A DNA stretch of 64,000 nt, taken from contig JAPLDU010000069.1 in the NCBI GenBank assembly GCA_026391255.1, positions 367 to 64,366 of the forward strand, in the 5' to 3' direction. The notes beneath the pieces are model-generated. The model saw only the letters and a program-made list of their open reading frames with translations, did no database searches and was not told the DNA's origin. This DNA is from Bacteroidia bacterium (lineage in GTDB: Bacteria > Bacteroidota > Bacteroidia > Bacteroidales > JAPLDU01). The first letter of the stretch is position 1. Every line of letters begins with the position of its first letter. This document shows positions 1 through 64,000 of the stretch, piece after piece. The translations under genes and the position numbers were made by a program.

Positions 1-2373
1 AATATTACTGTTAAAAAGGGTGCAGGGTTAATTGTAGATGGTGGATTATTAAAAAATGCTACCGGTTGCTACAATGAGCCCTGGCAAGGTATAATTGTTG
101 AAGGTGACGCTAATGGATTACAAGATGTTCAAGGGTACGTGCAGTTAACTAATGGAGCAATTATCGAAAATGCAATAACTGGGATAAGTTCACCTAATGG
201 GGGGATCGTTAAAATTTATAATAGTACAATCCTTAATTGCAGGACGGGTGTAGAAATATTGAATTATCCTAACCATATCAATTTTGGTGAAATAACCGGT
301 AGCACTTTTACTACTGATGATTCATGGATTGATAATCAATTATATCCAAATCCAATTGCTTTTATAAAGCTTGATAATGTCAAATATGTAAAAATCTGGG
401 GTAATACTTTTCAGAATTTACGACCAATTGTAGAGTCGGACTATATTGGACGTGGCATCGGAATTGAATGTAATGATGCAAAATGTTCGGTATATTCAAA
501 TAACTCTGAGCAGGACAACTTATTTTATCATTTGCGTTATGGAATATACGCAGTTTCGACTCATGTTACTAATTATTTAATGATAGAAAATGCCCAATTT
601 GACAATAATTTTCGGGGGATTTATTTATGTGGCATGAATCTGGCTAAGGTAAATAAAAATATTTTTACTATACCGACTGCAGGTAAGGATAATTACTGTG
701 TTGGTCATATTTGTTATGGGCATTCTTACGGCTTGAGTCTCGAAAGATGCAGCGGTTACCAGGTAGAAGAAAATAATTTCACAACTGACAATGAACATTT
801 TTATACAGTGGGGTTAATAGTGAAAAATTCAGGAATAGAACCAAATCTTATATATAAAAATAACTTTACGGATTTGACATTTGGTGCAATAGCACAATAT
901 AATAACAGGGCATATGATGGAGATGTACATCCAGGTTTAGAGTTTAAATGTAATAATTTTAGCGGCAGTCTTTATTATGATATTGCAATTGCCGGGGACA
1001 ACGGAATCGCTGAATTTCAGGGAAACACGAATGAATCAGCAGAAAACACATTTAGCCATCCTTGTGGAAATAATTTCTATGATCTATATAATGAATCGGA
1101 TTATTTATTATATTTTTGGACAAATGATGAACCGTTGTGTTATTATAAACTCAACCCGCCGCCTACTACAATATATTTGTTTTATAATGCTGATAATAAA
1201 AATGCCTGTGCATCTCATTTAATTGGTGGTCATGACCCCGAACTAAAGAAATCAGAAATGGCGGCTAAAACTGATTCAATTAATTACATAAAAAATGAGA
1301 TAGATATTGTTGAAGATGGTGGAAATACTCAAGAACTTGAATTAGAGGTGAGCACAGCCATGCCATGTGAAGCATTAGATATGCGGGATGAATTGATCGA
1401 TAAATCTCCGTATTTGTCTGATTCGGTTATGGTTTCATCAATAATTAATGAAAGCACTTTCCCGGCTGTGATGCTTCGGGATGTATTGATTGCAAATCCA
1501 CAATCTGCAAAGTCTGATACAATAACTAAAAGTCTTGATGCAAGAACAAATCAATTACCCGGTTATATGCGTGAACAGATTGATGAGGGCAAATTTGTGC
1601 TTTCACCCTTGGAAATTATGAAAAACCGAATAGATGCAAACATAAATACACGACAGAGATTGCTAAATGAAGTATTAAATTATTATCTTAATGATACTTT
1701 ATCAGCATCTGCTGATAGTGTTGTGGCAATACTTAACAGGGAAAAATCACCTGAAAGCAAGCTTTTTCTTGCCTCTTTATACATTGACCGTCACGATCCT
1801 GAATCGACACTGCAATTACTTAATGATATCCCAAATATTTGCCAGATGAATTCAAGCCAGATGATAGAATATATAAGAATGAAGGAATTACTTACAATCC
1901 AAGCAGAACTGATGCAGGATTCATTGACATATTATAATATGGATTCAATTCAAGAAAGTACTATCCGAACTCTTGCTGGCGATTGTAAATATACTGCAGG
2001 TACATTAGCTCGAAATATTGTTTATCTTATTGATTCTGTTAATTATGAAGAATCAGTACTTATGCCCAACCCTCAGAATCAGAATAAAAGCTATTATAAT
2101 AAATCCATTGAAGGTAATGCAAAGCTTGAGGTATTTCCAAATCCTGCATTAAAGTATTTCATTGTTGATTACAGCATTCCAACAGATATTTTTCAAAGTG
2201 CACAACTTTCAATCACAGATGCTTCCGGGAAAGTCGTTATTCAGCGAGTCCTATTAGAGAAGGAAAATCAAATATTTTTTGAAACAGGTTCATTAAGTTC
2301 AAAAGAATATCAATGTAGTCTATATTGTGGAAATAAATTAGTAGCTTCTAAAAAGTTCGTAGTAGTTAAGTAA
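1..2373 (+). CDS. 5'-truncated secreted protein with right-handed beta-helix-like repeats and a C-terminal T9SS (Por) sorting domain
   Basis: Frame is open from base 1, so the GTG at 139 is not the true start; Asn/Gly/Ile-rich parallel beta-helix-like repeats; C-terminus LEVFPNPA...ITDASGKVV...KKFVVVK is typical of type A T9SS CTDs. Confidence 0.75.
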   Translation, partial: NITVKKGAGLIVDGGLLKNATGCYNEPWQGIIVEGDANGLQDVQGYVQLTNGAIIENAITGISSPNGGIVKIYNSTILNCRTGVEILNYPNHINFGEITGSTFTTDDSWIDNQLYPNPIAFIKLDNVKYVKIWGNTFQNLRPIVESDYIGRGIGIECNDAKCSVYSNNSEQDNLFYHLRYGIYAVSTHVTNYLMIENAQFDNNFRGIYLCGMNLAKVNKNIFTIPTAGKDNYCVGHICYGHSYGLSLERCSGYQVEENNFTTDNEHFYTVGLIVKNSGIEPNLIYKNNFTDLTFGAIAQYNNRAYDGDVHPGLEFKCNNFSGSLYYDIAIAGDNGIAEFQGNTNESAENTFSHPCGNNFYDLYNESDYLLYFWTNDEPLCYYKLNPPPTTIYLFYNADNKNACASHLIGGHDPELKKSEMAAKTDSINYIKNEIDIVEDGGNTQELELEVSTAMPCEALDMRDELIDKSPYLSDSVMVSSIINESTFPAVMLRDVLIANPQSAKSDTITKSLDARTNQLPGYMREQIDEGKFVLSPLEIMKNRIDANINTRQRLLNEVLNYYLNDTLSASADSVVAILNREKSPESKLFLASLYIDRHDPESTLQLLNDIPNICQMNSSQMIEYIRMKELLTIQAELMQDSLTYYNMDSIQESTIRTLAGDCKYTAGTLARNIVYLIDSVNYEESVLMPNPQNQNKSYYNKSIEGNAKLEVFPNPALKYFIVDYSIPTDIFQSAQLSITDASGKVVIQRVLLEKENQIFFETGSLSSKEYQCSLYCGNKLVASKKFVVVK

Positions 2374-2458
2374 TACATTAGCATAACTGTCATAAAATTA
2401 TAAATATGACATTTTATAGTTGACATTTTCTAAACTGGTAATTTTATACTTAACATTG

Positions 2459-2504
2459 TCTTGTCCTGAAAAATTTATACGTATAAATAATTTTCAGGGC
2501 AAGA
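2459..2504. terminator. Imperfect hairpin between convergent genes (possible bidirectional terminator)
   Basis: TCTTGTCCTGAAAA...TTTTCAGGGCAAGA arms around palindromic ATTTATACGTATAAAT. Confidence 0.5.
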
Positions 2505-2577
2505 CTTTTCATTTGCCAACCTTATAAATGCATTCATAATATATCTTGCTTATCTATATATGAAAATAAAGTGCAGA

Positions 2578-2979
2578 TCAAAAATAATGAATATTACAAG
2601 AACCTCCAATCCCAAATCTCCCATACCCCTTAGCTTTCTTATCAGCCACTTCGACGATTATATCTACCTCATGGGCATTCACATTTTTGCCCCGGAAGTA
2701 ACCGTCTTTAGTGGTATGATAAATGAAAATAAATGATGTACTTGGATTGTCCTGGCGGAGTTGGCGGAGATTGTCCAGGTCGAAACAAGCACGGGAAACG
2801 CTGTCAATGAAGACATAATCATAAGCTGAAAGATTGTCCGGGATTTCTTCTGAAACGTACAGGTTTGGGTCAATTGCCCGAAGACCTTCCACTTTTTCCT
2901 TCAGGGTGTAGCCGAATTTTTCTTCAATGGCAAAGTAGAGAACTTTTCCGTGATGTTTTGCCTGGTGTTTGGCAAAAGT
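2578..2979 (-). pseudogene. 3' fragment of a paralogue of the element's RecA-like ATPase (lacks Walker A)
   Basis: ~2615-2979 aligns at constant offset 4054 with ~6669-7033; shared peptide GKVLYxAIEEKFGYTLKEKVE...FIDSVSRA...FIFIYHTTK; homology stops abruptly at ~2979. Confidence 0.85.
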
Positions 2980-3094
2980 GATTATTCCGGACAAATTGTA
3001 CCACCCTTTCCATAGCAAAGTGCACCAAATGGTCAATTTAGATACCTGTACTTGGCTGGACGCCAACTCTTTGGCCGTTTATCGCAAATGTAGG

Positions 3095-4003
3095 TTAAGT
3101 CGTCATGTTTGGTTTTGCATTAGTAATCTCCTCAACACAATTTGGCGGTCTTTCACTATTGAACTGCATTAAAAACTCACAAACCTTGCTGCCATCATGG
3201 CCTTGTCCATATTGAGGCACAGCGAATCGAAGGGTTCTATCGTTTTCATCATATTCGAAAAGAAGTACGGAATCTATTAAAACAACATCCCTAATTTGAC
3301 CTTGGTCAACTGTGAGATATTGAGCCAATGTCTGTACGCTCACCAAAAAAGTTCGTGTGTTTCCAGCGGCATTCCAATATTTACCACCGTACGATGGATC
3401 GTCAATTTCTTTTCTAAATATAGCTAAATCATCAAGAACGAAAATGCGTACTTTGTGGACAGAGTCAGCATTTCCGAGCGTATGTAGCAGATCCATTCCA
3501 CCAACATTTGTGATAAACCAACTTACTGATTTTCGCTGTATAGTGACGTAACATTTTGCTCTGTCTAGTGCGGTTTTGAGGTGATTTAAATATCGTGACG
3601 GTGAAACTTTGGCAAGTAAAAATAATTGATCGTCTTCAATACTTGCTGCAATAAGATTTGAAATTGTCTCTTTATGGTCTTTTGCTAGCTTGGTCATCTG
3701 GACAATCCTGCTACTTAGCAGAAGTTCTTGTCTGACCTCAACAAGGGCTTGTTCAGCATTAACTAACTTCTCAATTTGAGTCTTAGTTTCTCGAAGTTTG
3801 CTCGAATGGTCTAATAGTACATGCAGTACCACGGCTAACACAAGCGCAAGGAAGAAGTTAGACCACAGTTCAATTACCATAGCATGCGATGAACTTGCTG
3901 CGACGTGGAAAAAGACGTTCACACATAGGATGGCGAAAGCAGGCAAGTATCCTATCAATTTTATTATGCCACTGGGTTGCTGATTATCGTTATTAGTGTT
4001 CAT
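3095..4003 (-). CDS. Cargo membrane protein: two N-terminal TM helices, coiled coil, uncharacterised soluble domain
   Basis: Hydrophobic segments LIGYLPAFAILCVNVFFHV and FFLALVLAVVLHVLL; 302-aa ORF. Confidence 0.6.
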   Translation of the reverse strand: MNTNNDNQQPSGIIKLIGYLPAFAILCVNVFFHVAASSSHAMVIELWSNFFLALVLAVVLHVLLDHSSKLRETKTQIEKLVNAEQALVEVRQELLLSSRIVQMTKLAKDHKETISNLIAASIEDDQLFLLAKVSPSRYLNHLKTALDRAKCYVTIQRKSVSWFITNVGGMDLLHTLGNADSVHKVRIFVLDDLAIFRKEIDDPSYGGKYWNAAGNTRTFLVSVQTLAQYLTVDQGQIRDVVLIDSVLLFEYDENDRTLRFAVPQYGQGHDGSKVCEFLMQFNSERPPNCVEEITNAKPNMTT

Positions 4004-4444
4004 TTATTTCTCCTCTCTTATGATTTAAATTATTAAAGTTTTGATAATGCATTCTAAAGTCTTACGGTAACGTGGTAGTCATAGAATGAGTATAATTGGA
4101 TGTCATTAAAATAAATTTCACTTTTAGCAAAAATGTATTAATTTAATAATTACAAAGTAAACAAATTTTTATAAAAAATAAAAGCAAAATTTTATGCAAT
4201 TTTTTTTGCACCCCTTTAATGAATTTTCCTTGAATTAAATTATACCGGTCACAGTGGTATAGCATTAAAATCGGCAACAATACATAATAGCGGACTCAAT
4301 TGAAGTTATACAACAAGCTAACAGTATTATTCATTGCTGGGAACCTGTAAAATTAATATTGTTGAAACCTTGGCTTGGCTCATTGTTATCCTTATCAGAC
4401 TACCCGACAACATCGGATATTGAATAAGCATAGATTTTGTATGG

Positions 4445-6424
4445 CTATTCTATACCTAACTTTTTGAAAAATATTTTGTTACGCATTTTTGCATCATCGA
4501 TTAGTTTTCTGTAACTTATAACTTCAATATATGCATTAAAACCACTACTAAAACCGAAGTATCCTTCTCCATCTGGACTAATTGTCAAAGAAAATCCTTT
4601 TGCAAATTCATGAATTTTATCGGCAATATCACTGACAACATAAATAAATACAGGAGTTTCGTTGGAAACTTTTATAGGTTCAAGTCCATCGGGCATTTCG
4701 TACATTCCTAATCTAATTTTTTCTGCATATCTACAAGCCTGCATTATTGGATTTTCGTTGTCAGGGTAATTTGTGCGTTTAGGTCTTTTAAATTCAAATA
4801 TCGTTAAAGGACTTGTTGTGATATTTTCGCCGTGACGATAAATACATATTTCTTCGTTAAATACGATTAAATCGGGTTCTATGGTTTCTGATTTTGAAAT
4901 TATCTTGTCTGAAGCGACATACTGAGAAAATACCAATCTTTCATCGAGCAACCATAAATTGTGATCTTCATAATCCAAATTTTCAGTTGTCCGCCCCATT
5001 GGGAAAATCAAATTATGCAATTCAGATTCTAAATGAGCCTTATTATCTATTTCTCTCCGTTTCCTTAATTCATCAAAAGTATCAATAATTAATTTTCTAT
5101 TGCAAACATAATGAGCTAAATCGTTTTTGCCATTTTGGGAAACGGTAGATATTATTTGTTTAAATTTTTCGTCAGTTGTATCTTTTTCATTGGCAATAAT
5201 TTCTTTAATTTCCATGTGAGTTTCTTGTTCCTTTTTGAATTTTAATTTTTGAAACTCCATTTCAATTTTCTCATCAGACAAATTTGTTGGCAAATTTGTA
5301 AAATCAAAATTATTTAAATAAATTCTGTGCCACGGTGCTTGTTTAATTACATAATTCTTTACTTTTTCTGTTTTCTTTTCAAAACGAGAAGTGACATCTT
5401 CTTCGAAAAAAGACCTTACAACATTTGCAACTTCTTTTTCAATTTCAGCCAGCCCCAAGGGATATAATCTATCACCTACATCCTTTGCAAAGTCAAAAGA
5501 TTCTCTTTCCAAAGAAACATTATTGTTCAAGTATTCACCTAATACATAAGATTTTATGATATAATTTTTCTTTACATCATTTGTAATGTCATAGAATTCA
5601 TCTTGAAATTCAGGAATATAAGTTTGCAATGTAGTTTCCGTTACTTCTCTATTATGTGCTGCCAAAACTACTTTGCTTGATAACGGAGAAAAATATATTT
5701 TATAAACTTTTACGGTAAAAGGAAACTCCAAATTATCTATAGTACTTTTAACAAAAATTAGTTTTTCTCCAACTTTTGAAATTGAATTGTTGTCGTTAAT
5801 AAAGTCATTAAGAATAATTGATGCTGACTTGTCGCTTTCACGTAAAGTAATTTGAGGAACATTTAATGTAGTGTTAACAAAAAAGACTAATAGTTTTTCC
5901 ACAAGTTTTCGTGCAATAACATCAAGACCTTTATCTAATTGTTCTTTATCAATAATATTTTTCAATATCAATTTTGTGCCAGTATAATTTTCTGTTGCAT
6001 TGCCTTCTTCTTTATCAACAATAATTTCGTCGTGTTTTCCAAATCGAAAATTTCGGAATTTATAGTTGTTTCCTTCCTTGTACTGACTTTTAATTATTAC
6101 ATCATTGAAATATTTCAAATAAATAAAGCGACCAAAACCCTTCCCCCCCGTTTCAAGTTTTATTTCACTTAAATATGTATCAAAAGAATCTGTATTTTCC
6201 TGTGTAAATCCTACGCCATTATCATTAACCTCAATATTAATGATATACGGTTTCGCATTGTCAAATTCAAGCACATTTTCACGATAAACAATAATATCTA
6301 TCTTGCCATTTGGGTTATTTCCAATGGCATCAATAGAGTTAACAACTGCCTCAACGATAGGCGAATAAACATTAGATTTACTCTTTATGTTTTTAACTAT
6401 ACCTAAAATGTTTATCTTGCTCAT
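4445..6424 (-). CDS. GHKL (Hsp90/MORC-like) ATPase with putative C-terminal PD-(D/E)xK nuclease domain
   Basis: EAVVNSIDA, DNGVGF, GGKGFGR and GT GHKL boxes; C-terminal EPDL...IFEFKRP. Confidence 0.7.
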   Translation of the reverse strand: MSKINILGIVKNIKSKSNVYSPIVEAVVNSIDAIGNNPNGKIDIIVYRENVLEFDNAKPYIINIEVNDNGVGFTQENTDSFDTYLSEIKLETGGKGFGRFIYLKYFNDVIIKSQYKEGNNYKFRNFRFGKHDEIIVDKEEGNATENYTGTKLILKNIIDKEQLDKGLDVIARKLVEKLLVFFVNTTLNVPQITLRESDKSASIILNDFINDNNSISKVGEKLIFVKSTIDNLEFPFTVKVYKIYFSPLSSKVVLAAHNREVTETTLQTYIPEFQDEFYDITNDVKKNYIIKSYVLGEYLNNNVSLERESFDFAKDVGDRLYPLGLAEIEKEVANVVRSFFEEDVTSRFEKKTEKVKNYVIKQAPWHRIYLNNFDFTNLPTNLSDEKIEMEFQKLKFKKEQETHMEIKEIIANEKDTTDEKFKQIISTVSQNGKNDLAHYVCNRKLIIDTFDELRKRREIDNKAHLESELHNLIFPMGRTTENLDYEDHNLWLLDERLVFSQYVASDKIISKSETIEPDLIVFNEEICIYRHGENITTSPLTIFEFKRPKRTNYPDNENPIMQACRYAEKIRLGMYEMPDGLEPIKVSNETPVFIYVVSDIADKIHEFAKGFSLTISPDGEGYFGFSSGFNAYIEVISYRKLIDDAKMRNKIFFKKLGIE

Positions 6425-6593
6425 AATGAACCAATCTTATTGCTTTGTAAAATTGCTTTCTGGTTACACGAATGTCATAGGTAGATATCTTCTTTCGTTG
6501 AAATTTTTCTAATTTTTAGATAAAAATATTTCAAAAAGGTAAAATTTATTTATTAAAAAATATTAATCATTTCTCCATTTTCAAAATTATAAA

Positions 6594-6601
6594 CAAAGAT
6601 A
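6594..6601 (-). promoter_or_regulatory. Bacteroidota -7 promoter box upstream of the GHKL cargo gene
   Basis: TATCTTTG on the minus strand matches TAnnTTTG, just downstream of the ATPase stop. Confidence 0.4.
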
Positions 6602-6637
6602 TAGATTACTTTTTAAATATATATTTAAAAATGTACA

Positions 6638-7198
6638 TTAAAATATTTCCATTTCTCCAAATGATGCAAACCTCCCATTTCCCTTAGCCATCCCATCAGC
6701 CACCTCTATGATAACGTCCACCTCATGGGCATTCTCGTTTTTGCCCCGGAAGTTACCTTCTTTGGTGGTGTGGTAAATGAAGATAAATGATGTTCGGGGA
6801 TTGTCCTGGCGAAGCTGGCGGAGATAGTCCAGGTCGAAGCCGGCACGGGAAACGCTGTCAATGAATACGAAGTCGTATGCTGATAGGTTGTACGGGACTG
6901 CTTCTGAAACATACAGGTTAGGGTCAATTGCCCTGAGCCGTTCCACTTTTTCCTTCAGGGTGTAACCGAACTTTTCTTCAATGGCACAGTAGAGAACTTT
7001 TCCATGATATTTGGCGAGGTGCTTTGCAAAGTCAATGCAGAGGGTAGATTTGCCGGATTTGGGAAGTCCATAAACCATTGCTGAAAACCCAACGCAGGGA
7101 TCACCGATCAGTTCCCGGTATTTTCCCTGGAGACCGATGGTTTCAAATTGCATCTGGGCAAGACGGGTACTGGAAATAACGCCGGAATCTGCTTTCAC
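6638..7198 (-). CDS. RecA-superfamily (Sms/RadA/KaiC-like) P-loop ATPase; probably the C-terminal part of a -1 frameshift fusion with 7195..8169
   Basis: Walker A GLPKSGKST, Walker B FVFIDS, HTTKEG..RG...AHEVD; weak GTG start; frame is open back to the A9 run at 7237-7245. Confidence 0.8.
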   Translation of the reverse strand: MKADSGVISSTRLAQMQFETIGLQGKYRELIGDPCVGFSAMVYGLPKSGKSTLCIDFAKHLAKYHGKVLYCAIEEKFGYTLKEKVERLRAIDPNLYVSEAVPYNLSAYDFVFIDSVSRAGFDLDYLRQLRQDNPRTSFIFIYHTTKEGNFRGKNENAHEVDVIIEVADGMAKGNGRFASFGEMEIF

Positions 7199-8169
7199 AG
7201 CAGTTTTATCCGTCTGATTTTTGCTACTGGCCGGACTTTTTTTTTACTACCGGCTTTGGCAATCCCCATCAGTCCGTTTAGTTCTGATTTGCTGATCTGT
7301 GGTGATTTGGTTTTTTCAGTCAGGTAATCATTCAGGGCATTGTAGATCAGGTTCAGCTTGTCAGCATAAGGATCATTCTTGATGATCTTCATGTTCTTAA
7401 CTGCTTTGGTAAGCTTGTCAAATAAAACTTTTGCCTTTTCCTTTACCCCGCTTTTACCATGCAGGCTGATATACTGTTTGATGTAGGTTACCGATAACAT
7501 GGTTTTTTCGCTGTAGGCAATCTCATGATACTTAGCCAGGGTGTCTTTGTCAATGGATATTGCAATACTATCACCCATCTTCTGATAACAGGATATAAGC
7601 TGGTCCTGTATGTTCTCAATTTCTTTGGCATACGGGGAGGTCTTCCGGATTCGTTTTTCCAGGATGGCTTTTTGCAGGGTGTTGATAAAAGACAGAATTT
7701 CTTTCTGTGTCCTGGTCTTGCCGTCAAGCAAAACATAACGCCTGATAAAAGCAATCTCAGGTTTTATCTTTTCCACCTTTTCAGCAGTATCCTGTTTCTT
7801 TGCCTTCTTTGCCTTTGGCTGTTTCTTTGGCCTGGCAGGTTTTGAAACTTTTGGTTTCTTTTCCTTTTTCTCAGCCTTCACATTCTTTTCAGGTTTTGCT
7901 TTCGGTTGCCGGCTTTTTTGTTTCGGCTTTTTAACTACCGGTGCAGGAACTTCGCTTTCTTTTTCCGGTTTTACTTCGTTCTTTTCAAGATAGTCATCTA
8001 ATTTTTCCATGTAGGAATCCACCACTCTGCGGATGTTTTCGTTGGAATGATATGCCGACCAGTTGTTTTGTGAAGCTCCTTGTACCAGTTTGTTCCCGTT
8101 TTTCAATGCTTCCGGTAAATCAGAAAAATTGATGCTTCGGGTAACTTCAAAATAATTACTTGTATTCAT
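7195..8169 (-). CDS. Basic, Lys/Pro-rich linker protein of unknown function
   Basis: 324-aa ORF with ATG start, K/P/E-rich central linker, overlaps the ATPase ORF by GTGA. Confidence 0.7.
   Translation of the reverse strand: MNTSNYFEVTRSINFSDLPEALKNGNKLVQGASQNNWSAYHSNENIRRVVDSYMEKLDDYLEKNEVKPEKESEVPAPVVKKPKQKSRQPKAKPEKNVKAEKKEKKPKVSKPARPKKQPKAKKAKKQDTAEKVEKIKPEIAFIRRYVLLDGKTRTQKEILSFINTLQKAILEKRIRKTSPYAKEIENIQDQLISCYQKMGDSIAISIDKDTLAKYHEIAYSEKTMLSVTYIKQYISLHGKSGVKEKAKVLFDKLTKAVKNMKIIKNDPYADKLNLIYNALNDYLTEKTKSPQISKSELNGLMGIAKAGSKKKVRPVAKIRRIKLL
7237..7245 (-). other. A9 slippery run 1 (candidate -1 frameshift or transcriptional slippage site)
   Basis: AGT AAA AAA AAA GTC; the -1 frame reads KKSPASSKNQTDKTAVKADSG... 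into the ATPase and is closed by TAA immediately before the run. Confidence 0.7.
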
Positions 8170-8204
8170 GATGTTTAGAGTTATGAATTATGAGTTATGA
8201 TTTA

Positions 8205-8648
8205 TTAATTGAGTTGTAATAGTTCAAGTTCCAATTCGAGGGCAAGGGCTTCGAGTTCCAGTTCACTGAAATTTTGATTGTAAGATTCAGGTTTGTTCTC
8301 AGCTTCCGGTAGCATGTGTCCGCCTTGGTTGATCATGTCTTCTGCTTTATAAGCCAGCAGGTAATTGAGCTTTGCAAATTCAGTTGCCCTGTCCTCTGAG
8401 GTTTTGCCTTCCACCTGGAGGGCGGATTTCTTTTCCTCGATCTCACGGGTAAGCGACTGCCAGCGTGGAGACCTGTTGTCCCCTTTGTACAGTTCCGATT
8501 TCTTTTGGACAGCTTCTTTGTCCAAGTTGTACGATTCGAGAACCTGCGAAAGGTCACTGTCAATGGAGCATCCTTTTGGTTTCAGGATGGTGCGCTCTGT
8601 CTTTCTTACCTTTGATACATATTCCTTAAAATAGCCGATGTACCACCT
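8205..8648 (-). other. In-frame continuation of the helicase ORF beyond an amber codon (C-terminal ~147 aa)
   Basis: After TAG at 8649-8651 the same frame reads RWYIGYFKEYVSKVRKTERTILKPKGCSIDSDLSQVLESYNLDKEAVQ... to the stop at 8205 with no further stop. Confidence 0.7.
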
Positions 8649-11600
8649 CTAGCTGAAGTAAATACCGAGGGTTCCATAGCTGTTTTCAATTTTTCGCCCT
8701 ACAGAAAGGATTTCCTTGTCTTCCTGGGTACTACCATTAAGCAAAGTTTCAATTTCTTCCTTGAGTTCTTTTGCCTTCTTTCGTTTTTTCTGGGTCAGTT
8801 CATCTTCTTTTTCGGCTGCTTTATTTCCCATTTTAAGATATTCAGAGTTCAGTAATGACTGGTAAAAACTGCGAATAGCCTTGATTGACTCATCCCGGTA
8901 ATTGTTATAATCGTCAATATCGGATTGAATATCTTTTATCATCTCAATGGCACGGTTCACCTTTGCAATCTCCCTGTTTAACTGTTCTTTTTCCTGGTCA
9001 AAGAATATGCGTACCAGGCGGTCAACATCTGTGATCAGCGCCAGCTTTATTTCTTCAGGGTTTAGGCTCTCCAGGTCAAGCACATTGCCCCGGTCTCCCT
9101 TGAACCAAATGTCATTGATACGTGAAGTCTTTTCTTCCAGTTTTTGAAATACAAATACATCCATCGAGTCCTGGACAAGAGGCATAACAATCCGCACATA
9201 TCCGAACTGGTTACCCTGTCTCCAGATGCGCCCTTCGAGCTGCCGAAGATCAGTCGGGTTCCATTCAGGGTAACAGTTGTAAATCACCGTTCCACGTTTT
9301 TGCAGGTCAATCCCTTCCCGGATGGTGGCAGTACCAATAATGACCTTTACCACACCGTCGAGGAATGCTTCTTTGATTGTTTCTTTCCGGTTATCATTAA
9401 TATCAGAATTGATAATTTCAACCTCGTCTAATTTGGTACGATTAAACATCACACCGGTCTTAAAGCCTACTTCTGCTTCCAGGTACTTTTTGATCATCGG
9501 GAAAAACTGTTTGCCCCGGTTCATATAGATCACCTGCCCGGAACAATCATTGCCGGTTGTTTCATGCCATTGCTTTACAGAGCGTATGCACTCCATCACA
9601 TAATTGATCTTGGGGCTTTCACGGACAAACTCACGGTAATCTTCAGGGTGTCCATTCAGAATGAAAGGGGAGAGGGCATTATCGAGGCTGTGAGCTAATG
9701 CACGGAACAGGTTTCCCATATCGAGTTTGCCCTGGGTAGAGCTTTTAGCCATTTCCACAATCTTGTTCTGGTTGATTCGTTGTTTGGCAGTCATATTGAT
9801 ATAGGTCAGTATCTGCCGTTCCTGGCTTAACCGGATGGATTTGCCGTTGATAGTATCGTACAAAAGTGGCAGGTTAATCTTTCGTGGACGGACCACCCCG
9901 GCTTCTTCACCTGTCCGGTACAGAATATGATTGTATATAAGTTTCTGCAATACCCGTCGGTTGGTAAAGGATTTGATGACTTCCTTTTCAACGATCTCTT
10001 CCTTGTAATTGGCTGCCCATTCTACGGTTGGCAGAACAAACAGGTCAAAAAAGGTGTCAATATTGTAAATCCCGCTTTTATACAGGCTTTCATGGGCAAC
10101 CAGAGAGAGCATGGAGTAAATTTCCAATGGCGAATTGGTAAAGGGGGTAGCGGTAAGCAGCATGGTATTTCGTCCAAACTTGCGCTGGATGTAATTCAGG
10201 ATCAGGAATGCCTTTTGACCGGTTTCTGAGGTGGCCGATTGAATGTTGTAGCGTTTGTTCCCTTCTTCATCGGCTTTTACCTGAGAAAACACGTTTTTGC
10301 AACGGTGGGCTTCATCAATCACCACATAATCAAAACCCAGCACATCCACATCACCGACTGTGTCTTTAAGCCCGACACCAATCATTTCACGAAACTTCTG
10401 GTATTCGATTTCCTTGTCCCTTGCCGTCTTTTCCTTACTTTGTCCGAGTATGTTCACCAGCTCGGTAAATAGCTCGTCCGATACCGACTGGCCAAAGCCA
10501 AGCCTTTTGAAACCTTCATAAGTTACGATAGTGACACTGTTACCGGGAACCGGTGCAGAAAGGTTGATTTTCTTTGTAATATCCGATCCCATGTTGAACC
10601 AGTCATTCAGGGTAATCCCTGTATGTGACAGCATTCCCGAAACAAACTCCTTAGACTTATTATCCTCAAAGCCAATGATCTCATTAATCCATTTTTTATA
10701 GGTGGCTTTAGGAACTACAATAAGTGGTCTTTTGCACTTCCCTGAATAGAGACAATGTGCCAGTGTTGCTATACTGGCTGCTGTTTTTCCGGCGCCGACG
10801 TCCAACGCAAGAATGCCACTTCCCATTGTTTCCATAAAGGCGATACTCTCACGCTGAATGTCCGTCAATTGTAGGATTCCACTCTTAAAGGTGGCTGAAC
10901 ATTCAAAACCAATCGGAACCCTCTGGTATGATATGTCGCTTTGCCCATTGTATAGCCTGTTCCAGGAATAATCTAATTTTTCCTGGTCAGAAAAAGTCAG
11001 GACTTCATATAAAAATCTTGAAAACAGTTTTTCCCCTTCAATCCTTGCATTGGCCTTGAGTTCAGATTTTTCCTCTTTTGTTAGCTTGTCGTCCCTGAGC
11101 GGGCGACCGGCAATGTAGTAATCAGCAATATCAATGGCGCTTGATTTTTCAAAGTCAGAATCACTGTTCAGGGTAAACAGCCACTTGACAAATACCTGCT
11201 GAAGCGAATAGCGGTTCTGACCGTCAAAGCGAAGATTGATCTTCTCCTTTTCCCGGTCACGCCTTCTCTCTACTTTGCCATTAACCTTTTTAAGCTGTTC
11301 GGCATTTTCAACATCCATGTATTCATCACGTACTTCTGAGATTGAAAAGACATCGGTATCACTGGCAAAGTCAGATATAGCGGTAATGATGGGTCGTTCC
11401 TTCTCATCCGGGTTAGTAACAGTTAGCAATATTGGTTTTGCTTTAAGAATCGTCTCCCGGTGACTGTCATATACTGCCTGACCCCAACGGGACAGGATTG
11501 TATCCTTGTCTTTTTCTAATTGCAGCTCCCTGTCATACATGTTTCCATAGGTATAGACAGGGAAGGGAACCATTTCACCATCCATGAAAAACAAAGCGTT

Positions 11601-12143
11601 TTTCTGTACCAGTTCTGATAATTCACTTTCACCTGCATGAGCCAGTCCACGAACTAATTTGCAATCGCTACCGGGGACATAGTACAATCCGTCATTATTG
11701 CGGTAGATGTAGTATTTCTCCTCATCTGCATAGTCATGGGTTTTAATGTATTTGCCAAGCTCTACGCCTTTTTCAACGCTGCGGATGTCTCTGAAATGAT
11801 TGTCTTTTATTGTAGTTGCCGATGTAGTAACCACAGTTTCAATATAACTGCCTCCTTTGATGAAGTATTTCTCCCAGCCGGTCATTGGTACACCAAGAGT
11901 GCGTTTGTACCAGACCCATGCCCTGATCTCATCCGTGGTGATCCCCTTGTTGTAACGCTCTACCACATCGGCAAAGCTCATAGTTTTTCTCTGTGTCTTT
12001 GCAACATCACCCAGACCGTTAAAATAATGGGCATCAGCAAGCACTTTGCTGATAATGTCTTTGTTGGCATCTATATAGTTGGTAACAGTCGGAGTAAGTT
12101 CTCCAAGTCCGCTGAAACCTGATATTCCGTTTAAATAGCTCAC
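8649..12143 (-). CDS. SNF2-like superfamily 2 helicase, DarB-type
   Basis: LDVGAGKT, VIDEAHR, LTATP, EGIDLQ, QLEGRIWRQGN motifs. Confidence 0.85.
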   Translation of the reverse strand: MSYLNGISGFSGLGELTPTVTNYIDANKDIISKVLADAHYFNGLGDVAKTQRKTMSFADVVERYNKGITTDEIRAWVWYKRTLGVPMTGWEKYFIKGGSYIETVVTTSATTIKDNHFRDIRSVEKGVELGKYIKTHDYADEEKYYIYRNNDGLYYVPGSDCKLVRGLAHAGESELSELVQKNALFFMDGEMVPFPVYTYGNMYDRELQLEKDKDTILSRWGQAVYDSHRETILKAKPILLTVTNPDEKERPIITAISDFASDTDVFSISEVRDEYMDVENAEQLKKVNGKVERRRDREKEKINLRFDGQNRYSLQQVFVKWLFTLNSDSDFEKSSAIDIADYYIAGRPLRDDKLTKEEKSELKANARIEGEKLFSRFLYEVLTFSDQEKLDYSWNRLYNGQSDISYQRVPIGFECSATFKSGILQLTDIQRESIAFMETMGSGILALDVGAGKTAASIATLAHCLYSGKCKRPLIVVPKATYKKWINEIIGFEDNKSKEFVSGMLSHTGITLNDWFNMGSDITKKINLSAPVPGNSVTIVTYEGFKRLGFGQSVSDELFTELVNILGQSKEKTARDKEIEYQKFREMIGVGLKDTVGDVDVLGFDYVVIDEAHRCKNVFSQVKADEEGNKRYNIQSATSETGQKAFLILNYIQRKFGRNTMLLTATPFTNSPLEIYSMLSLVAHESLYKSGIYNIDTFFDLFVLPTVEWAANYKEEIVEKEVIKSFTNRRVLQKLIYNHILYRTGEEAGVVRPRKINLPLLYDTINGKSIRLSQERQILTYINMTAKQRINQNKIVEMAKSSTQGKLDMGNLFRALAHSLDNALSPFILNGHPEDYREFVRESPKINYVMECIRSVKQWHETTGNDCSGQVIYMNRGKQFFPMIKKYLEAEVGFKTGVMFNRTKLDEVEIINSDINDNRKETIKEAFLDGVVKVIIGTATIREGIDLQKRGTVIYNCYPEWNPTDLRQLEGRIWRQGNQFGYVRIVMPLVQDSMDVFVFQKLEEKTSRINDIWFKGDRGNVLDLESLNPEEIKLALITDVDRLVRIFFDQEKEQLNREIAKVNRAIEMIKDIQSDIDDYNNYRDESIKAIRSFYQSLLNSEYLKMGNKAAEKEDELTQKKRKKAKELKEEIETLLNGSTQEDKEILSVGRKIENSYGTLGIYFS

Positions 12144-12186
12144 TTTGATACGTTTATTAGTTTATTAATAATGTCGGGGTTTTGTG

Positions 12187-13245
12187 TTATAACTTTCCAA
12201 GTCCAGACATGACAGTCTTTGCTAACCTGTTGAGTTGATTCTTATTAATTGAAATAGTCTTGGTATTTTGATTAGTTGATTTTGAGTTTTCTATTCTCTG
12301 ATTGGCAATTTTTACATACTCAGGATTAAGTTCAAACCCTATGTATTTTCGGTTAAGCCTTTTTGCAACGATAGCAGTAGTACCGCTTCCGATGAACGGG
12401 TCCAGTACAATACCTTTTTCCGGGCAACCTGCCATGATTGGTGTTTCAATCAGCTGTTCAGGGAACACTGCAAAATGAGCCTCTTTGAATGGTTGTGTGC
12501 TGATTGTCCAGACAGTCCGTTTGTTTCTTCCTTTGGCATTTTCATCAATATATGGAGCTGACCGTGCCCTGATCTTGAGTTCATTTCTTTTGTCATGCTG
12601 ACGGTACTTACTATTGTACTCCCTGCGTCCGTCTTTCATTCGCCGTATATCGTATTCATTACTTGAAAAGTCCTCGAACTGCTGATCGAAATAGTAGCTT
12701 TTTGATTTTGTAAAGAAAAAAAGGTATTCAAAATCGTTGGTAAAACGATCTTTCACGCTTTCAGGCATTGCATTTGGTTTATTCCAGATGATAGTGTTTC
12801 TCAAAATCCAACCTCTTTCGACCATCCCTAATGCAAACCGTTCTGGTATCAGAACCAGGGATTTTGCCTTCATATATCTGTGCCTGTGTGCCATTGGCGG
12901 TTTGCCTTTTGAAGCTGCATAGTAACCGGCTTCAACCGGCGCTTTCTGAAAACCAGTCTCAGATGATTTTCTGACCCTAAAACCCTGCAAACTTCCCCAA
13001 TAGGTATCACCAATGTTAATCCAGGCTGTTCCTTCATTTTTCAGAACACGATAAACTTCATCAAAGATTTTCAGTAGCTTTTCTATGTATTGCTCAAATG
13101 ATTTTTCCAGCCCTATTTGTCCTTCGACCCCGTAATTACGCAGTCCCCAATAGGGTGGTGAAGTAACCACGCAGTCAATGCTGCCGGAAGGAAGTTTTTT
13201 CAGCCCTATCAGAGCATCGCTTATATGTATATGGTCTAAGTTCAA
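12187..13245 (-). CDS. Beta-class N4-C/N6-A DNA methyltransferase (solitary)
   Basis: VTSPPY before VLDPFIGSGTT; TTG start. Confidence 0.9.
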   Translation of the reverse strand: MNLDHIHISDALIGLKKLPSGSIDCVVTSPPYWGLRNYGVEGQIGLEKSFEQYIEKLLKIFDEVYRVLKNEGTAWINIGDTYWGSLQGFRVRKSSETGFQKAPVEAGYYAASKGKPPMAHRHRYMKAKSLVLIPERFALGMVERGWILRNTIIWNKPNAMPESVKDRFTNDFEYLFFFTKSKSYYFDQQFEDFSSNEYDIRRMKDGRREYNSKYRQHDKRNELKIRARSAPYIDENAKGRNKRTVWTISTQPFKEAHFAVFPEQLIETPIMAGCPEKGIVLDPFIGSGTTAIVAKRLNRKYIGFELNPEYVKIANQRIENSKSTNQNTKTISINKNQLNRLAKTVMSGLGKL

Positions 13246-13276
13246 GAATTTACGAGTTATGAGTTAAATTCATTGG

Positions 13277-14230
13277 TTATTTGATCTTTAATAGTTGTAA
13301 TTCCACTTCAAGGGCGAGGGCTTCAAGTTCAAGACTATTATCGGTTTTCATTATACCTTGAGATTCCTGCCTTATGTAATATTCCATTTCTATATTGATA
13401 ACATCCTTAATTTTGGTTCTCCAGTATTGTTCCTGTCCCGGTCTTTCGGTAATTGCAACCATTACATCATCTGCGTAAGTCCAATCATTATCCTGGTTAT
13501 GCTGCAATCCCTTGCTGAGTGCTATTTCATTGATTAATTCCCGAAGCCCGCTACAGTATTCCATCCAATCCTGTTCAAATTCAGCATTGTTTTGAGATAG
13601 TTTTCCTGAGATTTCATTAAGCTTTTCATTAATCTCTTTTCTTTTAAGCTTGTCCCTTCCTGCTGCTTTCAGGTTTTCCTTTTCTGCCTGAAACTGTTCT
13701 TCCAAAGGATTCAGCAATACCTGGAACTGTTCATATTTATCAAAGTAGTTCCCTTCAAACCCTGAAACCGTTAATTCAAGGACATCACTGGAACTTCCAA
13801 AACGGTTTGCTCTTTCCAGTTTTTGATCTACCTTATTTTCCGATTCCTGGGTTTCTATTTCTGAATCCATTACACTTTCTTCCATTGCTTTGTTGATCGT
13901 AATTTCAATATCCTCTTTTGTCCCTTTTACCGTGATCGGAAATTCCCTTGAAGTGCTGATAAATTCTTTTCCGCATATCTTTTCAGGGTACATATCGAAC
14001 CAGGTGTTAAAGCGGGTCGTTTCAGTAAAGGTAAGTGGCTCATTCAGCGAAAACGTCAGGTAATACTCCTCTTTCAGCAATTTCTCGTAATCGTATTTTA
14101 CAGAATTCGGGATAAAACCATTTCTTACAAGTACCCTGTCATTATTCTTTTCTTCAGTACTTTCAGGAAGTGTTTCCAAAAGCTTTTTGATAGTTACAAT
14201 CCGGGCCCGGTAATATGAAGCTGATTCCAT
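13277..14230 (-). CDS. Hypothetical protein with a DarB-like 'WF..YPEK..G' segment, coiled coil and C-terminal ELEALALEVEL tag
   Basis: FNTWFDMYPEKICG resembles the F..HPE.V.G linker motif of DarB-like proteins (recalled, not searched). Confidence 0.5.
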   Translation of the reverse strand: MESASYYRARIVTIKKLLETLPESTEEKNNDRVLVRNGFIPNSVKYDYEKLLKEEYYLTFSLNEPLTFTETTRFNTWFDMYPEKICGKEFISTSREFPITVKGTKEDIEITINKAMEESVMDSEIETQESENKVDQKLERANRFGSSSDVLELTVSGFEGNYFDKYEQFQVLLNPLEEQFQAEKENLKAAGRDKLKRKEINEKLNEISGKLSQNNAEFEQDWMEYCSGLRELINEIALSKGLQHNQDNDWTYADDVMVAITERPGQEQYWRTKIKDVINIEMEYYIRQESQGIMKTDNSLELEALALEVELQLLKIK

Positions 14231-14262
14231 TTATAAGAGTTATGAATTATGAGTGATGAGTG

Positions 14263-15030
14263 TTAATCATATTCTTCCAACTGCGATTCAAGTTGTGGAA
14301 TGATAGCTGCGGGTACTATCTGATGGCTGATCACCTGTTTGATAATTTGTTCTTCCATTGCCCTGTACCCATCTGCCGATTGAATCTTTTCCCAGATATT
14401 CGGAGAGTTTACTTTTGTGACTTTCTTTAGCTGGTCAAAGATTTCCTGGCGTAGCTTGTTTTCAATGGCACTTGAAGTGCTGTCTTTACTGCCGGATAGT
14501 GAAGCATCCCCATGATCAACAAAAGAATAGTAGCTGTTTTTGGTTGCAATGATGTGGTCAAGAATAGCAATATCAAAGTATTTGAAAGCCTCTTTCAGCT
14601 TTTTGGTAATGTCCTGGTCAGGTTTGCTCGGTTCAGCGGTCCCCGAAGGATGGTTGTGCGACAGGATCACTGCTTTTGCCAGTATCTTAATACCAACGGC
14701 AACAATCAGCTCTACATCAACCTGTGTTGAGTTGATCGTACCTTTCGAGTGCTTATAATAGCCAATGACCTTGTTTCCCTGGTTCAGGTATAGCACAACA
14801 AAATGTTCCTGGATTTCAAGCCCTTCATAAATGACCTCTTTCACGAATTTGTAGGCATCATCAGAGCTTTTGATTGAATTGTAGATCAGCCTTTCTTCTT
14901 TGAAGGTTATGTCAATTTCCTTAACCCGGAAATCATTTTCAATCTCCTTGATCCGCTTGTTCAGGTCATCCAGTCCGACCCCGGAGAGGACGAAATGGGC
15001 TTGTGGTATATTTTGTTTATAAATAGCCAT
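14263..15030 (-). CDS. RadC-like JAB domain protein
   Basis: EHFVVLYLNQGNKVIG...KGTINSTQVD...ILSHNHPSGTAEPSKPD. Confidence 0.9.
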   Translation of the reverse strand: MAIYKQNIPQAHFVLSGVGLDDLNKRIKEIENDFRVKEIDITFKEERLIYNSIKSSDDAYKFVKEVIYEGLEIQEHFVVLYLNQGNKVIGYYKHSKGTINSTQVDVELIVAVGIKILAKAVILSHNHPSGTAEPSKPDQDITKKLKEAFKYFDIAILDHIIATKNSYYSFVDHGDASLSGSKDSTSSAIENKLRQEIFDQLKKVTKVNSPNIWEKIQSADGYRAMEEQIIKQVISHQIVPAAIIPQLESQLEEYD

Positions 15031-15069
15031 GTTTTGAGTTATGAGTTATGAATGATGAGTTATGAGTTG

Positions 15070-15828
15070 TTATTTTTTCCTAAAAACCAGAATATCTGTC
15101 GGAACTTGCGATTCTTTGAACACAGGTGGTAAGCGGTAGGCATCAATAATATCGGCCAGTTTACCAATCTCATCTTTTTCATAGTTGTAGGAGATCCCGT
15201 TTCGTAAGAAATTTGAGGATGTGAGGTAAATCAGCAATCCCCCTGTTTTCAAGAGTTTTAAGCCGTAATACATGAAAAACAATTCGATCTGGTGCATATG
15301 TGGAGTTGGAAAATATGAGCTGTACTTGTTTTTGTACTTCCCGTAAGGTGGGTTACCAATGACAAGTGAGAAGGGATAACCTGTCAGCCAGGTAAGCTGA
15401 TTGGATTTTATCCGGGTAGTAAACCTTGGTGGATTAAGAAAAGCCGTTTCAAAATAACCCCGGTACACTTTTGCATCCGGGTAGTTGATCTCACAAATCC
15501 TTGCTGTCACATCGTTTATCTCAAATGTGGTGACCTTTGATTTATCAGGCAGTGGACTGATCAGGCGACCGGTTGCAACGGATGGCTCCAGTACTGTGCC
15601 CCCGTCATATCCGTAATGCACTGCAAGCCGGTACATCAGGTCACATATATAAGATGGTGTATAGAATTCATATAATAATCCTTCACCCGTAGCCCCTTTG
15701 CTACCTTGTCCGCCAGCTCCCTCATACCTGTTGATAAACTCAATATCAGTCAGGGAATAAGGTTCAGCCTTGCTGTCCTTATCCCTGATAAAGCTTTCGA
15801 TTGCCATATTTTGCTGATACTGGTTCAT
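15070..15828 (-). CDS. N6-adenine DNA methyltransferase (gamma class, DarB/Eco57I-like MTase domain)
   Basis: VLEPSVATG (motif I) followed by IGNPPY (motif IV). Confidence 0.85.
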   Translation of the reverse strand: MNQYQQNMAIESFIRDKDSKAEPYSLTDIEFINRYEGAGGQGSKGATGEGLLYEFYTPSYICDLMYRLAVHYGYDGGTVLEPSVATGRLISPLPDKSKVTTFEINDVTARICEINYPDAKVYRGYFETAFLNPPRFTTRIKSNQLTWLTGYPFSLVIGNPPYGKYKNKYSSYFPTPHMHQIELFFMYYGLKLLKTGGLLIYLTSSNFLRNGISYNYEKDEIGKLADIIDAYRLPPVFKESQVPTDILVFRKK

Positions 15829-15837
15829 GGTTCAGAC

Positions 15838-15981
15838 TTACTTTTTACGTTTCCACTCTTTGCCTGCTTCTTTTACGCAGGTAGTCCATTTTTTACGCGG
15901 GTTCTCTTTGCGGATTCGTTTGGCCATAGCCATGATCTGCTTGCCGGTTGAAGCCAGCTTGGTTTTAGATAATCTTGCCAT
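15838..15981 (-). CDS. Small very basic protein (47 aa), candidate DNA-condensing/core protein; not in ORF track
   Basis: Hand translation MARLSKTKLASTGKQIMAMAKRIRKENPRKKWTTCVKEAGKEWKRKK; A-rich leader; fills the operon gap. Confidence 0.65.
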   Translation of the reverse strand: MARLSKTKLASTGKQIMAMAKRIRKENPRKKWTTCVKEAGKEWKRKK

Positions 15982-16085
15982 TGTAGTTTTATTTAATTGG
16001 TTAGTAATCTTTTATCGGTTGGGACGTACGACCGTACGTCCTTACATTGTCCTGATACCTGATACTTGCTACCTGATACCCGTAC

Positions 16086-16730
16086 TTAGGCTTGCAACTC
16101 AATCAGGCCGTTCACTCCCGTTATTTTCAGGATATAGTTGTACAGTTCGCTACTGACCTGTTTTGCCTGTGCTAAAGTCTCGATAGCAGTTTCGCCTTTT
16201 GGTTTAAAGAAATATCCCCGGTTGTAACGCATGATTACCTTGTCAAGCCTGAGCACTCCATTTTCATCATGCTGATCAATCAGAAGCCCAAGCAGGATAG
16301 AGCCACAGAGGATATTGAACTCAGTGTCTAAAAGATCGTCCTGATATACATAGCAACCATCCGACAGATTATTCATTGATAAAATGCTATCGAGCCTGTC
16401 ATCCAGTACCTTTCTAAGGACAGTCTTTTCATCCTGCGAGAGCCTGTCTTTCTTATATTCTAAGAGAATAGTATCATTGGCTGATTGAGGTTTTAACTGC
16501 ATCAGCCCGGTAGAGCCTGATTTGTTAGCAGCATCTTTAACTCCGCCACTCTCAGCAAAAATGATTGAAATAATAATGGCAGCCGGAACATTGGTTAGCG
16601 TTTCAGCTTGTTTGATCTCATTAAAAAAATCAGAAGCAATACTGCCAAGCTTTTTCTTAATAGACGGAATATCCGTAGTAGGGTAATATCCCTGGTCGGT
16701 AAAGGGAAGGGTGAGTTCAAGATTTGCCAT
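16086..16730 (-). CDS. Lytic transglycosylase (SLT/lysozyme-like), probable endolysin
   Basis: IIFAESGG, STGLMQL, RYNRG motifs. Confidence 0.85.
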   Translation of the reverse strand: MANLELTLPFTDQGYYPTTDIPSIKKKLGSIASDFFNEIKQAETLTNVPAAIIISIIFAESGGVKDAANKSGSTGLMQLKPQSANDTILLEYKKDRLSQDEKTVLRKVLDDRLDSILSMNNLSDGCYVYQDDLLDTEFNILCGSILLGLLIDQHDENGVLRLDKVIMRYNRGYFFKPKGETAIETLAQAKQVSSELYNYILKITGVNGLIELQA

Positions 16731-16732
16731 GA

Positions 16733-16894
16733 TTATTTAAGTTTTTTCCTGTAAATAGTCAGTTTACGGGTCTGTTTAGCCTGCTTTGTTGCTTTTGTAT
16801 CTGCCGGTAGTTTGGCTGAATTATCCTCTTTGGAATAATAATATAGGCCAAGTCCTGACAGGATTACAAGCGGTAATAAGATTTTAGCATTCAT
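16733..16894 (-). CDS. Small membrane protein (53 aa); not in ORF track
   Basis: Hand translation MNAKILLPLVILSGLGLYYYSKEDNSAKLPADTKATKQAKQTRKLTIYRKKLK. Confidence 0.65.
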   Translation of the reverse strand: MNAKILLPLVILSGLGLYYYSKEDNSAKLPADTKATKQAKQTRKLTIYRKKLK

Positions 16895-16895
16895 T

Positions 16896-17486
16896 TTAAT
16901 TAATGATTTCAATGTCCCTGCAATACACGATCTTTGAGTTCGGGTTTTTGGAAGTGATCACCTGTTGAAGTTTACGACGGGAAAATATCCAGAGCCACTT
17001 ATGGTAACGGTCGCCACGGTAGACAAGCTGTATCAGACTGTCGGTTGAATGAATGGTGACTTTCTGTGTGTCGTTAATAGCAATCCCTTTTACTGAGTAG
17101 AACTTGTCCTGGTAATTAAACACTTTTACCTTTACTGTATCCTTGATTATACTGTCTCTCAGGGTACTGACAATCTCCTTATCCTGGTGAACTACCGTTT
17201 CAGAGTAATGATTGACAAGCCGGGGACTTACCTTTAAGTTTTCGATCTCCTTTTTTACTTCAGGAAACAAAACACTGACCTCATGGTATTTTAGCTCCAT
17301 TGCATCAGCTTTAGCAGCCAATAGCTTATTTTTCGTCTGGTAATAGGTGACTGATGTCCGGGAGACTTTGAGGGAATTTTCAAGTCGTGCAATTTCCTTT
17401 TCCTTCTTGAAATACAGCCGTGTACTGACTATAGTTGATATGACCAGTAAAAGGAAGATCATGGGTAAAAAATATCTGATTTTCAT
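16896..17486 (-). CDS. Putative spanin/Rz-like lysis protein
   Basis: N-terminal TM, coiled coil, C-terminal KWLWIFSRRK; lies between a holin-like gene and an SLT. Confidence 0.5.
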   Translation of the reverse strand: MKIRYFLPMIFLLLVISTIVSTRLYFKKEKEIARLENSLKVSRTSVTYYQTKNKLLAAKADAMELKYHEVSVLFPEVKKEIENLKVSPRLVNHYSETVVHQDKEIVSTLRDSIIKDTVKVKVFNYQDKFYSVKGIAINDTQKVTIHSTDSLIQLVYRGDRYHKWLWIFSRRKLQQVITSKNPNSKIVYCRDIEIIN

Positions 17487-17539
17487 TGTTTAAGTTTTAT
17501 TACTTTCATTGTCCATTGTCAATTGTCAATTGTACATTA

Positions 17540-17716
17540 TCATTTCTTGTCATGGTCTTTTGCCAGTATCAGTCCGACTCCTCCGCTGATCCCTATCATT
17601 GCTTCTGTCCAGCTAATGTTTTTGACAAACACACTGACAACTGAGGCAATAATGATAAAACCACCAAACATGCTGGTCTTGATGCTTCTTCCTGATTTGT
17701 TTTTCCTTGTATCCAT
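17540..17716 (-). CDS. Small two-TM holin-like protein (58 aa); not in ORF track
   Basis: Hand translation MDTRKNKSGRSIKTSMFGGFIIIASVVSVFVKNISWTEAMIGISGGVGLILAKDHDKK. Confidence 0.6.
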   Translation of the reverse strand: MDTRKNKSGRSIKTSMFGGFIIIASVVSVFVKNISWTEAMIGISGGVGLILAKDHDKK

Positions 17717-17761
17717 AAGTTAAGTAGTTTTTAATTTTCCATTATCAATTGTCCATTGACT

Positions 17762-18502
17762 TTATGTAGTCTGATCCACAAAAACACTCATTGTAAGATT
17801 CTTTGGTGTTCCGCTGACAGATAATACGGTCAGCATAAGTTGATCTCCATCGGTTATGACCAGACTATCAAATGTTTTACTATCCTTTAAAGGTCGGATG
17901 TCAATCTCCGCATTCATTATTGAAAAGGTATCCTTGCATGAGTTTGCCACAATAAAGTATTTGTTCTTAAACAGGCTGTCCCATTCCTGTGAGTTTCCGG
18001 AACCGGTGAACTGTATTAACTGACCGTTAGTGAAGCCATGATTAGCTGCTGTGACAATACACTTTGCAGAACGTGTGATTGCCGATACGTTTTTACCCCC
18101 GGTGACAAAATACCCTGATTTATAATCAGTAGTAAGCTGGGAGGTATCTACATCACCAAAAGTCAGGTAGTTACTGCCACAGCTTAAAGTGGCAATGATA
18201 TTGGTTCCACTGCTAATTTGGTAAAAACAGACTGCAGGCGTTGCACTCATCCATGAAGGGATGCTGAAAAAAACAGGATTGATGTAATCCGTGTCACCCG
18301 AGGCGACACGGATTTCTCCACGTACTGTGAAGTGTACACCAATCCTTTGAACCATTTGACCGACAAGGGCAAGTTTTGATTCGTCATAGGAAGATTTATC
18401 ATACCAACCATCTGACTTTGGAACCAGCTTGCGGTAGCCGGGTGACGGCTCAGAAGCGGAGCTGACCTCCCTGTGTTCTTTCTGTATAAAAACCTTATTC
18501 AT
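17762..18502 (-). CDS. Virion structural/spike-like protein
   Basis: Beta-rich; segment ITRSAKCIVTAANHGFTNGQLIQFTG resembles modules seen in phage structural proteins. Confidence 0.5.
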   Translation of the reverse strand: MNKVFIQKEHREVSSASEPSPGYRKLVPKSDGWYDKSSYDESKLALVGQMVQRIGVHFTVRGEIRVASGDTDYINPVFFSIPSWMSATPAVCFYQISSGTNIIATLSCGSNYLTFGDVDTSQLTTDYKSGYFVTGGKNVSAITRSAKCIVTAANHGFTNGQLIQFTGSGNSQEWDSLFKNKYFIVANSCKDTFSIMNAEIDIRPLKDSKTFDSLVITDGDQLMLTVLSVSGTPKNLTMSVFVDQTT

Positions 18503-18517
18503 TGAAATTTGATAAGA

Positions 18518-19789
18518 TTAGCCTGCTACTACTGCTTTGAATGAACCGGTGGGATAAGCCGGGTTGAAGTTAACGGTGAACCTGTTGGTCGGATCTGTTC
18601 CTGCTTTCGTTATGTTTGCCTCGAATTCTTCTTCTGTATTACCGTCAAAAAGCATGATGGACAGATCAGAAAGGGTTTTTCCGAGGTTGTGGATCACATC
18701 AAAAGAAGCGGTTGAACCATTGGTTGGTACGGTGATCACCCTCTTAATCGGGAAGTTCACAACGCTGAGAGGGGTAAGGGCTGTACGGTTGTCCGATTTT
18801 GCTTCGGCTACAGCCTGGGTAGCCAGCATGGTATAACCCTTTAGAGTTTCAGTAGCCTGTTCCAGGTTGCTCTGGATGATAAACCAGTTAGCACCGACGG
18901 TTGCCTGGTTACCTGCAACAGATGCATCCACCGAACAGATAATTGTATCGCCCACATCGACGTTTGCACCTGCTGCACCACCGATTTTACCTGCCACAGT
19001 GACCTTGTAGGTATGACCAGCATCGGCAGCCGGGTAGTTTGGATTGGCAGAGCAGTCCAGTCCGCCTTTCAGCACCATAGCATCGTTTGCGCTAAGAACT
19101 GCATCGATTGCCGAGCGGACTGCTTTTTCAGTTGCAAAATCAACATCAGTTGCAGTGGCAGCATTGCGGACAGTTGTCTGTACTCCGAAGCCGTCAACAA
19201 TGGCATCCCCGTTTGCACCTGACCATTTGGGAACTTTACCATCTGTTGATGAAGCGGCCTTCTTGACCTGGGCATCATTGGTCACATTGTTCAGGGAAAG
19301 CAAAGATTTTGCCTGTGCGGGAGTCAAATCAGCGGGAGCTGCTGCCCCGGCATTGTTATTCCCCTTGATCGTGTTAGCGGGCATATTGGCCAGCTTCGTG
19401 TTGTCCACATTGTTTTTCAGGTAGTCCGTACCTTCAACGGCTGGCCCGGCTACTCCGTTTGCATCAGTCTTGACAAGTCCGGCGCCACCGGCATAGTCTT
19501 TTGCAGAGCGATCTGCTCCGGCACTGACAACAAGGGTGTTCTGTGCAGCGGAAGCCGTAGCCCTGGTGATCATGTTTACCACACCGGGAATATCCGCAGA
19601 ACTTGCAAGGATAATAACCGACGTGCCATTGTAGTACTTGAGTTTGTGATCTGTGATGTTTTCCCAGATCAAACCTTCTGTTAAGGCTGCACCCGATGGG
19701 TCTGCTGCCAACTTGTGAATGACTGCATTCTTAAGTTCATTCTTGTTTAAATCTATCGGTAGATAGAATTGTTTTGGATTAATTGCCAT
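18518..19789 (-). CDS. Fibre/spike protein
   Basis: Ala/Gly/Thr-rich; N-terminal DLNKNELKNAVIHKL..P...EGLIW; ATETLKG fibre-type repeat; C-terminal HNLG domain. Confidence 0.65.
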   Translation of the reverse strand: MAINPKQFYLPIDLNKNELKNAVIHKLAADPSGAALTEGLIWENITDHKLKYYNGTSVIILASSADIPGVVNMITRATASAAQNTLVVSAGADRSAKDYAGGAGLVKTDANGVAGPAVEGTDYLKNNVDNTKLANMPANTIKGNNNAGAAAPADLTPAQAKSLLSLNNVTNDAQVKKAASSTDGKVPKWSGANGDAIVDGFGVQTTVRNAATATDVDFATEKAVRSAIDAVLSANDAMVLKGGLDCSANPNYPAADAGHTYKVTVAGKIGGAAGANVDVGDTIICSVDASVAGNQATVGANWFIIQSNLEQATETLKGYTMLATQAVAEAKSDNRTALTPLSVVNFPIKRVITVPTNGSTASFDVIHNLGKTLSDLSIMLFDGNTEEEFEANITKAGTDPTNRFTVNFNPAYPTGSFKAVVAG

Positions 19790-19863
19790 AAGTTTAAAGT
19801 TTTAAGTGTTAAGTTATTAAGTGTTAAGAAGAATTTAATTCGTAAATCGTAATTTGTAAATCG

Positions 19864-20313
19864 TCAATTGATAATTATTGTTCCTGACATAACTTCAGAA
19901 AAGCCAATGGTGACGGTGTTGTGGTTTATCAGTTGTACATCGGCTTCAACCGGGTTGCCAACTGTGTTCAGTACCCTCACGTTTACCAACCTGTCTTGAT
20001 TATGTTCAATTTGAATCATTGTTTGATTTTCAAATGGATATTCTAAAGGTGTATTGTTCAGAATGACTTCTTCCCAATTTTGAGGTGTTAGCGGATCGGA
20101 GATGTTCACTAATCTGTACATTTTCCCGTCTGATTCTGTACAAACCAGCATGTATAGCTCCAGCCTCTGTGGTTTGATCCCGTCTCTTTCGGTTATATCT
20201 GTTACCGTTCTGTATCCTCCTTTGCCCCAGATGGCAAGGTGTGACGGGTACACATCCTCCGACGAATAGGGAACGACCGGGGCTGCTATGTTTACCCCCT
20301 GGATTAGTGGCAT
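19864..20313 (-). CDS. Small fibre-associated protein
   Basis: GKGGYRTV..ITERD.I...R head-like segment; C-terminal IEHNQ...VEADV...NTVTIGF domain similar to the end of 18518..19789. Confidence 0.55.
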   Translation of the reverse strand: MPLIQGVNIAAPVVPYSSEDVYPSHLAIWGKGGYRTVTDITERDGIKPQRLELYMLVCTESDGKMYRLVNISDPLTPQNWEEVILNNTPLEYPFENQTMIQIEHNQDRLVNVRVLNTVGNPVEADVQLINHNTVTIGFSEVMSGTIIIN

Positions 20314-20319
20314 GGTTCA

Positions 20320-21063
20320 TTAATTGATGATATTGATATTGACACTTGAACCAGTCTGGTAGCCGGTGTTGAATAGTTTGTAAGCCCTTATTATCCCGAA
20401 TTCATCGGTGATTGTGACATCAGTCATAGTGTAACTTGAGAAATCAAAGCTTCCGTTTTTCACAGACTGCGGGTTACCATACGAGGCAGGGTAAAGGATA
20501 TATATATACTTTCCACCAGTGCAATTGTAATCGTGGTTTTCTGCTTTTGATGAGGCAAGATGTTTGTCAGAGATTAGTTCTTCTGCATAGTCCTTTTTAA
20601 TAGTCAACCGGTTAATCAAATCAACAGGTGTCAAAAAGCTTGCTCCATAGTAATTGGCTTGTTTCCAATTTACTGACACGCTTGCCTGTGCTGTTTTTCC
20701 TGCTTTATCTGTTACCGTGAGAAGGAATGTCTTGTCTTCATCCTGGACAAGTCGCCCGGCGAATGTCCCAGTCTGGCTGCCCCCTGTCACAGGGATAGAT
20801 TGTCCGTCTATGTCAATACTGGTAATAGGTTCACTACCTTCTGTCACCGACCAGTATAAATTAACATCCAGGTCAGGATTACCAATTTCCTTTTCTCCGC
20901 CTCCAATAAGTAAAGCCACCGGAGGCTTACCGGGATAGAAATAACCTTCCAGGAACTCTGACACTGTTTTTCCACCTATCGTAACAACCGGTATCCCCGA
21001 ACGTGTCGTTGGGCGGTCACTGTCAAAATCTGCGCTGTCATCAATTTTTATTACAATTTCCAT
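20320..21063 (-). CDS. Structural protein with Ig/PKD-like beta domain
   Basis: TFLLTVTDKAGKTAQASVSVNW; beta-rich. Confidence 0.5.
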   Translation of the reverse strand: MEIVIKIDDSADFDSDRPTTRSGIPVVTIGGKTVSEFLEGYFYPGKPPVALLIGGGEKEIGNPDLDVNLYWSVTEGSEPITSIDIDGQSIPVTGGSQTGTFAGRLVQDEDKTFLLTVTDKAGKTAQASVSVNWKQANYYGASFLTPVDLINRLTIKKDYAEELISDKHLASSKAENHDYNCTGGKYIYILYPASYGNPQSVKNGSFDFSSYTMTDVTITDEFGIIRAYKLFNTGYQTGSSVNINIIN

Positions 21064-21131
21064 TTTAGTTTATTTTAATTTGTTATACAGATATCTTGCT
21101 CCAAATCCTATTAAAATCAGCCCTCCGATGC

Positions 21132-21704
21132 TTAACTCGTACTTTTTTTTTCCACAATAAATTGTAGCAGGGCAGCCGGTACTCTTTTTAACAGGTATTG
21201 TTTGAACTCTGCAACACTGATCTTTCCGTCCTGGTTAAAATCAATGGCTGAGTTTTGTTTTGCCACAGCCTGTGCCGGTATGCGAGAAGTCTGGAAGATA
21301 AAGTCATCGGGTTTACCGATTGCAGCCGGAAAGAATGTAACCAGGTATAGGTCCTGGAAGCTCTTGATCTTACCCGTGTAGCTTTTGAAGTATTGGTACA
21401 CGTAATCAAGTTGTTCAACGGCGCTCATGCCATACAGATCACTGTTTGAAGTGCCCATTCCTTTGGCCGTATCAGGCATGAACTGCAAAAGACCGGTTGC
21501 CCGGTTATTGCAACGTGTCAGATCATCGTCCGGGTCACCGGGTTGTTTGTTTACAGCCTGTGCATTCAGGGAACTCTCCATGTACATGACCATCATCAGC
21601 CAGTCAGGGTTGATTGATAGCAGGTTGCAGATATTGCTGACCTTGGCTTCAAATTCCGAGGAGTTTTCTCCTTTGTTTGTTTTAAGATTATCAATTAGTA
21701 TCAT
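21132..21704 (-). CDS. Lysozyme-like lytic transglycosylase; a -1 shift at A9 would extend it to 21070 with a TM anchor
   Basis: MYMESSLNAQAVN...ATGLLQFMP motifs; ends ...IVEKKSTS directly after the A9 run. Confidence 0.85.
   Translation of the reverse strand: MILIDNLKTNKGENSSEFEAKVSNICNLLSINPDWLMMVMYMESSLNAQAVNKQPGDPDDDLTRCNNRATGLLQFMPDTAKGMGTSNSDLYGMSAVEQLDYVYQYFKSYTGKIKSFQDLYLVTFFPAAIGKPDDFIFQTSRIPAQAVAKQNSAIDFNQDGKISVAEFKQYLLKRVPAALLQFIVEKKSTS
21143..21151 (-). other. A9 slippery run 2
   Basis: GTG GAA AAA AAA AGT; the -1 frame gives KYELSIGGLILIGFGARYLYNKLK then TAA at 21070-21072, 6 nt before the next ATG. Confidence 0.7.
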
Positions 21705-21733
21705 AATTATTAATGTGAATGGTGAATGGTGAA

Positions 21734-22618
21734 TTAGTTATTTCTGTTTTTTGCAAGACTTAATATTTTTCCGGCAGCAAATATTCCAAGTCCGCCAAGA
21801 ATCAGGGTTTTCATAGGAAGACCAAAAAAGCTAAACTCCTGGTCAACTTTCCCCTGGTTATAGGCATCGTCCACCTGCTTATTAAGATCATCTTTTATCT
21901 TTTGTGCCTGTTCGGGTGATACCTTTGACAGAGCCTGTTCAAGATCGGCACTGACTTTCAGGTCAACCACCGAATCTTCATAATCCGGTTTGAAAGCATA
22001 ATAAATGGTAACTGCCAGTCCAAGGGCAACAACTGCCCCGATAGCAATAGGGATCAAAATTGGCGTTCCTATGCTGTCAACCATCCGGCTCCACTTATCA
22101 GCCAGCCATTCGTATCCTTTTTTTAGTCCGTCCTGCCACTTGATCAGGGTAGAATCTTTAAGTTTCTGTTGCCGTTTTGAGTACCTGGCAGTTAAATCGT
22201 TCAGTTTTGTTTCATGACTGCTCATATCTTTGCCCTGCTTTTTCAGCCGGTCAATCATCTCGGCAGATTTTAGCATGGAGTGATAGGTCTGATTGTCATT
22301 TTTTACCAGGTTCTCAAGCAGTGACCCGGCCTCCTTATCATCTACCTTATCATTGGGAGAATCAGGTGGCGGATCAGTAAGGCGCACAACATCCTCACGC
22401 ATGTAGCCATAGCTTTTGCCATTGATAGTCTGGTATAGGTTTACTTGTAACCAGTTGCCATCATCCATTGCCAGGTAAGCGCCGGATGTCCTGCCTGCTG
22501 CCTGGTTCCCGCTGACAGCGGTCACCAGCTCGCTTGATTGCGAAGGCAGGCTGCGGACATTGGATGTGCCTGATTTGGCATAAGCCAGCTTATTAGTATA
22601 TTTCTTATCAAAGCTCAT
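21734..22618 (-). CDS. Membrane protein with N-terminal SH3b-like domain, coiled coil and two TM segments
   Basis: NVRSLPS...GNWLQVNL..GKSYGYMREDVV; TM PILIPIAIGAVVALGLAVTIYYAF and TLILGGLGIFAAGKIL. Confidence 0.6.
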   Translation of the reverse strand: MSFDKKYTNKLAYAKSGTSNVRSLPSQSSELVTAVSGNQAAGRTSGAYLAMDDGNWLQVNLYQTINGKSYGYMREDVVRLTDPPPDSPNDKVDDKEAGSLLENLVKNDNQTYHSMLKSAEMIDRLKKQGKDMSSHETKLNDLTARYSKRQQKLKDSTLIKWQDGLKKGYEWLADKWSRMVDSIGTPILIPIAIGAVVALGLAVTIYYAFKPDYEDSVVDLKVSADLEQALSKVSPEQAQKIKDDLNKQVDDAYNQGKVDQEFSFFGLPMKTLILGGLGIFAAGKILSLAKNRNN

Positions 22619-22794
22619 CCGAAAAATAATTTTGCCCTTTGAATAATGGAAGGTCTTTCCGTTACGATCTTTGCCAGAGATATAAGATCTCCTGTGGTCA
22701 ATGCTGCTTTTATATCTTCCATTGCAGCAAGGATTTTCTTTGCCTCATCAATAGTAGGGGCATCAATATTTACTTTTAACTCGTGGACCATCAT
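22615..22794 (-). CDS. Small helical protein (59 aa); not in ORF track
   Basis: Hand translation MMVHELKVNIDAPTIDEAKKILAAMEDIKAALTTGDLISLAKIVTERPSIIQRAKLFFG; ATGA overlaps at both ends. Confidence 0.7.
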   Translation of the reverse strand: MMVHELKVNIDAPTIDEAKKILAAMEDIKAALTTGDLISLAKIVTERPSIIQRAKLFFG

Positions 22795-23663
22795 TGTTTT
22801 TGTGTTTTAAGTTCCTTTAAATAATTAATGATTTTAAGGGACAGGCTTTTGTCCTGCTCAATATCCGAAAGGATATCATAGATTTCTTTGAGTGTATTAT
22901 CAGGTAGTCCTTTCAAAAATTCCCTGATAAGGTCACAGCATTCATTTCTTTGTTTTTCTTCCGGTGTTTCAGCTTTTTCTTCGACCATACCAGAGCGATC
23001 CTCTCTTTTTGGGGGTAATGCCTCCTGGCATTTTTCGTAACCTATGCCCATCAATCCTGATAGTTTCTTGCTTATTTCAGTTTTTGACAGGCCTATTCCT
23101 TCCAGGAAATCACCGACTATTCCGGCATAAAAGCTCAATGTGTTTTTTGCATCGATCTGCTCAGTAAGGCCGGCAACCGTCTTTGTAAGGGCATCAATAG
23201 TTTCTTCCGCCTCTGAAAGTTCTTTGGTCTGATCCTTTAACCGATCAGCCATTTCGGAAAACTGTCGCTCTTTTTCTATTTCCTGCAACTTACGTTCGAC
23301 AAGCGAATTCACCTCTGCCTCACCAAATCCTTTGAACTGTGGCTCTTCTACCTTGATTACCGGTTCAGGATCAGTTTTTTTTAAGTCGATTACCCTCCAA
23401 TCGAAACGCTTGTTTAAATTCTTTGCATCAAAGAAATCAACACGGATTGTATCAACCTCCCTGCTTTGCAGTTTCAGGTAATTCCTGACAAGGGCGCAGA
23501 ACTTATCCTGGCTCACTTTATCGGCAATTGACTCTATCTTTTTTTCACCATTTAAAAATGTTGCAAAAAGCAGTATCTTCATGCCTTCATCTTCTTCGTG
23601 CATCAGAGCTTTTGCTACGATTTTTTTCAGATCGTTATCCAATAATTCCTGATTGTATTCCAT
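22791..23663 (-). CDS. Coiled-coil protein of unknown function
   Basis: 290-aa ORF with a long heptad-like segment; operonic spacing. Confidence 0.6.
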   Translation of the reverse strand: MEYNQELLDNDLKKIVAKALMHEEDEGMKILLFATFLNGEKKIESIADKVSQDKFCALVRNYLKLQSREVDTIRVDFFDAKNLNKRFDWRVIDLKKTDPEPVIKVEEPQFKGFGEAEVNSLVERKLQEIEKERQFSEMADRLKDQTKELSEAEETIDALTKTVAGLTEQIDAKNTLSFYAGIVGDFLEGIGLSKTEISKKLSGLMGIGYEKCQEALPPKREDRSGMVEEKAETPEEKQRNECCDLIREFLKGLPDNTLKEIYDILSDIEQDKSLSLKIINYLKELKTQKQ

Positions 23664-23665
23664 AA

Positions 23666-24004
23666 TTATAAAGGTTGTACCTGTATGAAAATAAATTCCT
23701 GTGCAATGTCTGGGTTGCTTGTCTCAATGTCAATGTTCCCGGTAAAATCACGGGATAGCAACTCGCTGTCCCCTTTTTTGTAAGTTGTAATGCAGTTATC
23801 TGAATAAATCGTGGCAGTGTCTTCAATGGTCATGCTGCGCACGAAATAGAGTTCGTTGAATGCCTGCAAACGAATGAAACCTCCTTCGACCGTCACCTTC
23901 TTTTCTTCCCAGTGAAAGCGGTCCGTGGAAAATACCTCCCTGATGCGCTGGCTGATATATTCCTGCAGGACATTGAAATCATTGATATGGATACTGATTT
24001 CCAT
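23666..24004 (-). CDS. Small beta-rich putative structural protein
   Basis: 112 aa, alternating hydrophobic pattern, overlaps the upstream gene. Confidence 0.45.
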   Translation of the reverse strand: MEISIHINDFNVLQEYISQRIREVFSTDRFHWEEKKVTVEGGFIRLQAFNELYFVRSMTIEDTATIYSDNCITTYKKGDSELLSRDFTGNIDIETSNPDIAQEFIFIQVQPL

Positions 24005-24387
24005 TATTTCTTCAGGAATTTAAGGTAAATTGTAAGGCGGTATGGTACGAAGTCTCTTTTTTCAGCCAGTGTGGATAAGTCCCGGTAAAACCCGGTCATG
24101 ATATTTCTATTATTGATTGGTTCATTTAATGGCAGAAACTTAACTGGGCAGGGTGGTAAATCTTTCGTATATCCGACATGGTAGTTGACCGGGTGCAGGT
24201 GGCGATTACAAAATTCAAGGCTGATCTCCCCGACATGCTCAATATCCGAATCAAAGTTCCCTTGAGCGGAAAAATGAACCCCGGTCAGCTTGCAAAGACT
24301 GGTAGGCAGTTTTTCCCTGATCTCGATTACCTGGCCTATAGAAATTACCTGGTAAGGGATTGCAATTCGTTTCTTTACTCGCAGCAT
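24004..24387 (-). CDS. Small beta-rich protein, paralogue of 24375..24782 (candidate single jelly-roll capsid/penton protein)
   Basis: VISIGQVIEI / LTGVHFS / GFYRD / VPYRLTIYLK align by eye with VTSAGQSVKV / VRGLRVS / IKYVD / FPYDAVLYLK. Confidence 0.5.
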   Translation of the reverse strand: MLRVKKRIAIPYQVISIGQVIEIREKLPTSLCKLTGVHFSAQGNFDSDIEHVGEISLEFCNRHLHPVNYHVGYTKDLPPCPVKFLPLNEPINNRNIMTGFYRDLSTLAEKRDFVPYRLTIYLKFLKK

Positions 24388-24782
24388 TGGTTTGGTTTTT
24401 TAACAGTGGGAGGGTTCTTTAACTTGAGATAAAGCACAGCATCATAGGGAAAGGTAACCCCGTCGGTAAATCCACCATCCACGTACTTTATCTCCACTTT
24501 ACTATCGGCTGCATTGACAAACTCATCCTGGTCAAACTCGAAGTACTCGTTTATTTTTGCAGATTGGTTGCAGAAAAGCAGTTTGGTTTCATATTCGTCC
24601 GGAAAGATTTCTTCCTCGTCAATCCTCAGTCCGATGGTACTTGCAAAGTGGTGACGGTCATCAGAAATGCTGACACGCAGTCCCCTGACTTCAGCAAACA
24701 GCATGTTGGTGTTTGCCGAGACTTTGACCGATTGACCGGCAGAAGTGACACGTATCTTGATGGGCTGGTATTTTGTGTTCAT
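24375..24782 (-). CDS. Small beta-rich protein (candidate single jelly-roll capsid/penton protein)
   Basis: 135 aa of short alternating-pattern strands; paralogous to the next gene. Confidence 0.5.
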   Translation of the reverse strand: MNTKYQPIKIRVTSAGQSVKVSANTNMLFAEVRGLRVSISDDRHHFASTIGLRIDEEEIFPDEYETKLLFCNQSAKINEYFEFDQDEFVNAADSKVEIKYVDGGFTDGVTFPYDAVLYLKLKNPPTVKKPNQCCE

Positions 24783-24863
24783 TGTAGCAATAGATTTAAA
24801 GTTCCTGAAATAAGGGAAGGGAGATATATTTCAATCTCCCGTTCCCTCTGGCAGTCAGGAAAA

Positions 24864-25568
24864 TTAATATTTGGTAACAGAAGTGCCCATAAGTATAGCC
24901 TTCAGGAAGAAGTTTGCAGGGGTATTAGTTCCCCATTCGATGTTCATTTCCATGGCCTGCTGGTCAAAGATCATCTTCGGGTTGTCAAGTGTAAAGCAGC
25001 CTTTACGTGCTTTCATATCCGTTGTGTTGAATACTTCGCATGACATAGCCGGGATAATGGTCGTCCCGTTGGCACGGAATTCAAACTCACCGTTACGGAT
25101 AATTTCCGGGATAATGTCGAAATTGACATCGAAAATGGTCTGCGTACCGGTTGCTGTACCTGCAAGCAGAATGATCGAGTGAAGCAGCATGATATTGCCT
25201 TTTTCAAGCTTTGCACTTGAGATGTTTGACACGCCAACAACCTTGTTGTCATCGTCACGCAGCATCTTTGCAATTTTGCTCAGGGAGATGTTCTTTGAAA
25301 GGTAAATTGCCACATTAACGGCCTGTAGCGCCTTGCTGGCAATTCCGGCCTGTGTCTCACGGGGTAGCATCGGTATGCGTTTTTCGAACTCACCACGGGA
25401 GTTGTTCGAAGGTATAACGGTAATGGGTTTTTGTTGGGACTGTATCTTTTTAAGAAATTTTTTACGGTCAGCAACAGGGGCAGCTTCAAGAGCTCCCAGA
25501 AGTTCTTCTTCATTCACTGCTCCAAGCAGGTTGTATTCGCTTAATGCGATTTCTCCTAATGTTATCAT
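24864..25568 (-). CDS. Candidate major capsid protein (helical N-terminus plus beta-sandwich)
   Basis: 234 aa; C-terminal ~140 aa has a beta-strand pattern (IMLLHSIILLAG, GEFEFRANG, MEMNIEW, FLKAILMG); fold is inferred only. Confidence 0.45.
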   Translation of the reverse strand: MITLGEIALSEYNLLGAVNEEELLGALEAAPVADRKKFLKKIQSQQKPITVIPSNNSRGEFEKRIPMLPRETQAGIASKALQAVNVAIYLSKNISLSKIAKMLRDDDNKVVGVSNISSAKLEKGNIMLLHSIILLAGTATGTQTIFDVNFDIIPEIIRNGEFEFRANGTTIIPAMSCEVFNTTDMKARKGCFTLDNPKMIFDQQAMEMNIEWGTNTPANFFLKAILMGTSVTKY

Positions 25569-25666
25569 TTGTGTATTTGTTAATTGGTTAATAATTTGAT
25601 TTTTCGTTGAGACGCACAGCCGTGCGTCAGTACATTTTCCTGATACTTGATACCTGATACTTGATA

Positions 25667-26143
25667 CTATAGTATTTCTGCATCCTGGAAATCATCATTT
25701 CCGGCAATTCCTTCCACAGAGGGTTGTTCAGGCTGTGAGGCTGAGTTTTCAGGAAGTTGGGGAAGATCGGGGCGGTACTTTTCGATGGAGAGGGTAAGGG
25801 GTTCACGGTTATCTGTACCAATCCCTCTGTTTGTATTACCCAACCCGGATAGCAACTCCTTTTTAAGAATCACTCTTACTCCACTTGCAACTCCCGATAT
25901 TGCTACACCGGTTGCTACCATCTTAATGTTTTTATCCTTTACCAGGATAGTAGCTCCGGCCCCGGCTGCAAGCAGTACGGCAGGTTTAACAAGAGATTTA
26001 AACTGGAAACCGGTGACTGTTTCATCCACAGGCACAACCTTGTCAATCAGTTTGCCTGCAAAGTTTCCCCCGATTATTCCTGCAATGATCAGGGCAGGGG
26101 CTTTTAGTTCTTCTAAAATTGTTTTTAATTTCGGTGATGTCAT
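25667..26143 (-). CDS. Membrane/virion protein with Gly/Ala-rich hydrophobic helices
   Basis: ALIIAGIIGGNFAG, AVLLAAGAGATILV, MVATGVAISGVASGV. Confidence 0.6.
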   Translation of the reverse strand: MTSPKLKTILEELKAPALIIAGIIGGNFAGKLIDKVVPVDETVTGFQFKSLVKPAVLLAAGAGATILVKDKNIKMVATGVAISGVASGVRVILKKELLSGLGNTNRGIGTDNREPLTLSIEKYRPDLPQLPENSASQPEQPSVEGIAGNDDFQDAEIL

Positions 26144-26184
26144 GTTATTAGTTTTTAATAGGTTAATAATCTGGTTTATTGTGA

Positions 26185-27981
26185 TTATTTGAGTGTTACA
26201 CTTTTGATGATCTTCTCTGATTTTTTATGGGATTCCTTTAAGTTTTTCCTTGTTTTTTCAACTCCTGAAAGTGATGGCTTCTTTTTGCCTTTTTTCACAA
26301 GGGATGAAATTCCCCATATCCCAAGTCCGGCTGCTCCGATAATTAGTAATGGTTTTAAGAAACTTCCGGTTTTACCTATTTCCTGTTCTGATGTTGCCTG
26401 AGAATCGGTAGAAGATTCAGCAGGTAAATCTGCCGGTTTCCCTGGATCAGTTGATGAAGGATTATCCCCGGTAGTTTTTGCAGGTTCTGTGCCAGGTGTT
26501 TGCGATTGTGATTGCAGGTCGTTAATGACATTATTGGCTGCATCCTTATGAACAAGTCCTGAATCAGCAAGTACTTTCAGTGTCAGGATAATTAATGGAG
26601 ACGCTGCAGCAACTGAAGCAGCAAGTACAAACCCAAGATTACCTGTTCCGCTAATTCCTTTTGCTTTACCGTTAAGAATAGCACTTCTTAGTTTGCTGCG
26701 CTGTCCTTGCAATTTATCAGCGAACATTTTCTCGACTTTGTCAAGGGCTGATTTTGATTTTTTCCAGTCCTCTGAGCTGATCCTTTTTGCTTTTGCCTGT
26801 TGCTCGGTTGCATAGCCCCATTTCAGTTTGGATGCCATACTGCCAATGTCAAGTTTCATGGCAAGCAAATATGCGGACCTAACAGCAATGGATGCAGGGT
26901 TAAAACGAATGAATGCCTGTCCGCCTTTCTTGACTGCCTCACCGACCTTATTAAAGAAACCTTTGAGTTTTTTCTTGAGACTTCCCAGGGAAGAAGCCAA
27001 TTCAGCGCCGGATAGTCCGTCAAGTTCCTGCCAGTCATCATCCAGACCGGACAGGTCAAGGTTCTCATCGGTTTGTGAAAGTCCGTTCTTTTTGTTCCAG
27101 TCGTCCTCGTTTTTGGCAAGGTTTTCGAGTGCCTTGTCACGGTTTGGTGTGTTCCATGCACCAATGGCATAATCAAGCATTTGGATAAAAGCAGGCGGGT
27201 AATCCACACTTGCTATCATTTTTGGATTAGAAGCCACCAGTTTCCTGTTCTTTACAAGGTAGCTGTAAATAGCTTTCAGACGTTCTTCTTCCGAGGTGTC
27301 GCCAATGTTATTTATTCCTTCCAGGTCACGGGCAAAGACCACATCATTAAACATGGTATCATCCCCTGTACCTGAAAGTACTGCAATGTCTATTCCTGCT
27401 AAGTGAGCGGAACCGGAGTTAATGTTCATAGGAAAATCTTTTTTTTGTGAATAAGGTTTTTCGTAGTTAAATCTTGAAAGTACGCAGTCAATAGTGTAAT
27501 ATGAACCGGACTCAGGGATGGGCACAACCACGTACACGTGCTGCCAGGTGTTCTGGTCATATTTGGTGATACGAAAAGTGTGCGGGATTTGAAGGTTAAG
27601 TAGTATGGTTGAAACAAAAATGGAAAAACAGTCGCAGTCAATGCCCAGGGAGCGTTCCTGCCAAGAGCGTGCAGGGCGGCGCAGTTGTTCCATCCCCTTT
27701 TTATCGAGCCGGTATTGTATATGGTTATAAAGGAAGTCCCAGATGTTATCGCAGGTCTGGCGAAGTGAACTAGCTTTGAGTTGTGGAGCCAGTTTTTCAG
27801 TGTCGGCCTTGTATTTCCAGGCTACCTGTTTCATCAGGTCAACCGTTTTATCAGCGTCTCCGTCCCTGATCATTATCCTATCCTTATCCTCTGGTTTAGG
27901 GAATAACTGATCGAAACGGTCGCCCTTTTTGATTGGCCGGTAACCGGAAGTGATATTACCAATATGGAAAAGTTCGCTCAT
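26185..27981 (-). CDS. Transglutaminase-like (papain-fold) Cys protease domain fused to a membrane-anchored structural region
   Basis: GIDCDCFS (Cys), WQHVYVV (His), YTIDCV (Asp); C-terminal TM LLIIGAAGLGIWGISSLV followed by KKGKKK. Confidence 0.75.
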   Translation of the reverse strand: MSELFHIGNITSGYRPIKKGDRFDQLFPKPEDKDRIMIRDGDADKTVDLMKQVAWKYKADTEKLAPQLKASSLRQTCDNIWDFLYNHIQYRLDKKGMEQLRRPARSWQERSLGIDCDCFSIFVSTILLNLQIPHTFRITKYDQNTWQHVYVVVPIPESGSYYTIDCVLSRFNYEKPYSQKKDFPMNINSGSAHLAGIDIAVLSGTGDDTMFNDVVFARDLEGINNIGDTSEEERLKAIYSYLVKNRKLVASNPKMIASVDYPPAFIQMLDYAIGAWNTPNRDKALENLAKNEDDWNKKNGLSQTDENLDLSGLDDDWQELDGLSGAELASSLGSLKKKLKGFFNKVGEAVKKGGQAFIRFNPASIAVRSAYLLAMKLDIGSMASKLKWGYATEQQAKAKRISSEDWKKSKSALDKVEKMFADKLQGQRSKLRSAILNGKAKGISGTGNLGFVLAASVAAASPLIILTLKVLADSGLVHKDAANNVINDLQSQSQTPGTEPAKTTGDNPSSTDPGKPADLPAESSTDSQATSEQEIGKTGSFLKPLLIIGAAGLGIWGISSLVKKGKKKPSLSGVEKTRKNLKESHKKSEKIIKSVTLK

Positions 27982-27986
27982 CTTTT

Positions 27987-28202
27987 TTAGCGGGTGTTTT
28001 TGTTCTTATATACATGGTCTATGGCCATTTTCAGTCCATAGCCCACAATGGCAGATACAGCAGCATACAGAGCCACTTCACCGATATGAGCAAGGGTGAT
28101 CTCCGTTATGATCATATTTGATGAAAAGGCTTTTGCCAGCCCTCCGAAGATTCCGGAGCCGGTCGTTACCAGTAGGTTTATTTCTTTTTTCAGCATCGTC
28201 AT
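27987..28202 (-). CDS. Small two-TM membrane protein, first gene of the long operon
   Basis: 71 aa with two hydrophobic segments. Confidence 0.6.
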   Translation of the reverse strand: MTMLKKEINLLVTTGSGIFGGLAKAFSSNMIITEITLAHIGEVALYAAVSAIVGYGLKMAIDHVYKNKNTR

Positions 28203-28268
28203 TTGTCTTTAAAAATATTTCGGGACAAATATCTGATGGCAAAAAACTGCACAGTCCTTAAAGTGCCC

Positions 28269-28358
28269 TGAACGTACCTGAACGAACCTAAAAAGTACTA
28301 AAAAGCATTGAACGTACTTAAAAGTCATTGAACGTACTTAAACAGTACTGAAAAAATA
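28269..28358. repeat. Degenerate 10-bp tandem repeats (TGAACGTACY / TAAAAAGTAC), ~9 units
   Basis: tgaacgtacc tgaacgaacc taaaaagtac taaaaagcat tgaacgtact taaaagtcat tgaacgtact taaacagtac tgaaaaaata. Confidence 0.8.
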
Positions 28359-28472
28359 GTAAATATTTGATATGATGATATTTACAAGGTAAAATCGAGA
28401 AGAAACTAATACCATATAAAATAACATATAAAATTTATGCCCAAATACTTGCGTAATTGCCTGAAAAATTTA

Positions 28473-28480
28473 TACTTTTG
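28473..28480 (+). promoter_or_regulatory. Bacteroidota -7 promoter box facing the cassette array (Pc-like)
   Basis: TACTTTTG with a TTG about 21 nt upstream. Confidence 0.45.
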
Positions 28481-28669
28481 TTTTAAGAAATATGGCCGGA
28501 TAGTTTCCTTGTTAGACCCGGATATGGGACTGACGGGGCGAAGCTGTAGAAAAGGTTGAAAAATCAAGGGAAATGGATGCCAGAATTAATCGAGGTTTCA
28601 AACATCTAATTTATAAACCCGATTGATTGAGAAAATAAGATTACTGCAGATACCTGTAAAATTTGGGGA

Positions 28670-28732
28670 ATTTACGACAGCCAATATATGAAATATTTAC
28701 GACAAAGTTCAGAAAGCGAATTGTTGGGCAAC
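28670..28732 (+). other. Candidate attI-like site: two ATTTACGACA direct repeats then core GTTGGGC
   Basis: Direct repeats at 28670-28679 and 28695-28704; GTTGGGCAAC at 28723-28732, 5 nt before the ATG; no attC-type hairpin seen upstream. Confidence 0.45.
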
Positions 28733-28737
28733 ATTAA

Positions 28738-29376
28738 ATGAATACCAATATGACAACAGAAATTTTAAATATTATTAAATCAAATGTTTTCAGACAATGG
28801 CTATCTAATGAAGATGAATTGTCAAATTTTGTAAATGGAAACCATAGAAAAAGAGAATTATTAATACGAGATAAATTGTTCGATGAATTGGAAAGGAATT
28901 TTCCTGGAAGATTTAAAAAAGAGCAAAATTATCGGGACTTGATTGATTTAAAAACAGAATCAATTTGCGAATTAGGACATTCAGGAATGTTTCAAAATCC
29001 TCATTTCGTAGCAAGAAAATGTATAAGTGATTATTATAAAAGAAAAATAAGACAGCAAGATAGCAGAAATTTTATTTCTCTTCAAATACTTACTGATATT
29101 AAGAAATACCAAGGGACTATTAAATATCAAAGTATGGTTGATACACTTAATAATAATCGAAGCTGGAAATATGGAAACAGAAAAAATAGAATTTGTGTAA
29201 TAAATCAAGATTATACTTTGATTGGCAATTTTCACCTAAGTCAACCGATGAATATATCAGCAAGTATATATGAGATTGACCTATATTATTTGATTTCTGG
29301 ACCATTAAATTTGAATTGGAGTAGATTAAGAAATAGCTATAATCCTAAAGAAATAGATTTATCAAGAATAAAATAA
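28738..29376 (+). CDS. Cassette 1 hypothetical protein (possible degenerate PD-(D/E)xK-like fold)
   Basis: AT-rich 212-aa ORF; KEQNYRDLIDLKTESICELG only weakly nuclease-like. Confidence 0.5.
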   Translation: MNTNMTTEILNIIKSNVFRQWLSNEDELSNFVNGNHRKRELLIRDKLFDELERNFPGRFKKEQNYRDLIDLKTESICELGHSGMFQNPHFVARKCISDYYKRKIRQQDSRNFISLQILTDIKKYQGTIKYQSMVDTLNNNRSWKYGNRKNRICVINQDYTLIGNFHLSQPMNISASIYEIDLYYLISGPLNLNWSRLRNSYNPKEIDLSRIK

Positions 29377-29544
29377 ACTGTTTATCTTCTTAACACTTGA
29401 AAACTATCATAAATGGTTGGTATATATTGGAATATAATTGAATATTGCGAATTGATAAAAAAACGCACCATGTGCATCATATTCTGCGATATACCTAAAT
29501 TCGACATATTATAAACAAATAAAGGGTTAAAAAATATTAACGTT

Positions 29545-29677
29545 GCCCAACAAACCGCTATATTCCACAGGGGTTTTAGAAGGAATGCAGGGTGTATCGC
29601 CCGCCCGGAGGACGATTCTGAATAATGAACATAGCATCCCCGTAATCCCCTGCGGCACATAGCGGCAGGCGTTATGG
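29545..29677 (+). other. attC-type cassette recombination site 1 (133 bp)
   Basis: R'' GCCCAAC, arms CCGCTAT/ATAGCGG and CAGGGG/CCCCTG with bulges, R' GTTATGG. Confidence 0.75.
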
Positions 29678-29722
29678 GCAATATGATCAATACAATGTAA
29701 TAATTATTTAATGAAGTAATTT

Positions 29723-31810
29723 ATGAAAACAAAAAACTCCATGATTCCGAGTTCAAGAAATGAACTTCCGACCAATCCAATATTTGATGCATATAATAAC
29801 CTTATTATAGACTTAACATCAGACTTTAATTCACATCATGATGTTAAAGTTTTATTTGATGATGGATTATTTACATATCAGCTTACCCTTGGACAAAAAA
29901 ATTTCTTTGAAAACCTTTATGTTGTTGGGAAAGATGATAGCTTTGTATTTATTCCAGAGAATGTAAAAATGATTTACCCAGAACTATCCGATTTAAGAAT
30001 AGGAAAAAATGAATGGCAATTAATTGATTTTGTGACTAGTGAAAATTTTGAAATGACTAGACTTGTATCTATTATAACACCAATAGGCAGAGGAAAGACT
30101 ACACTTTTAAGTTACACTTTTCTCTACTTACGTGAAATGGTGCCAAATCTTAAAAAACGCGTTATTCCTATAGCTATTAATTGCCATGGAATTAAAGCGC
30201 CACTAAATGATAGAGTTTATAAAAATGAAACTTTTGATTTCCTTCTAACGAGTGTTTTTAAACCAGCTTTATTAAAAATAATTGATCAGTTTATAAAAAT
30301 CACAGATAATGCATTTTGGGATTGGTATTGCGAAAATTATCAAACCACATATGGGCATAAATTACATAGTTATAACGATGCATTAAATGAGGTTACTACT
30401 GATCAAGAAAAAGATTTCTACAGATCTCAAATATTTCAATTAAAAAATGAGGAACAAGATAAGGAAGAATACTTATATTCAGCTATAGAATATGTTAAAA
30501 AAACATATAAAAAGGAAATTGTATTCATTTTTGATAATATGGACTTTTTATCGATAAATAGTATCCAATTTTTAATAGAATTTGTAGAGAGGATTAAGGG
30601 AAAAACATCATTAAAATTTATTCTAACATTACGTGAAATTACGAGCAGAAAAGTAAGTGAAGCTTTTAGAGGGACTCTTTTTGAAACTATGCTGGATTGG
30701 GTCCCTGTAAATAGCATTGAGGTGATGAATAGAAGATGCAATTTATTAAATGAATCTTTAGTAAGTGAGGCCGAACGTAATCCTATAGTTATTAGAAATA
30801 TAAAAATATTTGTTTCAAATGTCAAAGAATTAATATTGGGTTTGACAAGTGCAATAAGTAACTCAACAGATTTAATTGAGTTATTTGCTAATAATAATAT
30901 GAGGAATGAATTGCAATTATTTAGAATTATTTTGAAATCAGGATTGCTTCCCGAATGGTCTCTAAACACAGTTCTTTTTCAATTTTCTGACGAAATTCAA
31001 GAAATCAAAAAAATACCAACCTATATTGTTTTGGAATCTATTGTTACAAATAATTATGGAACTTACATTGATTCAAAAAAAAGAGCAGTTCCCGGATTGA
31101 TTAATATACTTTCCACGAACAAAACACCTGAGATACTTGACTTTTTGTATTTATTAGTGCTTTCAGATCTAATGAAACATGATAACAACGATATATTGGT
31201 AAAGAATATAAATAACAGACTTTTCCATTTGTTAAATTGCTGTGATAGAGAAATATTTGATGAGTCATTTTATGATATTATTACTTCACTTCTAAATGCT
31301 GGACTTCTTGTTTCATCAGAAGTATATGAGATTTCGGCATCTGACAATGTAAGAACAGATGTTAAATACATTAACATATCTGATTTGGGTAGATTTTATA
31401 TGAATAATTTAATTTATAACTATAATTATATAGTTTTCGTCAAAGATAACATTAATCTTAAAGAAATTAATTTCGAAGGAACAATTGAGACCCGTATAAT
31501 AAGCTATAGTGAGAATAGATTTAATAGACAGAAATATACTAGGTTAAATTTGATAAACCTTACTCGTTTCTTTGATGAATTTGTAAAAAAGGAACTTGAA
31601 TTTTTAACACATATTAAGTCCCAAGAAAAACTTCTTCAATACTTTGATTTTTACTCATCTGTGAATAAATCTTTATATACTGTAAAAATGATTGATTCGA
31701 TAATACGGTTTTTCGATAATGAGAGATTTGGAAATTCTGATGTTCTTGATGAATTAAAAAGTCAAAAGAAGACGATAAATATCGAGTTTTATAAATTATT
31801 ACAGAATTAA
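29723..31810 (+). CDS. Cassette 2 large P-loop NTPase (STAND/KAP-like), candidate defence protein
   Basis: Walker A TPIGRGKTT, Walker B IVFIFDNMD; AT-rich. Confidence 0.7.
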   Translation: MKTKNSMIPSSRNELPTNPIFDAYNNLIIDLTSDFNSHHDVKVLFDDGLFTYQLTLGQKNFFENLYVVGKDDSFVFIPENVKMIYPELSDLRIGKNEWQLIDFVTSENFEMTRLVSIITPIGRGKTTLLSYTFLYLREMVPNLKKRVIPIAINCHGIKAPLNDRVYKNETFDFLLTSVFKPALLKIIDQFIKITDNAFWDWYCENYQTTYGHKLHSYNDALNEVTTDQEKDFYRSQIFQLKNEEQDKEEYLYSAIEYVKKTYKKEIVFIFDNMDFLSINSIQFLIEFVERIKGKTSLKFILTLREITSRKVSEAFRGTLFETMLDWVPVNSIEVMNRRCNLLNESLVSEAERNPIVIRNIKIFVSNVKELILGLTSAISNSTDLIELFANNNMRNELQLFRIILKSGLLPEWSLNTVLFQFSDEIQEIKKIPTYIVLESIVTNNYGTYIDSKKRAVPGLINILSTNKTPEILDFLYLLVLSDLMKHDNNDILVKNINNRLFHLLNCCDREIFDESFYDIITSLLNAGLLVSSEVYEISASDNVRTDVKYINISDLGRFYMNNLIYNYNYIVFVKDNINLKEINFEGTIETRIISYSENRFNRQKYTRLNLINLTRFFDEFVKKELEFLTHIKSQEKLLQYFDFYSSVNKSLYTVKMIDSIIRFFDNERFGNSDVLDELKSQKKTINIEFYKLLQN

Positions 31811-31817
31811 TATAAAT

Positions 31818-32354
31818 ATGGAAAGAATCAAATGCTTAACAAAGAAATGCCATTACTATCGAGAAATTGATTATAATGAAGATAAAAGACTGGGGTATAA
31901 ACATAAATGTCTTATGGGTTATTTCAATATTGTTAATGAAGGTGAGACCTACCCTTCCTACGCATCTGAAGAGGATGGTCTTATAATCTATAGAGATGAT
32001 CACTTATCAAATTATTGGAGTAAACGAAAATATTGTAGGAAAGACTGGGATTCATTCTATTCAAAATTATTGCCAAATATATTTGCAGGATTAGCTATTA
32101 TTATTTCTCTTCTTGTATTATTCTCTGAATATAACAAAAAAAGAGCTGAAAAGAAAGATACTTTTTTGTCTATTAAGCAAAAACAGGAAGTTGAGAGTAT
32201 TATTGTTGCAAAATTGATGCAACTGACTGTCGTTAACACAGAACAACTGAAAAAGACTGATTTAATTATTGAGCTATTTCGCCTTGATAGCGTTACTTCA
32301 ATTGGAATTAAAAATAGAAAAATACCACCCATAACGAGCATGCATCAGCCATAA
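31818..32354 (+). CDS. Cassette 2 second gene: Cys/His-containing N-terminus plus single TM
   Basis: CLTKKCHY...HKC; TM IFAGLAIIISLLVLF; 7 nt after the NTPase stop; last codons overlap attC2. Confidence 0.6.
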   Translation: MERIKCLTKKCHYYREIDYNEDKRLGYKHKCLMGYFNIVNEGETYPSYASEEDGLIIYRDDHLSNYWSKRKYCRKDWDSFYSKLLPNIFAGLAIIISLLVLFSEYNKKRAEKKDTFLSIKQKQEVESIIVAKLMQLTVVNTEQLKKTDLIIELFRLDSVTSIGIKNRKIPPITSMHQP

Positions 32355-32418
32355 TATCAACAAAGTAACTCTTAGCAAAGGTTTGAATTTTACGGCTTAT
32401 GCAGGCAAAGCGTTATAT
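32329..32418 (+). other. attC-type cassette recombination site 2 (90 bp)
   Basis: R'' CCATAAC, arms GCATGCATCAGCCATAA vs TTACGGCTTATGCAGGC with single mismatches, R' GTTATAT. Confidence 0.7.
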
Positions 32419-32915
32419 GAAATTGCAAAATAAATGACATTCCTCTGAAATCGTTCCCCTCGGCTAAGTCACTCTGATTATCACCTGCGGTATCATGAAC
32501 AGTGAATCGGCGGTTAAAAATTCAGTCCTTCATCAGTTTGTGAGATCTTCTTACTTATCGTTTTTCGTTAGTTTTGCTTGTTAGCACTGACTAATATGAT
32601 CTCTGCTGACTTTTTGGCTAATAGAAACCTAATCTATTCCAAGACCTCCCCCGGTAAGACAAATGTCCTTCGGTTATTCCCAACTGCATTTACATTTTGC
32701 GTTTCGGCTTTTGTTTCCTGGACGTCAGTATGATGTGTTACCTTATCCGATTTAACATGCCTGGAACATTACGTGGCTTGACGCAAACAACAAAAACGGT
32801 GAAGAAATGAAGAACAAAATCGGTTCATTTCTCGTATCATATATTTTCTGTAATTTAGCTGTTTAAAAAGTTTTTTTTCATTCACCAATGCATTTATTTT
32901 TTTAAATCTATAAAT

Positions 32916-34508
32916 ATGAAAAAAATATCAGAACTTAACCTTGGATTTATTGATGCAGAAAATTATCAAGGCCTGGAAAATAAGGAACTTTTTAATAGGA
33001 TATTTGTGAAAAATAAGTATTTGGATAGAATATTTTTACCTCATAATTATTTTCTTATTGGTGATAAAGGAACAGGTAAAACTGCATATGCTATATTTTT
33101 GACAAATAATCATTATAATAATACAAAATCCGATACAAAATTCATAAGAGAAACAGATTATGAGAAATTTATTACTTTGAAAAGAGAGAAACATTTACAG
33201 TTATCTGATTATACCAGTATTTGGAAGGTAATTATATTATTGCTGTTATCAAACAGTCTTACTAAGGAAGAATTGGATTATTATCCATTCAATAAGGGAA
33301 CAAAGATGAAGATCCTATTATCAGCTATCAATGAATATTATTCAAGTGCTTTTTCACCAGAAATTATTTATGCTTTAAATTTCATTGAAAATAATAAGAT
33401 TGCTGCTGAGTTGATTTCAAAATACCTTAAAGTAGGGGAAGAACAAAGTCAAAGTACGTCTTTTCAGGAATCAAAATTTCAAGTTAATTTGTTGTACATA
33501 GAAAAGAAATTCATTGAAGCCATTTCAAACATAAAATTGAAAAATAATCATTTTCTTTTTATCGACGGGATAGATGTTAGACCAGGTGAAATATTATTTT
33601 CTGATTATCTTGAATGTGTGAAAGGTTTGGCAAATGCAGTGTGGAGTTTAAATGCTGATTTTTTTACAAAAATTAAAGATTCTACAGGAAGATTTAAAGT
33701 CATTTTATTACTTAGACCTGATATCTATTATTCACTTAGTTTGCAAAATTCGACTAATAAACTTAGAGATAATTCTGTATACCTAGATTGGAGAACCACT
33801 TATCCTGAATATAGGGATTCTGAATTATTCTGTCTTGCGGATAAATTGCTTAATGCTCAACAAAATAAGACTACTTCAATTGGTAAAGCATGGGATCATT
33901 ATGTTCCTTGGTGTGGCAAATCTACTTTTCGTGAAAGAGAATATGATCCTTCCTTTTATAAGTTTTTACAGCTTTCTTATTCGCGTCCTAGAGATATAAT
34001 TACTATGTTACAAATTTTGCAAAGTATTTTTATTCAAAAAAACCATAAGGAAAATGAAGTTTTTCAAGAATCTGATTTTGACAGCCATGATTTTCAGAAT
34101 CAATATTCACAGTATTTGATGGGAGGGATAAGAGACCAACTTTCTTTTTATTATACTAATAGTGATTTTGAATTGTTTCTAAAATTTTTCCAATTTCTAA
34201 ATGGGAAAGTGGAATTTGATTATGATGAATATATAGTCGCATACAAAAAATTCGAAGCATTTTTATTTGATAATTGTAAAAATGATATCCCTGAATTTGT
34301 TGAATCAGCTGACGGGTTTTTACAGTTTTTATATGTTACAAATATGATTTGCTATTATGAAGAATTATTAAACGGTAATCCTATGTTTCATTTTTGTTAT
34401 AAAGAAAGAAATTTTGCTAATATTTCTCCAAAAGTTAAATCTCATGAGCATTATAGAATTCATTACGGTTTAGCAAAAGAATTAAATCTTGGTAGAAGTA
34501 TAAAATAA
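32916..34508 (+). CDS. P-loop ATPase (resembles Sll1717-like family), cargo
   Basis: LIGDKGTGKTA, FLFIDGID, RPRDII; family assignment from memory only. Confidence 0.65.
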   Translation: MKKISELNLGFIDAENYQGLENKELFNRIFVKNKYLDRIFLPHNYFLIGDKGTGKTAYAIFLTNNHYNNTKSDTKFIRETDYEKFITLKREKHLQLSDYTSIWKVIILLLLSNSLTKEELDYYPFNKGTKMKILLSAINEYYSSAFSPEIIYALNFIENNKIAAELISKYLKVGEEQSQSTSFQESKFQVNLLYIEKKFIEAISNIKLKNNHFLFIDGIDVRPGEILFSDYLECVKGLANAVWSLNADFFTKIKDSTGRFKVILLLRPDIYYSLSLQNSTNKLRDNSVYLDWRTTYPEYRDSELFCLADKLLNAQQNKTTSIGKAWDHYVPWCGKSTFREREYDPSFYKFLQLSYSRPRDIITMLQILQSIFIQKNHKENEVFQESDFDSHDFQNQYSQYLMGGIRDQLSFYYTNSDFELFLKFFQFLNGKVEFDYDEYIVAYKKFEAFLFDNCKNDIPEFVESADGFLQFLYVTNMICYYEELLNGNPMFHFCYKERNFANISPKVKSHEHYRIHYGLAKELNLGRSIK

Positions 34509-34620
34509 TATCAAATATATTTTTAACTCTAAACTTCATTTCCTTTAAATCTAAGGAATTAATAAAAAATCAACTACAAATGTAGTGAGTGGTTGACGGT
34601 CAGGTGACTGACAATGTACA

Positions 34621-34848
34621 TCAGATAGGGGGATCAAAATGTCTAATTAACACCTTCACCTGTTTAGGAGTAAAGTATTTTTGCCCTTTCTTCCAGCCGG
34701 TCCTTGTCAGTTTTGAAAATAGATGGTGACTGCGGTATATCCATTTAGTAAAAGTATGGGAGGCAGACATTTTTGAGACATTGGGGAAATAAAGTTGGGC
34801 TAATTCGCCAAACCCATATGTTCTGATTTCAAAATCTTGTGTCTTCAT
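34621..34848 (-). CDS. Small HTH-like protein, DUF4248-like (possible regulator or excisionase)
   Basis: RTYGFGELAQLYFP...FTPKQV.VL..HF.PP pattern; immediately downstream of the integrase. Confidence 0.7.
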   Translation of the reverse strand: MKTQDFEIRTYGFGELAQLYFPNVSKMSASHTFTKWIYRSHHLFSKLTRTGWKKGQKYFTPKQVKVLIRHFDPPI

Positions 34849-34892
34849 AAGCAGATATATTTAAAACCAAGTAGTTATTTTATAGATTCCAG

Positions 34893-34921
34893 GAGAAAGC
34901 CATGATTTTTATGGCTTTCTC
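34893..34921. terminator. Hairpin downstream of the integrase
   Basis: GAGAAAGCCAT gattttt ATGGCTTTCTC. Confidence 0.55.
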
Positions 34922-34976
34922 TATTTTATAAGTAGTTGGATCATAATTTGAGATATAAAATGACTGATAATCATGA

Positions 34977-36200
34977 TTATAAACTTGTGGCAAATTTTTG
35001 TTGAAGTTTCGACATATCCCTGGCTACCTTCTTGTCCAGGAGCCGGGCATAAACCTGGGTCATTTTTATGGAGCTATGGCCAAGCATTTTTGAGACACTT
35101 TCAATAGGAATATCGTTATTAAGTGTCACTGTTGTCGCAAAGGTATGACGTGCCATATGCGTTGTCATTTTTTTCCTGATTCCACACATATCAGCAATCT
35201 CCCTCAGATAGGCATTCAGTTTTTGGTTGGAATACACCGGTAATAAAACATGGTGGTTTACACAGTGTGGATTGTCTTTGTACTTTTCTACAATTTCCAT
35301 AGCAGGGGGTAGGAGAGGGATGTGACTGGGATTGTCGGTCTTTGTCCGTTTAGTGTGTATCCAATAATTTCCATCTGTAGCCTGTACCAGGTTATCAGGG
35401 GTCAGTTTTTTAAGATCAGAATAGGCAAGTCCAGTAAAACATCCAAACAGAAATGTATCCTTCACATTCTCTAACCTTTCTATCTGAAAGTCCTTCTTTA
35501 TAATCGTATTCAATTCGTCTTCCGTTAAAAAATCCTTTTCGACTTTCCTTAATTTGAACTTTAATTCGGCAAATGGGTCTTTTGAAATCCAGCCTTTGGC
35601 TTGTGCCAACCTTATTATCTTCTTGAAATTCTTAATGTATTTCATGGTTGTATTATGCCCGCAATTCCTGTCAGTTTTTAGGTATAGCTCAAACCCCGAT
35701 AAGAATTCATGATCAATATCTTCTACAGGAATATCTTCCTTCCGGTACTTTTTCTTTATATAATCCTGCACATGCATCAGGCTGGTTTCATAACGTTGCA
35801 AGGTTGCCGGGGCAAAATCCTTCCCGACTAAGAGTTTTACCTGATTGTTATGCTCATGGAATAAGGAAATGATGAGCTTTTCGTGTGATTTTCCGAGATA
35901 AGATTCCTTAATTGCACTTGGAGTAACCTCCTTTCTTGAATCAATTAAGCGATTGAGATGTTCATTCAAATCGAATTGTGTTCGCTGTATGCACCGGTTG
36001 ATTTCTTTTGCCTCTTTTAAGTTTCCAATTGCTGCTTGCTTTTCAGGACACCAAAGCTCCGGCTGGATGGATTTGAAAATTGAAAACTCAGCATCCTGGC
36101 TGCCAATTCTGATTCTTGCAAAAATTGGTGCTTCACCGTTTTTGAGAAGTTTGGTTCTTTTAATGATGAACCTGATCAAGACATTTTTCCTGTTCGACAT
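34977..36200 (-). CDS. Tyrosine recombinase/integrase (Bacteroidota Arm-DNA-binding type)
   Basis: FGCFTGLAYSD, HMARHTFATT, LGHSSIKMTQVY. Confidence 0.95.
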   Translation of the reverse strand: MSNRKNVLIRFIIKRTKLLKNGEAPIFARIRIGSQDAEFSIFKSIQPELWCPEKQAAIGNLKEAKEINRCIQRTQFDLNEHLNRLIDSRKEVTPSAIKESYLGKSHEKLIISLFHEHNNQVKLLVGKDFAPATLQRYETSLMHVQDYIKKKYRKEDIPVEDIDHEFLSGFELYLKTDRNCGHNTTMKYIKNFKKIIRLAQAKGWISKDPFAELKFKLRKVEKDFLTEDELNTIIKKDFQIERLENVKDTFLFGCFTGLAYSDLKKLTPDNLVQATDGNYWIHTKRTKTDNPSHIPLLPPAMEIVEKYKDNPHCVNHHVLLPVYSNQKLNAYLREIADMCGIRKKMTTHMARHTFATTVTLNNDIPIESVSKMLGHSSIKMTQVYARLLDKKVARDMSKLQQKFATSL

Positions 36201-36442
36201 TTTTTAACCTTTTAAATAGTTTGTAAAAAAGATCAAAACAGTGAAGTATGAAAAATGTAAATCGAAGCAAATTGGTGCAATCGAAGCTTTTTTAGGTGGA
36301 CTTGGCTCAGATTTTTTTTAGTCCACCTGATTCGCCACCAGAACCTTGCGCTTATTTGCTTTTATTTGCTTCGATCTCTTTTTGAAAACTCGCAGAATAA
36401 CAGCATTTTGCGTCAATTTGCTTCGTTTTGCTTTGATAATCA

Positions 36443-36530
<88 letters not shown>

Positions 36531-36732
36531 TGATAATTCTTTGTCAAATTATTACTTATAGCCTAGTCTCTTGAATATGATTCAGACTAAAACTAAGACT
36601 AAGACTAAGATTAATACTAAAACGCTGTCTATGATTCCTTTTTCAATCAGTCATCATATTCGTCTTTTCGGATAATCTCTGATAACAGGTTACTGAAAAG
36701 AGCCGCAAAAATAGAACTTCTCCTGATTTATG

Positions 36733-36740
36733 CAAAAATA
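36733..36740 (-). promoter_or_regulatory. Bacteroidota -7 box upstream of tRNA-Ser
   Basis: TATTTTTG(CA) on the minus strand. Confidence 0.45.
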
Positions 36741-36755
36741 ATATTTCAAATTCGG

Positions 36756-36821
36756 TAGGCAATAGGCAATAGGCAATAGGCAATAGGCAGTAAGCAGTAA
36801 GCAGTAAGCAGTAAGCAGTAG
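36756..36821. repeat. Heptamer tandem arrays (AATAGGC)n(AGCAGTA)n
   Basis: Direct reading. Confidence 0.9.
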
Positions 36822-36992
36822 AACTATATGCATTTAACAATTCCGTAAAGTTTCAATACTCAAAGTTAAAAGTGACAAGTCACAAGTCACAAGTCACTCA
36901 GTGTCAGGTATCAGGATACTTAATCGCTTAGTTCGCCTCGTCGCCCTGTCTTTTAGTCTCTTCGTCCCTTAGTCTCTCAGTCCCTCAGTCCC

Positions 36993-37665
36993 TCAGTCTT
37001 TCAACAATTCAGGGCGTAAAAGCTTAGTCCGTTCAATTGCCTGCTCAAACTGCCATTTGGCAATTTCTTTAGTATTCCCCGACAGTAGTATTTCCGGTAC
37101 TTTCCATCCATTGTAATCAGCCGGCCTGGTGTATACCGGCGGCGCCAGTAGGTCATCCTGGAAAGAGTCGGACAGGGCAGAGGTTTCATCTGAAATAGCT
37201 CCCGGAAGTATCCTAACTATGCTGTCGATGATTATGGCAGCAGCTAATTCTCCCCCTGAAATCACATAATTGCCAATGGATAACTCCAAATCCACAAGAT
37301 GATCACGTACTCTTTGATCTACTCCCTTATAATGCCCGCATAAGATAATGAGGTTCCCGGTTGTGGAAAGTTTGTTCGCCGTTTTCTGATCTAAAATATT
37401 GCCATCTGCACTGGTTAAAATGACTGCATCGTAATGTCTTTCACTTTTCAGTTGTCTTATCGCAAGGTCAATAGGTTCAATGGATAGAACCATTCCGGCT
37501 TCACCGCTGAAAGCATAGTCGTCGATCCTGCGGTGCTTGTCGCGGGAGAAATCTCTCAGGTTGTGAACATGTATTTATGTTCTTTTGCCTGGCCCGTTTG
37601 ATTATGGAATGATTCAAAGGGCTTTCCAGCAATTCAGGAACACCGGTCAGAACATCTATTCTCAT
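36993..37665 (-). pseudogene. trmD: tRNA (guanine37-N1)-methyltransferase with a frameshift near 37570-37580
   Basis: N-terminus MRIDVLTGVPELLESPLNHSIIKRA in one frame; [30 protein letters not shown]...[12 protein letters not shown]...[11 protein letters not shown] in another. Confidence 0.8.
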
Positions 37666-37683
37666 GTTTCTTGTATTTTCAAA

Positions 37684-37898
37684 TTAGGCAATAGGCAATA
37701 GGCAATAGGCATTAGGCAATAGCATAAGGCATTTGACATAAGACATAAACTTGACTTTATGAACTTTATGAACTTTATGAACTTTATGAACTTTATGAAC
37801 TTTATGAACTTTATAAACTTTATGAACTAACAACTAACAACTAACGACTATTGCCTATTGCCTATTGCCTAATGCCTAATGCCTAATGCCTATTGCCT
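37684..37898. repeat. Composite intergenic repeat: (AATAGGC)n - (AACTTTATG)n - (AACAACT)n - inverted (CTATTGC)n
   Basis: Direct reading; the outer heptamer arrays are reverse complements of each other. Confidence 0.9.
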
Positions 37899-38215
37899 GA
37901 TTCTTCCTCAAAAATAGCTAAGTTTTTTTTTAATAGGCGATTGTGGATATGGATGAATTGTGTAATTTCGCGGCTTATTATTTTTTGAAGAAGTTTGATT
38001 TTTTTTAATAATTTATTTTATCAAAGCGAAAGCTTCTGTGTAACAGATGTGTTATGCAATGATTAATAAATAGTTGTTTAAATTTAAATTTTAACGAATG
38101 ACTCTGAAGATGAAAATGATTTTCATCCGATAATAATGTTATTTGTTTGTATATATGTCTTACAGCCAGGTAAATATTCCTGGGGTAATTTTAATGTTAA
38201 TTAATACGCTGATTT

Positions 38216-40696
38216 ATGTCTGAAAATGTTAACTCAAGCAATGAACTGACATCTGCTGAAGCTGGACAGCTTAAAGAAGAAGAAACCAAAGTTGTCAAAA
38301 AAGTTGTAAGGAAAAAGCAAAAGAAAGAATCGACAGATGAACCTGCCGTTATTCCTGTATCTGATGTAACAGAAACTGATAGTACCGCATCACAGGATGT
38401 GACAGAAGGTAAACTTTCTAAGAAGGACACAAAAAAACGAATGTCAAAGGAAACGGTGACCAAAAAGCCCGTTAAAAAAACTGCAAAAGTAAGTATTCCT
38501 AAACCCAGGAAGGAAAAAGCGGTACCGGAAGCCATCACCTCAGACCATGTAGAAACTCCGGAGATTCCTGTTCTTGCTGAAGAAGTACTGCAAGAAACGG
38601 TTTCATCCCGGGTACCATTTGAAAAAATGGCTAAAGTTAAGGAAGAAGCAGATATTGCAACATTGCCTGAAATTCAGTCAGTACAGATTGCAGTTGAACC
38701 TGCTGAAATCCAGACAAGTACTGTAAGTCTTGTTGACGACAATATTTCGTCCTTAGTGGTTGATGAGCAGATCGTTGAGGTAAAGGGAAAAACGGATATT
38801 GCACTATCGCCTGAAACTCCTTCGGAAACGGTTACAGATGAGCCTGAAGTTAAGACCGGACAGGCTGAATTAATCGTATCTGATACAGAGGAAGATGAGG
38901 TAATAATCCCTGCTCCGGATCAGGAATTTACTGAGGATGAGGAGGAAATGGAGGTATCTGGTGGTCATGCTGATTATTCCGTGTATGAAAAACCGGAACT
39001 TATCGGAATATTACGTGAACTTCTTCAGAATGAATATCATCCCAGCGTAAAGAACAATATAGAGAATATTAAGCTCAATTTTTATAAAAAACACCGTTTT
39101 GAAATAGATGAGAAACGCAGGAATTTTGTTGAAAGCGGTCAGCCGGCCGAGCAGTTTGTCATTGAGCCGGATCCGGTTGAAGCAGAATTCAAAGATCTGT
39201 ATAATGTGTACAAGTCCCTGCGGACCGATTTTAATGAAAAATTAGAATCGGAAAAAGAAGAAAACCTGAAGAAAAAATACAAGATCATTGAAGAAATCAA
39301 AGATCTGACAAATAACCAGGAATCGATTAACAGGACCTTTAACGAATTTCGTGATCTGCAACGTCGTTGGCGGGAGATTGGTCTTGTTCCCCAGGCTGAA
39401 CTTAAAAATCTTTGGGAAACTTACCATTACCATGTTGAGAAATTCTATGATTTTGTAAAAATCAACAGGGAATTGAGGGATTTAGACCTGAAGAAGAACC
39501 TGGAAGAAAAAATCAAACTATGTGACAAAGCGGAAGAATTGCTGATTGAACCAAATGTTGTAAGAGCATTCAAGGCTTTGCAGAAATATCATGACCAGTG
39601 GCGTGAAATTGGTCCTGTTCCCAACGAAAAGAAAGAGGAAATCTGGGAACGCTTCAGGGAAGTAACCAATATGATCAATAAAAAACACCAGGATTATTTT
39701 GAAAGTATCCGAAAGGAACAGGAAAACAACCTGGAAGCCAAAACTCTTCTGTGTGAAAAAGCTGAAGAGATCACTGCTGCAGCAATTGATTCACACAAGG
39801 ATTGGGAAAAATACACCGCTGAGATCATTGAAATTCAAAAGCTATGGAGAACCATTGGATTTGCAACCAGGAAAGATAATACCAGGATTTACGAACGTTT
39901 CCGCACTGCCTGTGACTCATTTTTCTCGGCAAAAAGAGGTTATTACGACGAGAATAAAGAAGAACAGAATAACAATCTCCAGTTTAAAACGGATTTGTGT
40001 ATACAGGCTGAATCACTGAAAGACAGTACAGACTGGAAAAAGACCACAGAAGATTTCATCAAACTCCAGGAAAAATGGAAGACTATTGGTCCTGTGGCTC
40101 GTAAACATTCTGATGTGATATGGAAGAGGTTCCGTGCTGCCTGCAACCATTTCTTTGAAGTAAAGGGAAAGTATTTTTCAAATATTGACGAACAATATGA
40201 AGAGAACCTGCGCAAAAAACTGGAAATCATCGAAAAAGTAGAAAAACTGGAACAGTCGGAAAATAGTTCTGATATGCTCGAAATTCTTAAAAATTTCCAG
40301 AAAGAGTTTACTGAGATTGGCCATGTACCTATCAGGATGAAGGATAAAGTACAGAAGCAGTTCAGGGAAGCCCTGAACAAACAGTTTGATAATTTACATA
40401 TTGATGATGTGAAAAGAACTGTTTTCCTGTACAAACAGAAAATGGAAATCATCCCTCAGCCAGGCAGGCCGGTAAGGCAATTCAGGGTGGAAAAAGACAG
40501 GATACTCAGCAACATTAAACAACTGGAAACTGACATTGCATTGCTTGAGAACAACATAGGCTTTTTTGCCCGTACTAAAAATGCCGAAGCGCTTATCAAT
40601 GATGTGAATGCCAAGATTGAAAAAGCACGGAAAAATATTTTGATCGAGAAACAGAAACTAGATATTATTCATAAAATGGAAAACCAGAAACTGTAA
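38216..40696 (+). CDS. DUF349 domain protein with acidic low-complexity N-terminus
   Basis: Repeated ENL..K..LC..AE / LQ..WREIG.VP / IWERFR motifs. Confidence 0.9.
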   Translation: MSENVNSSNELTSAEAGQLKEEETKVVKKVVRKKQKKESTDEPAVIPVSDVTETDSTASQDVTEGKLSKKDTKKRMSKETVTKKPVKKTAKVSIPKPRKEKAVPEAITSDHVETPEIPVLAEEVLQETVSSRVPFEKMAKVKEEADIATLPEIQSVQIAVEPAEIQTSTVSLVDDNISSLVVDEQIVEVKGKTDIALSPETPSETVTDEPEVKTGQAELIVSDTEEDEVIIPAPDQEFTEDEEEMEVSGGHADYSVYEKPELIGILRELLQNEYHPSVKNNIENIKLNFYKKHRFEIDEKRRNFVESGQPAEQFVIEPDPVEAEFKDLYNVYKSLRTDFNEKLESEKEENLKKKYKIIEEIKDLTNNQESINRTFNEFRDLQRRWREIGLVPQAELKNLWETYHYHVEKFYDFVKINRELRDLDLKKNLEEKIKLCDKAEELLIEPNVVRAFKALQKYHDQWREIGPVPNEKKEEIWERFREVTNMINKKHQDYFESIRKEQENNLEAKTLLCEKAEEITAAAIDSHKDWEKYTAEIIEIQKLWRTIGFATRKDNTRIYERFRTACDSFFSAKRGYYDENKEEQNNNLQFKTDLCIQAESLKDSTDWKKTTEDFIKLQEKWKTIGPVARKHSDVIWKRFRAACNHFFEVKGKYFSNIDEQYEENLRKKLEIIEKVEKLEQSENSSDMLEILKNFQKEFTEIGHVPIRMKDKVQKQFREALNKQFDNLHIDDVKRTVFLYKQKMEIIPQPGRPVRQFRVEKDRILSNIKQLETDIALLENNIGFFARTKNAEALINDVNAKIEKARKNILIEKQKLDIIHKMENQKL

Positions 40697-40849
40697 GGAA
40701 TAATCGGTCTGATAATAAGAAAGCATGAGATAATGATTTATGATCCACCTGAGGCGGAATGAATTGTGACTTATTACTTATGCCTTATCACTTATGACTT
40801 TATTCTTCAGTCTGAAAAACCTGATGTTACCATTAATCAATAGGTTGCA

Positions 40850-43201
40850 ATGAGATATATTAAATTTGTTTTTGCTATCATATGCCTTCTGCTGGCTTCG
40901 GTTGTGTCATGGTCGCAGTCCGGTAATATCAGGGGTTTTGTTTACGACAAAGATGACGGTGAACCTATGATATTTACCAATGTGTACCTCCTGGGAACTA
41001 CCATCGGAGGCGCAACGGATATTAATGGTTATTTTAATATTTCCAAAATTAAAGAGGGTAGCTATACCCTGGTGGTTAGTTTTATTGGATATGATACACT
41101 AAAAGTTCCGGTAAATATAAAACCCAATGAAATAATAACAAAGAAACTTTACCTTGTCAAATCGAGTATTCAGCTGGAGGAATTGGTGGTATCGGCTGAA
41201 AAACAGGAGATGAGAACTGAGACTCATACTTCCATTGTAAAGATTTCTCCAAAACAGATGGAACGTTTACCAACTGTTGGTTCTGAACCTGATATTGCCC
41301 AGTACCTGCAGATAGTTCCCGGAGTTGTTTTTACCGGTGATCAGGGCGGTCAACTCTACATCAGGGGAGGTACTCCCATCCAGAATAAAGTCTTGCTTGA
41401 CGGCATGACAGTGTTCAACCCTTTCCATTCAATCGGTCTTTTTTCTGTGTTTGATTCGGATATTATCAAAAATACCGATGTTTATACAGGTGGATTCGGC
41501 GCAGAATATGGAGGAGCAATTTCTTCGGTGATGGATATTACAACCCGCGACGGTAATAAAAAACAACTGTCGGGCAAATTCTCAGCTAGTACTTTTGGTT
41601 CAAAAATATTGCTGGAAGGACCATTTTCAAAACCGGAAGAGGGTTCACACAGCAGTACATCCTTTATCTTCAGCGGTAAGACTTCTTACCTGGAACAGTC
41701 GTCAAAAATATTCTATAATTATATTGACAAGGTGAATGGGCTTCCATTCAATTATACCGACCTTTACGGGAAAATTTCAGTGAATGCGGACAATGGCAGC
41801 AAAGTAAACTTTTTCGGTTTCAAGTTTAATGATCATGTCAATTATCCCAATGTATTCGACATGAAATGGAATGAGACCGGTCTGGGTTCAAATGTCGTAC
41901 TGGTTCCTTCAGGTTCCAATGTGCTGGTAAAGGCAAACATGTCATGGTCAAAATACAGCATCGATTTCAATGAGTTTATCAAACAGTTGACTTCCAATTC
42001 TGATCAGTATCAGACACAAATTAACAACAGCGAAATCAGCAATTTTAATTTTGGTCTTGATTTTACCTATTTTCTCGGTAATAACCAGCTTGATTATGGT
42101 CTTGCAACTTCAGGATGTACGACACAGTATGTATTCGAAAACTCTATCGGCCGCAGGATAGGAGTGAATGAACCCAAGAGTACTACTGAATTGTCTGGTT
42201 ATCTCAAGTTTAAATATACTTACGGCAAACTGATTTTTGAACCAAGTTTCCGTCTTGAGTACTATGCTTCGCTGAGTGAAATATCTCCCGAACCAAGGCT
42301 GGGTATCAAGTATTTGGTAAATGATAAATTCCGCATCAAATTTGGCGGGGGATTATACAGCCAGAGCGTAATAAGTACGGTTTCTGACAGGGATGTTGTT
42401 AACCTTTTCTCCGGTTATATTTCCGAAGTTGATAATCTTCAGGCAAAATTCAACGGTGTATCAGTTAATTCAAACCTGCAGAAATCCGTTCACTCAATAC
42501 TTGGTTTTGAGTACGACATCAATAATAACCTCAATCTGAATGTGGAAGCATATTACAAATATGATCCGCAACTTATTAATCTGAATAAGAACAAAATATA
42601 TGATGATACCTATGCCAATATAAGCGTTGACGATTATTATAAGAAGGATTTTATCATAGAACAAGGACATGCATATGGGCTTGATTTCCTGTTAAAATAT
42701 GATTACAAGCGGGTCTATTTGTGGTTTGTATATTCTTTAGGCTACCTCAAGCATTATGACGGAGTTTATACTTACAACCCGCTTTATGACAGGAGACACA
42801 ATATCAACCTTGTTGGTTCATACGTATTCGGCCGCGACCTCAACTGGGAATTAAACGCCAGGTGGAATCTCGGATCGGGCTTCCCATTCCTGCAAACTCA
42901 GGGCTATTATGAACTTATCCCGTTTTATAATGGAATAAATACACAATACCAGTCATCAAGCGGTGATCTGGGTGTCCTTTATTCTGATATTCAGCACCAG
43001 GGCAGGCTTCCATATTACCACCGCCTTGATATGACAATAAAAAGAGATTTCTTTATTACCACCACTTCAACTTTTGAAGTTGTAGTCAGTGTTACCAATG
43101 TATATGACCGGAGTAATATATTTTATTATGACCGTATTAAAAATCAACGTGTGAATCAATTGCCTATTTTACCTAGCATTGGACTGAGCCTTACTTTTTG
43201 A
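40850..43201 (+). CDS. TonB-dependent outer membrane receptor
   Basis: Signal peptide, CarboxypepD-like N-domain, plug (GQLYIRGG...NKVLLDG), terminal SLTF. Confidence 0.9.
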   Translation: MRYIKFVFAIICLLLASVVSWSQSGNIRGFVYDKDDGEPMIFTNVYLLGTTIGGATDINGYFNISKIKEGSYTLVVSFIGYDTLKVPVNIKPNEIITKKLYLVKSSIQLEELVVSAEKQEMRTETHTSIVKISPKQMERLPTVGSEPDIAQYLQIVPGVVFTGDQGGQLYIRGGTPIQNKVLLDGMTVFNPFHSIGLFSVFDSDIIKNTDVYTGGFGAEYGGAISSVMDITTRDGNKKQLSGKFSASTFGSKILLEGPFSKPEEGSHSSTSFIFSGKTSYLEQSSKIFYNYIDKVNGLPFNYTDLYGKISVNADNGSKVNFFGFKFNDHVNYPNVFDMKWNETGLGSNVVLVPSGSNVLVKANMSWSKYSIDFNEFIKQLTSNSDQYQTQINNSEISNFNFGLDFTYFLGNNQLDYGLATSGCTTQYVFENSIGRRIGVNEPKSTTELSGYLKFKYTYGKLIFEPSFRLEYYASLSEISPEPRLGIKYLVNDKFRIKFGGGLYSQSVISTVSDRDVVNLFSGYISEVDNLQAKFNGVSVNSNLQKSVHSILGFEYDINNNLNLNVEAYYKYDPQLINLNKNKIYDDTYANISVDDYYKKDFIIEQGHAYGLDFLLKYDYKRVYLWFVYSLGYLKHYDGVYTYNPLYDRRHNINLVGSYVFGRDLNWELNARWNLGSGFPFLQTQGYYELIPFYNGINTQYQSSSGDLGVLYSDIQHQGRLPYYHRLDMTIKRDFFITTTSTFEVVVSVTNVYDRSNIFYYDRIKNQRVNQLPILPSIGLSLTF

Positions 43202-43213
43202 ATAGGTAATAGG

Positions 43214-43326
43214 CGCTGAGAGACTTAGGGACGAAGAGACTGAGAGACTAAGAGACGAAGTGACTGGATGACAGACATAACTTTACAAACTTTATGAACT
43301 TTATAAACTTTACAAACTTTATAAAC
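43214..43326. repeat. Composite 8-mer (GAGACT-type) plus 9-mer (AACTTTAYR) array before pyrG
   Basis: Direct reading; same layout as 45150-45310. Confidence 0.85.
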
Positions 43327-43343
43327 TCATTGAAAATGATTAA

Positions 43344-44945
<1,602 letters not shown>

Positions 44946-44951
44946 GCTTCA

Positions 44952-45310
44952 GGCGACCGGGCGAACTAAGCGATGAGGCGACTGTACGATGCGACTGAGT
45001 GACGAAGAGACGGGGCGAACTAAGCGATGAGGCGACTGTACAAGGACGCTATTGAGTGACGAAGAGACGGGGCGAACTAAGCGATGAGGCGACTGTACAA
45101 GGACGCTATTGAGTGACGAAGAGACGGGGCGAACTAAGCGATGAGGCGACAAAGCGACTAAGTGACTAAGAGACTTGGCGAACTGAGCGAAAGGGCGACT
45201 GAGTGACTAAGCGACTTAGGGACTAAGTGACTGAGAGACTGAGAGACGGAATGACAGGCATAACTTTATGAACTTTATGAACTTTACGAACTTTACGAAC
45301 TTTATAAACT
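44952..45310. repeat. ~57-bp tandem repeat (about 3.5 copies) followed by 8-mer and 9-mer arrays
   Basis: GGGCGAACTAAGCGATGAGGCGACTGTAC...GAGTGACGAAGAGAC repeated with near-identical intervening sequence. Confidence 0.9.
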
Positions 45311-45321
45311 AAAAGATTTTC

Positions 45322-47187
45322 ATGGATAGAAAACAAATATTAGGAATTGTACTGATTTTTCTGATTATCATTGGTTACGGTATTATTAGTCAACCCTCGA
45401 AAAAAGAATTGGAAAGAAACAGGCGAATAAGAGACTCAATTGCCACAGTTCTTGCCTCTAAGAAAACGGATACTTTAGAAAAGAAAACAAAGAATACTGC
45501 AACTGATACCACAGTATCAATCAAAAATTTACCTGACTCGCTTAAGCAGAAAAAAGCGGTCGGACTCTATGGTGTTTTTGCCGGGGCTGCAACCGGTACC
45601 AAACAATTTTATACCCTGGAAAATGAATTAGTCAAGATCAGTATTTCCTCTCTCGGAGGCAGGATATATTCGGTTGAACTGAAGAAATACAAGAACTTTA
45701 AGAATGAACCGCTGATATTGTTCGATGGAGATTCCATTGTATTTGGTTTTGATTTCTTTTCCAGCAATAAGCGTATTTCTACCAATGACCTGTACTTTTC
45801 AGCTTTACAACCAGCAGATTACAAGACAGATAACAATCAGAAAATCTCCATGAGACTGAATGTAGGCGAGGATAAATATCTTGAATATGTTTACAGCCTT
45901 GAGCCGGGCTCCTATATGGTTGGTTTTGATTTCAACCTGCACAACATGAATGATGTGATTGCATCAAACATCAATTACCTGAGCCTGAACTGGAGTTACA
46001 GTGTGAAAAACCAGGAGAAAGGCAGACAGTTTGAGCGTGATAACTCATCGATATATTATAAATTCTTTGAAGATGAAGTTAATAACCTGAATGAGCGTTC
46101 TGAAAAAGCCCAGGAAAAACTTGTCACACAAATTAAATGGATTGCATTTAAGCAACAGTTTTTTTCTTCAGTGCTTATTGCCGGTCAGTCGTTTTTGAAC
46201 GGTGAAATTAAGTCGCAGCGCCGGTCTGATACCAATCCTTATCTCAAAGATTATTCTGCACAGCTAAGTATTCCATATGATGGCAGACCTTTGCTTTCAT
46301 TTCCAATGAAGTTCTATTTCGGCCCCAATTCATACAAGACGCTCAAAAGCTTTAATCTCGATCTCGAAAAGCTGGTTCCTCTCGGCTGGGGAATTTTCGG
46401 ATGGATAAACCGGTGGGTAGTAATCCCTACTTTTAACCTGCTGGGTTCCTTTATTTCCAACTTTGGAATTATAATTCTGATACTTACTTTATTACTAAAA
46501 CTGGTTCTGTTTCCTCTCACTTATAAATCCTATTTATCTACAGCCAAAATGAGGGTGTTGAAACCCGAAGTAGATGAGATCAATAAAAAGTTTCCCAAAG
46601 AAAAGGCGCTCGAACGACAGCAGGCAGTGATGGCCATGTACAAAAAAGCAGGGGTAAATCCGCTGGGCGGCTGTCTGCCGGTGGCCTTGCAGATGCCTAT
46701 CCTCATTGCCATGTTCCGCTTTTTCCCTACATCCATCGAATTAAGACACCAGCCCTTCCTGTGGGCCAATGACCTGTCATCCTATGACAGCATTATCAAC
46801 CTGCCTTTTAACATCCCTTGGTATGGAAACCATGTAAGTCTTTTCTGCCTGCTGATGACTATATCAACCATTATTTACACTCGCATCAGCCAGGGTCAGA
46901 TGGCTGATACCAGCAGCCAGATGCCCGGTATGAAGTGGATGATGTACTTCTTTCCTGTGATGATGTTGTTCTGGTTCAATAGTTATGCTTCCGGATTGAG
47001 TTATTATTATCTTCTTGCCAACCTGATGAGTTTCGGCCAGATGGCCATTATAAAAAGGTTTGTTGATGATGACGAGATCATGAGAAGAATTCATGAAAAT
47101 AAAAAGAAACCCGTGAAAAAATCAAATTTCCAGGCCAGGCTTGAAAAGATGGCTAAAGAACGCGGTTATAAAATGCCAAAAAAATAA
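45322..47187 (+). CDS. yidC: Membrane protein insertase YidC
   Basis: YFGPN, GWGIFGWIN, KSYLSTAKMRVLKPE, NPLGGCLP..LQMP. Confidence 0.97.
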   Translation: MDRKQILGIVLIFLIIIGYGIISQPSKKELERNRRIRDSIATVLASKKTDTLEKKTKNTATDTTVSIKNLPDSLKQKKAVGLYGVFAGAATGTKQFYTLENELVKISISSLGGRIYSVELKKYKNFKNEPLILFDGDSIVFGFDFFSSNKRISTNDLYFSALQPADYKTDNNQKISMRLNVGEDKYLEYVYSLEPGSYMVGFDFNLHNMNDVIASNINYLSLNWSYSVKNQEKGRQFERDNSSIYYKFFEDEVNNLNERSEKAQEKLVTQIKWIAFKQQFFSSVLIAGQSFLNGEIKSQRRSDTNPYLKDYSAQLSIPYDGRPLLSFPMKFYFGPNSYKTLKSFNLDLEKLVPLGWGIFGWINRWVVIPTFNLLGSFISNFGIIILILTLLLKLVLFPLTYKSYLSTAKMRVLKPEVDEINKKFPKEKALERQQAVMAMYKKAGVNPLGGCLPVALQMPILIAMFRFFPTSIELRHQPFLWANDLSSYDSIINLPFNIPWYGNHVSLFCLLMTISTIIYTRISQGQMADTSSQMPGMKWMMYFFPVMMLFWFNSYASGLSYYYLLANLMSFGQMAIIKRFVDDDEIMRRIHENKKKPVKKSNFQARLEKMAKERGYKMPKK

Positions 47188-47204
47188 TCTGTAAATCAAG
47201 TGCC

Positions 47205-48179
47205 ATGAAGGTTGCCGCCGGGATCGACATAGGAGGAACTAACAGTGTCTTCGGAATAGTTGATTCCGGCGGTAATTGCATAAACTCAGGAACTATCGAT
47301 ACTGAATTATATGATGATCCTGAAAAATTTGTTTCCGATGTGTATCAGGACATTTGTGGTTTGATGGAGCAGCTACCTGCCGGTTCGTCACTTGAAGGCA
47401 TTGGTATAGGCGCTCCCAAAGGCAACTACTTTAACGGGTGCATTGAGTATGCTTCCAATCTTAAATGGAAAGGCAAGATACCTCTTGCCGGGATGTTCAG
47501 AAAATATGTAAGTGTACCGGTTGTCCTGACCAATGATGCCAATGCTGCGGCCGTTGGCGAGATGCTTTATGGCGCTGCAAAAGGGATGAAAGATTTTATT
47601 CTTATTACCCTCGGAACAGGTGTAGGAAGCGGTATTGTGATAAACGGCCAGTTGGTTTACGGTCACGATGGTTTTGCCGGTGAACTGGGACATACCATTA
47701 TCGATCCTGAAGGACGCATGTGCAGTTGCGGTCGCAAAGGCTGCCTCGAAACCTATACCTCCGCCCGGGGGATTAAACAAACTGCGAGGGAATTGCTTGA
47801 AACAAGCAATACTGAGAGCATCCTGAGAAGTGTACCTCCTGAAAGTATCAGTTCACGTATGATCGCTGATGCTGCTTTGCAAAATGACCAGCTTGCACTT
47901 AAAGTGTTCGACTTTACAGGTAAAATGCTCGGCCTGAAATTATCTGATGCAGTCGCCTTTTCCAGCCCGGAAGCCATCATACTTTTCGGAGGCGTGGCTC
48001 TTGCCGGTGACCTGATATTAAAGCCTGCAAAAAAGTATATGGAAGAATACCTGCTCCCGGTTTACCGGAATAAGGTGAAAATTATTCCATCAATGCTTTA
48101 TGCTAAAAATGCTGCTGTGCTCGGCGCTGCTTCACTTGCCTGGAATGAAATTAATGGAAATATGAGTGATGAATTATGA
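47205..48179 (+). CDS. ROK family sugar kinase (glucokinase-like)
   Basis: GIDIGGT, NDANAAAVGE, TLGTGVGSG, GELGH, CSCGRKGCLE. Confidence 0.95.
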   Translation: MKVAAGIDIGGTNSVFGIVDSGGNCINSGTIDTELYDDPEKFVSDVYQDICGLMEQLPAGSSLEGIGIGAPKGNYFNGCIEYASNLKWKGKIPLAGMFRKYVSVPVVLTNDANAAAVGEMLYGAAKGMKDFILITLGTGVGSGIVINGQLVYGHDGFAGELGHTIIDPEGRMCSCGRKGCLETYTSARGIKQTARELLETSNTESILRSVPPESISSRMIADAALQNDQLALKVFDFTGKMLGLKLSDAVAFSSPEAIILFGGVALAGDLILKPAKKYMEEYLLPVYRNKVKIIPSMLYAKNAAVLGAASLAWNEINGNMSDEL

Positions 48180-48231
48180 GTGATGAGTGATGAGTGAAAA
48201 GTAATTAATATGAGGATTTGTGATTTTTGAT

Positions 48232-48381
48232 TCTCATGACTCTCATGACGTTCATGACTCTCATGACTCTCATGACTCTCATGACGTTTATGACGTTCAT
48301 GACTCTCATGACGTTCATGACTCTCATGACGTTCATGACTCTCATGACATTCATGACGTTCATGACTCTCATGACGTTCAT
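48232..48381. repeat. 9-bp tandem repeat (TCATGACTC/TCATGACGT), ~16 units
   Basis: Direct reading. Confidence 0.95.
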
Positions 48382-48418
48382 CACCCACATAACGATTAAC
48401 AACTGATCCAAAATAATT

Positions 48419-50716
48419 ATGAAAATTAAATATTTACTTGTCAACATAATTTTATTGATTAGTGTATCAGTATTCAGTGAAGTTGGAGACACGATTGCTC
48501 TAATCCCGAAACCCGTCAAAGCAGAATTTTATGCCGGTAAAGAAACGTTCCATATAACGCCTGCCACGGTTATTGTTGCACGCAGCCATTCTGCCAGATC
48601 CGATGCTCAGATTTTCAATGATTACCTCTTGCAGTATTACGGCATAAGGTTAAAAATCAAATTCTTCTGTTTTTCCGGGAAAAATGTAATCCGGCTATTG
48701 CATAAGCACCATACCAGGCACCATGAATCTTATATAATGAATGTCAGTAAATCAGGCATAATAATTAAAGGTGATAAATCGGGTATTTTTTATGGATTAC
48801 AGACTCTCAAACAGTTATTACCGGTTGAAAAATCTGCCGGCTTATCAGTACCAGCCTGCAATATCACAGATTATCCCCGGTATTCATGGCGTGGCATGCA
48901 TCTCGATGTTGGCCGCCATTTCTTTCCAAAAGAATTTATTGAGAAATACATTGATTACCTGGCTCAGTACAAAATGAACACATTTCACTGGCACCTGACT
49001 GAGGACCAGGGCTGGCGCATCGAGATCAAAAAGTATCCGAAACTGACAGAGATCGGCGCCTGGAGAGATAGTACCCTGATCGGTTCTTATAGTTCCATGC
49101 CTCATAAGTTTGATCATCAGAAATACGGAGGATTTTATTCACAGGATGATGTACGCGAAATTGTTGAATATGCCAGGAAAAGGCATATTACGATAGTTCC
49201 GGAAATTGAAATGCCAGGACATTCGCAGGCGGCACTGGCTTCTTATCCTGAATTGTCATGCACCGGCGAAAAACTGGGTGTTGCGCCACTCTGGGGAGTG
49301 TTCGATGATGTTTATTGTACTAAGGATCAGACAATAAAATTTCTCGAAGATGTGCTAACGGAAGTAATTCAATTATTTCCGGGAAAATACATTCATATCG
49401 GAGGAGATGAAGTTCCGAAATCAAGATGGACAAACTGTCCTCAATGCCAGGCTGTGATGAAGAGAGAGAAGCTGAAAGATGAAAATGAACTTCAGAGTTA
49501 TTTCATCAGGAGAATTGAGAAATTTCTGAACTCGAAAGGGAAAACCCTGATTGGCTGGGACGAAATTCTTGAAGGAGGCCTTGCCCCCAAAGCTGCTGTG
49601 ATGTCGTGGAGAGGAACGGAAGGTGGAATTGCGGCTGCCAGGCAGTTTCATGATGTAGTGATGACCCCCGGTTCGTATTGTTATTTTGATCATTGCCAGG
49701 GAAACCCGCGCTATGAGCCGCTTGCATTCGGCGGATATACCACCGTGGAAAAAGTCTATTCCTACAACCCGACACCCGACGAACTCACCCCTGACCAGCA
49801 AAAGCATATCCTCGGCGCCCAGGGAAATGTATGGACAGAATATATAGATAGTCCGCAAAAGGTTGAATACATGATATTCCCACGTATCTGTGCCCTGTCA
49901 GAAGTGGACTGGACTCCCTTGTCAGAAAAAAACTATGATGATTTCAAAGGCAGGCTGATCAGGCATTTCAATCTGCTTGACAATTATCACATAAACTATT
50001 CACGGGCACTATATGAAATGAAACTTATTCCAATGCCTTCTTCCGGCGGACAGGGTGTGAACTGTCAGATACTTGCCGCTTCGGGTACAGGTTCGGAAGG
50101 TATTGTTTACACACTTGATGGTTCCACACCGGTTGATAAATCAATAAAGTACACTGGTCCTGTTGAAATAAAAAAATCCTCAACACTTAAAACGGCCTGG
50201 TTTAAGGGTGGTAAACAAAAAGGATATACCATTGAACAACAATTTATTATTAATAAGGCTACGGGTAAAAAAATTACTCTTGCAAATCCTCCTGATGACA
50301 GGTATAATACCGGTGGTGCATTTACACTTGTTGATGGAATCTGGGGAATTATCCCCTGGTTTGGAATGGAATGGCTTGGCTTCAGCGGAAAAGACCTAGA
50401 TGCAGTCATTGATCTTGGCTCTGAACAGTCAGTTTCAAAGATTACTGTGGATGTGTTAAACGCGGAAAATAGCTGGATTTACCTGCCAGCAAGCGTTGAA
50501 GCACTTATTTCCGGTGATGGTATAAATTTTACCAGTATTAAAAAGGTTTCTGCTGATGAAATTAAACGTCTGAACAGGGCTGTTGTCATGGACATTCCTC
50601 CGTCTAAGGCCAGGTATGTGAAAATTGTTGCAAAGAATCTTGGTAAAATACCTGTTGGTAAACCTGGTGAAGGCAATGATGCATGGTTGTTTGTGGATGA
50701 AATAGCCGTTGAATAA
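48419..50716 (+). CDS. Beta-N-acetylhexosaminidase (GH20)
   Basis: DYPRYSWRGMHLDVGRHFF, HWHLTEDQGWRIEI, HIGGDE. Confidence 0.97.
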   Translation: MKIKYLLVNIILLISVSVFSEVGDTIALIPKPVKAEFYAGKETFHITPATVIVARSHSARSDAQIFNDYLLQYYGIRLKIKFFCFSGKNVIRLLHKHHTRHHESYIMNVSKSGIIIKGDKSGIFYGLQTLKQLLPVEKSAGLSVPACNITDYPRYSWRGMHLDVGRHFFPKEFIEKYIDYLAQYKMNTFHWHLTEDQGWRIEIKKYPKLTEIGAWRDSTLIGSYSSMPHKFDHQKYGGFYSQDDVREIVEYARKRHITIVPEIEMPGHSQAALASYPELSCTGEKLGVAPLWGVFDDVYCTKDQTIKFLEDVLTEVIQLFPGKYIHIGGDEVPKSRWTNCPQCQAVMKREKLKDENELQSYFIRRIEKFLNSKGKTLIGWDEILEGGLAPKAAVMSWRGTEGGIAAARQFHDVVMTPGSYCYFDHCQGNPRYEPLAFGGYTTVEKVYSYNPTPDELTPDQQKHILGAQGNVWTEYIDSPQKVEYMIFPRICALSEVDWTPLSEKNYDDFKGRLIRHFNLLDNYHINYSRALYEMKLIPMPSSGGQGVNCQILAASGTGSEGIVYTLDGSTPVDKSIKYTGPVEIKKSSTLKTAWFKGGKQKGYTIEQQFIINKATGKKITLANPPDDRYNTGGAFTLVDGIWGIIPWFGMEWLGFSGKDLDAVIDLGSEQSVSKITVDVLNAENSWIYLPASVEALISGDGINFTSIKKVSADEIKRLNRAVVMDIPPSKARYVKIVAKNLGKIPVGKPGEGNDAWLFVDEIAVE

Positions 50717-50729
50717 AATCATTCGGATT

Positions 50730-52154
50730 ATGAAAAAGCTAACTATTTTGACGATTTTAATTATTGTCGGAAACCTGTCATTTTCTCAGGATAATAGCTA
50801 TGTTTCTCCTGCTGATCCATTGGTGTCAGTAAAACTGGAACACTGGAAGGATTGGAAATTCGGACTATTGATGCATTGGGGAACTTACAGTCAGTGGGGT
50901 ATTGTTGAATCATGGTCATTGTGCGGCGAAGATGAAGGCTGGTGCCAGAGAAAAGGACCATTTTCATCCGATTATTACCAGTATAAAAAAGCATATGAAA
51001 ACCTGGTGACCACTTTTAACCCGGTGATGTTTGATCCTGATAAATGGGCAATGGCAGCCAGGTTTGCAGGTATGAAATATGTAGTGTTCACAACCAAGCA
51101 CCACGATGGTTTCTGCATGTTCAATACACATCAAACCGATTACAAAATCACATCAAAATCATGCCCGTTCAATAGTAATCCCAGGGCTAACATAACACAG
51201 GAAATATTCAGATCATTCAGGAAACAGGGATTTGGCATCGGGGCTTATTTCTCAAAACCTGACTGGCACAGCAACGATTATTGGTGGCCCTATTTTCCGG
51301 CTGCCGATCGGAATGTAAATTATGATCCGGTGAAATATCCTGAGGTGTGGCAGAGATTCAGGGACTTTACTTTCAACCAGATCAAAGAACTGATGTCTGA
51401 CTATGGTAACATCGATATTTTGTGGCTCGATGGGGGATGGGTAAGGCCGAAAAATAAACAGACCGAAGAATCAAAAAAATGGGTCAGTAAAATATACGAT
51501 CAGGATATTGACATGCCTTCCATTGCATCGATGGCCAGGTTGCTGCAACCCGGACTGATTATAGTAGACCGCAGCGTCCCCGGCGAGTTTGAGAATTACT
51601 GTACACCCGAACAGCAGGTTCCCGAAAAACCCCTGCCATATCCGTGGGAAACCTGCATGACCATGGCCACATCATGGTCGTACGTCCCGAACGATACTTA
51701 TAAACCTGCATTTGATCTTATTCAGCTTTTGGCTAAAATCGTTTCAAGAGGGGGTAATTTGTTGCTTAATATTGGTGTTAGTCCAACCGGGGAATGGGAT
51801 GATGAAGCATACAACAGATTGTACGAAATCGGCGATTGGATGAATGTAAACAGTGATGCATTATACGGAACAGAACCGGTAAAACCTTACCAGGAAAATA
51901 ATATCGTCTTTACACGTAAAAAAGATGGCTTCATTTATGCAATCTTCCTGGCCGGAAAAAGTGAAGAGACCTTGCCATCCCGGGTAGTCATCAGTTCTTT
52001 TCAACCAAAACAGGGCACAAATGTTTATATGATGGGTGAGGAAAATCCTCTCGTCTGGAAGAAACTCGGGAAAGGTTTTGTGATAGAAATTCCCGGCGAG
52101 CTGAGAGTGCTCCCTCCCTGTGAATATGCCTGGGCATTCAGGTTTACAAGGTGA
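50730..52154 (+). CDS. Alpha-L-fucosidase (GH29)
   Basis: KFGLLMHWG, TTKHHDGF, ILWLDG, WETCMT, GGNLLLNIG; ATG at 50730 preferred as start (signal peptide). Confidence 0.95.
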   Translation: MKKLTILTILIIVGNLSFSQDNSYVSPADPLVSVKLEHWKDWKFGLLMHWGTYSQWGIVESWSLCGEDEGWCQRKGPFSSDYYQYKKAYENLVTTFNPVMFDPDKWAMAARFAGMKYVVFTTKHHDGFCMFNTHQTDYKITSKSCPFNSNPRANITQEIFRSFRKQGFGIGAYFSKPDWHSNDYWWPYFPAADRNVNYDPVKYPEVWQRFRDFTFNQIKELMSDYGNIDILWLDGGWVRPKNKQTEESKKWVSKIYDQDIDMPSIASMARLLQPGLIIVDRSVPGEFENYCTPEQQVPEKPLPYPWETCMTMATSWSYVPNDTYKPAFDLIQLLAKIVSRGGNLLLNIGVSPTGEWDDEAYNRLYEIGDWMNVNSDALYGTEPVKPYQENNIVFTRKKDGFIYAIFLAGKSEETLPSRVVISSFQPKQGTNVYMMGEENPLVWKKLGKGFVIEIPGELRVLPPCEYAWAFRFTR

Positions 52155-52489
52155 AAGTCAGTAATGACTTAATTAGTGTCTGTCTTAATAGTCTTTTATA
52201 TTGATTTAAGAACAAGGATTAACGATTTTAGATTTCAGATTATCAGTTACTTCTAAAATCATTATTCGTTAACTTAGCGAAGCGATTTCACGAACACCTT
52301 AAAATATTAAAAATAGTTGTGAGTAATCAATATTCGTCATTCAAAATATTGAATATTATGGATAGACTCTTATTACTTTTGCGTCAATTGCGTCATTAGC
52401 GTTTAAAATATTGTTATTTTGTTTCAAGCTATGAATATGAATGAAACTAAATATATTTATATTATATTTTCAAAAATAAAATCAAACAT

Positions 52490-53341
52490 ATGAAGCTATT
52501 TTCCATTGAAACCGGGAATCTGAAACTTGACGGGGGAGCCATGTTCGGTGTGGTACCGAAAGTGATGTGGAACAAAATATATCCTGCCGATGAAAATAAC
52601 CTGTGCAACTGGATCATGAGGTGCCTGCTGATTGATATCGGCGACCGGGTGGTGCTGATTGACACCGGGATTGGAGATAAACAGGAACAAAAGTTCATGG
52701 CAAATTATTTCCTGAATGGCGATTATAACCTGGCCGGTTCCCTTGCAAAATACGGGTATACCATGGCAAGTGTAACGGATGTGATCCTTACTCACCTGCA
52801 TTTTGATCATTGCGGCGGGACAATCCGCTGGAACAAAGAGCACACGGGATATGAGCCGGCCTTTGAAAATGCAGCATTCCATACGAGCCGGCAGCAGTGG
52901 GAGTGGGCCACAAGTCCCAATAACAGGGAAAAAGCCTCGTTCCTGAAAGAAAATATCCTGCCCATTAGAGAATCCGGCAGGCTGAACCTGATCGAAAGCG
53001 ACTGCGAATTATTCCGCGGAGTATCTGTTCGTTTATTTCACGGGCATACAGATGGACAGGTGATCCCGTTCATTGATTATCATGGCAGAAAAATCGTGTA
53101 TATGGCAGACGTGCTGCCTTCCACGGCACACATACCTGTTCCTTATGTGATGAGTTATGATACCAGACCATTGATCACTCTCAAGGAAAAAGAAGAATTT
53201 CTGAATGAAGCAGTTGAAAAAAATTACACCCTGTTTTTTGAACATGACCTTTATCACGAGTGCTGCAGCCTGGAAATGACCCCAAAAGGCGTCAGGGTGA
53301 AGGATACATTTACGCTTGCTGAAGCCCTTGTGAACAATTGA
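52490..53341 (+). CDS. MBL-fold metallo-hydrolase
   Basis: LKLDGGAMFGVVPK, THLHFDHCGG, GHT. Confidence 0.93.
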   Translation: MKLFSIETGNLKLDGGAMFGVVPKVMWNKIYPADENNLCNWIMRCLLIDIGDRVVLIDTGIGDKQEQKFMANYFLNGDYNLAGSLAKYGYTMASVTDVILTHLHFDHCGGTIRWNKEHTGYEPAFENAAFHTSRQQWEWATSPNNREKASFLKENILPIRESGRLNLIESDCELFRGVSVRLFHGHTDGQVIPFIDYHGRKIVYMADVLPSTAHIPVPYVMSYDTRPLITLKEKEEFLNEAVEKNYTLFFEHDLYHECCSLEMTPKGVRVKDTFTLAEALVNN

Positions 53342-53560
53342 ACAAATGAACAATCGAACAAACGAACAATTAAACCAATGGTTCGCGGCTTGAGGCTGGA
53401 TGGGATTTTTTACCACTAAACTTGCAAAGAAGCCGAATGCTCACATTTAGCACATATATTCAAACGAAGCGCTTCATCATCGCAATCTGTCCTCAAAGTT
53501 TTGAAGTTAGAAGTTCGCACAAAATTTTTTCCGAAGCGGTAAATTATTCTGATTATCGTG

Positions 53561-54070
53561 TTATGAAGTCAATTTATTTCTTTGACTGCTCACATTTATT
53601 TGTTGTTTGTTCTCAGATTTTATGTCCATCCCATTTTGCAAAATCTGTTCAAATACAGTGGCGGCAGTCGCTATGACGACCGAGCCAAAAATAATGAGGA
53701 TGCCAATAAAAACCCCGCCTGCCCGGTCATCGCTATTGCTAAACATAATAAAGATTTCTCCTAACGCAACAAAACCAATGATAGTTAAAGCGCAATATTT
53801 TATAGTCCATAAAGCTTTCACTGCCTCCTGAGAGAAAGCTTTGTCTTGTCCAGCATATCTCAACACCTTGAATGCCTGATAGAGCGCCATGAAAAATGGA
53901 ATGGACGCAATATATGCATATGCCAGAAAGGGGTCTTTGAAATAGATTTCAATGAGCGTGGCGTGAGCGTTTCTGCCTTCAATGTGGGGTTCCCAAAGCA
54001 TAACTGCAAGAGCTCCAATGCCGATGAGCACATTGACCGCCTGAAGAAATATTATTGAGCTTCGTTTCAT
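53561..54070 (-). CDS. DUF2975 family membrane protein
   Basis: EPHIEGRNAHAT...DPFLAYAYIASIPFF..LYQAF pattern, four TM segments. Confidence 0.8.
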   Translation of the reverse strand: MKRSSIIFLQAVNVLIGIGALAVMLWEPHIEGRNAHATLIEIYFKDPFLAYAYIASIPFFMALYQAFKVLRYAGQDKAFSQEAVKALWTIKYCALTIIGFVALGEIFIMFSNSDDRAGGVFIGILIIFGSVVIATAATVFEQILQNGMDIKSENKQQINVSSQRNKLTS

Positions 54071-54227
54071 AAAAGAGTTATATTACTTGTTAGTTTTGCT
54101 ACTGTCACTTGTTAATAATGCTGTCACTAAGCGGTTGCCGATAACAAACAAATAATATTGTTTTATCATATGACACTTTATCCCCTTTTCACATTCTCAC
54201 ATTATCACATTCTCAATCTTCAAATTT

Positions 54228-55253
54228 TCAAATCTTCAAATCTTTATTCGTAGAAAGCATACCGCAGGCAGCAGAAATATCCTGACCGCGCGATTTCCTG
54301 ATAGTAGTGAGAATGCTCTTATCATTCAGGCTGTTTTTAAAGAGTTCGATGGAAGCCTCATCAGATGGGCGTAATGGTGAACCCGGTATTGGATGAAACC
54401 TGATCAGGTTGATACGGCATTTGATCTTGTTCAGCAACCTTGTCAGTTCTTTAATGTGCTTCGGCATGTCATTCACCCCTTTGAACATGATGTATTCGAA
54501 AGATATTCGTTGTTGCTTTGTGAAATCGTACTCCTGGATTGTTTTGATCATATCTGTGAGAGAATAGACATTCTCAACCGGCATTAGTTTGCTGCGTTCT
54601 TCTTCAAAAGGGGAGTGCAGGCTGATGGCAAGATGACATTTTGATTCCTCCATGAAACGAACAATAGCAGGAATGATACCTATAGTTGAAACCGTGATGC
54701 GGCGGGGGCTCATGGCATATCCGTAACCGGAAGTGAGAATTTCCAGGCTTTCAAGTACATTTTGAAGGTTATCAAATGGTTCGCCCATTCCCATGTACAC
54801 TATGTTGGTGATCTTGTCCTTTTCAGGAAGACTGTGAATCTGATTGATGATCTCGGTGGCAGTCAGATTACCGTGAAAACCCTGTTTCCCTGTCATACAA
54901 AACAGGCAGCCCATTTTGCATCCCACCTGTGTGGAAACACAAACAGTAAGTCTTTCCTTTTCAGGTATCACAGCCGTTTCAACGAATTTTCCATTGTGTG
55001 TTGGAAACAGGTATTTTTTTGTACCGTCGGCAGAAACTTCTTCCTTCACAGGAGGAAGTAAGCCTAAATCAAACCTTTCATTCAGTTTTTCGCGAACCTG
55101 CTTCGACAGGTTTGACATTTCGTCAATGGACGTGATCTTTTTTTTATATATCCAGTCAATTAACTGACGGGTAGCATATTTTGGCAAGGCTAATTCCCTG
55201 GCAATATTTTCAATTTCATCCGGCTTTTTGCCAAAAAGATGTTCTTTTCTCAT
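54228..55253 (-). CDS. rlmN: 23S rRNA m2A2503 / tRNA m2A37 radical SAM methyltransferase
   Basis: CVSTQVGCKMGCLFC, MGMGEP, AISLH, DISAACG. Confidence 0.97.
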   Translation of the reverse strand: MRKEHLFGKKPDEIENIARELALPKYATRQLIDWIYKKKITSIDEMSNLSKQVREKLNERFDLGLLPPVKEEVSADGTKKYLFPTHNGKFVETAVIPEKERLTVCVSTQVGCKMGCLFCMTGKQGFHGNLTATEIINQIHSLPEKDKITNIVYMGMGEPFDNLQNVLESLEILTSGYGYAMSPRRITVSTIGIIPAIVRFMEESKCHLAISLHSPFEEERSKLMPVENVYSLTDMIKTIQEYDFTKQQRISFEYIMFKGVNDMPKHIKELTRLLNKIKCRINLIRFHPIPGSPLRPSDEASIELFKNSLNDKSILTTIRKSRGQDISAACGMLSTNKDLKI

Positions 55254-55901
55254 TTAAAAATAGATTTCTGAAATAATGTTATCGAAGGGAATCCCTCTGC
55301 TGATAAGTAAATCCCTGGTGTCAACCACCATTTCTGCACTGCCGCAAAGATAATATTTTATGCTGACAGGTATCTCTTTTAAACGGGCCAGATAATCAGT
55401 AAGTCTTCCCTGATAAAAACCTTCAATTTTTTCAACTGTCGAACATTTGATATAATGATCTGATAAAAGTGTGCTGAATTCATGACTGAAAAAAAAGGAT
55501 TCAGCTTCCCTGTTGCCATGTATGAGAGTCTTATTATTGGTCATTCCGCTAAAAAACATGGAAACAAAAGGCGCAACACCCGTTCCATTGGCTATCCACC
55601 ATGCCGGCTCATCATTTCCGGTAAATGTACCAAAAGGTTCTGTTACCAGAAGTGGCGCTCCTGTTTGCAAATGTTGTAAATCAGGGGTAAGAAGCCCTTC
55701 AGGATTCACTTTATAAAGGATGCTGATATTCTTATCTTTGTTGCCACTTGCTATGCTGTAAAGACGGGGATCTTGCCCATGACTGTTACTGATTCCAACA
55801 ACCTGACCCGGAATGAAATCAAAATGACGTTGAAATGTTAACAGATATGTGCTTTTTGCTATGCAGGTATTTGTCAATATCCTTATTTCCGTGAGCTTCA
55901 T
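55254..55901 (-). CDS. FAD/NAD(P)-binding oxidoreductase (ferredoxin-NADP reductase-like)
   Basis: RLYSIAS, GLLT, IANGTGVAPF, YLCG. Confidence 0.9.
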   Translation of the reverse strand: MKLTEIRILTNTCIAKSTYLLTFQRHFDFIPGQVVGISNSHGQDPRLYSIASGNKDKNISILYKVNPEGLLTPDLQHLQTGAPLLVTEPFGTFTGNDEPAWWIANGTGVAPFVSMFFSGMTNNKTLIHGNREAESFFFSHEFSTLLSDHYIKCSTVEKIEGFYQGRLTDYLARLKEIPVSIKYYLCGSAEMVVDTRDLLISRGIPFDNIISEIYF

Positions 55902-55995
55902 AATAATCTGTATGGACTGATAAAAACAAGGATTACTGTGAATTGTTTGAATTGACGAATTTTAGCTATCACTATTTCAGAACTGAAATATTTTT

Positions 55996-56003
55996 TAGTT
56001 TTG
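55996..56003 (+). promoter_or_regulatory. Bacteroidota -7 box of tRNA-Gly
   Basis: TAGTTTTG(CA) 20 nt upstream of the tRNA. Confidence 0.55.
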
Positions 56004-56023
56004 CAAGCGAATTTTTCTTATAA

Positions 56024-56096
56024 GCGGGAATAGCTCAGTTGGCAGAGCATTAGCTTCCCAAGCTAAGGGTCGCGGGTTCGAATCCCGTTTCCCGCT
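56024..56096 (+). tRNA. tRNA-Gly(CCC)
   Basis: GCGGGAA/TTCCCGC acceptor stem, TTAGC-TTCCCAA-GCTAA anticodon arm, GGTTCGAATCC. Confidence 0.95.
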
Positions 56097-56261
56097 CACA
56101 TCAGATTGCACCTGTTTGCACTCAAAAGCCCCTGAAATAAGCACTTCATGGGCTTTTTTATTTTCAGCCTGAAAAATAAAAAAAGCAATTTAAAGCAGAT
56201 AAAAGCAAATAAATGCTATTTTTGTTAGTCGATTTGTTAGTCGATCTGTTAAAATAATTAT

Positions 56262-57476
56262 ATGAAAGCACATGTAAAATTAATTCTTGATTACCGAAGT
56301 AAAAGACTGGATGGTAATTGTCGGATCTCTTTGAGATTGACTCATCACAGAGTACCACTTTTAATCGGAACAGATTACCTTGTGAATCCCGATGATTGGG
56401 ATATAGAGGCATGTAGGATTAAACCCGGATGTAAATTGTACAAAAATCTTGTGAGGGTAAATAATGGCCTTACCCGTTTCAGAATGAATGCGGAAGAAGT
56501 TATTGATTATTTGACTTCACAAGGTGAAATTGACAATATCCCCCCTGCAGAACTTAAAATTAGAATTCTGAATAAGAATAAGAGATTTTCATTCAGGGAG
56601 TTCAATCAGAAAATTATTGAAGAATTAAAGATGTCAAACAAACTGGGAAATGCTTTTGCGTACGAGCAGGCACAGAAATTTCTCGACCGGAATACAAATA
56701 ACAGGGAACTCTACTTTGAAGACATTAATTATCAGTTACTAAAGAAGCTGGAAGCACAACATCTTTCCAGGAATAAGACATTGAACAGCCTGAGTTTTTA
56801 TTTACGTACTATTAGAGCAACCTATAACAGGGCTATCAAGGAAGGTCTGGTAAAACTTGATCTTTACCCATTTACCAATTACTCCATCAAAGAGACCAAA
56901 ACAGTAAAACGTGCCATCCGTAAAACAGACATTGAAAAAATCAGAGACATTGTACTGGAACCAAATAATCCACTGTGGCACGCCAGGAATTACTTCATGT
57001 TTTCATTTTATTGCATTGGAATGAACTTCTCCGACATGGCACAATTGAAGAAATCCAGCATTACTGAGGATCGAATGATTTATATCCGTGCAAAGACCGG
57101 AAAAGCTTATTCTGTCAAACTTACTGCACCTGCAAAAGAAATTTTATCTCATTACCTGATTGATCAGGCAGCAGATGATTATGTATTCCCGATAATAAAG
57201 CGAAATGGACTTGAATTACAGATGAAAGACATGCAGAATGACCGGAAGACCTTTAACAAGTATTTGAAACGACTTGGAAAGATGTGTGGTATAGAAGCCA
57301 ACCTTACATCATATGTTGCCCGTCATTCATGGGCAACCATAGCAAAAGACCTGAATGTTCCAATCAGTGTTATTTCTGAAGGTCTTGGACATGAAGACAT
57401 TAAAACCACCCAAATCTACCTGGATAGTTTCGATGCTGACGTAATTGATAAGGCAAACCAGTTGATCTCCGGATAA
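56262..57476 (+). CDS. Tyrosine recombinase/integrase
   Basis: FSFYCIGMNFSDM, YVARHSWAT, LGHEDIKTTQIY. Confidence 0.95.
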   Translation: MKAHVKLILDYRSKRLDGNCRISLRLTHHRVPLLIGTDYLVNPDDWDIEACRIKPGCKLYKNLVRVNNGLTRFRMNAEEVIDYLTSQGEIDNIPPAELKIRILNKNKRFSFREFNQKIIEELKMSNKLGNAFAYEQAQKFLDRNTNNRELYFEDINYQLLKKLEAQHLSRNKTLNSLSFYLRTIRATYNRAIKEGLVKLDLYPFTNYSIKETKTVKRAIRKTDIEKIRDIVLEPNNPLWHARNYFMFSFYCIGMNFSDMAQLKKSSITEDRMIYIRAKTGKAYSVKLTAPAKEILSHYLIDQAADDYVFPIIKRNGLELQMKDMQNDRKTFNKYLKRLGKMCGIEANLTSYVARHSWATIAKDLNVPISVISEGLGHEDIKTTQIYLDSFDADVIDKANQLISG

Positions 57477-57594
57477 GAAGTTGATAGCATTTTATTTCCT
57501 TTTACCGACTTTTACCCTACTTCACGGCATTTTATTGACTGCAACATATCAGGCAGTTCTATCATTGCAAAAATCAACATTTAAATGCAAAACA

Positions 57595-57912
57595 ATGAAG
57601 AACTTTACGCAATTAATGAATGTACCCGTTGAGGTATTTAATGAACTGGTAAGCAAACTTGAAAATATAGTCAGGCAGCTTGAAAAACCGGTACTACTAA
57701 ATCCCATGAGTGAACACTGGATTGATATTCCTGATACTTGTAAATTACTGAAGATTTCCAAGCGTACATTGCAGTCGTATCGTGATAATGGTATCCTTAG
57801 TTTTTCCAGGATTGGAGGGAAAATCTATTTTAAGGTAGCAGACCTCGAAGAACACCTGAAAAACAACTACGTCCGGGCATTTTCTTCAAAAAAGAACAAT
57901 TGTAATGAATGA
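57595..57912 (+). CDS. HTH_17/excisionase-like protein
   Basis: WIDIPDTCKLLKISKRTLQSYRDNG.LSFSRIGGKIYF; ATG at 57595 preferred over the TTG at 57481. Confidence 0.85.
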   Translation: MKNFTQLMNVPVEVFNELVSKLENIVRQLEKPVLLNPMSEHWIDIPDTCKLLKISKRTLQSYRDNGILSFSRIGGKIYFKVADLEEHLKNNYVRAFSSKKNNCNE

Positions 57913-58245
57913 AGCTAATACTGTAAATTAAATCATCATAGGTAAACACATATCCTTGTGGAAGTCTTTGTAATTTATCTATAATATTATCAGATGCTTA
58001 TTTATATTTGAAATCTGATTACAGAGATAAAAAATGTCAGGTAATTACCGGTAGTTACCTGACAAATAATTCTCATTTAGCTTATATAAATTTCCAATGC
58101 TTGCTATGAAACTTTTTTATCTGGCTTGATTTGTTTAACTTTACAAAATGATCCGGGTGTGATTATTTACCAATTTAGCATAATCCATATCTCCGAACTG
58201 GTTTAATAGTTAGAAGAATTTATATTATTGATAATATAGTAGCAT

Positions 58246-60273
58246 TTGAAAAATACGATTTTAATATTTTGGGCTTTTGCTGCCTGCATTTATTCTTCCA
58301 AAGCTCAATGGCAGCAGACCAATGGACCATTTGGTGGAACAATAAAATGTACTGTTGTAAGTGGAATAAATCTTTTTGCCGGGTCAAATGGTGATGGAGT
58401 ATATTTATCAACAGATTATGGAGCCAATTGGTCCGCTGTAAATACTGGTTTAATAGATAAAAATGTTAATTCATTAGTAATTAGTGGAAATAACCTATTT
58501 GCCGGAACTCATAACGGTGTATTTCTGTCTGCCAATAATGGTAATAATTGGATGCCCATGAACACAGGTTTGACAAATACAAATGTTCTTTCATTAGCTG
58601 TTAAAGAAAATACTCTGTTTGCAGGAACTAGTGGTGGACTATTTATTTCTAATGATAACGGTGAAAATTGGAATTCTGCGAATAATGTGATGACAAATCA
58701 ATATGTGCTTTCATTAATAGTCAATGGTACTGAGATTTATGCAGGTACTAATGACAGCGGGGTATATTTATCTACAGATAATGGAACAAGCTGGACAATT
58801 GTAAACAATGGCTTGACGTGTTTGAATGTGACCTCTTTTACGATTAAAGGAACTGATATTTATACCGGTACTCAAAATGGAGTATTTTTATCATCAGATA
58901 ATGGTGCAAATTGGAATTTAATGAATTCAGGCATTACAAGTAGTTGGGTATGTTCATTAGCTGTATGTGGTTCTAATCTTTTTGCAGGAACACTAGATGG
59001 CGGAGTGTTTATATCAACTAATGATGGCACAAACTGGTCTGCAGAAAATAATGGTCTTTTACCATATACAGGTGTAAATTCGCTAACAGTCAAAGATTCT
59101 GTTCTTTTCGCCGGAACTAATTATCGGGGAATGTACAAATCAGTAAATAATGGGTATATATGGTCTGCTGTAAATTCTGGATTAATGTTCACGGAGGTCA
59201 GTTCGGTTGCTTTATGCGGAACAAATATTATTGCAGGGACTAATAACATCGGTGCATTTTTATCAAAGGATTATGGTTCAAGTTGGACACCAATAAATTC
59301 AGGTTTATCACTTGGTATTGAAAACATATTTGTATTTGGAACAAATATTTATGCCGGGACTGATGGTGGAGGAATATTTTTATCCTCAGATACAGGTTCT
59401 TCCTGGTCAGCTGCTAATACTGGAATTCCGGCAGGAATTTGTGTCTATTCTTTTGCAACAGATGGAACAAATATATTTGCAGGAACTCAATGGGGATTAT
59501 TTTTATCAAATAATAATGGAACAAGTTGGACTCAGGTTAATCCGGATTTAGCAGAAATAAACATTTTATCATTAATTGTAAATGGAATAAATATTTTTGC
59601 AGGAACTTATGGTGATGGTGTTTTATTATCAACAAATAATGGCACAAACTGGACTCCTGTGAATACAGGGTTGATAATACCTTACGTTTCTTCATTGGCA
59701 TTATTTGGTACTAATCTGTTTGCAGGAACAGCAGATGGGTTGTGTGTATCAGAAGATAATGGGACAAACTGGACATCAACTAGTATTTTATATGTAAGAG
59801 TTACTTCATTGGTTTTAAGCGGTTCTAATATTTTTGCAGGAACTTATGGTAGTGGAGTATTTTTATCCACGGATAATGGAAGTAGTTGGAATGCTGTGAA
59901 TTCAGGTTTTACTGATACTTATATTAATTCTTTAGTGGTAAATGGGTCTAATATTTTTGCAGGTACCTCAATTGGAGTCTGGAAAAGACCTTTATCAGAT
60001 TTTACGACTATTAAAGAAATTAGTGATAATATTGGTTTTTTGTTAATCCCGTCCCCGTTATTCGATAAAGTTAAAATAGAAATTAAACAACCTATTAATG
60101 AAAGTCACATAAATCTTACTCTATATGATATACGTGGGAAAATAGTACTTGACCAATCTCTTCATAGTGAAAGTACTGATATTGATATCAGCTATTTGGT
60201 TGACGGTTTTTATATTGTGAAAATCCAGACCAGGGAAGGAGTGGAGTGTAAGAAACTGATAATAAATCGTTAG
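58246..60273 (+). CDS. Secreted beta-propeller protein with BNR/Asp-box repeats and a T9SS sorting domain
   Basis: Many ~40-aa repeats with IFAGT..GVFLS.DNG.NW; C-terminal LYDIRGKIV...GFYIVKI. Confidence 0.85.
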   Translation: MKNTILIFWAFAACIYSSKAQWQQTNGPFGGTIKCTVVSGINLFAGSNGDGVYLSTDYGANWSAVNTGLIDKNVNSLVISGNNLFAGTHNGVFLSANNGNNWMPMNTGLTNTNVLSLAVKENTLFAGTSGGLFISNDNGENWNSANNVMTNQYVLSLIVNGTEIYAGTNDSGVYLSTDNGTSWTIVNNGLTCLNVTSFTIKGTDIYTGTQNGVFLSSDNGANWNLMNSGITSSWVCSLAVCGSNLFAGTLDGGVFISTNDGTNWSAENNGLLPYTGVNSLTVKDSVLFAGTNYRGMYKSVNNGYIWSAVNSGLMFTEVSSVALCGTNIIAGTNNIGAFLSKDYGSSWTPINSGLSLGIENIFVFGTNIYAGTDGGGIFLSSDTGSSWSAANTGIPAGICVYSFATDGTNIFAGTQWGLFLSNNNGTSWTQVNPDLAEINILSLIVNGINIFAGTYGDGVLLSTNNGTNWTPVNTGLIIPYVSSLALFGTNLFAGTADGLCVSEDNGTNWTSTSILYVRVTSLVLSGSNIFAGTYGSGVFLSTDNGSSWNAVNSGFTDTYINSLVVNGSNIFAGTSIGVWKRPLSDFTTIKEISDNIGFLLIPSPLFDKVKIEIKQPINESHINLTLYDIRGKIVLDQSLHSESTDIDISYLVDGFYIVKIQTREGVECKKLIINR

Positions 60274-60292
60274 TTTGCAATTTATAAGATCA

Positions 60293-61126
60293 TCATTGAT
60301 TTACCATCAATCCAAACTCTGCCTTTATCAGCATCTTTATCCTTTCAAGGGATGATTTAGCATAATTGTATTTAACAAGAATCACCTTTGGTTCTTCATC
60401 ATCGTCCTCATTATCATCTTTGCCAGGTTGATTTTTCTTATATCTCAATTTGAAATATTGAAGTAACTGTTTCAGGTTGGAATGATAAGCGAGTTTTTCT
60501 GCTTCGATATCATATTTGAAACAGTGCTTTTCCAGTGTCTCCAGAAGTTGTTTCAGTAATTTGATCTTTTCGGCAAGCTCGTCCTGGCTGATTTTAATTT
60601 TATTATTGCTGTCTTGAATCAATTCAAGTTCGTTTTTGAAAAATTGAATCATGTCCCAGTGAAGGCTTTTTTCTTCCAGCTTCTGAACCTGGTTTTGCTG
60701 GTTCAGTTTCAAATTTTCCAGTCGCAGTTTTTCCAATTGCTCTTCAAGATTATGATCATCCATTATTTTTTTATGAAATGCAACCTGGTGATCCTGCTCA
60801 ATAATTTCCGGAAGTGTGTCCCGGAACGTTTTTTCCTTTTCAATTTTGTTGTTGTCCATAACGGTTTTGATTATTGGTTTACTACTTTTTTGAGACGGTT
60901 GGACACTTGTCCCGCCCTGTCCCTGCTTGTCCTGCATGTGTTCTGGTCTGTCCGGGACATGTCCCGGTTGTACATTTTCTTCATTACGTCCGGTTGGTTT
61001 ATTTTCTTCCTGAATCCACCGGTGAATTTTTGTTTTACTTGTCCCAAGCAGTGCGGCAATATTTCTGATGCTGTTTCCTGCCTTATGCATCTCCAGGGCT
61101 TTTTGAATTAAAATATTTTCTTCCAT
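60293..61126 (-). CDS. HTH-containing coiled-coil protein
   Basis: GNSIRNIAALLGTSKTKIHRWI. Confidence 0.6.
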   Translation of the reverse strand: MEENILIQKALEMHKAGNSIRNIAALLGTSKTKIHRWIQEENKPTGRNEENVQPGHVPDRPEHMQDKQGQGGTSVQPSQKSSKPIIKTVMDNNKIEKEKTFRDTLPEIIEQDHQVAFHKKIMDDHNLEEQLEKLRLENLKLNQQNQVQKLEEKSLHWDMIQFFKNELELIQDSNNKIKISQDELAEKIKLLKQLLETLEKHCFKYDIEAEKLAYHSNLKQLLQYFKLRYKKNQPGKDDNEDDDEEPKVILVKYNYAKSSLERIKMLIKAEFGLMVNQ

Positions 61127-61184
61127 TTTAAATATTGTTAATGTTTGAATGATCGGATGAGCATTTGATCATTTGCTCAAATAC

Positions 61185-62117
61185 TCAATTGCTCATCTGC
61201 TCGTTTTGAACAAGCATTTTTTCATACCTGGCATGACTGGTTTTTCTGAACAGACCGGAGATCAGGTAACGACCGTAGGTTGCCTGTGAAATGTTCATTG
61301 ATTCAGTTATTTTCCTGGCATCAGATCGGTCGAACGAGTCGGGCAGAGAGTTATAGAATGACATCAGGCTTTGCTCAACGGTTTCGTTGTATAATGTTTT
61401 CATGGCACGGCTGAAAATGTTCCTGAAATCTTCCTGGTCTTGTTTGCTGAATTGCCATTCAATTTCAGAATCAAATTGAAGCAGGCATTTCCTGTAATCA
61501 TAAATAATCCGTCCAAGTGAATTAAAAACGGTTTCTGTATCGTGTCCTGTGTCCCGGAAAACGTCCCGTAAAATCGGGACAGCAGGGAAAGAATAGAAAG
61601 CAAACCGGCTGAATAAACCGTTTTCTGTATCTGGTATCAGTTTGAAGAGTTGTCCCTTTTTCTTCTGGGACGCTGACGATTCCTTCATGTCGGCTTCATA
61701 ATTCTTTCTTGATTGCCTGGAAAACTCCCTCAATTCCCGGTGAATATCTTCTGCCAGTTTTCTTGTCCATTGCAGCATCCCTTTGCCTGATCCGGCAGGA
61801 GCTACCACGAATACAAAAAGATGCGGAAATACCTTTCTTCGGTCATATGTCCCGTAAATATTCGGCAGGCAGCCCGAAATGACTGATAGTGCCCCGAGCA
61901 GGATGATGTCTTTTTCTTTCCTGTCCTCAAACAGATTACAGGCCCGGGACAAGACTGACGGAAGGTAATCATAGATTTTGGCATTGAACTCATCAGAAAG
62001 GTTTTCGATGGATCGAGGTATGAAGAATACATCTTCCCCGTTTGCTTGTTTGTGTTTATAATTATCAGAATACATAGTTGTTCCTTTATTATAACTTAAT
62101 AGATTACTCAGAATCAT
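61185..62117 (-). pseudogene. DUF3987/VirE-like ATPase with an apparent internal in-frame deletion
   Basis: VVAPAGSGKG followed soon after by QLFKLIPDTENGLFSRF; the usual Walker-B-containing central segment is not visible. Confidence 0.6.
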
Positions 62118-62418
62118 CAGGAATCATGGCAGTTTCAGCAGGTCGGTGGATTTCCATCCATTTCATAATTTCATTTCTACGGAAATAGAGCTTCTTCCCT
62201 TGTTTACAAAAAGGAATCTGCCTCTTGCACGTCATGGTATACACGGTGGCAAGTGACAACCTGAGATATTCTGCAGCTTCACGGGCATCCAGGTAATCAT
62301 CCAGCGGGTGTTTTGGTTTTTCTGCAATTGGTTTCTGCAACCTTTCATCGAGCAGTTCTTCCACCGTCTTACGGATGAATCCCTGCAAATCTTCTGTTGA
62401 TTTTAAAATGTATGTCAT
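62104..62418 (-). CDS. HTH_17/excisionase-like protein
   Basis: YLDAREAAEYLRLSLATVYTMTCKRQIPFCKQGKKLYF. Confidence 0.9.
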   Translation of the reverse strand: MTYILKSTEDLQGFIRKTVEELLDERLQKPIAEKPKHPLDDYLDAREAAEYLRLSLATVYTMTCKRQIPFCKQGKKLYFRRNEIMKWMEIHRPAETAMIPDDSE

Positions 62419-62763
62419 AGTTTAAAATATTTCATGACATGCCACAAATCCGGAACCTTTATTTTTGATTTATTCGTTTTCTGTTTGCTTAGCTTCAATT
62501 TGCACTCACTTGCTTCGATCTGTCAGTTAATTTTTTCACCAGTTTTTTTGTCAGGTCTTTTTTACTGACATTTTGTGTCATTCTGGCAGATTTTAGGTGA
62601 TATGATTGGTCTTGATAATGTCTAAGACACGATAAGAATAAAATAAGGATCAGAATTTCAAGAAATATTTCGAAACATGTTACATTATTTAAATGGTAAG
62701 TGAAATTATCTCTACATTTGAAGTTAATTATTTGAGGATTGAAGTGACTTAAAACATTAATGC

Positions 62764-63402
62764 ATGAAAACAACATTTATTTTGATAGTACTTTTAGCTA
62801 ATGTTCTATTTTCTGATGCACAGGAGTACAGTGGACATCCGCAAATAAAAGGAGCTTTTCGTTCATTTGAAGAATTTAAGAATAATAAACCCAGCACCAT
62901 TTTTGATTTCAAAGTTAAATACCGTTCAGGATTTTCTATTTTTATGGTAGGAGGAAATGATATAAAAATAATATCACTTAATAACAATATTTCCAGTTAT
63001 AATATTAAAAAGGAGTTCTGGGGAATTTGCGATGGTGATACCATTTATATCAATAATTACTTATTCTCTAAAAACTTATGGTATAGTAAATTAAATAAAA
63101 TTGGAAGAGTATGTCTTTTTACTGGTGCATACCCTTCAACACCCCAGTTAGCTCAGAAGTTAGCTATGTCAGCATTTATGTTTGGAGCAATTGGCGCAGG
63201 CATTTATGGTGGCACAATGGCAACAAAAAGAGTTGGTTATGTACTTGACAATAAAACAGGTGATGTAATCATGCTTACCCGGGAAAATGTTGCGGAATTG
63301 TTGAAAGAAAACCAGGAATTATTTGATGAATATAATAAGGAAGAAGATATGGACGATGTTGAAATGATGTTTAAATATTTAGAAAAATATTATAATGATT
63401 AA
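62764..63402 (+). CDS. Hypothetical exported protein
   Basis: Signal-peptide-like N-terminus; G.F.SFEEFK.N.P motif; hydrophobic MFGAIGAGIYGG. Confidence 0.6.
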   Translation: MKTTFILIVLLANVLFSDAQEYSGHPQIKGAFRSFEEFKNNKPSTIFDFKVKYRSGFSIFMVGGNDIKIISLNNNISSYNIKKEFWGICDGDTIYINNYLFSKNLWYSKLNKIGRVCLFTGAYPSTPQLAQKLAMSAFMFGAIGAGIYGGTMATKRVGYVLDNKTGDVIMLTRENVAELLKENQELFDEYNKEEDMDDVEMMFKYLEKYYND

Positions 63403-63581
63403 TCACTTCACTAATCTTATAGATTGCCCAATTTACCTGATAAGCAGCATTATTCCATAAACTTGTTTCTAAACAGAGTTGCTGTCAGATAATTTTGTCT
63501 ATAAATAGGTATTTGTGAAATTTTATAAAAAAGAAAAATATTTTGGCAGAATGTTCTGAAATCTCCGGTTATCAGGATAGA

Positions 63582-63956
63582 TCAATTTTCTTTACTCTCC
63601 AATGATTTTAGTTCATCCTGATATTTTACATTTGAAGGATCAAATTCAATGGCTTTTTTAATAAAATCCTTTGCCAGCCGGATATTTCCCTGCTTTTTAT
63701 AAATCAGAGATAGATTAGAATATGCATTTACATAATCGGGATGATCAAGAATCATTTTGCTGAATATCTGTCCGGCTTTTTTAAGATCGTTGAGCTTCAT
63801 GTAGCAAAGGCCGGCATTATTAAGGTCTGACAACTGTGCTTTAATATTTCCCTCATCTCCTGCAATCTTCTGAAGTTGCTGGAATATTTCCAGCGCTTTT
63901 TTGTAATCTCCCGACTTGAATAGCCCATACGCTTGCGGCAGCAGCTGTTCTTCCAT
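63582..63956 (-). CDS. TPR-repeat protein
   Basis: LNNAGLCYMKL..LKKA, AYSNLSLIYKKQG...A.DFIKKAIEFDP. Confidence 0.85.
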   Translation of the reverse strand: MEEQLLPQAYGLFKSGDYKKALEIFQQLQKIAGDEGNIKAQLSDLNNAGLCYMKLNDLKKAGQIFSKMILDHPDYVNAYSNLSLIYKKQGNIRLAKDFIKKAIEFDPSNVKYQDELKSLESKEN

Positions 63957-64000
63957 GAAACTCAGGTTCTGTTTTTTTGCATCCTGTTTTGGTTCATTCA

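Follow-up and report, generated by a model that had tools for sequence, protein, structure and literature searches.

A probable recombinase-less cassette array of a Bacteroidota integron-like system beside the integrase module of a mobile element

Can a run of low-GC genes in a Bacteroidales genome be an array of integron-type cassettes, and if so, which kind of recombinase built it? The question is raised by a 64,000-nt stretch of contig JAPLDU010000069.1 from a Bacteroidia bacterium (assembly GCA_026391255.1), referred to here in its whole length as the window, in which two gene modules end in inverted repeats with matched cores. Integrons have been reported as nearly absent from Bacteroidetes (PMC9024848). 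We consider that the region at 28.4-32.4 kb is probably a short cassette array of a Bacteroidota integron-like system with the rAID-1 architecture, devoid of its recombinase. The features are as follows.

28445..28480, + strand: predicted Bacteroidetes-type promoter facing the array, -7 box TACTTTTG at 28473-28480
28487..28554, + strand: conserved leader; its 38-nt block 28514-28551 is identical to the head of the array on contig C15 (blastn)
28670..28732, + strand: attI-like entry site, two ATTTACGACA direct repeats (28670-79, 28695-704), then GCGAATT directly followed by GTTGGGCAAC
28724..29671, + strand: cassette 1, ORF 28738-29376 (212 aa) and attC1
29545..29677, + strand: attC1, 133-nt hairpin site of sequence family A; R'' GCCCAAC 29545-51, R' GTTATGG 29671-77
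29672..32412, + strand: cassette 2, two-gene module (29723-31810, 31818-32354) and attC2
29723-31810, + strand: cassette 2 gene 1, 695-aa P-loop NTPase, weak AAA_22/STAND match (Pfam)
31818-32354, + strand: cassette 2 gene 2, 178 aa
32329..32418, + strand: attC2, 90-nt hairpin site with a short loop; R'' CCATAAC 32329-35, R' GTTATAT 32412-18
32419..34508, + strand: distal low-GC stretch, 500 nt non-coding (32419-32915) and ORF 32916-34508 (530 aa)
34621..36200, - strand: recombination module of the host element, convergent with the array; xis-like ORF 34621-34848 and arm-binding tyrosine integrase 34977-36200

The first-pass annotation had described matched cores at the cassette ends, and all four were recovered. 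Read from the sequence, GTTGGGCAAC (28723-28732) and GTTGCCCAAC (29542-29551) were reverse complements at 10/10 positions, and GTTATGGG (29671-29678) and CCCATAAC (32328-32335) at 8/8; the start of cassette 1, TTGGGCAAC, was complementary to the R'' at 29542-51. In both attC1 and attC2, the downstream core opened an imperfect inverted repeat closed by a new GTT. The entry-site crossover was placed between 28723 and 28724, and folding of the entry site gave no hairpin (z +0.6). Its junction resembled motifs that, in 16 related loci, follow the end of the recombinase gene by 30-300 nt and in which AATT or ACGA directly precedes GTTRRRY (for example, TATACAATTGTTGGGGC in L095 and TATCCAATTGTTGTAGCC in L061). 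The putative promoter region also headed both other arrays of this genome (C15:15929-15706, 84%; C113:~220-258). For the leader, no exact match to its 24-nt core was found in the genome, viral or metagenome collections, and Rfam gave no match to 28487..28554.

Taken alone, core matches of 8-10 nt are no more than chance predicts at this window size: 18 GTT-initial 10-mers had an exact reverse complement 300-4000 nt downstream (14.4 expected), and 196 GTT-initial 8-mers had a downstream reverse complement (189 expected). The hairpins might accordingly be ordinary intergenic repeats, such as terminators, REP-like elements or MITEs, whose core complementarity arose by chance, in a genome that is rich in dispersed repeats and in which every site follows a stop codon as a terminator does. 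The cores are nevertheless significant because they sit exactly at the ends of sites backed by a covariance model, and because the same boundary rule holds over the whole site family.

Rfam holds no attC family, and two covariance models of the Bacteroidota ~130-nt hairpin-site family, R1 and R2, were built in this analysis. attC1, which belonged to the training set, scored 123.6 bits with R1 and 116.3 bits with R2, and attC2, which lay outside that set, aligned to the full R2 model at 24.6 bits (E 1.9e-5, filters off). attC2 was the shorter site (90 nt), and its score was weak. Both sites showed attC architecture, with a length within 57-141 nt, RYYYAAC...GTTRRRY cores and a position directly 3' of an ORF. 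After the 530-aa ORF no third site was detected, as there was neither a CATATAAC inverse core downstream nor an R2 match; the distal stretch 32419..34508 (GC 0.28-0.33) is either a third, decayed cassette or ordinary cargo.

The boundary rule was scored on 38 successive site pairs at seven variable positions. The R'' of a site was complementary to the R' of the previous site at a mean of 4.55/7 positions, with 53% of pairs at >=6/7, and at 5.43/7 when the two sites were <1.5 kb apart, whereas R'' matched its own R' at a mean of only 2.89/7 (2% at >=6/7), close to random R''/R' pairs (2.45/7; 2% at >=6/7). The inverse core of a cassette therefore pairs with the core of the previous site and not with that of its own site. 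The first cassette obeyed the same rule toward the entry site, with 10/10 in the window, 10/10 on C15 and 7/7 on C113, and with 9/10, 10/10 and 9/10 at L103, L073 and L074. Hairpin sites, a G/TT crossover position and an inverse core that travels with its cassette bear out the first-pass view that these are genuine integron-type cassettes.

The stems of the family covary and the loop sequences differ. Among 35 distinct sites from >8 genomes, in alignments that were fitted to the model and so favour structure, 75.7% of cells were paired against 60.4% in shuffles (none of 500 as high) and 27-41% in slid controls, and 146 cells had changed on both sides against 59 in shuffles. A strand bias was also evident. 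When folded as single-stranded DNA, a check that had been proposed beforehand, the bottom strand was more stable than the top strand in attC1 (-28.7 kcal/mol, z -3.2, versus -21.9) and attC2 (-12.0 kcal/mol, z -1.75, versus -11.1), as it was in 27 of 34 family sites (p 8e-5). The stems contained 64 top-strand A.C pairs, which are G.T wobbles on the bottom strand, against nine of the reverse kind. Stem irregularities were mostly conserved 1x1 mismatches rather than bulged bases.

The reading as ordinary repeats is contradicted by this evidence: the boundary rule over many genomes, the covarying stems with differing loops, the strand-specific wobble bias, the co-oriented arrays behind a recombinase and a homologous cassette precisely bounded in another context (both described below). 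We give it next to no credence.

The same site family recurs in this genome. At least 10 further copies of the attC1 family (~130 nt) were found by the genome search for relatives that the first-pass annotation had suggested, among them homologues of 77-82% identity on C108 and, three times, on C15. The array on C15 holds at least eight cassettes and that on C113 is the second; both are headed by the putative promoter that they have in common with the window. Beyond this genome, R1 matches occurred in 47 of the 301 genomes of the same order.

Which enzyme acts on these sites was approached through the related genomes. Family arrays there are co-directional with a XerA/XerD-like recombinase and start 30-300 nt after its stop codon, and 17 of 80 recombinase loci had + strand R2 matches downstream of the enzyme gene. 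An IntI-like N-terminal recombinase signal was present in 33 of 46 R1-positive genomes versus 101 of 254 R1-negative ones. The family recombinase scored 231-241 bits against NF040815 (cut-off 220) and 207-233 bits against TIGR02249, under the IntI cut-off of 265; it has a 44-residue gap at the position of the ALER domain of IntI and a private N-terminal extension of 100-250 aa. Judged by these profiles, the enzyme is XerA/XerD-like and lacks the IntI additional domain, which is thought to be necessary for reading attC hairpins.

Neither kind of enzyme was found in this organism. No IntI was detected in the window, nor anywhere in the assembly (97.5% complete), where the best TIGR02249 score was 73 bits against the cut-off of 265, and a tblastn search that used a true IntI of the order as query retrieved only XerC/D-like genes; the earlier observation that no intI lies nearby thus extends to the whole assembly. 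The family recombinase, too, was missing from window and assembly alike; the closest tblastn matches, at 33% identity, were XerC/D-like genes in a housekeeping context. Because the assembly contains neither enzyme, the array is an orphan, and its link to the family recombinase rests on the other genomes. A recombinase in unassembled DNA is possible, since the assembly consists of 161 contigs and the C113 array begins 220 nt from a contig end.

An integrase-less array could also be a remnant of a classical integron (CALIN), that is, true attC sites built by an IntI since lost or served in trans by one, in line with the first-pass annotation. CALINs are common (PMC4889954, PMC9024848). The present sites bear every sequence hallmark of attC, namely the cores, the length of 90-133 nt, the bottom-strand bias and the boundary rule, and true IntI genes (TIGR02249 over cut-off) exist in 5 of the 301 genomes of the order. 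IntI enzymes accept diverse attC sequences, so that one may act on the window sites. Against a CALIN, the genome is without IntI, and R1 had no match in any of the six IntI-bearing genomes (one with a broken gene, five over cut-off); R2 had none in the six IntI loci either, a weak test since these loci are short and lie at contig ends. In 17 loci, arrays of this site family instead follow a different recombinase, which is co-directional with the cassettes, whereas the integrase of most integrons is divergent. Moreover, IntI reads bulged, extrahelical bases through its I2 helix, whereas the stem irregularities here are mostly conserved 1x1 mismatches. We therefore regard a CALIN as improbable. 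The first-pass annotation had taken the core complementarity as the footprint of IntI-mediated insertion, an attribution that was not supported, as the site family was never found beside a true IntI and lies repeatedly downstream of the XerA/XerD-like recombinase.

The array adjoins the xis/int module of its host element, and this integrase, or another resident recombinase, might have built the array as a private feature of the element. The substrates of arm-binding integrases are double-stranded att sites with arm repeats, not hairpins. The integrase at 34977-36200 is indeed of the ordinary arm-binding type, as had been noted (Pfam Arm-DNA-bind_5, Phage_int_SAM_5 and Phage_integrase), and shows no relationship to the recombinases associated with the arrays. 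On C60, a sister of this module (74% aa) is accompanied by other, variable cargo at the same position, which would favour the element's integrase, but the comparison of sister elements, proposed in the first reading as a check, revealed no hairpin sites in the C60 cargo. Nor is such an integrase near the arrays of C15, C113 and L052: the 420-aa ORF on C15 encodes a protein sorted by the T9SS, and in L052 the neighbouring gene is that of a PLP enzyme. Assembly of the array by the element's own integrase is thus very unlikely.

The element had initially been called a provirus, which was not established, and the loading of its cassettes in trans is likewise an inference. It encodes tail-fibre-like and baseplate-hub/lysozyme-like proteins, weak tail-protein matches, methylases, RadC and a helicase, and no terminase, portal or capsid gene was found in it. 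It is an integrative, partly phage-tail-like element.

The cargo was examined with Pfam and PADLOC. The 212-aa product of cassette 1 had no match in either; one homologue (64%) was found in a metagenome, without flanking sites. The gene pair of cassette 2 is kept in L137 (57%, 694+163 aa) and in L140/L141 (38%, 700+169 aa). In L140/L141, from an unrelated metagenome, the homologue is bounded by family sites (in L141, GTTGTAGGGC versus GCCCTACAAC, 10/10), which points to cassette-precise mobility as far as its boundaries tell. The 530-aa ORF at 32916-34508 gave a weak ORC/CDC6-like AAA match (Pfam). Defence genes of the GmrSD/NsnA-like, DEDDh and FRG kinds occur in sister arrays, and some sister cassettes are anti-phage genes; the cassette genes of the window are probably conflict or defence genes.

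[quoted passage not shown] These arrays, recorded in 226 of 423 Bacteroidales genomes, combine a 5' XerD-like recombinase, co-directional genes of GC <=41% and integron-like intergenic repeats (Ross et al., 2019; 10.1101/471110). The first-pass impression of a cassette system little described in Bacteroidota was therefore only half right. The hairpin structure, boundary rule and strand bias are not described in the rAID-1 papers (10.1101/471110, PMC12247911). Those papers noted the integron-like repeats and left the mechanism of biogenesis open, as the 2025 follow-up states (PMC12247911). The present locus likewise lies on mobilisable DNA in the order Bacteroidales, has four short, co-directional + strand ORFs in 28738-34508 with a GC of about 0.27-0.34 against ~0.43 in the flanks (rAID-1: two or more genes, GC <=41%), and carries conserved intergenic repeats "reminiscent of integrons", here attC1 and attC2 with their matches to R1 and R2; related genomes supply the 5' co-directional XerD-like tyrosine recombinase. 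That enzyme is likened to the rAID-1 recombinase (reference BF9343_RS08045) by architecture, not by sequence. The locus differs from rAID-1 in that the window and assembly are without the family recombinase and the array begins at its own promoter and leader, and in its cargo, which looks like NTPase-based conflict genes; no orphan immunity cargo was found here, and no immunity domain was recognised in the window or C15 cassettes (Pfam, PADLOC).

With classical integrons and CALINs the array has in common the R''-L''...L'-R' sites, the RYYYAAC and GTTRRRY cores with a G/TT crossover, the inverse core that matches the cassette's own 5' end, the bottom-strand folding bias, the promoter at the array head, the non-hairpin entry site and the occurrence of integrase-less orphan clusters. 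It departs from them in having no integron integrase in the locus or the genome, in an associated recombinase that lies upstream of and co-directional with the cassettes, lacks the IntI additional domain, falls under the TIGR02249 cut-off and carries the N-terminal extension, in sites of uniform length (~130 nt) within a lineage, in core complementarity that often reaches 10 nt, and in stem irregularities that are mismatches, not bulges. Integrase-less clusters of cassette sites are also found on phage and prophage DNA and were proposed as a route for cassettes between cells (Qi et al., 2023; PMC9892861), but those are IntI-type attC sites in Proteobacteria phages, whereas the present sites are of the Bacteroidota type and the viral nature of the element is not established. 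The array system is thus a variant of a known but mechanistically uncharacterised one.

We propose that the family recombinase would act on the folded, single-stranded bottom strand of the sites, with strand exchange at the G/TT step of the GTTRRRY core; a cassette arriving as a circle would therefore carry the inverse core RYYYAAC at its 3' end, matching the TTRRRY at its 5' end. Because the recombinase is absent from the assembly, the cassettes of the window, C15 and C113 would form a static gene stock transcribed from the array promoter. In the window, the array is low-GC cargo carried alongside the xis/int module of the integrative element, and cassettes would be gained or lost only with the help of a recombinase acting in trans.

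The textbook example of a gene-capture system is the integron. The Bacteroidota arrays would be a second such system: they follow integron recombination logic closely, yet with an enzyme that is without the domain thought to be needed for attC hairpins. Two questions thereby become directly testable, namely whether hairpin recombination can do without the IntI domain and how the recognition of hairpins came to evolve twice. Orphan arrays like these hint at how stocks of cassettes, candidate anti-phage genes among them, may travel in the absence of their recombinase. A broader view, which we hold at somewhat less than even confidence, is that Bacteroidota run a phylum-wide counterpart of the integron, with a XerA-like enzyme lacking the IntI domain, bottom-strand hairpins and G/TT exchange, in which recombinase-less arrays would serve as portable stocks of cassettes, borne by integrative or virus-like elements and re-opened by a recombinase in trans. 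If so, conflict genes could pass ready-made from cell to cell in such stocks.

Two cassettes were delimited on the + strand of the window, each closed by a hairpin site that opens with an inverse core (R'', RYYYAAC) and ends with a core (R', GTTRRRY), with the crossover at G|TT:

28724-29671, + strand: cassette 1, ending in attC1
29545-29677, + strand: attC1, R'' GCCCAAC, R' GTTATGG
29672-32412, + strand: cassette 2, ending in attC2
32329-32418, + strand: attC2, R'' CCATAAC, R' GTTATAT

The four core positions reported in the first-pass annotation were all correct. The cores of cassette 1, GTTGGGCAAC (28723-28732) and GTTGCCCAAC (29542-29551), are exact reverse complements, as are those of cassette 2, GTTATGGG (29671-29678) and CCCATAAC (32328-32335), and both downstream cores begin imperfect inverted repeats, each ending in a new GTT. 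By themselves, these matches do not exceed chance: 18 GTT-initial 10-mers in the window have an exact reverse complement 300-4000 nt downstream, versus 14.4 expected under a first-order Markov model, and the same test with 8-mers gave 196 versus 189. The case therefore depends on the positions of the cores and on membership of the sites in a family. Single-strand DNA folding, a check proposed in the first-pass annotation, gave a more stable bottom than top strand for both sites (attC1, -28.7 kcal/mol, z -3.2, versus -21.9; attC2, -12.0 versus -11.1 kcal/mol), and no hairpin formed 5' of the first core. The + strand ORFs encode 212 aa in cassette 1 and 695 and 178 aa in cassette 2; a fourth + strand ORF (530 aa) follows cassette 2 without a terminal site. 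GC content is 0.27-0.34 across 28-35 kb versus 0.41-0.46 to the left.

Further arrays were found when the rest of the genome (161 contigs, 97.5% complete) was searched for the same site families, as the first-pass annotation had proposed. Using blastn, copies of attC1 at 77-82% identity were located on contig C108 and at three places on contig C15. At least eight cassettes form an array on the C15 minus strand, and contig C113 has a third array. The intergenic elements of C15 fall into three sequence families, each of 128-143 nt, with a common build (...YAAC AAR CCGCT ... AGCGG CNGGC GTT...). Core decay (GGT, ATT, GCT) is seen at several C15 sites, as expected of sites out of use. The window, C15, and C113 arrays have in common a Bacteroidetes-type promoter (TAnnTTTG), and in the first cassette of all three the starting GTT core is complementary to the inverse core at the cassette end (GTTGGGCAAC / GTTGCCCAAC in the window, GTTGTAGCCC / GGGCTACAAC on C15, and GTTGTGT / ACACAAC on C113). 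A 38-nt leader block (28514-28551) is identical in the window and at the C15 array head. The leader as a whole (28487-28554), 3' of the array promoter and kept at the C15 array head, had no Rfam match, and exact searches of genome, virus, and metagenome collections with its conserved core gave 0 matches; a role as regulatory RNA or binding site is possible. The reading of the leader as a recombinase remnant was rejected, tblastn giving no signal.

Covariance models were used to detect sites in other genomes; regex-plus-folding attC scanners missed known sites or were too noisy. Model R1 was built from six sites of this genome and the refined model R2 from 37 sites; a MAFFT alignment of all three site families placed the 3' arms of family B wrongly, so that this family lies outside both models and is under-detected. 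Full-length R1 matches of 130-133 nt occurred in 47 of the 301 genomes of the order, across 46 of 208 genera, as co-oriented arrays with 0.6-4 kb spacing. With R2 and filters off, attC1 scored 116 bits and attC2, which was outside the training set, scored 24.6 bits (E 1.9e-5) at exactly 32329-32418; under the same settings there was no match 3' of the 530-aa ORF. A degenerate pattern of the attC1 loop had 0 matches in metagenomes.

The stems of 35 distinct sites covary: in an alignment fitted to the model itself, 75.7% of cells were paired versus 60.4% in shuffles, and 146 versus 59 cells had changed on both sides, values reached by 0 of 500 shuffles; sliding the partner by 1-3 columns left 27-41% paired. 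The L-boxes differ among sites yet stay complementary (CCGCT/AGCGG, GCGGT/ACCGC, AGGCT/AGCCT, CCGGC/GCCGG). In 27 of 34 sites the bottom strand folded more stably than the top (mean 2.1 kcal/mol, Wilcoxon p 8e-5), and stem wobble cells comprised 64 top-strand A.C, equivalent to bottom-strand G.T, versus 9 of the opposite kind. By analogy with attC, this strand bias points to the folded bottom strand as the recombination substrate.

The cassette boundaries were examined in 54 sites forming 38 successive pairs, at seven variable positions, of which four belong to the core and three lie beyond it. On average, the inverse core of one site complemented the preceding site's core at 4.55 of 7 positions, rising to 5.43 for pairs less than 1.5 kb apart, and 53% of successive pairs reached 6/7 or better. 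Compared with its own core, the mean was 2.89, and in random pairs 2.45, with 2% at 6/7 or better in each case. At locus L052, three consecutive pairs were perfect (GTTAGTG/CACTAAC, GTTAGGC/GCCTAAC, and GTTAGCT/AGCTAAC). This rule is the footprint of circular-cassette insertion by G|TT crossover, the same footprint as in integrons.

A recombinase accompanying these sites was recognized in genome G114, where two sites lie 3' of, and co-directional with, the gene for a 381-aa protein (Phage_int_SAM_4 + Phage_integrase). A profile built on five proteins of this kind found 80 loci across Bacteroidota, including Flavobacteriaceae, Cyclobacteriaceae, Lentimicrobiaceae, Bacteroidales MAGs, Alkalitalea, and Anaerophaga. 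R2 matches were present in 17 of these loci, in all 17 on the + strand and downstream of the recombinase. Recombinase signal was found in 33 of 46 R1-positive genomes versus 101 of 254 R1-negative ones. The family recombinases score 231-241 bits with the NCBIfam XerA model, above its cut-off of 220, and 207-233 bits with the integron-integrase model, below its cut-off of 265; relative to a true IntI of the same order they have a 44-residue gap at the place of the ALER-containing additional domain, and they carry 100-250 additional N-terminal residues. After the recombinase stop codon, and ahead of the first cassette, comes an entry site that forms no hairpin, (T)ATAAACNA|GTTRRRY or ..CAATT|GTTRRRY. 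In the loci with a detected first site (L103, L073, and L074), the inverse core of that site agreed with the entry site at 9-10 of 10 positions. The window junction, GCGAATT|GTTGGGC, is similar to these entry sites. A flanking integrase at every array was considered and proved wrong: the 420-aa ORF at the C15 array is a T9SS-sorted protein and the 407-aa ORF at L052 a PLP enzyme.

The absence of IntI from the window, noted in the first-pass annotation, extends to the whole genome, in which the best TIGR02249 score was 73 bits against a cut-off of 265. True IntI occurs in 5 of the 301 genomes of the order (314-433 bits). With a sixth, broken gene, this indicates that classical integrons are also present in the order, but poorly assembled. 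The IntI-bearing relatives (L013-L018) are G126, G207, G246, G024, G077, and G164, with the broken gene in G077; for five of the six, a contig end comes within ~1.3 kb of the gene on the side expected to hold an array. The six loci, all of them at contig ends, showed no usable classical array, and the six genomes gave no R1 match. When the genome was searched by tblastn with a family recombinase, the matches were limited to two XerC/D-like genes (~300 aa) in housekeeping contexts, so the window array is an orphan without recombinase, with the caveat of a fragmented assembly in which 220 nt separate the start of the C113 array from a contig end.

The gene pair of cassette 2 was found again in two further settings: in a Bacteroidetes MAG at 57% identity without sites, and in a lake metagenome at 38% identity as a cassette with family sites at both bounds (GTTGTAGGGC / GCCCTACAAC, 10/10). 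The latter is the cassette-precise variation that the first-pass annotation had called for. For cassette 1, one homologue (64%) was found, outside any cassette. The window cassette genes gave weak AAA/STAND matches and no PADLOC match; the pair at 29723-32354, a 695-aa P-loop NTPase and its 178-aa partner kept in three unrelated contexts, is a candidate system for conflict or defence. Among the genes of sister arrays are GmrSD/NsnA-like, DEDDh, and FRG-domain defence genes. Cassette 2 of the C113 array (L012 1253-2839), which encodes a GmrSD/NsnA-like protein (PADLOC NsnA, 216 bits) and a 166-aa partner, is a known anti-phage system in cassette form.

The integrase adjoining the array is of the arm-binding type, as had been annotated, and is unrelated to the family recombinase. 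The 7-28 kb region of the host element encodes methylases, RadC, a helicase-methylase, two lysozyme/baseplate-hub-like proteins, and a protein with a tail-fibre domain in common with a Xanthomonas phage, together with weak tail-protein matches; terminase, portal, and capsid genes were not found in the element, which is possibly a provirus. A sister xis/int module on contig C60 (74% aa identity, integrase frameshifted) is accompanied by different cargo and has no sites, and queries with the 598-aa neighbour and the integrase found no sister elements in viral contigs.

Elsewhere in the window, a trmD ORF beside the integrase (36993-37493, minus strand, 166 aa) has a Pfam match that begins at profile position 39, with a separate 54-aa ORF immediately upstream; this could reflect a frameshift or an element attachment site in or near trmD. 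A 364-nt direct repeat (2613-2976 and 6667-7030, 84% identity, relatives on C115) may represent element borders or the duplication of a module. At 56262-57476 there is another tyrosine integrase ORF (404 aa), tandem short-word repeat arrays at 43216-43340 and 44952-45316 match dozens of genome loci, and a dispersed repeat of ~210 nt at 52143-52380 (>60 copies genome-wide, 70-95% identity) looks MITE-like.

Recombinases beside polyimmunity loci had already been noted (Zhang et al., 2012), and recombinase-associated acquired interbacterial defence clusters (rAID-1) were reported in 226 of 423 Bacteroidales genomes (Ross et al., 2019, 10.1101/471110), their biogenesis mechanism being described as an open question in a 2025 follow-up (PMC12247911). 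The published clusters have a 5' XerD-like recombinase, co-directional genes of at most 41% GC, and intergenic repeats like those of integrons. Apart from the recombinase and the immunity cargo, the window array agrees with the rAID-1 definition. Almost no integrons are recorded in Bacteroidetes (IntegronFinder 2.0, PMC9024848), and phage-borne attC clusters are known in Proteobacteria (PMC9892861). The window cassettes are real integron-like cassettes, as first proposed, but their attribution to IntI was not supported, R2 matching 17 of 80 recombinase loci versus 0 of 6 IntI loci, five of these with the gene within ~1.3 kb of a contig end. In all likelihood they belong to the recombinase-associated type of Bacteroidota and are not products of IntI, and here they are stranded without their recombinase.

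Immediately 3' of attC2 lies a 500-nt non-coding, GC-richer stretch (32419-32915) whose minus strand gave weak Rfam matches to group II intron domains D1-D4 (RF01998, 24.8 bits, E 0.27; RF02001, 20.3 bits, E 0.8), and a D5-like match (25.9 bits) falls within the C15 array at L009 6350-6389. In classical integrons, attC sites are targeted by group IIC introns; intron remnants at 32419-32915, if real, would be an additional parallel between these cassettes and classical integrons.
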